Counted from the stretch's first letter, positions 1-64,000 are shown. The stretch: DNA of 64,000 nt from Blepharisma stoltei ATCC 30299 (GCA_965603825.1 CBFDEM010000036.1:372001-436000), one strand, 5' to 3'. The notes: a model not told the origin generated them from the sequence alone. Made by a program: numbers and translations.

Positions 1-1
1 T

Positions 2-427
2 GCAGTGTCTCCAGCAAGCACTGAAGTTCAAGCACTCTTCGCAGAACTGATCTTCACCGGTCACCTTGTCCTTGTTGTCCTTGTTTCAGCTGAGTTGATG
101 GATTCAGTCATTGCTTCAGGTATGGCAATTGCATTTACAGTACTTGCAGGCATTGCGACAGTCGGAGACATCTCAGGAGGCTGCTTTAACCCAACTGTTT
201 GCATTGCAATTGACGCTGTCAAGGCTATTTTTGCTGACGACGTCTCCAAATTAGATAGTTGGTGGGTCTATATTGCTGGTCCATTCCTTGGCTGCGCTTT
301 GGGAACTGTGATCGCATGCACTTTCTTAAGAGAAAAGATCCAAATCAACAAGAAGAAAAAGATGAAGTGGCATCCTAAAGAATTCGCAATGGGGCTTCTT
401 AAAGACCACATTAAGAGCGACAACTAA
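2..427 (+). CDS. Aquaporin / MIP family channel, 5'-truncated by window edge
   Basis: AELIFT helix, ISGGCFNPT (second NPA box as NPT), WVYIAGPFLG; ends in TAA. Confidence 0.85.
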   Translation, partial: AVSPASTEVQALFAELIFTGHLVLVVLVSAELMDSVIASGMAIAFTVLAGIATVGDISGGCFNPTVCIAIDAVKAIFADDVSKLDSWWVYIAGPFLGCALGTVIACTFLREKIQINKKKKMKWHPKEFAMGLLKDHIKSDN

Positions 428-721
428 TTAACTTAAGTTATTAGACTTAGACTAAGAGAATCGCTTTTCATTGAAATATATGTGAACATAAGTTTTATCA
501 TTATCTCATTACAGACCTGTAAATTGCTGATTTATCGATGAGCTTTCAGTTTTCTAATTTAATCATTTATAATCAATGCAAACTTATCTAATAGTTAGCT
601 TATATGCAATAAAATATAATGGCTCTTGGCTAAAATGAAGCTTCTGCTGTTACGTATTTTCTTTATAATTACAAAACCAAGGGACTTTGAAAATAATAAA
701 ATCCCATAATAAAATTATAAG

Positions 722-1390
722 ATGGAAAGAATGCGTGGAGTTGTAGTCAAAAAGCCAATTGTATACGGCTCAATGAGTTTTTACCAAGGAAAGAAAGCAG
801 ACGAGCATAATTCCCACAAGTGGGCTTGCTTTGTAACTGGAGTAAACGGAGAAGACGTCTCAACATTTATCAAGAAAGTGGTATTTCAACTGCATCCTAG
901 CTTTCAAAATCCTTCACGTGTATTTGATCGGCCACCATACGAAGTGCATGAGTCAGGCTGGGGTGAATTTGAAATAATGATTCAAATCCACTTCCATGAT
1001 CCCCGAGAAAAAAGAATCGATATATTCCACATGCTACAACTATACCCAAAGCAGCCAGGTGTCTCTCAGTCGACCAAAAAACCAGTGATCAATGACCATT
1101 ATGACGAAATCATTTTTCAAGATCCGTTCCCAGACTTTTACCAAAGATTAACTGCAGGGACTGGGATCGCGCCAGATCAGGATCTATTAAACAACCCATT
1201 TCATTTAGAAATAATGCAGCATTTCCAAACCCACAACGATTCTGCAGTTTTAAGACAGCTAGAAGACGCTTATTCGTACATTAAGCAAGAAGCTGAGGAA
1301 ATGAGAGAAAAACTTAAAAAGCTAGAATCAGAAACACAGACACTAAGACAAGAATTAAGGGAAGAAGAGAAGAAGCTAAGAGATGGGTAA
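722..1390 (+). CDS. YAF9: YEATS-domain protein (Yaf9/GAS41-like)
   Basis: HKW..FV, FIKKVVFQLHPSF.NP.R...PPYEVHESGWGEF, C-terminal coiled coil. Confidence 0.92.
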   Translation: MERMRGVVVKKPIVYGSMSFYQGKKADEHNSHKWACFVTGVNGEDVSTFIKKVVFQLHPSFQNPSRVFDRPPYEVHESGWGEFEIMIQIHFHDPREKRIDIFHMLQLYPKQPGVSQSTKKPVINDHYDEIIFQDPFPDFYQRLTAGTGIAPDQDLLNNPFHLEIMQHFQTHNDSAVLRQLEDAYSYIKQEAEEMREKLKKLESETQTLRQELREEEKKLRDG

Positions 1391-1412
1391 TCTCTGCTAA
1401 TTTTAATTAAAT

Positions 1413-2492
1413 ATGGGAAGCAGCTCATCGAAAAAGCTGTCAGCGAAGCTGAAATCTCCTGACACAATAGATGAAATGAAGAATAGCCCAAGGCTTCAAA
1501 GACTGATGTCAAGAAAACAGCCTAAAGGTAGGTTGGCCAGCCTTTATGATGAAGCAATCACTCCACCTGCGTCTCCGAGGGAAAATCAAAAGGCAGAAAT
1601 TCAAAAAGAGATACAGAATGCTATAGAAAAGAGACAAAGAATGAATTCTTTAAATGTAAATTTTAAGGCGCTTGCCTTAATAAAGGAGGAGGTCCCTAAA
1701 ATTGACGTAAATAAGGGACAAAGCTATTTAAAAAAGCAAAGGCATAGGTCAGAGTTTGAATTTAAAGCTCCTGCGGCCCCTGTAATTATGAAACATAAGA
1801 AGTCTCAATCAATTCCTGATGAGATCGGAAAGCAGTTTAAGACTTATGATGTGGGTGAGCATGATTGATTTCTCGAAACGGAAAATATTTTTGAAGCGAA
1901 AACAACAAGGAAAGAGTCGATAAACTCCCAAAAAACGATCACATTTAATCTGAAATTCAGCAAAAGTACAAAAAATGAAGAGCCTTTAAAGATTGGGATA
2001 AAAACAGAGAAATCTCCCCAGATACCTGATTTTTTGCCAAGAAGAAGATCATCTAATATCGATTTCAATCCTTTGTCTCCAAAAGGAAGCGATGTGAAGT
2101 ATGAAATCCTTAATGACAAATTTATTAAAAATAAATACAGTGCAATTTCTGTCACCAAATTTATTCATCAAGATAGTGAGCAAAAAGAAATTGTTCAAAC
2201 AAAAACTAAAAGAAGAACTTTGCCGCATGCAAATCCTTCGTATACTCCTTTTTCTGCAAAAGACGTAACCACTAAGACACCAATAACAGAAACTACTCTG
2301 GAAAGTCCAGCCGAAGTCCAGCGCAGAAAAATTCGATTAAGAACTAGAGTTCCAACTCAATTTAATAAACCGTTCACTCCAGATAAGTCAATAGCTGTGA
2401 AATCTCCAAAAGAGCAAATTGCGTGGAAAGGCCAGCATGGCAAACTTAATCGGTGATTTATTAATTATTTTATAATAGAAATAAAATTATAA
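1413..2492 (+). CDS. Hypothetical low-complexity protein, possible N-myristoylation (MGSSSS)
   Basis: ORFs 1413-1868 and 2034-2456 share a frame and join through TGA 1866-1868; after TGA 2454-2456 the first TAA is 2490-2492, so the exact 3' end is uncertain. Confidence 0.65.
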
Positions 2493-3157
2493 TATTTAAA
2501 TTAATTTTCTATAAAAAAAACTTTTGGGTGAATATTTAAATTTATAAGTAATTAGGAATTAAGTGAGCTAAGGGTTGCTGTCCTTTAATGCATGCTTCTA
2601 AGAGCCAATCCAAGCTGATGGTCTTCCTTCTATCATGGGGTGCCATGGACTTGAGCTTTATATTTCAGAACCATGCTAAATAATATCTAAATTCATAAGT
2701 TCATTTAAGATTTATTTACTATCATCGAAACTACTTTATCAAATATAATTTATTGCTAAATTATATGGATCCTTTCAATATTTCAAATTACCAACTCTCT
2801 ATTTTTCATGCTAGCAAGAAGCCTTTTATTGAATTTTTATATGTATAATTTCACATCTTTAATATTATCTAAAATTTAACCTTTCAATAGATGAGAAAAA
2901 AAACACTTTCTTATTAATGAAGGAGAAGCTAATTGTTTACAAATTCTTCATAATTATAATCGTGCTAAGGCAGTATTATTTCAAAAAGCTCAAAATTTTA
3001 TACCAATTTTAGTCTAATAAATTATTTCTATCAAAACGGATATATATAACTAAAACCTTCTTTAATTTTTTACTTAGGAAATTAAATTTCATTACAGTTT
3101 GCATCCTAAAAAACGTATAATGTAAAATTAAATATTGACTGCTCCAAGAGCTTCAAA

Positions 3158-4606
3158 ATGCGAGACGAAAAACCTTTACTCCCTAGCCCTTCCAAAACAC
3201 AAATTGGCCTGGTTTATTTTTTGATTTTTACAATTGAATTTGGTATTCCCTAATCAGAATATGCACTAGAATATGTATTTATTAACCCTTTTTTTAATCG
3301 GCACAATTGCTCGGTTATTTTTCTTTCGACGATTTGGCTATTTCCTTCAATACTCACTTTGATTTCTCAGCCAATTTGGCACAAATACGTCTACTCGGAT
3401 TATTCGACAATTAACTCAAAAAAGAAGCTATTGATTTACTTATTATGCTCTACAACAATACTAGGAATCATCACTTTAATTTCATCAAGTTCAATCGCTG
3501 AGCTATGCTTTCGTGCATCTATTGATGCCAGTGAGAAAGCAAGAAATGCGTCTATTATTCTAGGATTTATAGGATTTATGCTAATTAGTGCAAGCCACAA
3601 CATACTTTTGGAGATTTCACTAGGCTTTAGTGAAGATGAAATAGATAGCTCTTATACAGTTTGCGGGTGCTTTGGAAGAATGGCTGGATTCTTTATTGCT
3701 TCGATCGACTGTTTTGAAATTTATTCATTTTATATGCATTACAACGTAGGGGATAACATAACTTTTTCATTTCTGGCTGTTTCTTTGCTTTATGTTTTGA
3801 CGATGTGCATTGCAGTGCCGTACATTTCGTTCAGAGCCAAGATTGATTCGGCATCAATTTCATACCCCTCAGCTAGCAGTCTGGTTTCTTTACCTTGAAA
3901 AATGAAATTATTAATGCTTACTTATTTTTTGACCTTAGGAAGCAATTTATTGATATCAATTTATGCGACTTCGTGGGTATCAATGGCAATTTGGGATGAA
4001 AATTATATAAAAGAAGACCAGAGAAGATACAATATGGGACTATCATGGGGAGCCTTTACGCTGTTGATATCTTGCTTAGTAACCATTGTAGTAATTTATG
4101 TTATCCCTCTGATAAGAAAATACCAAATTTTGAGAGATTCTTACATTTTAGGCTTAACCCACCTAATTTGTGCAATTGCTTTAATTACTACACACGAAGT
4201 GGGGAATTTCCAATCAATTTTTATAATTATTCCGATTTGTGGATTTTCGTTTGGAGCAAATATTGTGCTGCCTCAGCATTTATTTTCTGAAATGCAATCT
4301 AACTACTTCAAGCAGTGTGATAAATTGCCTTATTTGCATAGAAGGTCTGAATGCTCTGAGCCTAAAGAGCTTTCAGCTTCTAAATCAAGGCTCTTCGATA
4401 CTATTTCTAACAATGATATCCATCAGATAGGAAAAAATGATTGAAAAGTGCTGCTTAATATGACAAGTCTGATTTCTCAAATCGTTATGTTCGGATTTAT
4501 CCCAGCTCTTATTGCACTCTTTATCGGAGGGGACTACATTAAATGGGGCATGACAACTGCTGGAATTTCAGCACTGGCAGGATCTGTCCTATCATTTGCT
4601 TTATAA
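3158..4606 (+). CDS. MFS sugar transporter, SLC45/sucrose-transporter-like
   Basis: After removing intron 3243-3257 reads EFEYALEYVFINP...IWL..LISQP..SD (SLC45/SUT N-terminal pattern); TGA=W at 3896-3898 and 4442-4444; many hydrophobic segments; TAA 4604-4606. Confidence 0.75.
3243..3257 (+). other. 15-nt spliceosomal intron GTATTCCCTAATCAG
   Basis: GT-AG, A at -6, contains the in-frame TAA that otherwise interrupts the transporter ORF. Confidence 0.9.
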
Positions 4607-4690
4607 TTAGATATAATTTAATTAATCAAATAGAATTCATGGACAGTGGAATTATTGAAATGGTGCATGAAACGCCATTTCAATATATAT

Positions 4691-5326
4691 ATGGAATCAA
4701 GAAAGGCAAACTTAGAACATATCACAAAATTAGACAAACGAAGTGTGTACCCTCCTTCAGTAGACACTTATCTTTTAGCAGATTCCATTGTTAATGATAT
4801 CCAATTTATTCGATCTCTTAACCCTGCAATCATTCTAGAAGTTGGGGTCGGATGCGGGGCAGTTCTCGCGTCTGTTGGGATCAACCTAGGAGAAGCTTAT
4901 TATTTAGGAGTTGACATTAACCCGAAATCAGCCGAATTAGCCAAAACCACGCTTGAAATCAATAATGTACAGATTTCAGAATTTATTGCAATAGATATCT
5001 TTAAAGGAATGAATCTATCAAATAAAGTTGATGTGATTGTGTGCAACCCTCCTTATGTTGCTACAAGTGCTGAGGAGTATCAAGAATGCCAAGCAAGAAT
5101 GGATATAAGCAGCAGCTTTTCTGGAGGAGTTGATGGAAGAGAATTTATTGATAAATTGCTTGAGCTTGCTTCTGATTATTTAAGTGAAAAAGGGGTTATG
5201 TATATGATATGTGAGATTCATAATGGATATATTGATGGAACCAAGGTATCAGAGGAAAGAAAAGGGTGTGAAGGGGTTATGGTATTAAAGAGGACAAAAT
5301 TTTCAGAAATCAGACGAATAAATTAA
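4691..5326 (+). CDS. N6AMT1: HemK2/N6AMT1 (Mtq2-like) eRF1 glutamine methyltransferase
   Basis: VYPPSVDTYLL, LEVGVGCG, DINP, NPPYV, GG.DGREFID motifs. Confidence 0.88.
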   Translation: MESRKANLEHITKLDKRSVYPPSVDTYLLADSIVNDIQFIRSLNPAIILEVGVGCGAVLASVGINLGEAYYLGVDINPKSAELAKTTLEINNVQISEFIAIDIFKGMNLSNKVDVIVCNPPYVATSAEEYQECQARMDISSSFSGGVDGREFIDKLLELASDYLSEKGVMYMICEIHNGYIDGTKVSEERKGCEGVMVLKRTKFSEIRRIN

Positions 5327-5466
5327 CTTTGCCAAGTCAAAAATAATTTTATCTTTAAGTTTTGTGATGATTGATATAGCGCACCCCTCATGGTTGCTCG
5401 CCATTAAGTATTCACTTCTGAATAATTTTAAATTTATTTTAATTGAAAATTGTCCAAACATTAAAA

Positions 5467-7614
5467 ATGAGAAAAACTTGTAGAATGTGTGCCCAGCAAT
5501 ATCGTGATGAAGAGCTTCATAAAAGATTTTGCAAAAGACCATTATTTGCAGGGTTCACAAATAATGGAGCAAATAACTGCTTTTTAAATAGTGCTTTACA
5601 AATTTTATATAACATAAAGACTTTTCGAGATTCAGTGAACCAATGAAATGAAAAATTGGCTCATTCACCAAGTGAAGATTGCGTCACATGCTCAGTAAAA
5701 TCAATTTTCCATCAGTATGCTAATATTGAAGCACAAAATCCAGTTTTAGATGCATCCTCATTGAGGTCTCAGTTATCAACTGTCTACTCCAAGCAAAACA
5801 AATTTCAACTTAACGACAAAGCTGATGCAATGGAAGCTTTGATTGCAATTTTAAATGCTTTTCACTGTAGCGAAATAGGAAATGATTCACAAGGAGTAGA
5901 CGAAAAAACATGCTCTTTATCTTGCAGGCATCAATGCCCTTCCCACATAGCCTTTAATTTAGAAGTTCTTGAGCAACTCCAATGCATTTGTGGATCGACT
6001 TCAGAAGCTACTCCATGAGATATCTCAACCTACATGCAAACATTCTATGCACAAGATTTATTAAAAAAATCAAGAACTAACTCTCATAATCTGAAAAGAA
6101 TTTCATATTCATCAATTGCCCTTTATAAAGATGAATCATCAGTGTTACCTTTTCTTAAAAAATTTGCAATGAACCTAAATGACGTTTTATTCAACTCTCA
6201 ACTTGATCTTTGTGCAAATGACTCAGAAAATTGCATTTATAAAAAATCCAAAAGGAAAATATATGCAGTAGACTATCCAAGGGTTTATATGGTTAACATA
6301 GCGTGACATGAGCTTATTCCTAGACGCAATGATACCTTGAAATTGATTGCATCTCTTCCTGATAAGCTAAATCTAAAAGAGATTTATGGAGATTTTCACA
6401 GTCCTGATACAAGCCATTATTTGCGTGGGTTTATTTTATATGGATTAGGGCACTATATTGCTTGCCTTTTAAACCTAGAAGATCTAAAGTGGTACAAGTT
6501 TGACGACACTGTAACTGAAAAAATAAAAGACGGAGGGAAATATGACATGGTTTCTTATATCATTAAAAGAGGAATGCACCCTGTTGGAGTATTCTACGAA
6601 AGACTAGAAAAAGATCATAGAATTCCAGAGTTAAGTGAAAGCGAGTGGCTGGCATTTGAAAAATGAACATTGATGATTGATGAAGACAACGAAGAAGTGA
6701 GACAAATGACAGAACAAATTTTAAAGCAGGCACAAAGCTTGAGGATTCATGGGATTGATAAAAATGATCTGCCTGGCAATGAAGGAAACAGCTCTAATAA
6801 AGATAAAGAAAAGGTGAGAGAAGAGGATTCGAGATCTCAAAGCCAAGAAACAATAACTTGGGAGTGCGCATGTGGTTCGAAAAATCCAGAAACATTTCTG
6901 ATTTGCAAATCATGCTCCTCACCAAAGCTTGGGCTTAAAGGGTGAGTATGCAAGAGCTGCACATTTTTAAATCAGATTTATGAGTCCAATTGTGAAGCTT
7001 GCTCAGAAGCTAGAGAAGAAACTAAAACAAAAACATCTAGTAATATGGCTTCAGAGTCGAGCTCTTCCAATAGAGAGGCTATAACTAAATCTTCATGAAA
7101 ATGCATATGTGGAAATGAAAATTATTTATCGCATTGCTGGAAATGCGGGGAAAATCGAGTTTCATATGAATTGTGCTCTATTTGCAAAAGTATTATAGTT
7201 TCGGATTTCTACTGTAAAAATTGTGACTTAAAATTAAGCTCAAAGCAATGCTATAGATGCACGGGCCCAAATGAAATCATTTGCAGGTCATGCTTCCAAA
7301 GTAGCTGGAAATGCCCAATCTGCAATGCAAGAACCTTTGAAAGTTTAAGCATCTGTTCTATGTGTGGACACAATAAAATAAGTCAGCGAACTGATTCCAC
7401 ACTTTCATCATTGCCTTTATCATCTAAAATTTCAAGTCTAGGCATAAGAGATTCATATAGCAACTCAGCAGGGTATGACTGAGAAGCTCAATATTCTAGA
7501 TCTCCAATTAGAAAATCTTTGCCTGGATACAGTGTTTCAAACAGAAGAGATCGTTACACGTTGGATGCATCGAGTTTAAAACCTGCTGGATCAAGCTATT
7601 ATTATCATAAATAA
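5467..7614 (+). CDS. USP-family deubiquitinase (USP53/54-like catalytic domain) with C-terminal RanBP2/NZF and Cys-rich zinc fingers
   Basis: Cys box NNCFLNSALQ, His box GHY...WYKFDD; seven in-frame TGA read as W, including W-x-C-x2-C finger starts (6943-6945, 7096-7098); TAA 7612-7614. Confidence 0.85.
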
Positions 7615-8099
7615 AAGGATGTAATCAATATAATATTTTTACAATGAAACATAGTTCGTTTTTAAATCATCAAATTTGATTCGGCTTGAATCAGGTGCTA
7701 CTTTTGAAACACTTATCAATGTCTTCATTTAAATAAAAATTCATGGTCTCAGAAATTAATAGGTCATTATATAAACTGATGACAAAATTCCAAAATAATT
7801 TCTAAAGGTATAGTAAAACTCTGAAAATCAAGCGATCTTCAATATCAAAATATAAAATTTGATATAGATATTAATTCATGCAATGCTGATAATCAGTAAA
7901 TGCTATTTCCTGTGTTAGCTCTCAAAATTAAGCAATCACTTGAAACTAATAAAAGATCAATAACAAATAAATATTTATATATTCAATGATTTATAGTGTA
8001 AATTGCAATTCTTCTTTGATATTCATAAAGCTAAGTGTAAAAATTTATGAAATTTATCAGAAGTTGAAAAAAATTAATATTATTTTATATAATTTATAA

Positions 8100-9395
8100 A
8101 TGCAAGATCAAAGCGATGAAATTTTTTACGATCCCTGCGAAAATATGCAGGAATTATCAAGCCAATACCAGACAATAACAGCACAATCATGCGAAACTTT
8201 TTATGCACCACCACCTGCAAGCAATTGCCCTTCAACTCCTGAATTAACCTTAAAAAACAGTCATTTTATAACAAAAACTGAAATTATTTCAGCAAATTTT
8301 GAAATTATTAATAGAAGCAAAACAATCTCATCCAGGCCAAAAGAACTATGCCAATTTACCAGTCTCCGATTAGTTCAGGAAATAGACCTAATTGATAAGC
8401 ACGAAAATGGCACTTGGATTGTTAAATTCTGTCCAGAAAGAAAAGCAGTTGCAGTTGGAGGACAAACAGGAGTGATTTGTATATACGAAATTGTAAACAC
8501 AAGAAAAATGCTGCTAAATGAAACTTCTAAAAGAGTATTTACAGAACATGAAGGAATGATTACTGATATTGACTGAAATCAAGATGGGTATATTTTCACA
8601 TCATCTTTAGATTGCACTGTTAAAGTATGAAGAAAAAGCCAGGAAAGATCGATGCTTACAATAAAACACACATCTAGAGTCAATGCCGTTTGCTCCAACC
8701 CAGCATGCCCAAGCGTTTTCGTCACAGCCTCAGGAGACTCAATTATAAGACTCTTTAGATTTCCAAATCCAAATCCAGAAAGTCTATATAAAGCTCCTAA
8801 AGAAGTAACAGCTCTTGCTTATTCTCCAAGCGGAGAATTTTTAGCAGCTGGGCTTAGAAAAGGAGAAGTGATTATTTATAAGTCACTTCCTGGGTCATAT
8901 AGGCTAAGATTGAAATATAATTTAAAATGCAGAAATCGCTTTGGTCTAAAGAGAGGAGGCAGAAATGTGACTAGCTTGGAATTTATGGATGAACACTATC
9001 TTTTGGTAAGCACAAATGACTCTAGAATCAGACTGTATAATTTCAAAGACAACCAACTAGTGCAAAAATATAAAGGACATGCTAATAGCCACTATCCTAT
9101 TAAAGCAGGCTTTTCGCAGCATAAAGCCCATGTCATATGTGGATCAGAAAGAGGCAGTTTCTTTATATGGAATACTTTTAAAGAAACTGAAGGTGAAAGT
9201 CTTGAAAAAAACGATGAGTTCGAAGCTTTTGACGCTAGAAATAATAAAGGAGTAGAATTCGCTTGCTTTGCTCCTGATAAAGTAGTAGAATCTGTTGCTG
9301 AAAGCTATAGAAATAGAGAATTAGGCGAAGTGACTCATATTATTTTATCGGCTGGATCGTTTGGTACGTTGAGAATCTTTTACAACGTTACTTAG
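8100..9395 (+). CDS. WD40-repeat protein, WDR44-like
   Basis: EH..ITDIDW(TGA 8574-8576), SSLDCTVKVW(TGA 8628-8630), LLVSTNDSRIRLY, KYKGH.N. Confidence 0.85.
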
Positions 9396-9434
9396 TATGC
9401 AAATAGTATAATCTTAATTAAATTTAATATACAG

Positions 9435-9944
9435 CTAAAAAGTTTTCCTGTTAGACTTCTTCACTTGATAAACTGGCTTTCTAAGAAATAATCCAGGTAA
9501 AGCATAATGCTGAAATATTTTTTTAAACGGCGTTTGTTTCTCAAAGAATATTTTGGCCTGATTTACATCAGGAGACTCTGCCTCAGCAACTAAGCTTCCA
9601 TTATTTCTACTTGTTGCGTCTGAACTAGTAAGATCTGATTGCCAAGTTAGGATGGAATTCGACAAATAAGTTTTTTCATGGAAATGATCATATTTGTGAG
9701 GAATTCTTGAATATCCAACAAGAGTATTGTAATGACTGTTTTTGGAACCTTCTAGCAGACTCTCTACACCAATTTTCCGTTTTCAATAGTTTGGAGTCTC
9801 AGACAAAGAATTGCGTTTGCTTGAAAGGTCACCTGAAGTTCGTCTGGGACCTCGCGCGACTGATGACCTTAAAGTTCCTCCTCTCTGCGGAAGTGGAAAA
9901 GGAGGCGAGAATAATTCTGCTTGATGTTTGTGTATTTGATCCAT
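9435..9944 (-). CDS. Hypothetical protein (169 aa)
   Basis: ATG at 9944 after AT-rich spacer, one TGA=W at 9783-9785, continuous into ORF 9435-9665, TAG stop. Confidence 0.65.
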
Positions 9945-9997
9945 TTACTTTTCTTATTAGGCTAAGTTTAAATGCAATTTTCAAAAATTAAAATTTA

Positions 9998-10930
9998 TTA
10001 CCTACTCTTCGCCAAGACAAGAGAGCACTTAGGACATCTGTGTATCCTTAACTTACTTATCCACTCAGGAGCTCTGCAGCATGAAGCGATTGTTGAAAAT
10101 ACTTTTATAAAAGGTCGAGGGATTTTTGCACTAAAATCCAATGAAGTATGCACAACTTCTTTGCAAAAATGACAATAAGCTGTGCAAGGCATATTCCCAA
10201 ATACAGGCAAGCTACCTCTCACAGAAGTCTCATATTGGAATTTTCCCACTTCGAGTTCTATGGACTCACATTTATCTGTATCTGTATGTGTCCGAGTTGT
10301 GCATGTAGTTGTAGCTGTTGGGACTTTCTTATGAAAATTGTTCTTTAACTCCCCTGTTTGTTCTAGAGAGTCAACAAAAGTCCTATCTTTTTCATTTGTC
10401 GTCTCCTCTCCGTGGCCTAAATAAATGACAGAGTCACAATCACTCAGGTTCCTCCCATGATGTGACCCAGTACTCAATGGGCTTAAATTTTTCACGAGAA
10501 ATTTATTTTCATCATTCACTTGCTTTTCTGCATATTTTACTTGCTGTGAAATTTCACTAAAAATCTGTTCATTAGAGACATCCATTGGAACACAAATGCT
10601 GCTGCTCCTCTTGTGTGAATGTTTACGAGTGTAGTTTGGAGGAGGCTGTGGAGATGTTTCTATTGTGTAGTTTAAGAGCTTCCCTGACTTTAAATCCATA
10701 GGAACTTCTTTTATTGGATCTGGATCATTGATGATATCAGCTGGCAAAATTTCATCATCAATGATTTGTGATTGACGGATGTTAGTGTATCGTCGCTGAG
10801 ATATTCGAGATAAAGATTGCTTGTGCTCAGATGAAAAAATTTGCTCACTATTTGCCCTTTGGACTGTTTGCGGAGTCTCTTTGAGGAGATCTTCAAGTTG
10901 TTTTTCTGGAGTCTCGAAATTGGCTTTCAT
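9998..10930 (-). CDS. LITAF-like zinc-ribbon domain protein with disordered N-terminus
   Basis: C-terminal P...CHFC ... hydrophobic/CC segment ... HRCPKC. Confidence 0.8.
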   Translation of the reverse strand: MKANFETPEKQLEDLLKETPQTVQRANSEQIFSSEHKQSLSRISQRRYTNIRQSQIIDDEILPADIINDPDPIKEVPMDLKSGKLLNYTIETSPQPPPNYTRKHSHKRSSSICVPMDVSNEQIFSEISQQVKYAEKQVNDENKFLVKNLSPLSTGSHHGRNLSDCDSVIYLGHGEETTNEKDRTFVDSLEQTGELKNNFHKKVPTATTTCTTRTHTDTDKCESIELEVGKFQYETSVRGSLPVFGNMPCTAYCHFCKEVVHTSLDFSAKIPRPFIKVFSTIASCCRAPEWISKLRIHRCPKCSLVLAKSR

Positions 10931-11214
10931 AAAGCAGTTGATTATTTAAATATGAAAGTGAATTTGAAAATAAAATTTATTGAATTATAGGGAAAATAAT
11001 TCAGTTCATTAAGCAGTGATATGCTCTTATTAAAAGCATTAAAAATTAATTAAAACTGCTTAGCAAAGCTTTTATTAATAATAAAAATTCTAGAAATTAA
11101 AATTAATACACTTTAAGCTTATAATTAATACCATTTAGTGATTTACAAATATTTTAAATATAGAATATTATAAACATAAATTAATTAGTTAGGCTCAATT
11201 AATATATAAATAGA

Positions 11215-12288
11215 ATGGAAGAACCAGTTCCTGCAGGGAAAACAAAATTTACGTCCGGAGGAACGACATTTATAGTTGATGACCGCTATGAATATATCAA
11301 AAAGATAGGGCACGGAGCGTATGGAGTAGTTGTTGCAGCGATAGACCATCAAACTAATACGAAAGTTGGTATCAAAAAGATCCCAAATGCATTTGAAGAC
11401 TTGATTGATGCTAAAAGGATTCTTCGTGAGATTAAGCTTTTAGGCTTCTTCGACCATGAGAATGTGATTAGCTTACTTGATGTGCAGCTTCCTCCAGCTA
11501 GGACAGGCTACAACGATATTTATATCGTAACTGATCTGATGGAGACAGATCTACACCGAGTGATTTACTCCAGACAAGATCTAACTGACGATCATATCCA
11601 ATATTTCATGTATCAACTCTTAAGAGGCGTCCTTTATATACACTCTGCCAATGTAATTCATAGAGACTTGAAACCATCCAACTTACTTCTTAATAAAAAC
11701 TGTGACTTGAAGATCTGCGACCTCGGACTTGCCAGAGGCTATGACAGAGAAACTGAAAACTTAACTGAATATGTGGTAACCAGGTGGTATCGGGCACCTG
11801 AGGTAATTTTGAATTCATCTATGTATACCAAACAAATCGATATATGAAGCTGCGGGTGCATTTTTGCTGAGTTACTTGGCAGAGCCCCGCTATTTCCTGG
11901 TGAAGATTATCTTGACCAGGTACAAAGAGTCATTGGCGTATTAGGAACTCCTAATTCTGAAGACATGAATTTCATTGGAAACCCAGCTGCAAGGAGATTT
12001 ATATCAAAACTCCCGAAAAGAGAAAAAATGAGATGGCAGACTTTGTACCCTAAAGCAAATCCGGTTGCTTTGGAGCTTATCGACAAAATGCTTGTGTTCA
12101 ACCCTGAAAAAAGATGGACTGTTGAGCAGTGCCTCGGCCACCCTTATTTTCAAGATTTGCATAATCCTGAAGAAGAGCCTCTTGCAAGTGAGCCTTTTGA
12201 TTGGAGCTTTGATAATTTCGAACCTACAAGAGATCTACTGACGAACTTTATATATGAAGAAGCTCTGAAATTCCATCCAATAAATTAA
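11215..12288 (+). CDS. Mitogen-activated protein kinase (TEY type)
   Basis: [34 protein letters not shown](TGA 11845-11847)SCGCIFAEL. Confidence 0.96.
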
Positions 12289-12504
12289 ATCATTGCTTGG
12301 ACTATAACTACTTGCTAATAAATTTCTAATTAAGCAAGTCTTTGCATAAATGAGAAATGCCTTGCCATTTCTGAGAGTTTAAATATAAATCTCGGCGTCC
12401 ATCTTTATCCCATCACTCAGATTGGGAAATATTATGACTAATAACTTAAGAAAATTTGATCTCAGAATTTACTGTAAAACATTGATGGACGTCTAATAAT
12501 AAAA

Positions 12505-15500
12505 ATGGGAAATTCAGCGAGTGACATCGTCTCGCGTGTTACAGGCCTCACTAATGAAAATCTCTCAAAAAACCAAGCCCAAGATTTAGAGTTATTAGAA
12601 GATCCAAGCTTCGTTTTCAGCCCAAATAAGCTTATGTGCAGGGTGGATCTCGACCCATATACAGTGCCTGGATCTGATAGCTTACGAGCGAAAGAAGATG
12701 ATGTAGGAAACCAAGACGAAGAATCCATGATCTGCAGTCTCAACAACATTGATAGGCTCAGGGAAAAGCACCAGGATGCTTGCAAAGCCTTGCTGGAAGA
12801 TATTTTGAGAAAAAGAGGAGACGACCCGAATTCCAGAGAAATGACCTTGAGACTCCAAGGTCTCTGCAGAATTTTTGAAGCTCTGCTCAGGGTGGACGAG
12901 AGAGTTAAGAGAAGAAACGAAGAAGACAAAAAGATCGAGCCAATCAAGCCTAAAGCGCTGTCTCCTATTGTGAGAACCACTATGAAATTTGGTTTGAACA
13001 GCCTTTTCCACGTCGTGGATGTAATGGGAAAGGCAAACCCTCAAGTCTACAAATTCATGATTTCACACACTTCAGAAGTCCTTTCAGACATTGAGCCTTT
13101 GTCGCTGAAAACAGACGACATCAGTATCAATTCATCGATTGAAAAAATCGTAAATTTTTTCGAGAAAGTCTTGAGTGGAGAAATCAAAGAGATAGCCGAC
13201 GAAGACAGGCTGTCCAGCATTTCTTCATTGCTAGCAATTGCTTTGGCAACAGGGAATTTATCGTCTATTTTGACGTTGGCTTCCCAATTCATGAAATTAA
13301 GCCGGTCCCCCAATTTGACTTTATTAATGAAATCGATTTCTCCGCTTTTGAAAAGCTTTAATGACCTGATTAATTTTTCAGAATACTTGGCATGGGATGC
13401 AGAAAAATGCTCAAGCAATTTAAAACTTTCTATTAATAAGCAGTCACTTGCTGCTAACCAAACATCGAATAACTCTTGTCTTTCTCAGCAGTATTTTACA
13501 AGTGGCATGCATTATTTTGAAGTGGCCTTAGACAACTATAATGATGCTGTATATTTTGGAGTTGTTGATTCGAATTATACAAGTTTTAATGCGTTTTATG
13601 ACTCAAACCTTGTTTCTTTTGTATATCAATCTACTGGATCTATCTTAAAACAATCTGCGGAAGTAGAGAAGTTTGAAAAGTCAAAATCTGGAGACAGGAT
13701 TGGGATTTTTCTTAATATGGAGGCAAAAACTGTTACCTTTTATAAAAATGGAGTCAGGGAACAAAAAGGAAATTATGGCCCAGTCCCTGATAAGGTAAGA
13801 ATTTTTGTAAGCCTATACGGCACTGTTGGAGCATCAATAGTTACAAACCCAGATATTCCAAGTGATGTTAAAGAAGAAATGCTCAAATTTCACAAACAAA
13901 TCAATCCTGCTGAGCCTCCGTTAATCGAAAAATTATCAAAGGAAATAAATGACGGAGAATTTCTCGATATCATGCCCTGTGAAATATCCTCATTTATTCT
14001 CCAAAAGCTTGCAAATCTCAACGATCCAATTCTCCAATTGATTGGAAATGGAGAAAAAATCGCAATCCAAAAGCAAACAGGCATCGCATTGGATATTAAG
14101 CTTGGAATTTTTGATCTTTTGGACTCTATCTTGCTGGCTTTTATTGAATGTGGTAGAGATGAAGAAAGAGTTCCTGCAGAAATTTGTCACAACACAATAG
14201 CATCTACAGTAAAACTCATGAGAGCTCACCTTTTGGCCTCAACAATGTTTCAGGATGTCTCTCTGCCAAAGGAAAAAAGACACCAAATAATGGAACACAT
14301 GACTCACGTTTTGGACTTTTTCCCTGACACTTCTGCATCTGAAGAAGCAACCAAAGCTCTGTCAAGCTGCTTTTCAGTCTTTTATCAAGACTCTCAAGAA
14401 AAGCTCAGCTATCTGATTGATAGATTAGTGGACTTCAAAGACTGCAAGCAACAGTCAGGAATTTTTAAAGACTTGCAAGACAAAATCTTTTTGGAAATGG
14501 CAATTCCTATCAAGCTTTATCCAGCACTGGATATTGTTGACGATGATTCATATGCAAAAATAGAAAAATATTTACTGCTGGCAAGTGAAGAAGCTGCCAG
14601 GGCTTCAATGGCTATTATAGATGGAACTGAATCTTCGACTGGGGTAATAAAACTGCTCGAAACTTCTCAACTAGTACTTTTTTCTCATGCTGCGAGAGGA
14701 AACTATCAAGGAAAATGGCAAAATCTGATTGAATTCTATACTATAAAAATTTTTACATTATGCGATGGGGTGATAAGACACATCCAAGAATCTCGCGCTG
14801 ATGGGAATATTAGTGAGAAATTGTATTCTGACATCCAAAAGACAATTTTAAAAAATCTTCTCGAAGGCTTACTATATATTTTAATGCTCAGCAAGCTAGG
14901 CTTGAACATGCTTTCACAATTTTTGCCTATTCTTCAAAATTTAATCGCCTCATTATCCCATTTCTACTCTCCTCCTCCAAAACTCACTATAGGGAGTGGC
15001 ATTGTAACAGAAAGATATGAAAGTCCACACAACTACCCGGATAACTGGAATGTAACACATTTAATAAAAATCCCACAAGTCAAAAAATATTCATTGATTT
15101 TTGATGCACAATGTAAAACCGAAAATGGTTGTGACTATCTAGAACTATGAACTGATGAGTCAAAAACTAATAAAATTGCAAGATGGGAAGGAGAAAACTT
15201 CCCTAAGCAGCCGTTTGAAGTTTACAATCCTCTTTTATTCTTTACATTCCATTCTGATGGCTCTGTCAATTATTGGGGCTGGAAAATAGAAGTCCAAGCA
15301 GAAGTAGAAGCTTCTTACTATGAAAAACAGTGGCCAGACACCACAAAAGAAGCTTCCTCAATTCTCTTAGGCTTGATTAGCACAAAGCTGATTTCTGGTG
15401 ACTTCGAACTTATTCAAGAAGACGATGAAGTAGTCAAGTTACTGTCTAACCCTCTTCTGATGTATGGAATCAAGGATTCATGCTTAAGAATAGAAAAGCA

Positions 15501-18500
15501 GCCTGGACCAATAGAAGAAAGCTTATTGATATTATCAACGACTCCAGGGGTTGGAGAAAAATTAAAGAGAGCTATGCTCACAAGAAGCTATTCAGAAGAC
15601 GTCAGCAGAAGAGTTGTTAGGACACAAGAAGTTGCAATATCGCTTGAAGACTATGCCTCGAACTATGGATTCTGGGACGATGTTGTCTACTCTGAAAATA
15701 AATTTTTACAAGAATTTATATTGGGATCTAATTTGATTATCACAGCATGGAATGAAATAAAGAAACTTTCTGGGGTTGCTGGGCCTGCTTCTAACGTAGG
15801 AGGTGCAGACATGGACATGGCTGAAAGGGCTATTTTTGCAGTTTATGCTGCGTTCTTTGAGATATCTGATACAATTCATAGGCTGTTTGAAAATCCTCAC
15901 GATATCGGCGAAACTATCAAATTTATAGTAAAACAAAGCAACTTAATCAGAGGCTGGGCCCAGAAGCGTAAGCAAGAAATAATCGACCAAGGAAACCCAA
16001 ATATCTCTTATAAAGATATCTGTGCGGATATAGTAAAAAGATGTGCACTTTTACTGGGAACTGAGTACAAAATGTCATTAAATGAACTAGGGATAAATAA
16101 AGTGATGATAAACTTGCTTTCAAATGTAGTAAAAGTCCAAACGAACGATTCAAACAAGCTGAAAGAAGGCAGCAAGTGGAAGACAGTTCAGGAAGCAGTC
16201 AACACTGCATCAACTCTAAAGAATCTGCTTCATATTTCTTCTAAAGCTCACGAGTCTGAAAACGAAGACTTAAAAGAGTTCTTAAAAGTATCAGAGCTCG
16301 TTAATAATTTTCTAGAGTCTCATTGCTCGCTTGATAAACTTATTGATGCGATTGACAAAAGAAGGACCAGAGCAATTGCTCGAACATTAGGATACTTGTG
16401 TTTGGCCAATTTAGTAAATTACTCAGGCAAGCAAGAAACCTATCTCATTCGATCTTTTGGGGACTCATTAAGGGAAAAAGGAATAAAAAAGCACTATTGG
16501 AGTGGCCTAGAAGGGGTTGATCCTACACTGTTGCTTGTCGTTCAAAAATCGTTCTATCAAATATTTGGGCTGCTTCAGAAAGAATTGGTAAAATCAAGAA
16601 CAAGACCTTGGACTATTAGCTCATACAGCCACTATTTATGCGTTCTAGAAGGCATGAGCAGTCCATTGAAAGGTGTAGACGGGCATATGATTCTTGAACT
16701 GCAGTTTGCTTCAACTGTTGACATTTTATTAAGCTGGGCTAAAGGCCATTTAGGTGAAGAAGTCATTAACAGACAATTCCAAATCTCAAAATGTATTACA
16801 AGGTTCGGCATTCTAGAAGAGCCGAATATTCCTGAGGGATCTGCTAAATTGCTACTTGAAAAGCGGGAAGGAGGGCCAAATTTATATTTGGTTTATGATA
16901 GAGGTGGAGAAAATGTGCTGCCAATCGTTGATTTCATGTACTCCGAAATTTTAATCGATGACTACGAGGATGCAGTTGGAGAATTCTTTGTAAATGGAGA
17001 ACCTAGGCACATTCTAATTAAACGTGAAGTTATTTCGCCAAATGGAAGCTATTTAACAGAGCTTCCTGATCTTAATTCGCCTAAATTTTCACCATATGAC
17101 GAAATTCTTGAAAGTGAAAAACTTGATGAAAAGCAGAAACGAGAGAAGTTGAGGGAAAAATTAAGTAAAAGCTCATGGGCACTCTTTAAACTTTTGATGC
17201 ACTCAATTGTAGGATCGCTAGTAGAAAATAACGAATCTAAACAAATACTCGTTCAAGATCTCTTTATCAGGGTGCTATTTATGGAACTTAAATGGGATGA
17301 CTCTTTAAGGAAGCCTGACATCAATCCTCTTGAAATTCAAAAACTGAGTTCTGGATCTCCCTGGATTGGTCAAATGCTGGTCCCAAAAAGTTACCAAAAG
17401 AACCCTATGGTTGAATGGATCAGACGATTCCGATTAGAAACTGATCACTATGAAGAATTCATGCTCCGCGATATTATTAACGAGTTTGTTGAAAAAGCTG
17501 ACCCTGCAATGAAAGGAGTGCTATGCAAAGACGATATCCGGTTTATTGACGAGTCCATTGCCAATACAATTGAAAGTTTTGAAGAAAACAAAAACTATAA
17601 AGGGGAGTTTGATTTCTTTAGGTACTTAAGAGTCCTTAGAAATCTAGCTGGCGACTTTACTTTTGAAGTCCAAGATTATATCGAAAATTCTCTGCTTTGG
17701 AAAACATTGCCCGAAGACTATTATGAAGCATCGAGAGATTATGACTTAAGCAATATCAGCAGAGTTCAAAATATTATTATGGGCTGAATTAAAGGAAATG
17801 ATGAGTGCGCTTCTGTTAAACTTTTAAACCTGTTTAGTCAATCCGACATTCCTGGGATTGTTGACAAATCTCAGCTTCCAGAAGATATTCCAAATGAATT
17901 TAAAAACGAATCTGGAAACCTCGACTTATATGTTGCCTTGCACGCAATTCTGAAAAACCAAAATCAAGAAAAATTCATCAAATACGTTGAAGAACTTGAA
18001 AATGTTTTCAAAATCTATGATGACTTGCCAGAGTCTTGTGAAGAGATACTCAAAGGGAAAAAAGGGCAATCAGATTATATCGCTTCATTACTGTGGACTC
18101 TTTACAGTTGCTTTGGATCTCAGTGCATACCAAAAGTCCTTGCTAAAGAAGAATATATCGAAGAAATTCTTAAGCTTGCATTCCTCAGCGGATCAGAAAA
18201 TATTATTTTAATAGGTCTGAGGATATTATCTAAAATCATTCCTACCCAACACTCTCCCCAAACTTTGGTAAAGACTTGGGAAAGGATTGCAAAGCTAAGG
18301 ATTGATTTGGACAAGAACCCTGACATCATCTCGCTCTTGTTCAGTAAGCTTGGAAAAACCAATTATTGGTATGGACAAAGAGAGTCCCAAAAAATACTTA
18401 GAAGATGGGGATATGAGGCAGAGAGCATGCTGCTAGCTTTAATGGCTGTCGAGAGATGGAGAATTCTTGTGCTAGACTATATGGCAAGCAGCTTGCAGGA

Positions 18501-21500
18501 AACTCAGAACAATTTAAAAGCTGGAATTCCGCTTGAACTTGGACAAGTTGGTACCCTTTATTTATTAGCAAAATCTTCAAAGAAATATGACTCACTTGAT
18601 TCAGTTCCGTTAGAGCTTAGTTATGTCAAGCTAAAAGGCAGCAGCATAGCTAGAGGTGTGATAAAGAAAATTGAAGAGCAAAAGGCCCATGTGTATTCCG
18701 TTATAGAAGACTCTCAAATCGTAGAAAGTCTCTTAAACGTCGAATCAATAGAGCCGCACGTTCAAGAGTCCTCCTATAAATATCTCACTGTTGAGGATAA
18801 AGAAAGACTAGGAGAGTACATCTTGAACTTTTGGAGAACCCTGCAAAGCTCTCACCAAGGAGTAATAAAAGCTGATCCAAACAAAATTGTCTGCTTAAGA
18901 ACCTTGTATTACAAACTTGATGCCATGGCACTTGTATGCATCATCGACATTTATGAGAAAAAAGACTCAAGAAAGGAAAGCGAAATAGAAGATATGATGA
19001 GCTTAATTATTAGAAAAAGCAAGCTGGCCAAGCCGATCTCCAAAAAATCATATGATAGCTTGGTTGATGAAATCGCAAGAAAGCTCAGAAAAATCACAGC
19101 TCCAGAAGAAGAAAAGCAACAAATGAGCGATCAAGAAGCGAGAGAAATAATGGCGAAATGAAAGGAAGAAGACCAAGTCAATGCCATGATGATAATGTCA
19201 TTAGAAATCCCTGCAGCAAGAATCGTAAAATGTTTTGAACTAGGAATTAAAGATATGGAAGGCGTTTTGTCGTACCAAGAGCCTGTAAAAGAGCAAAAAG
19301 CAGTTTCTTTGCTTTATAAATTGTGCCCAGCTGTTGTGAAAACTAAGGATATTCCGGGTACGGCAGAATTATACCAAAACAATATGCACCAATTTGTCAT
19401 ATATAATCCCCAGAATTCACAGCAAAGAAAAGAAATGATTTCTACAGTAAGCTCTAGCATTTTCCACGATCTTGAATCTCTCAGTGGAACAATAACCATC
19501 TTGGCAGCTCTTGAAGGGACTCCATATGATGGAGAAATTTATTATGGGCTAAAATTGGGAAATATGGAAATTGCAGTCACTACAGCACCTGGGTTCCCTT
19601 GTCTAATAGTAAATGGGGAGATGGCAAGCGAAGTTGATTTGTCTCAGCAACTAGAGGTAAAAGTTGTAGCAAAATCTACAGGAGAGGTATCATTTAGTTT
19701 TAACGCTGATTCTCCGCCTATAGAGCTGACAGAAACTTCAGTATTTAATGGCTTGAGAGTAGGAAATTACGGAGTTTTCTTAGAAAATGGGAAATCTGCG
19801 TCTTTATTGTCATTAGAAATTTATGATGGAAGGCATGATGGAAACTTTAACAACAAATACCCAAAGCCTCAGTTATTAGAAGGAGGAGAGAATTACGTCC
19901 AAATTCGCATTAAAGAAGAATCAAGTGATAGACTAAGATTGAAACTGCTTGGATATTCAGACGAGCAAGTAATCGAAGCATTAAGCAATAGTCATAATCT
20001 TTCATCTGCAATAGATTATGCCTTTGACCATTTCGATAAAGATACAATGGACAGTCATCAATCTCTCTCTATGTCCCACCACTGTATTATCCAAGTAAAA
20101 GTATTTGACAAATTTGCAGATGTTCCTAAAGACTTTTCACTAATTCCAGTCTATGAAAATGGAGAAGTAATTGATTATGTGATTCCAAATCGAAAAATAA
20201 TTGCATTTAAAAAAGAAAATGTCTCTGATGGCAACGTATGCAATGGATTTTCGATAGGTGAAAATCCTAAAAACTATGAAAGCATAGGAGATTTAACGAT
20301 TTCTACAGAAAATGATCGATCACTCCCTATCTTTGTAAGAATGGGACCGCTAGCACCTAAAGAAAGCAACATAAAAGAAGTTGCGTTTATCAAGACAAGC
20401 TCTCCATATTCTGTCAAAGTGCCTAGAGGGTTTAGGCTTATATCAGATAAAGAAGGAAAATGCTTAAATATTGCTCCTAGAAGTGAGAAAGGCCATTATA
20501 TTTTAGTTGGGATTAAAGAGCAGCACAGTTTGCTTGATTGTTTCGTTTTCCCATTTAGTGTTGTATCGTCAATATCATCTAATTCGAACTTCGGTCTTGT
20601 TGATCGTTTTGATGAAGAAGAAAAGGCCAAAGTCAAAGAAGAGGAAAAGAAGCTAGACGATTTATCGCTGATGGAAATATTCGGACATCTATATGAAGCT
20701 GAAGAAAGCAGAATGCAGCAAGCATCAAAGCAGCTATTTTTAAGCATGCTGAAGATTTCTGCTGACACTTTGGTTAATTTGTCAGAAAGAGAAAGTATTG
20801 GTAAAATCATCGACTTTTTAGGTGATGACTTGGACTCGCTTAGTGATTCTTTTAATTCATTGATTGAGAACCCTAAACTAGTGACCTTCAAAGAAAACAG
20901 CATTAAAGAAGCAATCCTAAAATTAATCCAATGCACTATTTCGACATCTGGTGGAACGTTGAAGGTTTTGGAATATGAAAGCAACCATCCATATGAGGAT
21001 AATCTAGATATTGATGATATCATTACTATTCCTGGTGCAAGAATGCTTAGAATTGAATTCGACCCTCAATGCCACACAGAAAGCGGCTGTGATCCGTTAA
21101 GATTTTATGAAAATAGCGGACGACAAGGAGAACTTGCGAATTATTCAGGCCAAGGAGAAAGTTCATGGAAAACACTTGAAGTGAATGGAGATACAGTATA
21201 TACTTGGTTCCATACAGATGGTTCTGTTCACTATTGGGGATATAAGTTCACAGTGACTCCTATTGGTGCCACTCAATCTGGAGATGAAGGGAATGTGTCT
21301 CCTGATTCTTCTTTATGGCTTATTGAAAAAATCGCAAACCAAGCCAACTTAAGCCGCGGTTTAGAAGCCATCTTATCTCCTAGGTTCATACAAGTATTAT
21401 TCTTATTTGCTCTGTCTTCAATAACTCAGGACAAAAAGTCGAAATCTCTTGATATTTTAAGAAAAATTTTCAGAGGTCAGCAGCATCGAACATTAAATTC

Positions 21501-24500
21501 AATTCTTGATATTCTCTTACAGGAAGCAAGCACGCTTTACAAAGCAAATTTATCTAAAAAATCTAGCAATGCGCTCCTTCAATCATTAATTTTGTTATTA
21601 GCTCAAGCAAGAAATCAGTACAAAATCAATATAGATGATTCATGGTTTACCGATTTTTGCGAGTTACTGTCAGATATGAGAGGACTAAGCGAAAAAGATG
21701 ACTATCTTGACGCCTTTTTGTTTGGAATCTTTAATAAAGGAAGCTCATCAAAAATTGAAAAATATTTCGAATCTTCGCATCCTTATAAAAGAGTTACAAC
21801 AAAAGAAAAAATTGAAATTCCAGGCGCGAGCTTGCTTAATATTGAATTTGCCCCAGAAACCAAAGCAGACTCTAGAGATAATGCTTATTTTTCATATGAT
21901 GAAGACGGAATGGTGCCTGTTGAAAGCACTATGATGAGAAGCGCAACCAATATAGCGAAATGGTCAAGTGATCCAAAGGGTCCTGATATCTCTTTGTCAA
22001 ATGAAAACATGACAATAACCAGAACAAATGCTTCTAATTGGGGAAATGCAATATGGAACGAATCATATTCTTCAAACGTCGTAAAAATAAATTTTTCAAT
22101 TGAAAACTCTAGCGATAGTACCTATCTTTACATTGGCATATATAAAGCTGGCGAAAATTATAACTTAGCCGAAGCCATAGGAACAGATTGCTCTACACCT
22201 GTTTGGAGCTGGAAATGTTCTGGAGAATACATCACAAATAGCTCAAGCATTGATGGAAGAGCATATAAAACCGGAGATCTAGTGTCCTTGCTTATTGACA
22301 TGAACAAAAAAGAACTTACCTTCTTATTAAATGAAGCTGAAGTCCACAAATTCACTGGAATAGCTGCTGAAGTAATCCCTTGCATTTCCTTTGGCGGCTC
22401 AAATCAAATTGTTAGCATAAAGTCAGTAGAAAAAATTAGCTCATTGTCATCAGTTTTAAATGAGAGAAAATTGCAAGCAAACAAAGATGCTGTTTATTTA
22501 TGGTTCCCTGTGAACAATGGGTTTTTAGCAAAACCGAAATGGGAACATGCTACAGAAAACGCAATAAAAAGCTCTGATAGCTTGACGTTGACAAGTACAA
22601 GTGATACTACAGGGATTTATTATTCTGATATATCCATCACTTATGGACAATATTATGTAGAAGCTCAAATAAAATCGGGTGGGCAAATAGGTCTAGGAAT
22701 TTTTAGCAGCAACAGTAAGACTTCAAGAGATATAGAAGATCCAAAGCAAGTATGCTATTATTCGGATGGAAGGGTAAAGAATCAAGACACAAATAAAACC
22801 AAAGAATTCGGAGAAGGAAGTATAATTGGAGTATATGTAAACATGGATTTATCCCAAGTGCAATTCTATCTTAATGGAGAAGTTGTATTTTCTGACTCAT
22901 ATCTCCAGCCTTTAAGCGAAGGTGAGAGCTACACCTTTGCTGCAATTCTGACCACATCTTCGCAGTCAATAACTCTATCACAAAGTCCAAATCTTCCTTC
23001 TGGCCTAGATCTCATGAAAATTGATGAGAGCAGAGAAGCTCAAGAATGGGGCTATAAGATCAAAGTTGTTCCAGAATTCAAAGGAAGACACCCAGAGGTC
23101 ATCAATTCTGTGCTCAGTTTCATGAATGAAGAATCGAAAAAAGAATGGTTCGAAGTTTACAAGCCTAAATACTCCCATCTCTTCAAGTGTGGAGCAGTAG
23201 ACCAGCTTGTCATTTATCTCGACGAGTTTTCTCAAATGAAAGGAAAAGACATTCTCAAGCTCACAAATGATGACTTAACTCCAACTGAAGCTGAATTGAT
23301 CTATTATCCGGAACTAGAAAAACTAAGTGTAGATGAAATAAGGCAACTTTACCAGATTATTTTGGACTTTAATAAAAGAATAGAAAACTCGCTGTATTTA
23401 TTCAATCTGCATATAGAAAGCTATGAAAACATGAACGAACTGCAAAGAGTTTTCATGGGGTCGAGAAATTATATTTTCTTTATATTAAAAAATACACTAT
23501 TAAAAGACTGTTTAGGAAAAACTCATTCAGACGTAAGGACAGAAATCACAGTTGATAGACCTAAAGCAATGAGGCACAGGCACAGAAAAGATGTTGATGT
23601 GAATGGGCAGTTCTCTATTTTCGGGCAAGTATATAGAGGATTAATCAGTAAAGGAAACCGAGACTTCAGAAATGCAGAAAGAGTCTTTAGAGTCTCTTAC
23701 AGAGGTGAAGCAGCTTCTGATGCAGGTGGCCCTTATAATGAAGCAATTAGTAATATGGCTGATGAACTCCAATCATCATTTCTAAAGCTTTTTGTTCCAA
23801 TTCCAAACCAAATTAACGACATGGGAGAAAATCGAGATTGCTGGATAGTCAATCCAAATGCTACTCAAAAGATTGACTATGAGCTCTATCTATTTTTAGG
23901 AAAAATGATGGGTGCTGCCATTAGAACACAAAACAATCTAAATCTATCTCTTTCTCCTCTGTTTTGGAAACGTCTGCTTTGGGACCCAGTAAACATCAAA
24001 GATTTGCGAGCGACTGATCTTTGCACAGTCCAAATCCTAGAAATTTTGAGAAATTTAGAAGAAAATGGTATGACAAGGGAAAACTTCTCAGAAGCATATG
24101 ATATTAAGTTTTCAACAAAAGATTCTGGTGGAAAAGATGTAGAATTGTGTGAAGGCGGGACTGAAATCCCAGTCACGTTTGACAATGCAAAAGAATATGC
24201 TCAATTAGTAGAAAAATACAGACTAAATGAAAATCCTGAGGCTTATAGGATGATCAGAAAAGGGATAAGCGCTGTTGTTCCTATGGATATATTGAATTTA
24301 TTTAGCTGGAAACAAGTACAAACATTGATTTGTGGAGCTCCTGATGTAGATGTTGATCTTCTGAAAGGAAATACTGATTACGATGGGTCTACAGAAAATG
24401 ATGCTCATATCAGGTATTTCTGGGAAGTTGTCAGAGAAATGACACCGAAGGAGCGCTCGTTGCTGATTAAGTTTATATGGGGAAGATCCAGGCTTCCATT

Positions 24501-24717
24501 CGGTCGGGATTGGCGACATCTGAAAATTGCAAACTTCAATCCTTCTGGGCCAGTGGATAAGTATCTTCCTCAGACTCATACCTGCTTCTTTACTATTGAT
24601 TTACCTAGATATACAAGTAAAGAAGTTATGAGACAAAGGCTTCTTTATTCAGTAACCCATTGCACCGCTATCGATCTAGATGGAACTGCTGGAACAGGAT
24701 GGGAAGATGAAGATTAA
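12505..24717 (+). CDS. Giant HECT E3 ubiquitin ligase (4070 aa) with SPRY, CUB-like, UBA-like and probable MABP modules
   Basis: Four ORFs in one frame joined by TGA at 15148-15150, 17785-17787, 19159-19161; HECT motifs GE.A.DAGGPY, FIWGRSRLP, LPQTHTCFFTIDLPRY. Confidence 0.9.
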
Positions 24718-25128
24718 TAACTAACAATTTATACTTTTGTTAATCTCAATAAATGAAATTGATATAATCATTTTATATATGCATAAAATTTATAAAAAGC
24801 TACTTAAATTTAAAAATCAAATTGCTTTTCCCAACTGATAAATCGGATATAATAATAAGCCTAAAATTTTTCAATTCAAAAATATATCAAATCGCAATGA
24901 CATAATAACCATTTTTGTTATTTTTGAAGTAACTAGAAGAACTTCACCGTTCATTTTAATTTCGAACCCAATTCAAAAGTTATGCAACTTCTTGCAAATT
25001 ATTATAGAAGTTTATCATTTCATGATATTATCTATCAAAATTTTGCACGTTTTAATATTGAAGTTCAAAATATCATACCTTAATTTTTGAAATTTGATTA
25101 AAATTAATCTTTGGATATAAAATAAAGT

Positions 25129-25923
25129 ATGTCTGATAGTTTAGAAAACATACCAGAAGAACCAAAATACTCACCTAGATCAGCTTATAATATAAATACT
25201 AGCTCGCCTGCACTAGCACCTGATTTCGGATTGAAATTACTTGAAAAAGAGTATGAAGTTGAGCATGCCCTAACTTCAAAATCTATATGCGAACTAGTAG
25301 AGCTTTATACAGAAGCAATTGAATATTACGATTACAATGAAAACCCCATATCTAAAAGTTTGCAAGAGAGAATGCACTCTTTTCTTTCTCGATTTGATGT
25401 TGTCCAAGTTATGAAAAGCCATGCAAGTGCTGTAAAAAAGCTTAAAAGAAGACGCAACATGAGAGAAAGGACAAAAACCATTGAAAAACTCAAGAAATTC
25501 TGTTCTATAGATCTTCCAGAGAATTTCACCCCTACTCCAAACCAAAGAATTGATAAAAATATAAATAGAGTTGTCCACCAGCAAGATAGTAGAAGCCATG
25601 AATTTATGCCAAAAGTAATTCACAGCATTTCAATACAAGACCAAGACTTAAATGAAAGAGTTTCGTCTAGAAAATCGAAATTAAATCGGAGCATTGACTA
25701 TGAAGACAAAATGATAAGTCCCAAAAGGACCAGGGCAAGGCTTTATTCAGATGATATTGTGCTTGATAATGTCCAAATTTACAAGCCAAGTCCTTTTGAT
25801 AAGCTGCTTGAAAGCATTGAGGAGTGTAGATCAGAAGAAAGAAAAAGGACCGGCATCGAAATAGAAGATGTACCAATCGTTGGGCTTGAGTATGAAATGG
25901 AATATGACTCTGAGGAACCATAA
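25129..25923 (+). CDS. Hypothetical protein
   Basis: 264-aa ORF with ATG and TAA in AT-rich flanks; LVELYTEAIEYY helical motif. Confidence 0.7.
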   Translation: MSDSLENIPEEPKYSPRSAYNINTSSPALAPDFGLKLLEKEYEVEHALTSKSICELVELYTEAIEYYDYNENPISKSLQERMHSFLSRFDVVQVMKSHASAVKKLKRRRNMRERTKTIEKLKKFCSIDLPENFTPTPNQRIDKNINRVVHQQDSRSHEFMPKVIHSISIQDQDLNERVSSRKSKLNRSIDYEDKMISPKRTRARLYSDDIVLDNVQIYKPSPFDKLLESIEECRSEERKRTGIEIEDVPIVGLEYEMEYDSEEP

Positions 25924-26057
25924 TTAATCAAAGAAAATTATCATTATATAATATTGTTTATAGTTGATTAAAATTTAATTTTTTTTTCAGCACAATGAAT
26001 TATAGGTATATCGAATACATCCAAATATCCTACTGTATCTGTCGTGATTGCAGCAAA

Positions 26058-26302
26058 TAAGAGCCGACTGAAGGAGAAGTGAAAGAATACAAAGAATGTT
26101 TAGGCATGAAACTTCCTGAAGATGAGCATTTTCCTTATTTTCTAGAAAAGGAACTAAAGTATAGCTTCCAAAACCATAAAGATCATGCTAGCAAAATTAG
26201 GCGAATTTACTTTTTTAACTTTAAAAATTGAGAAAGTGCTTGAGAACATACATTTTACATGCATTACAAAAATTATTACTATTGATAAAAGAGAAAGCTA
26301 AG
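26058..26302 (+). pseudogene. Decayed partial duplicate of the adjacent CEP164-like 5' (WW-domain) region
   Basis: Colinear nucleotide similarity to ~26578-26823 (e.g. taggcatgaaacttcctgaagatgagca vs taggcatgaaactacccgaagatgagca) with indels and stops. Confidence 0.8.
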
Positions 26303-26534
26303 AATTCACAAAAAATTGTGAAAAGCCTTAATATTCGTAGAGCTCAAGCGCTTTTGCTTGAGCAATCTGAGGTATAATACGATTTTGAAAAGCCATAATC
26401 AAATCAAAATTAAAGGCTTACGAAATAATAAATTTATCTATAATCAGATAAATTCAGATTTCTTCCTATTAGTTAGTTATTCCAATTTTAAAATTGTTCA
26501 AATTACTCAAATTTGCTTTCAAATTAAAATTTAA

Positions 26535-28523
26535 ATGTCAGACAGTATCCTTCTTGAAGAAGAAATCGATGACGCTTATGAGCCAACTGAAGAAGAAGTA
26601 AGAGATTATGCACAATGGATAGGCATGAAACTACCCGAAGATGAGCAATTTCTTTATATTGCTAGAGAAGGAATTAAAGCACCGCTTCCAGAACCATGAA
26701 AGCCATGCCAAACAAAAGAAGGAGAAATTTACTTTTTCAACTTTGAGAGCGGAGAAAGCGTATGGGAGCACCCGTGTGACAAATATTATAAAGACTTATT
26801 TATAAAAGAAAAGGAAAAAGCTAACAGATCTTCAATTAAAAACAGCAATAAAGAGCCAAAACCAAAAAACTCAGGAAATTCAGGAAATAATAAGCCTATT
26901 AGTAAAAGTCCAGTAGGACTTGATAAACCGACAGACCCTTTACTAGCAATAACTCAATTAGAAAAAAACTTAAAAGAACAGAAAATATATCATAAAGAAA
27001 GATTTGAAAATGAGCTCCAAAATCAAATCAAAGATCTGCAAAAGCAGAAAGAACTTGAGATAAAGCATTGCAAAGACCAATTTGAAAGGGAGCTTAAAAA
27101 GAAAGTTGAACTATGGCAAAAAGAGCTAGCGGAAGCTGAAGAAAATGAGAGAAAGGAAATAGAAAAAAGGATTGAAAACAAACTCAGAGAAATTAAAGAA
27201 GAAAATGCTAAAATGGTAGAGGATGAAAAAGCAAAACAAAATAATAAAATCCAAACCGAGCTTGAAACTTTCAGGGAAGATGAAAAACGAAGACTGTCTG
27301 TAGAAATTGAAAATGCCAAAATTAAAATGGAGTCCGAAAAGAAAAAACTTATTAAGCAGATTGACGAACAAAAAGAGCTTCAAGAAAGATACAGAAAAAA
27401 ACTTGCAACCCTCCAAGAAGATTTAGAACAAGAGCTTAAAAGAGAAGAAAGAAGACTAAATGAAATTGCTCAAGAAAAGCTACTAGAGCTTAAAAAAGAG
27501 CATGAATATCAAATTTCTCGAGCTCAGCTGAGTGCGAGAAACAGGGGCAACCAAGAAAGTTTACAAGAAAAAATAAATGACATTAAATTAGAATACGAAG
27601 TCAAATTATCAAAGGAAAAGAAAAGCCTTCAATCTCAACATGACGAAGAAATCAAAAAGCTCAGAGAAATGGCTGAAAAAGAAGAAACTGGAAGCTTAGA
27701 TGAAGAGCTCTTTGAAATTGAAAGAATCAGAGTTCTTGATGATATAACAAAAAAATATGAAATTTTAAAAAGGGAAGAAATGCTTACTATTGATAAAGAA
27801 TTTTCCTCAAAATTGGATAGAGATAAAGAAAGGCTTGAATTGGAATATTCAGAAAAACGAAGAAAATTGCAATCAAAGCAGGTTTCTGTTAAAGACTATT
27901 CAGATCTTGAAGTGAAGATCCAAAAACTCCAGGCCGAGCTTGCTGATACCAAAAGCAGATTAATTTATAGAGATAACGAAATCTCATCAATCCAGGACGA
28001 AATCAGCCATTATAAAGATAGCATCGATAATGTCCGCAGTCAGATTGACAGGCAAGACGAATCACTTGCAGCAAATGCTAAAATCAATGACTTAAGAAGA
28101 GAGTTGAATATGAAAGAGCAGCAAGTAGACAAGCTAAAAGAAAACAGTCCTGAAAGAATCGAAAGGCTTGAAAGAGAGCTGCGAGAACTCAAAAGAATTG
28201 CTGACCCAAATTCACGGTTTATTTCAGATTTTGAAGAAAGACCTAAAATAATAAGCGCAAATCCACTATTAAATCCTCAAAATAGAGGCAGAGTTAGAGA
28301 TATTGAGCTTAGCGATGAAGACAAGCTGATGGATGAGTGAAGGGCTGATAAGGACGAAAGCTGGAATTTATCAAGAGATATCAGCCCTGTCTCAAGAGAC
28401 CCCAAACGTGATGATTCCTTTTTCAAAAATCCTCTCCGGTATGATCCGCCTTATAACGACCAATTTTCTCATAACAGCTGGCTTAATATGGGAAAGAGAA
28501 CTTCAGGCGCTTATATGTATTAA
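26535..28523 (+). CDS. CEP164: CEP164-like centriolar distal-appendage protein (N-terminal WW domain plus coiled coil)
   Basis: LEEE.D..YEPTEEE..., AREGIKAPLPEPW(TGA 26697-26699)KPCQ..GEIYFFNF..GES.WEHPCD; second TGA 28338-28340; TAA 28521-28523. Confidence 0.88.
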
Positions 28524-28549
28524 GCTAAATAATAGAATTTATATATTAT

Positions 28550-30142
28550 ATGAAAAAGAAAATTAAGAGAATTGGCACAGGCTTTGAAGATGATAAAGAA
28601 ACCACACTGACGGGAAGAGGCCTTTACCCTTGGGAACAAAAAGTAGCTGATGAGAGAACTGGGAAAAGGAAATTTCATGGAGCTTTTACAGGGGGATTTT
28701 CTGCTGGCTATAACAATACTTGTGGAAGCGAATTTGGATTTCAGCCAGCTCAGTTTGTATCTAGTCGAAAAAATAGGAATCAAGTGAAGCAGCAGGTCAC
28801 TGATTTTATGGATGAGGAAGATTTAGGAGAATTTGATTTGGGGAAAACATTGGAAGCGCAAGAAAAGGAAGCCAATTTAGAAGGTGATAAAGGAGAAGCG
28901 AAAAATGAAGGGATCGGGAATAAACTGTATAGTATGATGAAAAAAGTCGAAGAGCCTGATGCCAAAAGAAAATGCTATGGGCCGACATTACCTCCTGAGC
29001 AAATGACTGAGGTCGATTTTCAGCAAGAAAATCCAAAGCTCGATTGGTTTGGACTTGGATTTGACTCCAGCAAGCTTCAATTGGAAGAAAACCTACATGA
29101 ATCAAAGAATCCAAAAAATAGAGGCAGCGATAAAGTAAAAAGCCTATTTAAAGTCTCCAACGACATCTATGAGGAAAATGATTGTAAATTTTATATAGAC
29201 TCCTTTTTCGAGCCTGACTATGAAATATCGGTTAAGGAAAAAAAAGAAAGCAATAAAAATCAAAAATTAAAAGGAGAAGTACCTGGATTTATACTATCCA
29301 CAACTTTAAAACCTTCTAAGATGTATTTTTCATTTAGATTCAAGCCTCCAGAACTCCCTCATAATTATAACCCAATTAGGTTCCTTTTAAATTTCCATTC
29401 TTATAGAACCATTCCTGCTCAAAAATTGGACCCAGAAAAGAGAGAGTCAATTATTGAAGAACAAAAGAAAAAAGAGCCTTTATTCGCGAATAGGCTTAGC
29501 GAATCCGACCGTGAAAAAATAAAAAGCTTCAAGAGCTTTGTCAAAAGTTCAGATTTAACAGAAAGGTCTGCACGCATAAATAAGCAGGATCTTCCATTTA
29601 AAGATGATAAAGTGAAGCATGATCGATATTATGCATTTATATGCAATATGGAAGGACTAGAAGTTGGAGGAATTGCTCCAGCCAGATTGATGACTGCATC
29701 TCAAATAAGACAAGAAAAAGAAGAGTTCTTAAAGCTATATGAGCAATGGAAAAAACAGCAAGAAAGTAAAAAGACTGAAAATGAGCCAAAAAAGAATATC
29801 CCAAGGTGGAGCGACAGAACTATTGAGCCGTGAAAACCTGAAAGAGTTCTTTGCGAGCTGTTTTGTGTGCTAGAGCCTCAAGTGGCAGTCATTGAAAGTA
29901 GGCCAGTAAATACTTTTAGAGAAAAAGTGATGCCAACTGTGAATAGCTCGGAAGCCCAGGAAAAAAGTGATACACCTTTGTTATTTAGAGGAAACGAAAA
30001 ATATAGTGATCTATTTAAGTCAATTTTCGAAGAAAACGAAGAAACTGATACAAATAAAGTTGATAACGAAATAAATGAAATAGGACTACAAACAAAACGA
30101 TCAAAGAATCGTGAAGAGATTGATAGTAATTTGAGCAATTAA
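28550..30142 (+). CDS. GPATCH1: GPATCH1/TOUGH-like splicing factor (DUF1604)
   Basis: GKRKFHGAFTGGFSAGYNNTCGS, DFMDEED; TGA 29831-29833 in RT..W.P..LC; two candidate in-frame 15-nt introns. Confidence 0.85.
29184..29198 (+). other. Candidate in-frame 15-nt intron GTAAATTTTATATAG
   Basis: GTA...A(-6)...TAG; contains no stop, so not required by the ORF. Confidence 0.65.
29323..29337 (+). other. Candidate in-frame 15-nt intron GTATTTTTCATTTAG
   Basis: Matches consensus; removal gives KIFKPPELP, resembling the GPATCH1 KIY.PPELP segment. Confidence 0.7.
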
Positions 30143-30281
30143 ATTTAATTTGTGTATTCTTACGCTTTTAAATAGAAAGCCATTATTAGAATTAAAGATA
30201 AGTGATAAAGCTAATGCGAAACTATAAACTAGTCTAACTTTGCTTATAATTTATACGAACTTATGTATTATCAATCATTTA

Positions 30282-30911
30282 TTATCTCTGATTACTTGCC
30301 TCTCGCAATTTTCGAGCTTGCTCTTCAACAAACCCAGGATGAGCTCTTGAAACATGACCGCCTAATGCTTGCCCTGATTTAAACTCTTTCTTGCAGCATT
30401 TACACAAAAACGTATGCTGAATGTCGTCATCTGGCAAATCCGGCAATTCTGATGGCAAATACATAACTGGTATATGAGACAAAGAGCAAGGCTGATATCT
30501 TGCAGATAAGATTTTATCATCTGGATTTCCATAAGCTGGCAGCGCACTAATATAAGCAAGAGATACAGGAGTGTCAGTGTCGCATTGGGTTGCAATTTCA
30601 TTTCGATTTTTCATTTGAGCCATTTCCCGCTTGATGCCTTCAGGTATCCTGTCATAGAAGTAGATATCGTTGACTGGACTTTTTTCCAGGACGAATCCTA
30701 TATCTTCTTCATCACTCTGAAAATCTTCAGCATAGAGTGCTTCATGGGCCATGCAGCAAAAGCGAGGACTGCTATCTTTATTTATATCTTTTTCAATTGA
30801 GACATAGTGCTCAAACTTGAGTTCTTGGTTCTCTACAGACTCCTCTTCTTGTGAAGTTGTTTGCTCAGGATTGTTCATCATCAATGTATCTTTTATAAGA
30901 TTTACTCGCAA
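30282..30911 (-). CDS. Single C2H2 zinc-finger protein with QALGGH motif
   Basis: CKCCKKEFKSGQALGGHVSRAH; the start could instead be ATG 30881 or 30878. Confidence 0.8.
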   Translation of the reverse strand: MRVNLIKDTLMMNNPEQTTSQEEESVENQELKFEHYVSIEKDINKDSSPRFCCMAHEALYAEDFQSDEEDIGFVLEKSPVNDIYFYDRIPEGIKREMAQMKNRNEIATQCDTDTPVSLAYISALPAYGNPDDKILSARYQPCSLSHIPVMYLPSELPDLPDDDIQHTFLCKCCKKEFKSGQALGGHVSRAHPGFVEEQARKLREASNQR

Positions 30912-30950
30912 TAAACTATGGAAATATGTTTTTTAAATGCCAAAATAAAT

Positions 30951-32363
30951 ATGAATCGAGACTTCATTGAGAAGCTTGTAGAAGTTCCACAAGTTAATTA
31001 CTTTTTTGAAAGCTATAGACAAGAAGATTGGCCAGAACTAATTTTAGATTTAACGTTATATAGCATTTATGCGCTGAGATCACAACATCAAAGTCCACCT
31101 CCTATCAGCTACCTTCAAGATATAGTAAGAAAGGCAGGGATGATTATTTCACTTGAGCAAGCATTCCCAAATTTCCAAAAAAAGTTGAGCCAAATAAAAG
31201 AGGACATCATAAGGGTAGAGTGCGAACTGCAATCAAAAAAAGATGAAGAGAGAAAAGAAAACTTAGAGCTAAAGACAAAAATGAGATGGTCTTCGATGCC
31301 GTCAAAAAACCATTTGAATAAAACTTTGGGCTGAAGGGAAGAGGAAACTAAAAGAATTGTAGAAAGTATTGCTGAGAATAAACCATCTGCAGCAAAAAAT
31401 ATCTTTAAAGATGCCCCATCTCCTAAATCAAGAAATCATAGAGAGGAAGAAGGCGTCAAAGAAAATTATGATTATGGAAAATCAAATCGGAATGAAATAG
31501 GGAAAAATATATATCCTTTTTGGTGACCTAAGCAAACTTCAGTGGATGAGGAAAATAAAGAAACAACTGCCAATATTGCTAAAAAAAAGACTTCTCATTT
31601 TAAAAAGTCTAAAAAATCGAAATTTACAGAGACCAACAATTATGAAAGGAAAAATTCTTCTACAATCTTAAAGCAAAAAAGCTGTAAAAAAGCATCTAGA
31701 AACCAAATTAATAAAGGCATGACTCTCAATAAAAAAATAATTCAGTATTCAGATAAATCTAACGAAGCTCACTTAATATCTTCTAAAAGCTCAATTCAAG
31801 AGAGCCATACCCGTTTTAACTCAAAATCTCAAAAAAATCCAAAACAAGTTGGCCTACAAAGGCAAACTGCTTGAGTACAGGATTTTTCTAATGTTATAAA
31901 GCGAAGCCCTTCAGAATCGATATGTAGCTCTCGATCTCCATCAGAATCAAGCCAGAATTCTTCATCATACCGCGAGAGCCCCCACTTCTTTAGTCCAACA
32001 GAAGCTCCTAACCCAATGTATTTGCAGAATTCTCAAGATTTAAAATCATTTTCTGACAATTCAAGCAGTGTTTTGAGTGAATACACCCCTACCTCTGAGA
32101 TGCAAAATTTTTTTCAAAATTCTGAGAATGCAAGCAGTGCTTTAACTGATTACACCCCTACCTCCGAGATGAAAAGTTTTTACCGAAATCTATTTTCAAA
32201 GACCTTTGAATCAAAAGGAACAGAATCAAGGGAAAGCAGATTCAAAACTGAGAACTCATTTTACTCCTCAAATCCTAGTGAAGAAGCAGGCAGTTTAAGA
32301 TATGAAAGAAAAGATTCAAGTTTTAATTCTTCCAGTAAGACTAGACCTATGCGCAGGGGCTAA
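30951..32363 (+). CDS. Hypothetical protein (IYPFWW motif, Ser-rich C-terminus with duplicated YTPTSEM repeat)
   Basis: Three ORFs in one frame joined by TGA at 31332, 31524, 31872; TAA 32361-32363. Confidence 0.7.
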
Positions 32364-32416
32364 TTCACAAAGATTTTTATTCTCTTAATGATAAATCAAA
32401 ATACTATTAATTTGTT

Positions 32417-33370
32417 TTATATATTCCTTATTTTGATTTCTAAATTACCAAATGATTCCTCAATTTCTTGCTTAAATGCTTCCCACTCTCCCCTTAGCTC
32501 TTCGTTATTAACTTCATTCAATTTTTCCTGGATCCTGCTTTGTCTATCCCTGATTTCCTGAATTCTTTCATTAAATCTTGACCCTTCGTCATGAACTCTT
32601 TTGATATACTCCAATCTCTCCAAAACTTCAGGAACAATAGGCATGACTTGGTCGCAAACATCAACAAATGGATAAATATCATCAATCACCTTCTGCTCAA
32701 CCCCAGCACTCTGCATTAACTCCAGCTGGTTTCTCACCATATCAAGTTCTGCATTCAATTCTTCAGCTTGTGAGCTCAACTGCTCAAGTTTTTTAGGGTT
32801 CAGCATAGAAATTCGCTTTTTAATTAAAGCAAGAGCTTGGATTATGCTGTAGTAGCCGTTGCTCGCACTTCAATGGCCGATAGTTTCTTCTAATTTGGAG
32901 ATTCTAGCTGAAATGCTAGCTAGGGTTGCAATTTCTCGATCTTGGGCTTCAATTGTAGACTGAGGAATTGGAGCAGTGAGCTGATAAGTGGCTTGCTCCT
33001 CATCTGTTAGAAGTTTTATCATTGATTTGCCAAGCTTGCTAGACAGATTTCCTTCAATTCCTATATCGCCTTCAATATGAATCCCTTGCCCTCTAATTAA
33101 AGATTCTGCATGGCTTGTCATTGATGCAAGCTCTGAAATATAAGAATAAGGAGTTTCATGGCGCTCAGGCTCAATTTCAGCATCAAGTTTTTTGTCTATT
33201 TCAATGATTTCTTGTCGCAGTAAAGCAATTCGTTCTTTTAAAGGCAGCTGAGTCCTCCCATGAGTTAGTGGGATATAATAAAGAGGCTCTTGAGGGTTAT
33301 CAATCTGCATATCATCGTCCCAATTAGGATTTTGTCCATCTGATTCTAAGACAACTATATTTTCGGTCAT
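32417..33370 (-). CDS. DCTN2: Dynactin subunit 2 (dynamitin/p50)-like
   Basis: RI..LE..IG(TGA 32870-32872)...LNP..LE..., VPEVLERLEYIKRVHDEG..F motif; coiled coil. Confidence 0.65.
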
Positions 33371-33478
33371 TATTAAATAATTATCCAAATAGAGATTTAA
33401 ATCAATAAGTAGTTTTATCACAGCTTCATATAATTTTCATTACTTATTATATATTACACAAAGCAAAATAAGTGCAAT

Positions 33479-33898
33479 ATGAAGTTAAAATTTTTCAAAG
33501 CTCCCAAGCAGTGAACTAAAGTTGATAGGTTTGTGTGAACTTATGCAGGCTTATTTGAGCACAAAGATTCAAAAAAGTTGCTTCGCTCCAACAATATTGG
33601 AAGACTAATTGCATCGATCTTATCTCACCCTGTCTCATTATTCGCATCTTTTTGATTGCCCTTTAATATTACGCTATTTGGAATGGATGCCTGGCCGTTT
33701 ATATGGAAAGTCCCAATTATAGCATCATCTTACTTAATTCTAAATGAAAGCGCAACATTCATTTACTTTTATTCTCAATACAGGGTTAAGAAAAAGATGT
33801 ATGATAAATATTATCCGGCTATGGATTTAACCAAAGAACAAGTTGAGCAGCTAGAAGAAGAGGAAGAAAAATTAAAATTAGAAGACAAATCAAAATAA
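33479..33898 (+). CDS. Small hypothetical membrane protein (139 aa)
   Basis: ATG 33479 in frame with ORF 33656-33898 through three TGA codons; hydrophobic central segments. Confidence 0.65.
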
Positions 33899-33945
33899 AC
33901 TAAGCATTTATCTATCATATATTTTCTATTTTAAGATTAAAATTA

Positions 33946-34626
33946 CTATTGACCTGGAGAAGTATTAGGGAGGCTATGGATATCTTCTTTATGATTGTTG
34001 TTCTTTCTGTGAAGAGAATTTTCTTCACTAGCGTTTAAATCAGCTTTTTCAGCAATATTAATGCCAATTTCCCTTTGAGAAAATATATTTTCTAGTTTTA
34101 TGTCATCTTCTTCATTTTTTTGAAACTCTGGGTCAGAGTTAATTCATTTTAGTTTCATCATCTCTTTTTCAAACTTATGTGTGTCCATTTTTCGGATCCT
34201 TCTGAACACGTTTTTCAGCTTCTTGTCTTTCTCGACTTTTTCTTGGGCTCGAAAGACTGTTTTTACCTTGCTTTTGATTCTGTCGGGCATGCACCTGTTT
34301 TTTAAAATCAGTTTATCTTTTTGGCTTAAGAGATCATACTGAATTAGAGACACTTTATCATCATTAAAACTTCGGATTCCAATGTCTTGCATTCATGGAG
34401 GCAAAGGCTCTTCTTTTACAAGCTTTACTATGTTTGGCTTTTTGATTGCTAATTTGGCACCAGTTTTTGGTTCAAGATATCTTTCACTTTTTGCAATAGG
34501 AGGCAGGCGAGTTGAATGTGGAGCGTATGCGGAAATAATCATTTCCAGTCTTTGTTGGTTTTTGAGAAATGATTTTTTTGGAGTGCTTAGAGAGAGGTTG
34601 CTTTTTTTAGTATCTATTTTGTCCAT
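33946..34626 (-). CDS. Hypothetical basic protein
   Basis: ORFs 34393-34626 and 34144-34392 abut through TGA; frame continues to TAG 33946-33948. Confidence 0.7.
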
Positions 34627-34803
34627 GATTTATCTTGAAAATAAATTTATTCAATAAATCTGATAAATCATATAAAATAAGCGTTTTATACAAATAAGCT
34701 TTTATAATGAAATTTATGCTTATAATGTCCAGAATCTAAAAGCATTAATAATAGAATTTTATTATTTTATCATTTATGAAAAGCATTTTTTTACGAAATA
34801 ATT

Positions 34804-35568
34804 ATGAGAAGTGTTAACTTAACTCCTTCTTCTTTGTGGGACCGTGAGCAAGCATTTATAAGTCACAAAAAAAGACTTAATCACATAAAGTCGCATCGCT
34901 CAACAAGACTAGGCAATTCGCCCTCAGCAACGAAGAACTTAATCCCTCCGATTCAGCGTGCACATATTTTCATAGAGTTAGAGCACTCCAAAGCAATCCA
35001 AAAGGACAACGAGGAGCTCTTACAAAGGCTCAGCATCATTTCCACAAGGAAATCTGTACATTCTATTTAGGTGTTCTCTGCAAACGGTGAAAAGTTATCG
35101 CCTCAAAGGAGTCTTAATTTCACTTCAAGGAAAAAAGAAGCTGAGAGAATTTTGTATGAAAACTTTGCGTTTCTAAAAAGAATCACAGAAAAACCATCAA
35201 GTGTTAATATAAAAAAATTTGATGATGATTATGAACAGTCAAGGAAATACAAGCAAACAATATCAAGAGTTCACCATATTGAAAGAACTGCAAGTTTGGG
35301 AAAAACCTGCAAACTCCCACCAATTAATGAAGAATTCGGTTCAAAAGCTAAGACTCAAGAGAAATTTAATTCAAAAAAGAAAAGCCTTTCAATGAATGAA
35401 AAAGAACTAAGAGAATTAGCAGGGAAATTCAAAACTTTTGATGCAACTACAACAGTTAAAAGCGAAGAAGGCTTGAATAATAACGCTACTAACGATGGTA
35501 ATAAGCAGAAAATGAATAGTAAAGAAGTTATAACAAAAGATGATATTGATAGTCTAGCAAAGAATTAA
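34804..35568 (+). CDS. CFAP97/KIAA1430 (Hemingway)-domain ciliary protein
   Basis: I..DN..LL.RL..I and SLN...RKKE.ERI..EN...LKRI motifs; joined by intron 35056-35070. Confidence 0.75.
35056..35070 (+). other. 15-nt intron GTACATTCTATTTAG
   Basis: Removes the in-frame TAG separating two halves of the CFAP97-like domain. Confidence 0.9.
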
Positions 35569-35681
35569 AGAGAATGAAAAATACAATTTTAAATAGCGAA
35601 TATAATTATTTTTAAACAAATTTCTTACTACAAAATTGCCTGCTTAAGATTTCTCATTGTTGATATTCTTAATAAATAAAT

Positions 35682-36047
35682 ATGCCACCAAGAGGCAAGC
35701 AGCAAGAATTTCAAATAACTGTCAGAAACCAAGATCACTTATACGAACTCATATCAGGCAAAAAACTCACCATCGTCGATCTCTTTCTTGCTTGGTGTGG
35801 ACCATGCGAACTACTATCTTCATCTTTCAGATCTATTGCAATGAAAATTGATGAATGGGACTCTCGTCTTCAATTTCTTTTAGCAGAAACTGATAAGGTC
35901 CCAGACTTCGCCAGCCATCAATCATCGTGCAAGCCAAGATTTTTATTTTTCTTGGGCTCGAAATTGATAGGTGAGGTTGATGGAGCTGATGTGCCAAAAA
36001 TTCAGCAAATGATAAACAGACACCTTCCACCTCTAGAAGCTGATTAA
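35682..36047 (+). CDS. Thioredoxin-like protein (NME8/9 or outer-arm dynein thioredoxin light-chain type)
   Basis: WCGPC active site, SC.P.FLF motif. Confidence 0.82.
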   Translation: MPPRGKQQEFQITVRNQDHLYELISGKKLTIVDLFLAWCGPCELLSSSFRSIAMKIDEWDSRLQFLLAETDKVPDFASHQSSCKPRFLFFLGSKLIGEVDGADVPKIQQMINRHLPPLEAD

Positions 36048-36135
36048 CTTATTTATTATTAATTACTTATATGCTCTCTTTAAATGAACAATGATTCTCA
36101 AAATTGATGAATATTTAAAGTAAACTAATTTTAAA

Positions 36136-36765
36136 ATGATGATAATCCTTTTACTAGTTTATCTTGCAGAAAGCACTTGCCCAGCAATTATGTGCAACTC
36201 ACTTGAAACTGGAGCTGTAGCTCTGGACAGTGATGGATCTGTCTATGTAAATTTTTACGGCTGCCCAGTAGGAACGTATGGATCAGTGGAGTCTTTGATG
36301 TCATGATTCAAAAACAATGGTACAGTTTTATTTTGCCACACTCTTGATACGCCATCATTAGATTCTTCTGAATCTATTGACTGTCTTACATTCCCTGGAG
36401 AGGAGCTTTTGGCTGATACTGTGTATCCAAAAAGATGCAACTCTTCAACTGATTGCTTATTAAAAGATGGAGGTTATGTAGACTGCTTATGCGGACTAGA
36501 TGGATATTCCTATTGTATGCCTGGCTGGGGAGCTGATGTTTTTGATGGATATTGGGAGTATTGTGATAAACATCATAACAAAACGCCACAGACATATTGA
36601 CAGTACTATAAGGATTTACACACTTATTACAACTACTGGATAATGGCTCCAAGTTGCGCCCAAACAACTTTTATTGAATTTGTTACTCTGCAAGCAGGCT
36701 TGCCGAATTCTGGATTATACATTATCATTAGTTATGGGATACTAATTACAAGTCTGCTATCTTAA
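36136..36765 (+). CDS. Secreted Cys-rich surface protein, probably GPI- or tail-anchored
   Basis: N-terminal hydrophobic leader MMIILLLVYLAES, many Cys, hydrophobic C-terminus; TGA=W at 36304-36306 and 36598-36600. Confidence 0.72.
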
Positions 36766-36781
36766 AATGTAAGTCATAAAG

Positions 36782-39700
36782 TTATATTAATGCATCTTCA
36801 TTTTGTTTTCAAACATTTGGCGTCTCTTGGTCATATTTGTAATCTACAGCTTCAAAGCTACTCTGCACGCCTTCCAAAGTTTTTCTTTGATAAGTTTCAT
36901 AAGTTTCCACCACGATTTCTAAAAAGTCTTCTAATTCGATAAGGCCATATGGATTTATTCTTTTCGGATCAATAATGCTTTTAGTTTCAATTTGCTGTAT
37001 GATCATTGCTGATATTGAATGCTTAGGATCAAACTTATCTTTTGCGCACTCAATGGCTCTTAGCGTAGGAAACATGTTTATTTCAGATGTATCAAGATAT
37101 CCTGACATTATCCCTATATTCGACGCCAACATAAAATCAAGACATTTCAAGTACATTACCAAGCTCTGCCTTGTGTAATTAGTTGCACCAATTTTATTCC
37201 CACAATTCAGGAATTTAATATACATAAGAGATCGTTTGTGTGTAGATGTGTTAAACAGCGAAGCTATAAAATCTCTAAATTTCTTCTCAGCTGCCACTTT
37301 GACTCCATATCTTTGAAAAATTTCATCATATGTAAGATCAGCCAGGCTGCTCAGTGATTCTTCAGTTTCTTCCTTTAATAATTGAATCCCGTTTTGGTAA
37401 ATCGTTGATATCATCCTGTTTATCATTTTTAAACCCATCGTTGAATATTTCTTAATCCTACTAGTCTTTTTCTTGAGGATAGTCTCTAAAAGTGAATTTG
37501 CAGGATTTATTTTTTTCTGTGCCACAATTTCTGCTTTGTGAAAATTAAATTCCATTATTTCAGTGCCCTTTTTCTTTGGTGGCAGAGTGTCTTTTTTATA
37601 TGGCACATGTGTAAGTTTTCTAGAAGTTTTTTTGAAAATTCGAGGGGAATCCGCTTCAAAGCTGTCACGTGCAAATGTAGCTGTATAATCAGACAAATCG
37701 ATTTTACTTTCTTCATGCACTGACTCGTCAGACGAGTCTTCATCATTTAAATCAACAGTTTTCATAGCATCTTTTTCATAAATTGCTTGAATATAGCCTT
37801 CCATTTTACCTTCTTCAATCCCAAAATCCTCACCTTCAGCAAAGCCCATAGATTTCCCTTTTTCAAGTCCAGCCTGGAACCCTTCTTTTCAAGAGTCCAC
37901 ATTTGCGTCTGCAGGTATTAGTTTCGCAATAGAGTGATTATCATTTAGATTAATCTGGCCAGCTTCAAGAGAGGTTCGATCTTTCAGCGATTTATTTCTC
38001 ATGAAAACTCCTGGAGAATCTTCATTAGTATTTTTTTGGTAAATAAGCTTGTTGAGCATTTTTTGTTTGGATTGGATTTGTTTTTTAATATCGTTGAGCA
38101 TGTCCATGTGCTTTTTAATTTCTTCTTTAACTGACTTGAGCTCTTGGCTGCTTGAATCTATTAAGATTTGAAACTCGGCAAAATTGCTTGGCTCTTCTCT
38201 AACTTCGGAGTTAGGAATTGTTTTGGACTTTTTTCTGTTGTTTTCTTTCAGTGAGCTGTGCTTATCTGAAGAATCTTTCAAATTGAGAGGTGACAAAAAT
38301 GAGTCATTTTGAGTCAATTCTTCAGGGGGTTTTCTATCAATTTTTTTTGCTTCGGAAGAGCCGATTGCTTCTGTAAGGATAATACTGATTTCTCCATTAG
38401 TTGCACTATAGAGATTATGAGGAGCTTCAATATCGCTCAAATCTTCATCCATTAGTTGAGAATCCTTATTTACTGGAGACCCTAATTCAACCATTTCTTT
38501 TATTAGTTTAGTATTTGTTTCGTCATATGCATTCTTGCTGTTTGAGTAATCACTTAAAAATCCTGTACTGCTGAAATTAGGATTACTAATTTTGTTGTGA
38601 GAGCTTCCAAAATATCTAGATTTCGTTATATTTACATTTTTATCTGCTGCGTCCATTTGTTCTGCATTAATTTCTTTTGTAACAGAATTATTTATATTCA
38701 ATTTAAGATTTGCTTTTATTTCGGGCTTATCTTCATTTTGATAATTAGTGCTATTTGTTTTTAATTCTTCCTTTGTTGACTCAATTTTATTTTTTTCATA
38801 ATCATTCTCAATAAAATTTTCTCTTATGATTGCAATTGATGAGCTTTCTTGCATCTTCTGCATATATTCTTCATTTATATTTTCATTAGCATGATTAACT
38901 ATGTGATTGATTTCAACCATATCAGTCTGTGTTCCTTTTTCGAGCACACTTTTAGATGATTTAGTGACAAATGTTTCATCTCTGTTCTTCAACTCCTCAC
39001 TATGGCTCCATTCAGGATTAGAGTCCATACGGTTTGGCTCAGGATTAGAGTCAGTGCCACTATGGCTTGGTTCAGGATTAGATTCAACACTTTGATCACT
39101 ATTGTTTACAAATGGAGAATCAGGTGGCAGCAAAAAACTAGAGTCTGGAGGAACTGTTTTATCAATTCTATCAATTTTTTTCTTCCACATAACAGTCGAA
39201 ATCACTTTTTCTAGTCTACTCCCTTTTTTATCTCGAACTTCTCTATTTGGTGTCATGGCATATTCTCTCAAAACCTTACTATAAGTTTGCTCTTGCTCAT
39301 GCATTCTTGCAGCATCTTTAAGTTTCACTCTCAGTACAATAATATCTTCTTTTAACTTCGTCTTACTTTCTTTTTTCTTTTTAATTTTCTTATTCAACTC
39401 TTCGATTTTTCCTTTGTATTCTTCAATGACTTCTCCATGAAGTTTCTTCACTTGTTGTAATTCATTTTTTGCCTTTTTATTAAGCTCAGTGATTTTTTCA
39501 TTTATTTTTGCCTCTTTTATTTTTGAAAATTCATCAAATCTTGCAAATAGATCTCTCAGTAGCTCTCCTCTTTCGGCGCAATGGACTGTAACTTGTCTTA
39601 CCAGCTCCCTTCCACATAGAACATAAATGGCTTCCAATGCTTGAATATCATCAGTATTTGAATACTTTCCAACCATAAAGCTGAATCATTTTCTCAAATG

Positions 39701-40246
39701 GTCTATTTCTTGCCTCCCGCTTGGAATCCCAGCAAAGCCAATTTCAATTGAATCATGAGCAGTTGGAGAAGAAACTGGGCTATTTTCAATTGACCCAAAC
39801 GACAATGTTCGATTTGATCTTGTCTTTTTAAGACTATGGATTTTTTCCAACGTAAAATCTACACAATTTTCTCTTTTGCAAACAGCTCTGGTTTTTGGGG
39901 AGATATAATATAAGTCATTTGTACTTGACTCTAATAGTTTTTTAAGATGATCAATATCTGTAGGTAAAGGTGGTAAAAGTGGAAAATTTGCAGGTTTTAA
40001 TCTATCTTTGAGATATGAAACATCGCGAGATTCTTTGTTATTTTGTCACTTTGTTTTTTCTTTGGCTTGCTCTTTTCTTAAAAGAGCTCTGATTTCTTCT
40101 GCACCCAAACTTTTATTTGAACGATGAGAAGAATATTTTTTGGAATACGCCTTAAAATTGCTGTTGCTAGGTTTCGTTGGGGAAACAACTTCGACTAGAT
40201 CAACTTTTTTACTTGATGAAAATTCACTAATAGTGCTTCGGTTCAT
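36782..40246 (-). CDS. Large coiled-coil protein with axonemal dynein light chain (p28/AXDND1-like) domain
   Basis: ELVRQVTVHCAERGELL motif; ORF pieces in one frame joined by TGA (40046, 39686, 37889, 36809); TAA 36782-36784. Confidence 0.7.
39000..39088 (-). repeat. Imperfect in-frame tandem repeat (three SNPE-containing units)
   Basis: tcaggattaga occurs three times on the + strand; encodes ESNPEPSHSGT DSNPEPNRM DSNPEWSHS. Confidence 0.7.
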
Positions 40247-40714
40247 GTGTTTATAAATATTATATTAATTCCTTGTAACTTATAAAAAAATTGTCTTAAG
40301 AAAAATTTTTCTATGAAGGAAAATCAATATTCTAGGCTATAATTTTCTGATATATATCACTTGCATAATATTTTCATGCCGAGATAAAACAAAAATTAAG
40401 CAAAATTATCATTTATCTTCAAGTTTATGATAGATAGCAAAGAGCCTACAAAGCAAATAATCCTCTTATTTGTTTTGGAATTCTTAAATTATTTTATCAT
40501 AAATGATTGGTAATTTACTAAATAATAGACCTACAAATTCATAAAGTTTTAAATTATCCATCGCAATATCAAAATAAAATAAGACTATTTTGAGGCAGAA
40601 TATAATAAGCAATGGCTGTAATTATAAATTGTTTATTGCTAACCCTATTCATATAAATTGAAATCAATAATTTTATCAAAAAGGCTTTATTATAATTATC
40701 TCAATATTCCTATA

Positions 40715-41545
40715 ATGATGCATCTTTGGTGACATATTTGGACTTCTATTATAGCTTTATCAACTATGAGCCAAGCTATTCAAAGAATGCCAACTATATT
40801 CTTTGGCCACGGAAGCCCGATGAATGCGATAGAAGAGAACTCTGCCACCCAAGGATGGAGGGACATTGTTTCTTCTTTTCCCAAGCCAACAGCTATTTTG
40901 AGTATTTCAGCACATTGATATGTCAATGGAGTTCGCGTGACAGCAATGAAATCTCCAGAAACAATTCATGATTTTGGAGGCTTCCCAAAGGCCCTGTTTG
41001 ATGCCCAATATCCAGCACCTGGAAACCCACGTCTGGCTGAGAGAATTAAAAATTTGCTTCAGCCATTGAACGTCACTCTAGACAATTCATGGGGATTAGA
41101 CCACGGAACATGGTCGGTTTTGATTAAAGCCTACCCAAATGCTGATATTCCAGTGCTTCAACTCAGCATTGATAAAAGACAACCTCCAAATTTTCATTAT
41201 GAGCTAGGGAGAAAACTAATTCAGCTGAGAGATGAAGGAGTTTTAATTATGGGCAGTGGGAATATTATTCATAACTTTGGTATGATAGATTGGGCTCCTG
41301 GTCCACCTCAGGAATGGGCAGTCAGATTCACTAATCGTGTAAAGGATGCACTAGCAAATTCACGATTTAGTGAATTAATCAATTACCTTGATATGGAACA
41401 GGGAATTGATGCAGCTCCAACACCAGATCATTGACTACCATTACTTTACATAATTGGATGCAAGAGAGAAGATGACACTATTTCGACAGCAAATGATATA
41501 ATTCAGCTTGGCTCTTTGTCCATGTTATGCGTAATCGTAAATTAA
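40715..41545 (+). CDS. 4,5-DOPA extradiol dioxygenase (YgiD/DODA, LigB superfamily) copy 1, intact, with hydrophobic N-terminal leader
   Basis: MP.IFFGHGSPMNA, SAHW(TGA 40916-40918), TIHDFGGFP, YPAPG.P.LA, WGLDHG.W, PVLQLSID, GSGN..HN, PTPDHW(TGA)LPL; alternative start ATG 40766. Confidence 0.9.
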
Positions 41546-42166
41546 AAATGGTCTTTTCTTTAATCTTATTTTATTTAATAAATAAATTAATAAATATTGC
41601 AATCTATTTCAATGCAATTCGCTAAATATTTAGGCTCTAAAAACTAGATGATTTTTAAATGATTCTTTCCGCTTAGGATTTATTGCCAATCAAAATTATG
41701 GATAATTCTTCCTAGCCTAATCAGAGTATTCCAAAGCGTTATAATTATTCTATTTTCTCTACTTTCTTTCAAAGACTTAGAAATTCCAATCTAAGGACAA
41801 GGAAATGTAGAGGAGACTTGAATTAGATCTGTAAATTCTATAAAGTCTGAAGTACCTTGGTATTTAAAGTTTGAAACCGACTCGAACTGAATTAATTTGC
41901 CCAGAATTTGCAGAGGATAAAAAGAAAGAATGATATCTAAAAATTTATTCTTTAATATTTAAGTTTAAAGTCTTAAGCTTTTAATAAAAGCTGAACTAAA
42001 CAGGAAAAAAATCAACCTATACAATTCTTCTTGGAGAAAATTTATAAAATAAAAAATTAGTTCTTTTTAGGTATAAAGAGAAAGGTCGCCATAAAATTTA
42101 AATATTAAGAGCTCAAATACAATTTTTATTTGAAAGTGCGATAAGTTCTTAAAACTTATAATATTT

Positions 42167-42990
42167 ATGTTTTTCTGTTGACATATTTGAATTGCTATTA
42201 TTGCTTTATCAACTATGAGCACAGCTATACAAAGAATGCCAGCTATTTTCTTCGGATATGGAAGTCCAATGAAGGCGATAGAAGAAAATATTTACACCCA
42301 GACTTGAAAAGATATGGTTTCTTCCATTCCCAAACCAACAGCTGTGCTAAGCATTTCGGGACATTGGTTTGTCACGGGAGTCCGTGTAACTGGAAATGAA
42401 AATCCTCCAACAATTCATGATTTTGGAGGCTTTCCAAAAGCTATTTTTGATGTTCAATACCCTGCCCCAGGAAATCCACGTCTGGCTGAGAGAATTAAAA
42501 ATTTGCTACAGCCCTTAAATGTGACCATAGACAGTTCATAGGGTTACGATCATGGAACTTGGGTAGTTTTGCGGAAAAATTATCTGCTGATATTCCAGTG
42601 CTTCAGCTCAGTATTGATAAATGACAACCTCCAAACTTTCACTATGAGCTTGGGGGAAAATTAACTCAGCTAAGGGACGAAGGCGTTTTGATTGTGGGAA
42701 GCGGAAACCTCACTCATAATTTCGATTTGGCAGATTGGTCTCAAGGTCAGCCTCAAAGATGGGCAGTAAGATTCGTAAATCGTGTAAAAGATGCACTAGC
42801 AAATTCACGGTTTAATGAGTTAATCAATTACCTTGATATGGAAAATGGAATTGATGCAGCCCCAACGCCAGATCATTATTTGCCACTGCTTTATGTTCTT
42901 GGATCAAAAAGAGAAGACGATACTATTACAACAACTAATGATGAAGTCGTTTACAGCTGCTTATCTATGTTATGTGTAATTGTAAGTTAA
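42167..42990 (+). pseudogene. YgiD/DODA copy 2, pseudogene
   Basis: GHG changed to GYG at a metal-ligand His, TGG to TAG at 42539-42541, 4-nt deletion near 42584 shifting the frame. Confidence 0.85.
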
Positions 42991-43622
42991 TGATGATCTT
43001 TTCTGAAAAATAATTATAAGCTCTATTAACATTTATTATCAATTTTATGTTTATTGTGAATTCATAAAAAATAATTTTGGATAATCTATGAAGCAATATA
43101 GATAATTCTTTTATATTAGAATTACTATATTTTTAGAAAACAAAGATTTGCAGATATATCCTCAATTTTTTGGTATTTATCCAATATCCTATATATTTAT
43201 TTATAAATTTAATGGTTAAGAATAAAACATATTTTTAAATAATTATTCAAATGAGGATTTATATATGCCATGCTAAACTTTTTGATATTTGAAAATAGAA
43301 CTGCCATATACTGAAATTCCATTTATAAAATTGGATTGGAGAAAAATTATATAATTATTATTTGTTTCAAATCATAAATTTGATATAAAGGATCACCAAA
43401 ATTTTATTCCATAACGTGCAAAATATATATAACTTCGAGAAAAATCATTTGTAGAGAAAAGAAGTGATAGCTTTAAATTTAAAATAAAATTTGTTGTTTT
43501 CAGTAGCTTTACAGCAAGAATACAAAATAATTTAGCCAGCAAATAAGAGAATAAATTATTCTAAATGATCGAAACTATTTAACTGCACATTTGGTTGTCT
43601 AAAATAGCATAAAAATATAATT

Positions 43623-44404
43623 ATGGGTCAAGCAAAGGAAAGAATGCCGGCTATTTTTTTGGACATGGAAGCCCTATGAATGCAATAGAAGAAAACAGTA
43701 GTACCCAAGGATGGAGGGACATTGCATCTGCTTTTCCTAAGCCGAAAGCAATTTTGTGTATTTCCGGACATTGATATGTCTATGGCACCCGTGTGACTGC
43801 TATGAGTTCTCCAAGAACAATTCATGATTTTTTTGGCTTTCCAAAAGCACTTTATGATGTTCAGTATCCTGCTCCTGGAAATCCGGAACTGGCTGAGAGA
43901 ATTAAAAATTTACTTCAGCCATTAAATGTCGACTTAGACAGTTCTTTTTGGGGGTTAGATCATGGCACTTGGGTAATTTTGCGGAAAATTTATCCAGATG
44001 CTGATATCCCAGTGCTTCAGCTAAGCATCTATAAAGAGCAACCACCTGAGTATCATTATGAGCTTGGCAAAAAATTAACTCAGCTAAGGGACGAAGGTGT
44101 CTTGATTTTAGGGAGTGGAAATCTCATCCATAATTTCGATTTGATAGATTTGTCTCAAGGCCCTCCTCTGGAGTGGGCGGTAAGATTCGTAAATCGTGTA
44201 AAAAATGCACTAGCAAATTCACGATTCAGCGAATTGATCAATTATCTTGACATGGAAAATGGAATTGATGCTGCCCCAGCGCCAGATCATTATTTGCCAC
44301 TGCTTTATGTTCTTGGCTCTAAAAGAGAAGATGATACTATTACCACAGCAAATGATGAGTTTGTCTATGGCTCTTTATCTATGCTCTGCATAATTGTAAG
44401 CTAA
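43623..44404 (+). CDS. YgiD/DODA copy 3, with a 1-nt frameshift in a T-run (assembly error or young pseudogene)
   Basis: All catalytic motifs present, but ATG 43623 is out of frame with the body because the T-run at 43654-43660 has 7 T where 8 are needed (IFFGHG). Confidence 0.7.
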
Positions 44405-44537
44405 TAATCTCTTTCAATTTACTAAATTTCAATATTTTATTATGATGATAAGACCAGAAATTAAATATTTTTGCTTTGAAAAATGATAATTGAATCAAAA
44501 TTACTTTATATCTCTTTTAAATTATAACCTAACTATA

Positions 44538-45602
44538 ATGAAATTTCTAATCCTACCATTAGCAATTCTTTTGTGCTATGCAGACGATCTTGCAGCTATT
44601 GGAAAATCTAAAGCTGATGAGCTAAGAGCGCTTTCCTACAAATCAGATGGACTTATAAAGCTAACTGCCTCAGGATTTCAGAAATTCGTAGTCGATTATC
44701 CTCGACCCTACACATTGGTAGTATTTCTTACATCAAAAAACCCAACCAAATTTAAATGTCAACTTTGTGATGAAATTGGTTCTATGCTTGACCAAGTCAT
44801 TTATTCCTACCGTGGTGCAAATGCAGATCTACCACTAAACACCCCAGGATCCAAGTCAAGGGCAGTGTTTTTCGCAATATTAGAATACAACTCAGAAAAC
44901 CAGCCAATTTTCCAAAAATTCAAATTCGCATCAGTCCCTAACCTGATTGTTACCTCTCCTAAGTCAATAAAAGATGAAGGGGACAGATATTCTTATTATC
45001 GTGACGAAGTTTGGGAATTTAGTAAAGATGGAGATGTCCATCCTCAAAAACTCCTTGATTTTATAAATGCAAGATCTGGAAGAAAAATTGAACTGAAGAC
45101 GTCTCCATTTGCAGCGATAATTTCTATGGGGATGTTTATGCTGATTTTTACGACTTTTGCGTTTGTTATTTATAAAATCAAGAGCTTTTTATTGATTCCT
45201 TATGTCTGGTACGCAGGGGGATTGACGATATATTTTATCTGCATTTCTGGATTTGTGTACGACATTATTCATGGAGTTCCTATGGTTGGAACTAATGGAA
45301 AAGGAGAAGCTGAGTTTATTCACTCAGGGCAAAGAAGCCAATATGGCGCTGAAGGGTTTATGATGGGGTTCTTAATGGTGATTGGAGGGCTTGGGTTTGT
45401 AGGTTTAAATATTTTGCATAAGCTCGAGAAGCCATCACACATTAGGCTAGTCGGTGGGCTATGCTTTTTAATTGTGATTTTTTCATTTTACAAAATCATA
45501 AAAGTTTATCAAGTTAAAGCTAGTTGGTATGGGCCTGGGCTATATCCTCCTGGACATTATATAAAAGGACCTCTCATAAATGACCAAGGATCTAGTTTTT
45601 AA
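44538..45602 (+). CDS. Oligosaccharyltransferase subunit OST3/OST6 (MAGT1/TUSC3-like)
   Basis: Signal peptide, thioredoxin-like PRPY..VV..CQLC, four TM segments, SG..YDII.G.P, SQYGAEG. Confidence 0.9.
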   Translation: MKFLILPLAILLCYADDLAAIGKSKADELRALSYKSDGLIKLTASGFQKFVVDYPRPYTLVVFLTSKNPTKFKCQLCDEIGSMLDQVIYSYRGANADLPLNTPGSKSRAVFFAILEYNSENQPIFQKFKFASVPNLIVTSPKSIKDEGDRYSYYRDEVWEFSKDGDVHPQKLLDFINARSGRKIELKTSPFAAIISMGMFMLIFTTFAFVIYKIKSFLLIPYVWYAGGLTIYFICISGFVYDIIHGVPMVGTNGKGEAEFIHSGQRSQYGAEGFMMGFLMVIGGLGFVGLNILHKLEKPSHIRLVGGLCFLIVIFSFYKIIKVYQVKASWYGPGLYPPGHYIKGPLINDQGSSF

Positions 45603-45644
45603 ACTAATGATTCATTGAATTTATAAATTAAGAAAATAACTCAG

Positions 45645-46526
45645 CTACATAGATAAGAATATCGAAGGAGATGGGGTTCCGCTTATGTTTTCTTGGTTGT
45701 TCTTAAAATACAGTTGCTTCCACATTTCTGCACCTTCTCTATAGCCTACAGGAAGTTCCCTAATAAAAATATTTTTCATATTTGATTCCATATCAGGGCT
45801 CATTCCGGGATTTCCAAAATCGATATTAGGACTAAATCCTACCTGAGGACTTCATCCAACTTGAGGACTAAACTGCATTTGTGAAATAATCGGAGTGTTA
45901 TTGATCGACATGCTATTTATCATTGATGATGCACTTTGCATTGTCTCATCTTCAGAATTCTCCATTTCTTTTCCTTGCTTTTGAGCTAGTAACATATCAA
46001 TTACATCAACTCCTGGCGGACATATTTTTTCAGTCTTTTTTACCATGCTTTTCCATCTATTTTTAACACTATTTTCTGTTCTCCCTGTTAAGCCTCTAGC
46101 AATTTCGCTCCATTTGTTCCCGATTAGCTGCTGCTGTTCCAGAATATACATATCTTCTTCAGGTGTTCATTCACCTTTTTTCAGGCTGGGGTCTACGTGA
46201 TTGTACCACCTTTCTCTGCATTGGCGACCATTTCGCACTTCATTTTTTTGATGCATCACTGCATTTAATTCTTTTGCGATAGCACTTCAGGCTTTTAAAC
46301 CGCGCGCTTCGACAATTCGATAGAGAACAATGTCTTCATTGATACTCCATCCGCTTGATTTGGAAGCATCTGTCCTTGATTCTGGTGGAGTGATAGGCTG
46401 GAGCAAGGGCTTGAACTCACAAGAATTCGAGCTTAATATGCAAGGGACATAGAAAATATCGCCTTCTACGTGGCATATTAAAGGAGTTGGTTGTGGATTT
46501 TGTTCAACTTTTCCGTCGATGTTCAT
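45645..46526 (-). CDS. R2R3 Myb transcription factor
   Basis: GWS..ED, KAW(TGA 46287), GRQCRERWYNH, GEW(TGA 46167)TPEED, GNKWSEIA..L.GRTENSVKNRW; TAG 45645-45647. Confidence 0.9.
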
Positions 46527-47198
46527 TATTTTATTATAAAGATTTAAATGAGAATTTCCTTAAATTGCCTTTGAATTTATCAGAAATTTATTAGTTGTAG
46601 ATAGAGTAATCAGAAATCCTAAAATAAAGGAAATTTAAATGAAAAGTCTTAAATAAAGATAGGTTTAGTTCTCATTGCTTAAATTTTTCAAAAATTAAAT
46701 GGGTTATTATGAGATAACAAAATGAGATTAATTAAGCTGTTTCAAAATATGAAAAAACTATAAAAGTTTAAAACAAATTCAGAAAGTGATTAAATTTTAA
46801 ATTGGTAATTAATATTCTTAGTTATCTCTAATAAAGGCTTTTTCATTAAATGCCAATGATTATATCATATTTTCATTTTAGCCCTAATACAATTTTTTGA
46901 CTCTATCAAGATACATTTGATACTTGATTAAAATTAATCCAATCTTTAAGCGATTGACTTTGAAACTTCATATAGCAAATCTCCCACTGATTTAAAGTTG
47001 TTGCCACCACTTTACATATGGTACTTTGCTCTTGATAGCCAAAATAAAGATGAACCAGCATTTCGATAATTATATAGCCTACAATCTATTAATAGTTTTT
47101 AAGCCAGATTAATAATATAGCATTATTTGAATTTCTTATACAAAATTATTAGGTTCTTTAAATAATTAATCATAATATAAGAAATAGCCTGCTGTTCA

Positions 47199-48368
47199 AT
47201 GGAAATTGCAAAAGCAAACTCAACAAACTCCAATGAAGAAGAAATATTAGCGAGAATTGAAAAACTAAAAGAAATCGATCAAGCGCTTACATCTGCGCTT
47301 CAAGTCCAATACCAAATTCAAGACAGATGTGACAATCTTGAGGAATATATAAATCAAAATATAGAAAGGACTCTAGTTTCTATGAAAGCATGCACAAACA
47401 GCATTATCAACGAAATGCTAAAAAAGAAAGAAAACTTGCTTAAGCTGTTAAAAAGCATCGAAGATAGCATTGAAAATGATGAAACAGTTGTGAAAATAAG
47501 AGATGAGAGGGACTGATACATCAAAAGAGTGGAAGATTTAGAATCACGATATAAAGAATACTCTCAAAAAGCTTCCGAGAAAAAAATCAAAGCAAATGAC
47601 CTCGAAATGAGCATGAGGGATTTAAACGCCAAACTGAAATCTTTGAATATTCAAAATATGAGAATCCAATTTAAATTGGACGGGATCAAAAAGAGAGTTC
47701 TACCTATTAGCTTGCAGACTTCTCCGAAGAAACAAGTCCAGATAATTGGGCATACAAGCTCAACACTTTCTGCACTTGTTTCACCTAAAGGGCATGAGCC
47801 AATTTCAATAAAAAATTTAAAAAACTCAATCCTCAAAACGAAAAACGAAATTAAAAAAATTCAAGAAGAAACCTATAAATCAAATCAGAGCAATAATATA
47901 TCTAGATTCTTTAAGAGTTGCTATGATACTATGCATGATGATTTGATAAAAAGGCTTCCGAATAAACTCTCCTTTATATATAAAATGCTAACTGACAATT
48001 CTACAGAAGCTTCTATGCAGCAAGGCTCGCTTAGCTTTAATGGTGATTATTTTCCAAATATGAAAATCAAAAATCAAATGAAAAGAATGGTATTTTATAA
48101 ATAGAAAGAGGAAGAGTTAGAGAATCTGAAATTCTCGTGAAAAGAATTCAAAGAAATTGACTCTCATAAAATTTTCATTATACTCTCTGTAAAAGATAAA
48201 GTATTAGAAGAGCTAATTAAAGCTATATCAGTAGATTTTCGTGCGAAAAAGCAAGAAGAAATAAGAAAAAGGTCCATAATAAAATCTGAGTTGGAATTTT
48301 GTAATTTTTACCTAGTAAAACTTCGAATTAGAAGAAATGAAAAAGGAGATATTGTTTCTTATAGATAA
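47199..48368 (+). CDS. Coiled-coil hypothetical protein
   Basis: TGA=W at 47514 and 48138; intron 48090-48104 removes an in-frame TAG; TAA 48366-48368. Confidence 0.7.
48090..48104 (+). other. 15-nt intron GTATTTTATAAATAG
   Basis: Consensus match; removal restores about 87 further codons. Confidence 0.85.
48301..48315 (+). other. Candidate in-frame 15-nt intron GTAATTTTTACCTAG
   Basis: Consensus match, no stop inside. Confidence 0.65.
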
Positions 48369-48378
48369 ATAATAAATT

Positions 48379-49797
48379 TTAAACAAATATAGTTGTTGAA
48401 TTTGCAGGAATCATTGGAATCAGCCCAGAGAACTTCGGTCTGCTTGCAGGGTTTTGCTGAAGCATTGAGGCAAGAATGTCTTTAAACCAATCATCGTATT
48501 TCAAACTTCTTATGATTTCCAGGATTTCTCCATATCTTTGACCGCTGAGACCTCCAATGTACTGCAAAGAAGCCATTTCAAGTAATGTTAATCCTAAAGA
48601 AAAAACATCAGATTTTAAAGGATCATATAAGAATTCTTCATTTCTCCGCCCTTCTCTTCTTGAATCTAATTCAGCCTGCAATTCAGGCGAGAAATAATTT
48701 TTGGTTCCTATTAAAGTGTCAGCTCGGGCACTAGTCAAGTCTCTATATTTTTCATCTAATGTATATGATGCATCGAAGTCAATGATTTTTGGGGTCCTTC
48801 CTGATAAAAGAATATTTTCAGGCTTAATGTCTCTATGAAATATACTAAGCCTTGACATATAGGTAAAGCCTTCAATCAAAGTTTTAGTATAACTAGTCAT
48901 TTCTTCAGGAGAGTAGCGAAGCCCTTTTAACGCTCGGTTGGCAATATCCTTTCTCAAATCTGTTGTGCAGTGTTCAACTACAATATTATATCTGTGCATT
49001 TGACCCTCCATATCAAAGAATGCTCCATAAAATTTGAGGAAGCAGCTCATATTTCCACTTAGCCTTGCATAGATATTAGCCTCCTTGGTAAATTTCTCAA
49101 GAGTTCTTTGATCATCTGCTGTGTAACTTTTAACAATAACCTGAACTCTCTCATTTCCTTTTTCAAAGTATTTATGGGAAATCGTTACACAATAATCATT
49201 CTTTGGGTTTCTAGATTTAATTCCTCCGGCGTCAGAAAGTTGGCTCATGCTGCTTATGAATTGTGATGCAAGTTGAGTTTTTGATTCTTCACAAGGAAAC
49301 ATTAGACAGTCAGAGTATTCAACTTTGAGCTCTTCAACTTTTTCAGCAATGGATTTTTCGAATTGAAGCGAACATAAAGAGCTGACTGCTTCTCCTGCTT
49401 TTGATCTGTCTTGCTCTTGGCGAATTCGATTAGTCAGCAGCGATCCAATTATATTTGTTAAGGAGCTAAGGGGATCAATTGAGTTTAGCTGGCAAATATC
49501 TTTAAGTGCGTTTGAGAGAGCCGTGATTTCAAGACCGGATGCTTCAGCATAAAGAAATTTTTTAATTGATGCTTGCAATGCATTCGATATTAAATTAAAA
49601 GCGTCCATATATCCACTTTCTCTTAAAGACACCGCAATTGGAACCCAGGCCAGTGTTTCTTGCTTATTTGCCGCTTTTAATATTGACATCAGAACTTGCC
49701 TGGCGATATCCATCGCTTCAAAATTTTTTTCTAAAGTTCCTTGTGAGCTACTTTTAAGAGCATTTACCAATTCAACAATATTAGCTACCTGAGCCAT
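48379..49797 (-). CDS. Divergent Ser/Thr protein kinase with helical N-terminal extension
   Basis: VIVK, HRDIKPENIL, KIIDFD, GTKNYFSPE, KSDVFSLG. Confidence 0.88.
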   Translation of the reverse strand: MAQVANIVELVNALKSSSQGTLEKNFEAMDIARQVLMSILKAANKQETLAWVPIAVSLRESGYMDAFNLISNALQASIKKFLYAEASGLEITALSNALKDICQLNSIDPLSSLTNIIGSLLTNRIRQEQDRSKAGEAVSSLCSLQFEKSIAEKVEELKVEYSDCLMFPCEESKTQLASQFISSMSQLSDAGGIKSRNPKNDYCVTISHKYFEKGNERVQVIVKSYTADDQRTLEKFTKEANIYARLSGNMSCFLKFYGAFFDMEGQMHRYNIVVEHCTTDLRKDIANRALKGLRYSPEEMTSYTKTLIEGFTYMSRLSIFHRDIKPENILLSGRTPKIIDFDASYTLDEKYRDLTSARADTLIGTKNYFSPELQAELDSRREGRRNEEFLYDPLKSDVFSLGLTLLEMASLQYIGGLSGQRYGEILEIIRSLKYDDWFKDILASMLQQNPASRPKFSGLIPMIPANSTTIFV

Positions 49798-49855
49798 TTT
49801 ATATTCTATAATTTTTTCTTTTAGCTTATTATTTACTAATTAAATTAATTGAAAA

Positions 49856-51391
49856 TTAAAAACACGAAAAGCATGATGATCTATCTTTTTCCTTCTTCGG
49901 CTCTATAATTTTCTGGTTTTCTGAAGTTTGAGTCGACGTATCAGCCTTGCTTATTCCAATAGGGTTATATGGAGGCTCTCTTGAGTCTCTGACGTTTCCT
50001 TCGGTATAACAGTTTTCTCCAATCATTTTCATTTCTTCATATAAATTCGACGAAGGCTCAATGTTTTCTTCATCCAAGACAGAATCTCTTTTTCCTTGTG
50101 CATAAAGCTGGGCTTCTTTCAGGCGAAAAATCAAATTTTTATTTTCTGATCTGACTGAATCCAGGTCTTCCCTCAGCTTGACTTCTTGTGCATTTGCCTT
50201 TCTCAACTCATTTTCAAGGCGTTTGATTCTTTCATCTTTACTTTTAAGCTTCGAGGCACTGGTATCGTTGAACCCTTTAACCTCCTCTTTGGCTACATTT
50301 CTTGGTGATAGCATTGGCGCAACCTTTGTGGTTGGCATGCTTTGTCGATAGTCTTTCATTCCCTGCTGTTTTTTCATATCTTCAGCAGCTTTTCCAATGG
50401 TTCCTCTGATTTCTTGGATTTTCTTCATGCTATTTAGCCTTCTCAATTCTTTTTCAAGCTGAGAAATTGCTTTTTCTTTCTCCGAAATGTCTCTTTTAAT
50501 CTTTTCCATCTGGTTTAGAGATTCCTCTTTTGTCTGCTCTGCTTGCCTTAGTCTATATTGCAAGGTTTGCTTTTGGGCTAAGGTTTGTGAATGTAGAGCT
50601 CGTGTCTCTTTTGACTCAACTTCAAGCTCATCAAGCTGTGATAGCAAAATTTTATTAGAATCTTCTAGTCTTTCACAGTGCTGCTTTAATGAGTCAAATG
50701 CTAATTGTGATTCCCTTAATTTATTTTTTGCATTTTTTGAAGAATCTTCATGATATTGTAAAGCATCTCTAACTAAATTTAATAAATGGCTGCAGCCAGA
50801 TGACACATTTCATAACGTTGACTGATTCTCTTGTCTTGCTTTAATTTGAAGTTTGCTTAAAAGTCCAGCCAAAGTGTCCATAAGTTCTTCAGGGGTTTGA
50901 GCTTCATTTGGGATCATTGATGTATAAGGCAGTTTTAAAGCGTTATTGAAGTCCATAATGGACTCTTGCAGCCCAGAATACAGAAATATCATGGTATCTG
51001 TATCGTTTCCTTCTTGGGATTTATAAGTCCTCAACTCTCGTACATATCTTCCAATATCATTTTCACCATCACTATCTGCTTGTGCTGGAGATTTGCTTAA
51101 ATTTGTTGCTTGGAAATCTTGTTTAAACTGCTCAAGAAGAAATGGAAAATCGATGATTCCTTTGCAGAATTCTTCGAACGAAACGGTGTCTTTATTAGAA
51201 AAATTTCCGGCAGATTCTTTAAACGCTAAGAATAATGCTTCCACTTCTTCGTCTCGCTCTAGGCCGCTGGACATCTTTAGATCTTCTCGGCTGCATTAAT
51301 TTTACCTGATTTTGCCATCTTGATCATAGTCGCTTCATTCAAAAGCTTGTTTTAAGACTTCAAGTGAGCTATCATCTAGTTCCCACTCCAT
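49856..51391 (-). CDS. EF-hand plus coiled-coil protein with C-terminal Cys motif (CFSCF)
   Basis: DYDQDGKISREDL EF-hand formed after removing intron 51291-51305; TGA=W at 51335 and 50810. Confidence 0.78.
51291..51305 (-). other. 15-nt intron GTAAAATTAATGCAG
   Basis: Contains an in-frame TAA; removal restores a canonical EF-hand loop. Confidence 0.9.
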
Positions 51392-51520
51392 TTTATATGC
51401 GTTTATAATCTTCAAGTAAACTAATTTCAGTTTGCAGTCTTTTTAGTATAAAAATAAAAACAGATATTAACGCTATGATCAAAAATGAAATTAATGAGTA
51501 GCTTCGTCTTAATTATCTAA

Positions 51521-52237
51521 TTATTTCTTTTTTCCAAATGGATTCGCCCAAACCTTCTTCGGAGGAGATATGACAAAGACTTCTTTAAAGTACATTCTGA
51601 ATCCAGCTGAAGAAAGAAGATTTCCCATTTCAAACTCGCACATTGCTCTCACAAACTCAGCCTCATCAATAACCTTGAGAGTTTTATCAGCTATAAGCCC
51701 ATCAGAAATTTTCTTAATTGCGTCAGCTTCAATCTGTCTGAGCTCGTCCAAATATTTTTTATTTTTCAGCTCAAGCGATTCAGAGCACTGTGCTGGGGTG
51801 ACCAGGTTTCCAAGGCTATTAACACAATGTTCGAACATAGATTTTAGTATCTGATTTCTTATTCTACTGACTTCAATAGCGCCTTCTGATATTTCATCAA
51901 AAACCTGGAATAGCAAGCTCGCTTTTTCTTGATGACTTCCTTTTCCTAGCAAAATGCCTATAATAAGCAGGTCTTTTAAGAAATATTCTCCTTCTTGTTT
52001 TCTCAGGTTATAAAACATTTCGTTAATTTTGGTATGAGGACCATAGTCAACTATATTGATTTTGAGCTGTTTTGCAATTCTTTTGAGCTGGGTTTGATTG
52101 ATTCTTCCCATGTGGCTAAACTTTCTGAATGTGTTGTCTATTAGATTCACGTTGAGGTCTTGGAATCCTAAGCCTTCTTCGGCGAGAGATATTATTACTT
52201 CTTCGGAAGATCTTGGTCTTGATTTTGCACAACCCAT
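51521..52237 (-). CDS. N-acylated (MGC) degenerate EF-hand protein, calcineurin-B/NCS-like
   Basis: MGCAKS start; LLGKGS..EKA.LLF.VFD...G.I motif. Confidence 0.7.
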   Translation of the reverse strand: MGCAKSRPRSSEEVIISLAEEGLGFQDLNVNLIDNTFRKFSHMGRINQTQLKRIAKQLKINIVDYGPHTKINEMFYNLRKQEGEYFLKDLLIIGILLGKGSHQEKASLLFQVFDEISEGAIEVSRIRNQILKSMFEHCVNSLGNLVTPAQCSESLELKNKKYLDELRQIEADAIKKISDGLIADKTLKVIDEAEFVRAMCEFEMGNLLSSAGFRMYFKEVFVISPPKKVWANPFGKKK

Positions 52238-52516
52238 TTTTAACGAATTATTAGAGAATAAAAAACAGACTAATTTAAAACGTATCTATATAAAAACTTA
52301 TTGGTTTATGTGAAAAGGATAAAGCATATAAAATCTTGACGATTAATATAAATTCAAATCTTATTAATTTTTAAAAAATTAGTAAAAGCTACGAATTATA
52401 AATTAAGTTTTGAACCACTCAGCATGTATTAAATCTAGCTTACATATAATTAATTAAATGATACCATAATTTTAATATGACAACTATAAAATCGTTTAAT
52501 AATAGCCAAACTAATT

Positions 52517-53125
52517 TTATGTTGATCTTGCAGTATAAAAAGATGCACCACCAATTGACGAGTCTCCACTAGATCCATTGATGGAATGCCATTCTCTTTC
52601 ATTTTCAAACTCAATCCTATTATCAGGCTCGAATTTTTTCATAATTTTTGATGAGACTTGGACAATCGAATAGCAGGTTATCACTCCTTCTATAAGAATG
52701 AAGCCAATTACAAAAAAGGATTGAATTTGGGCTTTTACTGCTGCCAGACTATTTCACACAATAGCAGCCATAATCATAAGCTGGGAAACCTGATGTGTAA
52801 CCAATTGGCATAAATATAGCGTTTTTGAGTATTCGAAGGGGACAAAACTATTAAGTGATTCTGACCGTATAGGGCTTAGTCCCAGTAAAATGTATAGTAA
52901 AAGACAAAAGAAGTAAGCCATGTATAAGTAACTTTCGATAAGCAAAGATTGAGCTTTGTCAAAAGTTATTATAACTCCAAGCACAATAAAATACCCCAAG
53001 TCTAAGCACAGGCCAATGATAAAGAGTCAAAATATACCCTTTTCTTCCAAATTAACAGTGGCAAGATAAAATATGCTTACAAATAATCTGCAAATTCCTA
53101 AAATAATCTTCAGATATGATGCCAT
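52517..53125 (-). CDS. Small multi-pass membrane protein
   Basis: ATG 53125 in frame via TGA 53027 and 52754 to TAA 52517-52519; about five hydrophobic segments. Confidence 0.65.
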
Positions 53126-53695
53126 TCGTATTGTTGTATAATTGCAAAGAAATGTTAATTTTCTATTTTATTTAGAGTTATAATATGACTTTAACCTCTA
53201 TACATGAGAAGGAAAAAAGTTTACTCACAAAAGGCTTAAAAAAAGCAGAAGAGAGATTTTATTAAATTCTATTTTTAGAGCTTTATAAATACCTGCACAT
53301 CTTTAGTTCTAACTATATGTAATGAAGTAAGACTTAATATATTTTTTAATTAATAACTTTTTTCTTTTTGAGCTTCTTTACATAATGATCTTCATGAAAA
53401 TTATTTTAATTAAGATATTTTCTTTCTTAGTAATTTAATTATATTATTTATATATACATTTAGTTTTTATATAAATTTCTCATTTTCTCCTATATTGCAA
53501 ACATCTGATTAATAAAAAAAATATTAATTTGTGTTTTACTTGGGAAATCTTCCAGTATTTCTAAACTTGATATAATTTTTTCTTCTTTTGCTTTAGTTTA
53601 AAATCTAAAATTTAAATGATAACTGCTTCCAAAAAATTTATAAACTAACTCGTTTTTTTTTGGCTTAGTCAATTGTTGTTTTAATTTAATCTTAC

Positions 53696-54421
53696 TTATC
53701 TATCTGTCACAGAAGATGATTGCTTCTTTGAGATTGCACTTTCTAGCTCAGAAATAGCATCCTTTTGTATTAATTGAGTATGCTGCAAGCGCCTTATCAA
53801 TTCCATTTCCAGCAACTCCATTTCCATGACTTTTTGTTCCAGTTCTTTCTTCGCTGCTTCTTCTTGCTTTATTCTTCTCAAATAGTCTTCTTTGTTTTCT
53901 TCACCTCTGATTTCTTCTCGTTTTTTAATTTTAATTTTATGATGATTTTCTTCAACTTTGATTTTCAATGCATTTTGGTGATTTTCTTCTCGAATAGAAT
54001 TAATGATGTCTCTTTTTTGCTTCATACTAAACTCCCTTCATTCTCTTCCGCTCTTGTAAGCAACTTTTTTATCGCTTCATAATTCTTCTTTCCTCTTTTC
54101 TTTGCCGATGCTTCTATGAAATTTAAGTTTTTGAATCTGTTCTTGAGCTTTAATGCGGTTTTGTTCTCGGATCATTCTTATGCTTTCTCTTTCTTTTAGC
54201 TGGTTTTCTTTACGTTTTTTTATTTCTTCAATTTGGATTTTTCTTTTTTTGGCTTCCTCGATCTTTTTTCATGTTCGTTCTTCTTCCATTTGGAGAAGCT
54301 TTATTCTATTTGATAGGAGATTTGCGTCTTGTTGGAGCTGTCGGCGTTGTTTTTTGACATCGGAAAGAGTACCAGAAATTGCAGTTGATGCATTTGAAAG
54401 ATCAGGTATGTTACTAGTCAT
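53696..54421 (-). CDS. Coiled-coil hypothetical protein (LL.NRI.LLQ.EE motif)
   Basis: Two ORFs in one frame joined through three TGA codons. Confidence 0.72.
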
Positions 54422-54754
54422 ATTAAGCGAAAAATTAAAAAGTGCTGATTGTGGGTTGTGAATAATCAAAATGGTATTCACTCAAATCAGAATAGGCTTA
54501 TCTTGTATTTATTAACATTATAGATTTAGTATGCATAGCAAATGTTTTTGAAACTTTGTCTCAAGTATTAATATCAGAAGCATATGAAAGGATTTCTTTT
54601 TGTTCTCAAAGGACTTATCTAAGAAACGTTATTAAAAAGATAAAATTAGCACAAATAATTTTATATGTTAATTTCAACATTTATCTTATTGAATGGTCCT
54701 GAATAGCAAAGAACAAAGCTTGGACGAAAATGAAAATATTTAATCTATAATAAA

Positions 54755-55228
54755 ATGAGCCAAGAATCAATATCAATTGGCCAAAAGTCACGATCTCCTC
54801 TAAAAGAAATAAAACTGCCAGAGCTGGCCAGATCGCCAACCGTAAAACATAAAAGAGGATACTCTATATTTAAAGAGTCCATCATACATCTTCTTAGGCA
54901 AAAGCCAATTCCTCCTTGGAAGCAGTTGGATGGCATAAAGCCAAGCGGATACTAGGGTAACGGGCCTAATTTCACCGATCTCTGGTCTACAAAAGAGAAA
55001 ATTAAGGCCATGAAGTTGCTTAATCCAAGTTCAATAAAAAGTAAAGTTGCTAAGGTATTTTATTCAAGTGAATGCTTGCGCAGGAAAAAGTCTTTTGATC
55101 AAAAATTCCTCAAAAGATTGCCACTGCTAACCGAAGAAAGCTGAAACCACGAAAGACATACATATTCACCAACCAAGTATCAAACCGCTAGAAGTCTCAT
55201 AAAAGTAAGCTCTGGGCTTCTTATTTAA
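54755..55228 (+). CDS. Hypothetical protein interrupted by an in-frame TAG (possible pseudogene or base error)
   Basis: Frame stays open about 90 codons past TAG 54953-54955 to TAA 55226-55228; no GT-AG 15/16-mer covers the TAG. Confidence 0.45.
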
Positions 55229-55276
55229 TTTAAAGTTTATTAATTATTTCCTTTTAATTTTATAAATCGAATTTAA

Positions 55277-55711
55277 ATGGCAACTTGCGACGGCAATCAA
55301 GCATCACCCCTTGAAGTGATCAAAGATATAAAAATGCGAGCTATAGATGCTATAGGAAGCATAAAAGACCCTGACCACACCGAGTCGCTAAGAGAGCTTG
55401 GAGTTGTCTCTGAAGAAGAAATTCAAGTTGAAGAAATAAGCGGAGGATATTCAGCTTTAATCAGGTGGAAGCCCAACTGTTATACATGCCCTCATGCAAG
55501 CAATATGGCATTATGTATGAGATATAAATTGCAAGAGGCTTTCAACAACAATGAAAACATAAAAATTGATATTCTTCTCAAAGACGATGGGCATTCTACC
55601 AAATATGACAGTAATTATTATGTAGTTGATAAACAAGTTAATGATAAGGAAAGAGTGGCAGCTGCACTAGAAAAAAAAGAAGTCGTCGATATGATTAAAG
55701 AAAGTACTTAA
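55277..55711 (+). CDS. CIA2: Cytosolic Fe-S assembly component CIA2/MIP18 (FAM96-like)
   Basis: I.DPDH..SL.ELGVV, P....C, KQVNDKERVAAALE. Confidence 0.88.
   Translation: MATCDGNQASPLEVIKDIKMRAIDAIGSIKDPDHTESLRELGVVSEEEIQVEEISGGYSALIRWKPNCYTCPHASNMALCMRYKLQEAFNNNENIKIDILLKDDGHSTKYDSNYYVVDKQVNDKERVAAALEKKEVVDMIKEST
55611..55625 (+). other. In-frame 15-nt intron GTAATTATTATGTAG
   Basis: Removal gives HSTKYDIDKQVNDKER, restoring the usual CIA2 spacing. Confidence 0.8.
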
Positions 55712-55999
55712 CTTTCGAGCCAACTAAAGAATAATCAATTATTATATGATAAATCGAGGTTTACTCTCTTTCAAAATATTTTGATTCTAGGAAATATTCT
55801 CCATTTATAGACTTAATTCTGACACTTATTGTGGCATTTATCTTTGTATATAAACTTTTTTAGCTAAAAGAATAAAAAAATTGGTAATTATACCAAACAG
55901 ATTATAAGAGATTTGACACAGATGCTAACATTTTTATCTTTCTTATATAAATATTAGAACACTTTTAAATTTATTTTATAAAAGACTGAATATAATTTA

Positions 56000-57649
56000 T
56001 TAATTTGCATACTGCTTCCCGAATGACTGAAGTACAGCAATAAGCCCACTAAGTAATATAGCAATTATTTTTGTAAATAAAGCTGAGTCTGTTCTAATCC
56101 ACATTATTTTTACTGGCCTTAGGGCTTCATCTTGCTTTAATTTTTTAACTACAAAGTTTAAAAGCCTTAGTGATGCCAGAGGTGAAATTTCATTGTCAGA
56201 GTATCCATTTTCTTTCATGATATTTCCTATTATATTTAATAATAAATCTTTATGAATGCCAAATGCTTCATTTGATTCAATACCTAAAAAAACCATATAT
56301 GTCACAACTCCTAAGCATAATAAAGTAAGATATAGAAGCGAAATTAAGGCACCACTTGAAGCACCACCTATAATCCCAAAAATTTGCAAAAAATAAATTA
56401 AAATCATAGTAATAGACAGAGGCAAGACAAGAGAGATGTATGCAAACACCCGAGCTGTATACTTTCGGCCAAAATCAAGAAGTGCAACTCTCAATGAATA
56501 CCAAGACTCAATAGTTCTTGGATCTCGCATATCCAATACAGGGATGTCATTTAGATAAGTAATCGTATGCTTTATTTCTAAGTCACTGATCATTGCAGTG
56601 CATTCATCCATAAGTAGTTTTTTCCTTCTGATATCACATATGCCAATGTAAATGAACGTCAAAAAGCCTCAAACTTCTCATAGAGAAAATAAACCACTTA
56701 TAACTGCAAATAAAATAAATAAAGGGTTGTTATCATTTGCGAAGCTTCCATAAATCCAATATTTTGCAATAAAAGGTAAAATTGTGTAGATTAGTGATAA
56801 TAAAATTGTAAAACGCATACACCATTTACTAATTACATCTTCTGATATTTGTTTTACATATAAGCTTGCTATGACTATAAGAGGATAGCACTGAGTATTT
56901 TTGCAGTGTGATGAATTATCATGAAAAATTTCAACTCCACTTTTTTCGATAAGGTCAGTAAGGTACTTATGGCAACTATCTCCTAAAGGAGTCTCGAAAG
57001 AGACACAAAGTTCATAAGGAGACTTGCTCTGCCTTATAAAGCTTTTCTCCAACTCCCAATCAATTACTTCTTGCGGTATATTAAGTCAGGAACGCATAAT
57101 AAATTCTTTTCTAAGAATTTCTCTGTCGATTGTCTTTTCTTTCATTTCTTTTCATCTTTTTTCACTATAAAATCCGTATTTAATAGAAAGCAGAAGCGTC
57201 TTCAATCCGACAATTGCTGCACTACAGAATACAAGCCCTATTCATTCATGAGCTTGCTCAGGGTTTACAAAGCAAAATACAAATGTTATAATAGTTCACA
57301 TGAACGAAAAAAACTCAAGTAAATACAGCCGACTAAAGCAAAAGCTCATATTTGAACACAAGCAATATCCGAAAACTAGATAAAGTAGAGGCAGAATAAA
57401 TGGCCCAAAGAAAATATGTGAAAAGTGGATTGCTACGGCGATAAAAAAATGACTCCAATGGAATTCAATTTTATATTGAGTGTCTTCGTCAAGTGATTTC
57501 ATTATTTTAAATTGAGACAATTTGGTTGGATTTCTATAAGAGCTAAATAGCGTAAGAGTGCTTCTTTTTCCTGACTGAAAGAACGAATCGGTTTCAAATT
57601 CTCTAGAGTTTGCACTAATGGGAGCTATTTGTAAACTGTTGTTTGCCAT
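56000..57649 (-). CDS. PHTF-like / 7TM ion-channel (gustatory-receptor superfamily)-like membrane protein, copy A (549 aa)
   Basis: Single frame through several TGA=W; about seven TM segments; P..D......IESW..LR..L.DFG and C-terminal RPV.I..I..DSAL..KI...L.SG....Q. Confidence 0.7.
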
Positions 57650-58420
57650 TATTTTATTCAGATTTATTGTTGTTAATTAAAATTAATTTAAGTGAATTTC
57701 CAAAATTATTTTAAGAATCAAAATAAAAAATCCGCATCTAATTTGCTATAATATATTGAAAAGAAAAATATAATAATGTTTTTAGGATAATTAATGCAAT
57801 TAAAATGCATTTATATTTTTATATTTTTATAAGCATTGAGCATTGCATAAAATCACTTGCCAAATTTCAAGTGCTTCAGATGGAAATAGAAATAAAAATT
57901 GATTTTCGGAATTATATTTCAATAAATTTTTAAGACTAAAATAATAAAAATGCATTTAAAGATTTTTAAAGAGTAAGAATTTAGAAATTAAGAGACTATT
58001 TTTCTAAAGCTATTGCCCTGCTTTTAGTTCTTTTGAGTAAATAGCTTATTGATATTAAACCTTAAAGAGATTGACTCTTTTTCTTACCATTTAGACTTTT
58101 AAGTGCTCATTTGCAGTTAAATTGGAGAATATAAACAGAGCAGGTAAGAATATTAAGAAAATCCTTTCCTTGCTCAAAAATTTCATAACTAAATGATAGC
58201 AGCCATAAAATTATCATGAACTGCTTTTCACAAAATGTTAATCAATTATGGAAAAATACTGCCGATCTTTATAATAAAGATTAAAATACTAAATAAGGGC
58301 TTATTTCATAGAAATAGCTTGCTTTCAAAACCCAAAATTATTTTCTTGAGCATCCAAAATAGTTATATTGTTTTAACAAATAGAACATTAAATTAAATAA
58401 TAATTTGATTACATTACAAT

Positions 58421-60052
58421 TTAATCCCCTAATAGCATCTGAGCAATTGCTACGAGACCACTTAATAAGACTGTGACTATTTTAGTAAGTAAAGCTGAGT
58501 CAAGCTTGATTCCCATAATCATAACTGGCCTTAAAAGTTCGTCTTGTTCAAGCTTTTGGACTAAATATTTCAATCATTTAGCAGTTACTAAGATATCTTC
58601 ATTTTGTTCTTTATAATCAGAATTTTTCATAATGTGGCCAATGATATTTAAAATTAAATCACGGTGCAGGCCAAATGCTCTATTCAAATATATCCCAGAA
58701 AAAACCATATAGGTAGTAAGAGTTAGTCCAACCATAGTCAGGAACATTACTGATATAAATGCCCCACTTGAAGCCCCTCCCAAAATTCTGAAAGCTTGCA
58801 ATAAAAGAAGTGCGATCATTGCCACTGACGTTGGAAGAACCAAAGAAGAATAAGCAAATATTCGATAAGTATATTTTCTTCCAAAATCCAATGAAGCTAC
58901 TCTCAAGACATACCAGGATTCTATAGTTTTTAAATCATACATATTTCCACTTGGAAACTCTTGATTATATCAAACTGTATCTTTTATATCTAAATCACTA
59001 ATCATAGCTGTACATTCATTCAGCAAGATATTCCTCCTCTTGAAATCCAGCATTCCAATGTATACAAACATGAGCAATCTCCATCCTTCAAATCAGCTTT
59101 CAATTGAGTTTGTCACTGCGAGTGCAATTAAGAGAGCATTACAATCATCTTCATTAAAACCTCCATAAATTCAGCATATCGTTATGAAGGGTAAAGAGGA
59201 ATAAATCATCCCTAGAAGAAAAATCACAAAGATTTCCCCTTTAAAATGAATTTTTTGGTCAGCTTTTCTAATCAACACCCTCCCAAGGACACTTAGAGGG
59301 TAGCATTGGGTATTATTTGTATGAGTGCCAGAGTCATGAGTAGTTTCTATTCCAAGGTCCGACTTAAGATCTGTCAAAAATTTATGGCAGCTTTCTTTTA
59401 TCTCAGCTTCAAACGTAAAGCAAAGCTCACTTGGGCATTTACCGAGTCTTTTAAAACTTTTTTCTAGTTCACTGTCAATAATTGATTCAGGAATATTAAG
59501 CCATGAAATCATAAGATATTCTGAATTTAATGCATCATTATCAAGGACCTCGCTTTTCATTAAATTTCACTTCTTCTCTGAATAGTAACCATATTTTATT
59601 GTAATCAAAGCAGTTTTTAAAACAACAATCGCAAGAGCAGAAACAACAAGCCCTATTCATTTAGAGGCTAAGCTAGGGAAAGCTATACAAAATACGATAT
59701 TTAAAATTGTGCAAATATAGGTAGCAAACTCAAACAAATAGTGCTTTGATCTTTTGAAGTACATGTTTTTACATAAATTTGTTCCGAAAATTTTATAAAT
59801 TGCAGGTATTGATATTGGGCCAATAAATATATGAATAAGATGAATTGCGAGGGAGATCAGAAATTGTTTAAAATGATATTTAAATTCGTATTGAGCATCT
59901 TCATCATGTGTTTTTATCTTTTTGAGTAGAGCTAACTTGCTTACTCTTTTATTCTCTACTGCATTACTGTTCCTCCCTGATGAACTTAAAAGTGTTTCTG
60001 TATCTTTTATGGACTGATCATGTGGAAAAGCCTCAACTACACTATTAGACAT
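58421..60052 (-). CDS. PHTF-like / 7TMIC-like membrane protein, copy B (543 aa)
   Basis: Paralog of A and C over the full length; TAA 58421-58423. Confidence 0.7.
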
Positions 60053-60083
60053 TAATTATAATACTCATTAATTAATACTCTAA

Positions 60084-61727
60084 TTACAATGATGTGCCGC
60101 TTCTCATCATCATCTGAACAAGACCAAGAACACCACTAATTAAGACGGTAACTACTTTAGCGAGCAATGCTGAATCAAGTCTGATACCCATGATCATGAC
60201 TGGTCTCAGTATTTCGTCTTGCTCTAGCTTTTGGACTAAATATTGCAGAATCTTAATAGTTGCTAACACATTTTCGTTTTCCTCATTATAATTATTATCT
60301 TTCATGATGTGGCCAACGATATTTAATATCAAATCTCTATGCAAACTGAATGCTCTGTTGAGCTCCATCCCTGAAAAAGTCATATATATAATGAGAATCA
60401 GCATCACAATAGTAAAAAACAGCAACGATATTAAAGCTCCACTTGAGGCTCCTCCTATAATCCCAAAAGCCTGCAACAAAAATAAGGCAACCATTGCGCA
60501 AGACAAAGGCAAAACAAAAGAAGAATAAGCAAATATCCGATACGTGAATTTTCTCCCAAAATCTAATGAGGCCGTCCGCAAAGTGTACCAAGACTCTATA
60601 GTTCTTAAGTCGTGCATGTCTGCGCTTGGGAAGTTGCGGACAAACCATACTGTATCTTTTATATCAATATCGCTGATCATGGCTGTGCACTCATCAATCA
60701 TAATCTTTTTCCTTCTAAAATCACAAATCCCGATATATACAAACATTAGCAGTCTCCAACCTTCAAAGCAGCTTTCAATGGAATTTATAACTGCAATTAC
60801 AATTAATAAAGCATTACTATCTTCTTCAAAGAAACCGCCATTAATATATCATACCGTTGTGAAAGGTAAAATACAATAGACAATATTCAGCATAAGGACA
60901 AAATATGTTTCGAATTTATAGTGAGCTTTTTTATCAGCTTCTTTGATGAGCATTTTCCCAAGGACACTGAGGGGATAGCATGGGTTTTCGTTGGAATGAG
61001 AAATGCCTTCATGAACAGTTTCTATTCCAAGGTTAATCTGAAAGCTTGCAAGCAGATTATGATAGCACTCCTGCAGAGGTGTTTCAAACATAAAGCACAG
61101 TTCATGTGGGTTTTTGCTCTGCCGCTTAAAGCTTTTTTCAAGCTCACTATCGATAACTGATTCAGGAATTGAATACCATGCTAATGCAAGGTACTCTGAG
61201 TCCAAAAAACTGCGCTCAAGTGTTTCTTCCTTCATTGCCCTTCACTTCTTCTGAGAGTAGTATCCATATTTTATTGAAAGAAAAGAATTCTTGAGAGCGA
61301 TCACAGCCAGAACAGAAACAACAAGCCCAATTCATTTAAACGCTAGTTCTGGAAAAGCTATGCAAAAAGCAAGATTTAAAATGATACATACATGTGTAAA
61401 AATTTCTTTTATATAATGATAATTTCATCTGAAGTGCATATTTTTACACAAATTTGTGCCAAAAATTTTGAAAATGATAGGTAAAGATATTGGACCTAAA
61501 AATGTATGAATGAGGTGAATTGCCAGTGCAATTAGAAACTGATTAGAATGATAAATAAATTCATATTGGGCATCTTCATCGTGAGTTTTTATCTTCTTTA
61601 GATGGCTTAGCTTTTTCATCCTGCTGCTTCCAATTGCTGTGCTGCCTCTTCTGGAAAAGTTAAAAAATCCCTCTGACTCCTTTGGCGAATCACTTGACGA
61701 GGAAACCTGAGCTGGGCTATTAGACAT
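60084..61727 (-). CDS. PHTF-like / 7TMIC-like membrane protein, copy C (547 aa)
   Basis: Paralog of A and B; ORF pieces 61425-61727, 60849-61235 and 60084-60746 share one frame. Confidence 0.7.
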
Positions 61728-61751
61728 TAATTATATAAATATAAATTTTAT

Positions 61752-63999
61752 TTATTCTATTTGCAAATGTGCAAAAGGTGAGTTTAATTTGCATCTCTAT
61801 ATTAAAGATTACCATTTCATATTCTTCTTTGATGTTGGAACGCCTGACTATTTTATTGTTTTCCTTTCGGTCGCTGATTTCTTGGATAGTTGACAGCCTG
61901 CTATTTATTTCGTTCCTTGCGTTCTTTATATACTGTAATCTAATCTCTTTGCTTTTCGCCAGTTTTTGCTTGTCTTCCAGTCCCATATTAATTGGATGGA
62001 ATTTTTTGGCTGAGAATCTTTCTTCGTCGCTTGCATACATTCCAGCGTCTACTGGAGGGAGATGCTGATAAAAAGTGTCTTTATGCGGTGGGTTTGCCCC
62101 ATATCTTGTATTTGAGACTAGTTGAATAAGTTTATCGTCAGGTCGGAATTGGTTCCTTAGGGTTTCATGAGCTTTATTAAAAAAATCAGTTTGATTCATT
62201 TGCGATTTTAAGAAGCCAGATGAAGGCTGAGAAATGTTCATGAATTTTTTCGAATCCTCTTGTAGTCTTTCGCTGTTCGATTGTATAATATTTGTCTGGA
62301 TATGCCTTGAGAATTCTCTGAAGTTAACATGCCCACTTTTTTCTTCATCTAAAAATGCCATTAAGTCATCTACATCTCTTTGATCATGAACAATATTATT
62401 GACTTCTAAAGCCCCTTCCAGATCTTCTCTAGTAATAAACCCATCTCCATCTCGGTCGAACTTTTTAAAAATCTGGACACTTCTTTGCGAGCCTTGCACA
62501 AACATCTTTTCTTCAATCTCTTTGAGAATTTTTTTAATATTTGTATCAGAGCAAGGATCAAAGTCTTTTGTTTGCCTGAACGGAGGAACTGCCCTTTTGA
62601 TAATATGCAGCTCTTGAGCAGCCTTTGTGTCTTCCATAAATATATTGTTTGTTATATCTGGAACAGATGCAAGGCCATCTTTATTGTAAATATAAGAAGA
62701 TAAGAAGCCTTCTAGTTCTTTTTTGGTTATTTTGATTGTTTGTTTCTCTTTTAGCTTGCTAATAACAAAATCTTTTAACTGCTCTTGAGATACTTTGCCA
62801 TCAAAACCAGCTTTTGCAAGATCTTCATTGAGTTCTTCTTGAGACTCAACTCCTTCTCTTAAAAATTGCCTTATCTTGCGCGCTCTCTGGAATATATTAT
62901 CAAGCTGGTTGACAGGAGCTTTTTGTCGGTCAATTATTGTCAGACTCCCTTTATATTGCATTGTATTATGCTTTGGTGATTTTCCATGAGTCTGCTCAGC
63001 TTCTAGCTTATTATACTCTTGAATTAAAGGATTAACAGGGGGGCCAACTTCTTCAAGCCTTGCAGCATTTCTTGAGTCGAAATCATTTAATTTTCCTATA
63101 AATTCTCTATAATTTAATCCCCCTTCATTTCCTCCCATATCCATATATAGCAACTTCCAATGTTTTTGATTCGTCACACTTGTAGGTAAATCCATGTTAT
63201 TCAAAATGTTGGCAAAGTATTCAAAATTTATTTTTCCGCTTTTATTTTTATCTCTTCTTATAAATTGTGCAGCCAGCCCATTTATTTTTTCCTTTAAATG
63301 GATTTTAAGCTCATTTTGAATTTTCTTTGTGTGCTGGTTTACTGCAGACTCATGCATTTCAAGCAGTTTCTTTTCTGTATCAGGAGATGGGTCTTCTTCA
63401 GTCAAAGTTGCTAAGTCCACATTTAGCCTATCATCTTGATCAAAAATAAGCTGCATAAATTCATCTAAATTAAGAGCTCCTGTGTGACTTTGATTTGCAC
63501 TTGCCACTAGGACTCTGGCTTCTATCAAGTTTATAGGAATTCCAATTTTATTTACCATTTTGCATACGTCTTCGGGCCTTAAAACGCCTAGAGACCTTTC
63601 ATCCCATTGATTAAAAATTTTTCTGAAGTCCGTTCTATTTGCATAACGCCTTCTCATTGTCCTTCTGATATCAGCAACTTTTTTTAAGTCAACTTTTCCT
63701 TCAAGTGTCCGTTTGTGGTCCATATGTACAAGCTGAGTTTCTTGTATTGCTATTTTATTATCAATTTCTTTGGTTTTATGGTATTTATCGTATTTTTTAA
63801 CGTTTTTTTCTTCTTCATGGGATGGGCGATTAGCTTTCATTTGCGGATTTTTCAGGTAGGGATCGTTATCTCCCCCAGTAAATAAATTTTCTCCTTCTAA
63901 GTTTGAGGTTTTGGGACGAGCAATTGGCTCCCTTGGTTTTATTTTTTTGTGGTGGGTGTCGTAAAAAGTTGTTTGAGATTGAAGTGGGTTGTCTCTCAT
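61752..63999 (-). CDS. Multi-EF-hand calcium-binding protein (5' end may extend beyond window)
   Basis: EF loops DKNKSGKINFEYF, DRDGDGFITREDL, DEEKSGHVNFREF; 16-nt intron 61797-61812 gives end ...EMRCKLNSPFAHLQIE*. Confidence 0.85.
61797..61812 (-). other. 16-nt intron GTAATCTTTAATATAG
   Basis: GTA...A(-6)...TAG; splicing removes an AT-rich read-through tail and the overlap with the next gene's ATG. Confidence 0.8.
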
Positions 64000-64000
64000 A

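Follow-up and report, generated by a model that had tools for sequence, protein, structure and literature searches.

Three tandem Blepharisma stoltei genes encode intact proteins with a predicted PHTF-like 7TMIC fold

[quoted passage not shown] We consider it probable that one joint explanation holds, namely that these are 7TMIC-fold proteins, intact in the Blepharisma code, that by analogy with their relatives would form tetrameric cation channels. This kind of protein has already been described (Benton and Himmel 2023; Himmel et al. 2023), and no new kind is present here; for the ciliate family, the analysis documents how the genes are built, their apparent expression, the selection acting on them and which positions are conserved. 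PHTF-like (Class-B) 7TMICs are found in organisms as distant as humans and protists, all without a known function. It is open in the field whether they have channel activity, and whether the fold was put to sensory use before animals (PMC12635824).

Gene structure, transcription and selection

The window, the whole 64,000-nucleotide stretch that was analysed (GCA_965603825.1 CBFDEM010000036.1:372001-436000), carries the three genes in tandem on its minus strand. Translation of the three genes followed the Blepharisma genetic code (table 4), in which TGA encodes tryptophan. Gene A (56000..57649), gene B (58421..60052) and gene C (60084..61727) yielded PHTF-like 7TMIC paralogs of 549, 543 and 547 aa, each ending at a TAA stop and reading through 6, 6 and 4 in-frame TGA codons, respectively (16 in total). 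An earlier note on this DNA had proposed three intact, co-directional paralogs of ~545 aa with TGA read as Trp, and the translations bore this out. Under the standard or bacterial code, the genes break into 7, 7 and 5 pieces; the nine ORF fragments counted in that note captured the fragmentation but not the exact number, as ~10 of the pieces are ORFs of at least 40 aa. TGA=Trp is the published B. stoltei code (PMC9942806). This reading is also supported within the family, because invariant Trp columns hold both codons: three such columns among the 11 genomic paralogs mix TGA and TGG in ratios of 7/4, 4/7 and 3/8, and the paralogs together contain 42 in-frame TGA versus 62 TGG codons.

A database protein, P0004, is identical to the gene C translation. 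The suggestion that a standard-code annotation would miss the array is therefore moot, since for gene C, at least, the intact 547-aa protein is already in a public collection. UniRef labels Blepharisma paralogs 'Odorant receptor', which is the source's label with no visible basis. A word-indexed protein search returned Blepharisma paralogs only, with genes A and B and PHTF sequences absent among the matches.

Transcript-like contigs from four runs of one 2022 study tiled exactly the three coding regions without joints. Contigs spanned 56000-57648 for gene A, in four runs and again without joints, 58433-60048 for gene B, and 60036/60080-61727 for gene C. Genes A and B are separated by an AT-rich spacer of 771 bp (57650..58420) without a family remnant. 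Its central part (~57719-58291) had zero contig cover in all four runs, while positions 58292-58420, at the gene B end, were reached by one run only. Genes A, B and C thus appear to be transcribed and unspliced; the contigs cannot rank expression levels. We found no fourth or decayed copy in the spacer or the rest of the window, and tblastn with all 11 paralogs detected nothing meaningful in the spacer.

Variant contigs differed by 25 synonymous versus 6 non-synonymous changes (8 versus 1 in gene A). Between paralogs, pN was 0.22-0.34 versus a pS of 0.65-0.80, with a dN/dS of ~0.17 for gene B versus gene C, and all three genes look to be under purifying selection. Because synonymous sites are saturated and pairwise amino acid identity is 47-63% (47-49% for gene A against B and C, 63% for B against C), the duplications are old; the earlier description of a local expansion holds as regards the tandem arrangement but not as regards recency.

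Predicted architecture and structural matches

Gene C was the copy used for the structure model. Its AlphaFold2 model (pLDDT 86.4, pTM 0.86) and hydropathy both gave seven TM helices, in the layout anticipated in the earlier note (an N-terminal helix, TM1-2, a long loop, TM3-4, a loop, TM5-6 and a terminal helix). TM1 was placed at residues 103-124, TM2 at 133-155 and TM3 at 271-296, while TM4 begins at 306, TM5 ends at 420 and TM6 begins at 429. TM4, TM5 and TM6 are 46-49 residues long in the model (helices 306-351, 46 aa; 374-389 plus 392-420; 429-477, 49 aa) and project below the bundle, where the 'anchor' of 7TMICs would lie. TM7 is split into TM7a (485-507) and TM7b (519-546) by a break; this segment, with its RPVxIMG linker, is encoded at 60090..60275 (minus strand).

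The predicted outer loops are 8-9 residues long, whereas the inner segments are 115, ~60 and ~60. Lys and Arg residues number 13, 10 and 7 in the inner segments 156-270, 335-395 and 455-518, compared to 1, 0 and 0 in the outer segments 125-133, 297-305 and 418-430, and TM1 is therefore predicted to start inside. Upstream lies TM0, a conserved hydrophobic N-terminal helix seen in both model and hydropathy (residues 61-89; 61461..61547, minus strand) with the pattern H..H....GP...P. From the K/R distribution alone, the N-terminus would be cytosolic only if this helix is re-entrant. It is probably re-entrant, as is the TM0 loop described for 7TMICs. Between TM2 and TM3, intracellular loop 1 (residues 156-270; 60918..61262, minus strand) is predicted to form a small helical domain of 115 aa with an invariant Trp184. 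Modelled alone, it reached a pLDDT of 83.5, with no recognisable fold in a comparison to the PDB. Relatives in Euplotes, Halteria and Tetrahymena have loops of up to ~200 aa.

The best eight Foldseek matches to the gene C model were all OR/GR structures (probability 0.91-0.99), with weak E-values of 0.02-0.07 and TM-scores of 0.3-0.46 against the solved proteins. OR/GR chains alone rose above background, covering ~450 model residues. The model also superimposed on the PHTF fold of Class-B 7TMICs: an ESM Atlas cluster in which 91% of members carry PF12129 aligned over 415 residues (TM-score 0.64 by query, rmsd 4.2) and was the best non-ciliate structural match. In addition, the Atlas ESM model, made without an alignment, matched a cluster of DUF3537, a plant Class-A 7TMIC that lacks the long loop 1 (TM-score 0.53/0.65, 345 residues, feature similarity 0.91). 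On the strength of the AlphaFold2 model, the Foldseek matches and the PHTF-cluster superposition, the 7TMIC fold given in the earlier note, with PHTF and insect OR/GR as its relatives, is the predicted fold of genes A, B and C. The confident model confirms, at the level of predicted structure, the placement of this ciliate family without a Pfam assignment in the 7TMIC superfamily. A separate Atlas feature match to TMEM39 (0.93) serves as a lead only.

The fold similarity was not accompanied by a sequence-level link with any named 7TMIC family (PF12129, PF02949, PF08395 or PF12056), in proteins or in the genome. Pfam scans of every piece, of 53 family members and of P0001, a paralog that contains no TGA, gave nothing above cut-off. 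Searches for PF12129 (PHTF1-2_N) with E up to 10 yielded no match among the pieces, in P0001 or genome-wide, the genome search being without a positive control, and at E up to 1 there was none among the 53 members of the family alignment, A1. PF02949 (7tm_6), which marks the OR family, had no match in the proteins, and its sole genomic match (E 0.16) was at an unrelated locus. PF08395 (7tm_7) had none at the gene A-C loci, which therefore do not show the insect GR combination of 7tm_7 with TYhhhhhQF, and PF12056 (DUF3537) had none in the genome. A family profile searched against PDB sequences retrieved no OR/GR; its only match, an acetylcholine-receptor subunit (E 0.07), was by chance.

The missing sequence link would be expected if the fold reflects convergence or a modelling artefact, in which AlphaFold2 packs an unrelated multi-pass family, such as a transporter or the DUF2921 of Tul1-type E3 ligases, in an OR-like manner. 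Helical bundles may reach middling Z by chance, and the C-terminal piece of gene A gave a sub-threshold match to DUF2921 (PF11145; E 3.3e-5, 24 bits versus a cut-off of 27.5). However, the seven true DUF2921 genes of the genome sit elsewhere, and hhalign of the A1 profile against one of them returned a probability of 0.14%, so the DUF2921 identity was rejected and the lead dropped. DUF2921 was also absent among the listed weak matches of the 53 members (25 of 36 weakly matched families, gene A excluded). Against an artefact more broadly, two independent predictors indicated the same superfamily, the unusual split TM7 and long TM4-6 were reproduced, and background was exceeded by no chains other than OR/GR. 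We therefore regard convergence or artefact as scarcely probable.

Conserved positions and the proposed channel

The motifs quoted in the earlier note (P..D......IESWY.LR...LDFGRK, G...N.AF..H and RPV.IMGI.LDSALL...) all occur in gene C as written, and their residues are the family's most conserved: W380, R384, G391, R397, N457, H463 and G514 are each present in at least 90% of the 53-sequence alignment A1. By region, the anchor and TM7b are the best conserved. Among the 11 paralogs, the most conserved block is residues 331-400 (60528..60737, minus strand), comprising the cytosolic extensions of TM4 and TM5 with D336, R339, W380, R384, G391 and R397, which we presume to be the anchor domain. 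TM0 is second only to this region at 50% identity. The same pattern is reported for the superfamily, in which the anchor is described as the most conserved part.

If the solved OR/GR structures are a guide, the channel would be a tetramer held together through the cytosolic anchor, formed by the extensions of TM4, TM5 and TM6 together with TM7a. TM7b would line a central cation pore that has a Ser/Thr ring and, towards its outer end, a Gln. The outer halves of TM1-TM4 are more variable and would hold the determinants of gating specificity, and the 115-aa TM2-TM3 loop specific to this family could act as a cytosolic regulatory or docking module. TM7b carries [S/T]531-x6-Q538, with Ser or Thr at position 531 in 42 of 48 sequences and Gln at 538 in 29 of 48. 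The T and Q of the GR pore motif TYhhhhhQF are spaced alike, a partial resemblance only. The structural alignment ends by pairing model residue 542 with BmGr9 444, which puts TM7b about one helical turn off the motif-match register; the assignment of Q538 as the gating Gln is therefore unproven. Channel activity is not known for any Class-B/PHTF protein (PMC9998090).

Family extent and candidate roles

Genome-wide there are 11 old paralogs, of which 8 sit in tandem clusters, and the family has relatives in Tetrahymena (for example, Tetrahymena thermophila Q24BS0), Euplotes and Halteria. Ciliates combine large cell size and electrical excitability with good genetics, in Tetrahymena and Paramecium, and classic behavioural read-outs. 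With a family conserved in such organisms, the questions of channel activity and sensory use would be directly testable in them. Our literature search retrieved no paper connecting Blepharisma with the PHTF-like 7TMIC family, and ciliates are unmentioned in the available text of Benton and Himmel 2023 and Himmel et al. 2023 and in one supplement.

Animal PHTF1, PHTF2 and Phtf (PF12129) have predicted structures that superimpose, with an extra loop at the same position (PMC9998090). They are longer (~760 versus ~545 aa), number one or two rather than eleven paralogs, and have the PF12129 N-terminal domain that the Blepharisma proteins lack. PHTF proteins are without known function, and rat PHTF1 is ER-resident (PMC9998090; PMC12635824) and binds the ubiquitin-ligase subunit FEM1B (PMC9998090). 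The ciliate proteins could likewise be non-sensory scaffolds, adaptors or organellar channels of an internal membrane, either the ER or a ciliate organelle. Their closest structural match outside ciliates being PHTF is consistent with this, and the structured, conserved loop 1 and conserved N-terminal helix suit protein docking. However, the Blepharisma proteins lack PF12129, to which FEM1B binds in PHTF1, loop 1 is short and ordered compared to a largely unstructured loop of >300 aa in PHTF (PMC9998090), and the conserved polar TM7b positions fit a pore. On balance, an internal-membrane role is rather unlikely.

Insect OR/GR (Orco, MhOr5, AgamOR28, AaegOR10, BmGr9, DmGr43a and DmGr64a) share 7-12% identity with the ciliate proteins, which lack their 7tm_6 or 7tm_7 match and have a large loop 1. 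The fold predicted for the ciliate proteins is that of the ligand-gated OR/GR channels, and this likeness raises the idea that genes A-C encode cell-surface ligand-gated chemoreceptor channels responding to food or to a mating signal, for example gamone 2 (blepharismone), a small molecule. Diverged paralogs, mostly clustered, would suit such a role, and receptors for gamones have yet to be identified (PMC10892320). In addition, variation is greatest in the membrane and outer parts of TM1-TM4, against a conserved anchor and pore, a pattern described for insect ORs. Conversely, chemosensory use of the superfamily is established in arthropods only, with that of PHTF-like proteins given as 'unknown' (PMC12635824), old paralogs under purifying selection form a small stable family rather than a fast-turnover receptor repertoire, and ciliates for which blepharismone is not a signal also have related proteins. 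We consider the chemoreceptor role doubtful. The corresponding proposal that at least one of the 11 paralogs is a surface ligand-gated channel for a small extracellular molecule, in its boldest form the gamone 2 receptor, is a long shot. If true, this would provide the first proven case of chemosensation by the OR/GR superfamily outside animals, and a PHTF-like protein would have its first known function.

The closest parallel to the predicted PHTF-like 7TMIC architecture is with the Class-B proteins of unicellular eukaryotes in Himmel, Moi and Benton 2023 (bioRxiv 10.1101/2023.08.30.555482). In these proteins as in the ciliate family, the core fold comprises TM0 and seven TM helices, of which TM4-6 are long and TM7 is split; a long intracellular TM2-TM3 loop and conservation concentrated in the anchor and TM7b are likewise common to both. 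Tandem Blepharisma arrays are absent from that paper's available text. The PHTF-like cluster described there also has archaeal-labelled metagenome members. Similarly, close relatives of the Blepharisma family carry archaeal labels in metagenomes, including P0115, labelled 'Euryarchaeota archaeon', which lies on a prokaryote-like contig.

Three tandem genes and their genetic code

Three minus-strand genes lie in tandem at window positions 56000-57649 (gene A), 58421-60052 (gene B), and 60084-61727 (gene C). Translated with TGA as tryptophan, they encode uninterrupted proteins of 549, 543, and 547 aa, with six, six, and four in-frame TGA codons, respectively, each ending at TAA. This bears out the earlier note's reading of three intact, co-directional paralogs; with TGA read as a stop, the region yields fragments only. 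Database proteins that match genes of the window exactly or almost exactly carry the name Blepharisma stoltei. UGA encodes tryptophan in the published 41-Mb somatic genome of Blepharisma stoltei ATCC 30299 (PMC9942806). Across an alignment of 11 paralogs, we counted 42 in-frame TGA versus 62 TGG codons. Three invariant Trp columns hold both codons (TGA/TGG, 7/4, 4/7, and 3/8), and the other in-frame TGAs fall in aromatic or hydrophobic columns.

Whole genes were translated by read-through in the organism's own code, while tool queries were TGA-free gene pieces, the database protein P0004, or the naturally TGA-free paralog P0001 (L009:1501-3114, minus strand). The gene C translation is identical, letter for letter, to P0004. 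Public annotation therefore already includes at least gene C, correctly decoded, which makes moot the expectation that a standard-code annotation would miss the array.

Predicted fold and family relationships

An AlphaFold2 model of gene C, built from a 53-sequence family alignment, had a pLDDT of 86.4 and a pTM of 0.86, with disorder at residues 1-33 only. The top eight Foldseek matches to this model were all insect odorant or gustatory receptors (OR/GR; probability 0.91-0.99, with weak E-values of 0.02-0.07). [quoted passage not shown] On these models, the fold proposed earlier for genes A-C is well supported. ESM Atlas feature neighbors of P0004 included animal TMEM39 clusters (PF10271; 0.93, 198/256 features shared) and DUF3537 (0.91).

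Helices of the gene C model, hydropathy, and family conservation were used to define the layout (gene C numbering). It comprises a conserved N-terminal helix, TM0 (61-89, H..H....GP...P), TM1 (103-124), TM2 (133-155, ending in KYGYY), an ordered 115-aa loop 1 between TM2 and TM3 with an invariant Trp184, TM3 (271-296), the very long TM4 (306-351), TM5 (374-420), and TM6 (429-477), and TM7a (485-507), which an RPVxIMG linker joins to TM7b (519-546). The outer loops, of 8-9 residues each, contain 0-1 Lys/Arg versus 7-13 in inner segments; this bias and the shortness of the outer loops support a 7TMIC topology, provided that TM0 is re-entrant. The nearly invariant residues D336, R339, W380, R384, G391, R397, N457, H463, and G514 all lie in the cytosolic TM4-6 extensions and the 7a-7b linker. 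This is the "anchor" region, through which OR/GR subunits are held in tetramers and where 7TMICs are most strongly conserved. Conservation is lowest in the N-terminus, loop 1, and the membrane/outer portion of TM3-TM4. A long TM2-TM3 loop is described as a hallmark of PHTF-like, or Class-B, 7TMICs in a 2023 report (10.1101/2023.08.30.555482). Folded alone, loop 1 gave a confident model (pLDDT 83.5) that resembled no solved structure.

In every structural respect tested, the modeled protein has the features of the 7TMIC superfamily, and the predicted architecture of the ciliate family is PHTF-like (Class-B). The earlier PHTF-like reading stands to that extent. The PF12129, 7tm_6, 7tm_7, and DUF3537 models gave nothing significant across the genome (searches covered 41.46 Mb in 64 contigs), and no Pfam model reached its cut-off on any gene piece, P0001, or the 53 family members. 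Membership of PHTF proper, or of the OR, GR, or DUF3537 families, is not supported. UniRef names the Blepharisma paralogs P0001, P0002, P0003, P0005, and P0019 "Odorant receptor", although no Pfam model, 7tm_6 included, matched them, and this automatic name overstates current knowledge.

Searching 1.84 billion representatives in full by HMMER, with the C-terminal 254 residues of gene C as the query, retrieved 190 proteins at E <= 1e-3. The relatives with names belong to Blepharisma, Euplotes, Halteria, and Tetrahymena, an example being T. thermophila Q24BS0 (814 aa, "transmembrane protein, putative"). A euglenid transcriptome contributed further matches, as did a marine MAG labeled "Euryarchaeota archaeon", on a prokaryotic-looking contig. 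P0115, a 493-aa protein with that archaeal label and 48 cluster members (ENA metagenome contig L012, gene at 3631-5112), shares 25% identity over the C-terminal half (E 1.4e-6). Its contig neighbors are small prokaryote-like genes (Copper-bind, SnoaL_2). The setting of P0115 fits the published idea of eukaryote-to-prokaryote transfer of PHTF-like 7TMICs.

A sub-threshold DUF2921 match to the gene A C-terminal piece was rejected, since the true DUF2921 genes occupy other loci and comparison of the family with one of them gave a profile-profile probability of 0.14%. Seven true DUF2921 TM-RING genes, unrelated to genes A-C, encode this membrane domain elsewhere in the genome (E 1e-40 to 1e-26; C30:434204, C1:397632, C62:422109, C53:608853, C13:336793, C56:265171, and C13:144076). 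One of the seven, at L017:1048-2586 (minus strand), encodes a C-terminal RING-H2-like Cys/His motif, which makes it a Tul1/FLY-type transmembrane E3 ligase.

The TM7b motif and possible function

TM7b carries Ser/Thr at position 531 in 42 of 48 sequences, followed by six residues, Q538 (29/48), and a hydrophobic residue. Seven residues ahead of S/T531, position 524 is mostly polar. The S/T531-Q538 spacing is the same as in the GR motif TYhhhhhQF. In BmGr9, T429 and T436 form hydroxyl rings and Q443 swings into the open pore. Structural alignment end points (model 542 = BmGr9 444) place the register about one turn off the motif match, so the equivalence of S/T531 and Q538 to the GR motif should be treated as a lead and not a result.

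By analogy, the most likely mechanism is that the ciliate proteins would act as tetrameric cation channels, built like OR/GR channels. Conduction has been reported for no PHTF-like protein, and rat PHTF1 is an ER protein (PMC9998090). A 2025 review describes a chemoreceptor role of PHTF-like proteins as unknown (PMC12635824), and gamone receptors are still unidentified (PMC10892320). The suggestion that genes A-C sense food or gamones is speculative, and compatible with our results. The 2023 report describes thousands of 7TMICs, including PHTF-like proteins in unicellular eukaryotes and prokaryote-labeled look-alikes (10.1101/2023.08.30.555482). Since gene C and the retrieved paralogs are also already intact proteins in public annotation, genes A-C are a well-documented addition to known 7TMICs. 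Their practical value is that ciliates offer a tractable system for finding what Class-B 7TMICs do.

Paralogs, apparent transcription, and neighboring sequence

The family profile identified exactly 11 loci genome-wide: three in the window, three on contig 25, two on contig 31, and one each on contigs 57, 14, and 27, with no extra copy or remnant elsewhere in the window. Amino-acid identity is 63% for B-C, 49% for A-B, and 47% for A-C, and the contig 57 singleton P0005 is nearer to B and C (56-57%) than gene A is. Between paralogs, pN was 0.22-0.34 and pS 0.65-0.80, with synonymous sites saturated and dN/dS ~0.13-0.25 where computable. These values indicate old duplicates under purifying selection and not a recent burst; the proposed local expansion holds as a tandem array. 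At one of the three tandem contig 25 paralogs (269449-270957, minus strand), TAA replaces the conserved Glu of "QDEILRPV" kept by all others, and the frame beyond stays open and conserved through TM7b. Three explanations fit this locus: a pseudogene of very recent origin, a gene whose product stops short of the pore helix, or read-through.

Four runs of a single 2022 study provide contigs, labeled "RNA" as a guess by the tool, that tile the three coding regions exactly. The contigs cross genes A-C without joints, indicating no introns. The 771-bp A-B spacer is essentially uncovered, and its gene-B end was reached in one run only. A second contig set is 95-99% identical, and variant contigs differ at 31 sites, 25 of them synonymous in the proposed frames. 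From the gene-confined coverage and the second set, we infer that the contigs may come from the published conjugation RNA-seq series of two strains (PMC9942806).

The spacers are very unequal: A-B (57650-58420) is AT-rich, and B-C (60053-60083) is 31 bp. Gene C and gene B contigs share an overlap of ~13 nt (60036-60048). A minus-strand ORF of 759 aa (61720-63999), with paired EF-hands (E 1.8e-14), lies upstream of gene C. This ORF is open up to a TAA at 61720-61722, 8 nt inside the gene C start (ATG, 61725-61727), so that its coding region and that of gene C apparently overlap, unless the true end of the neighbor differs.
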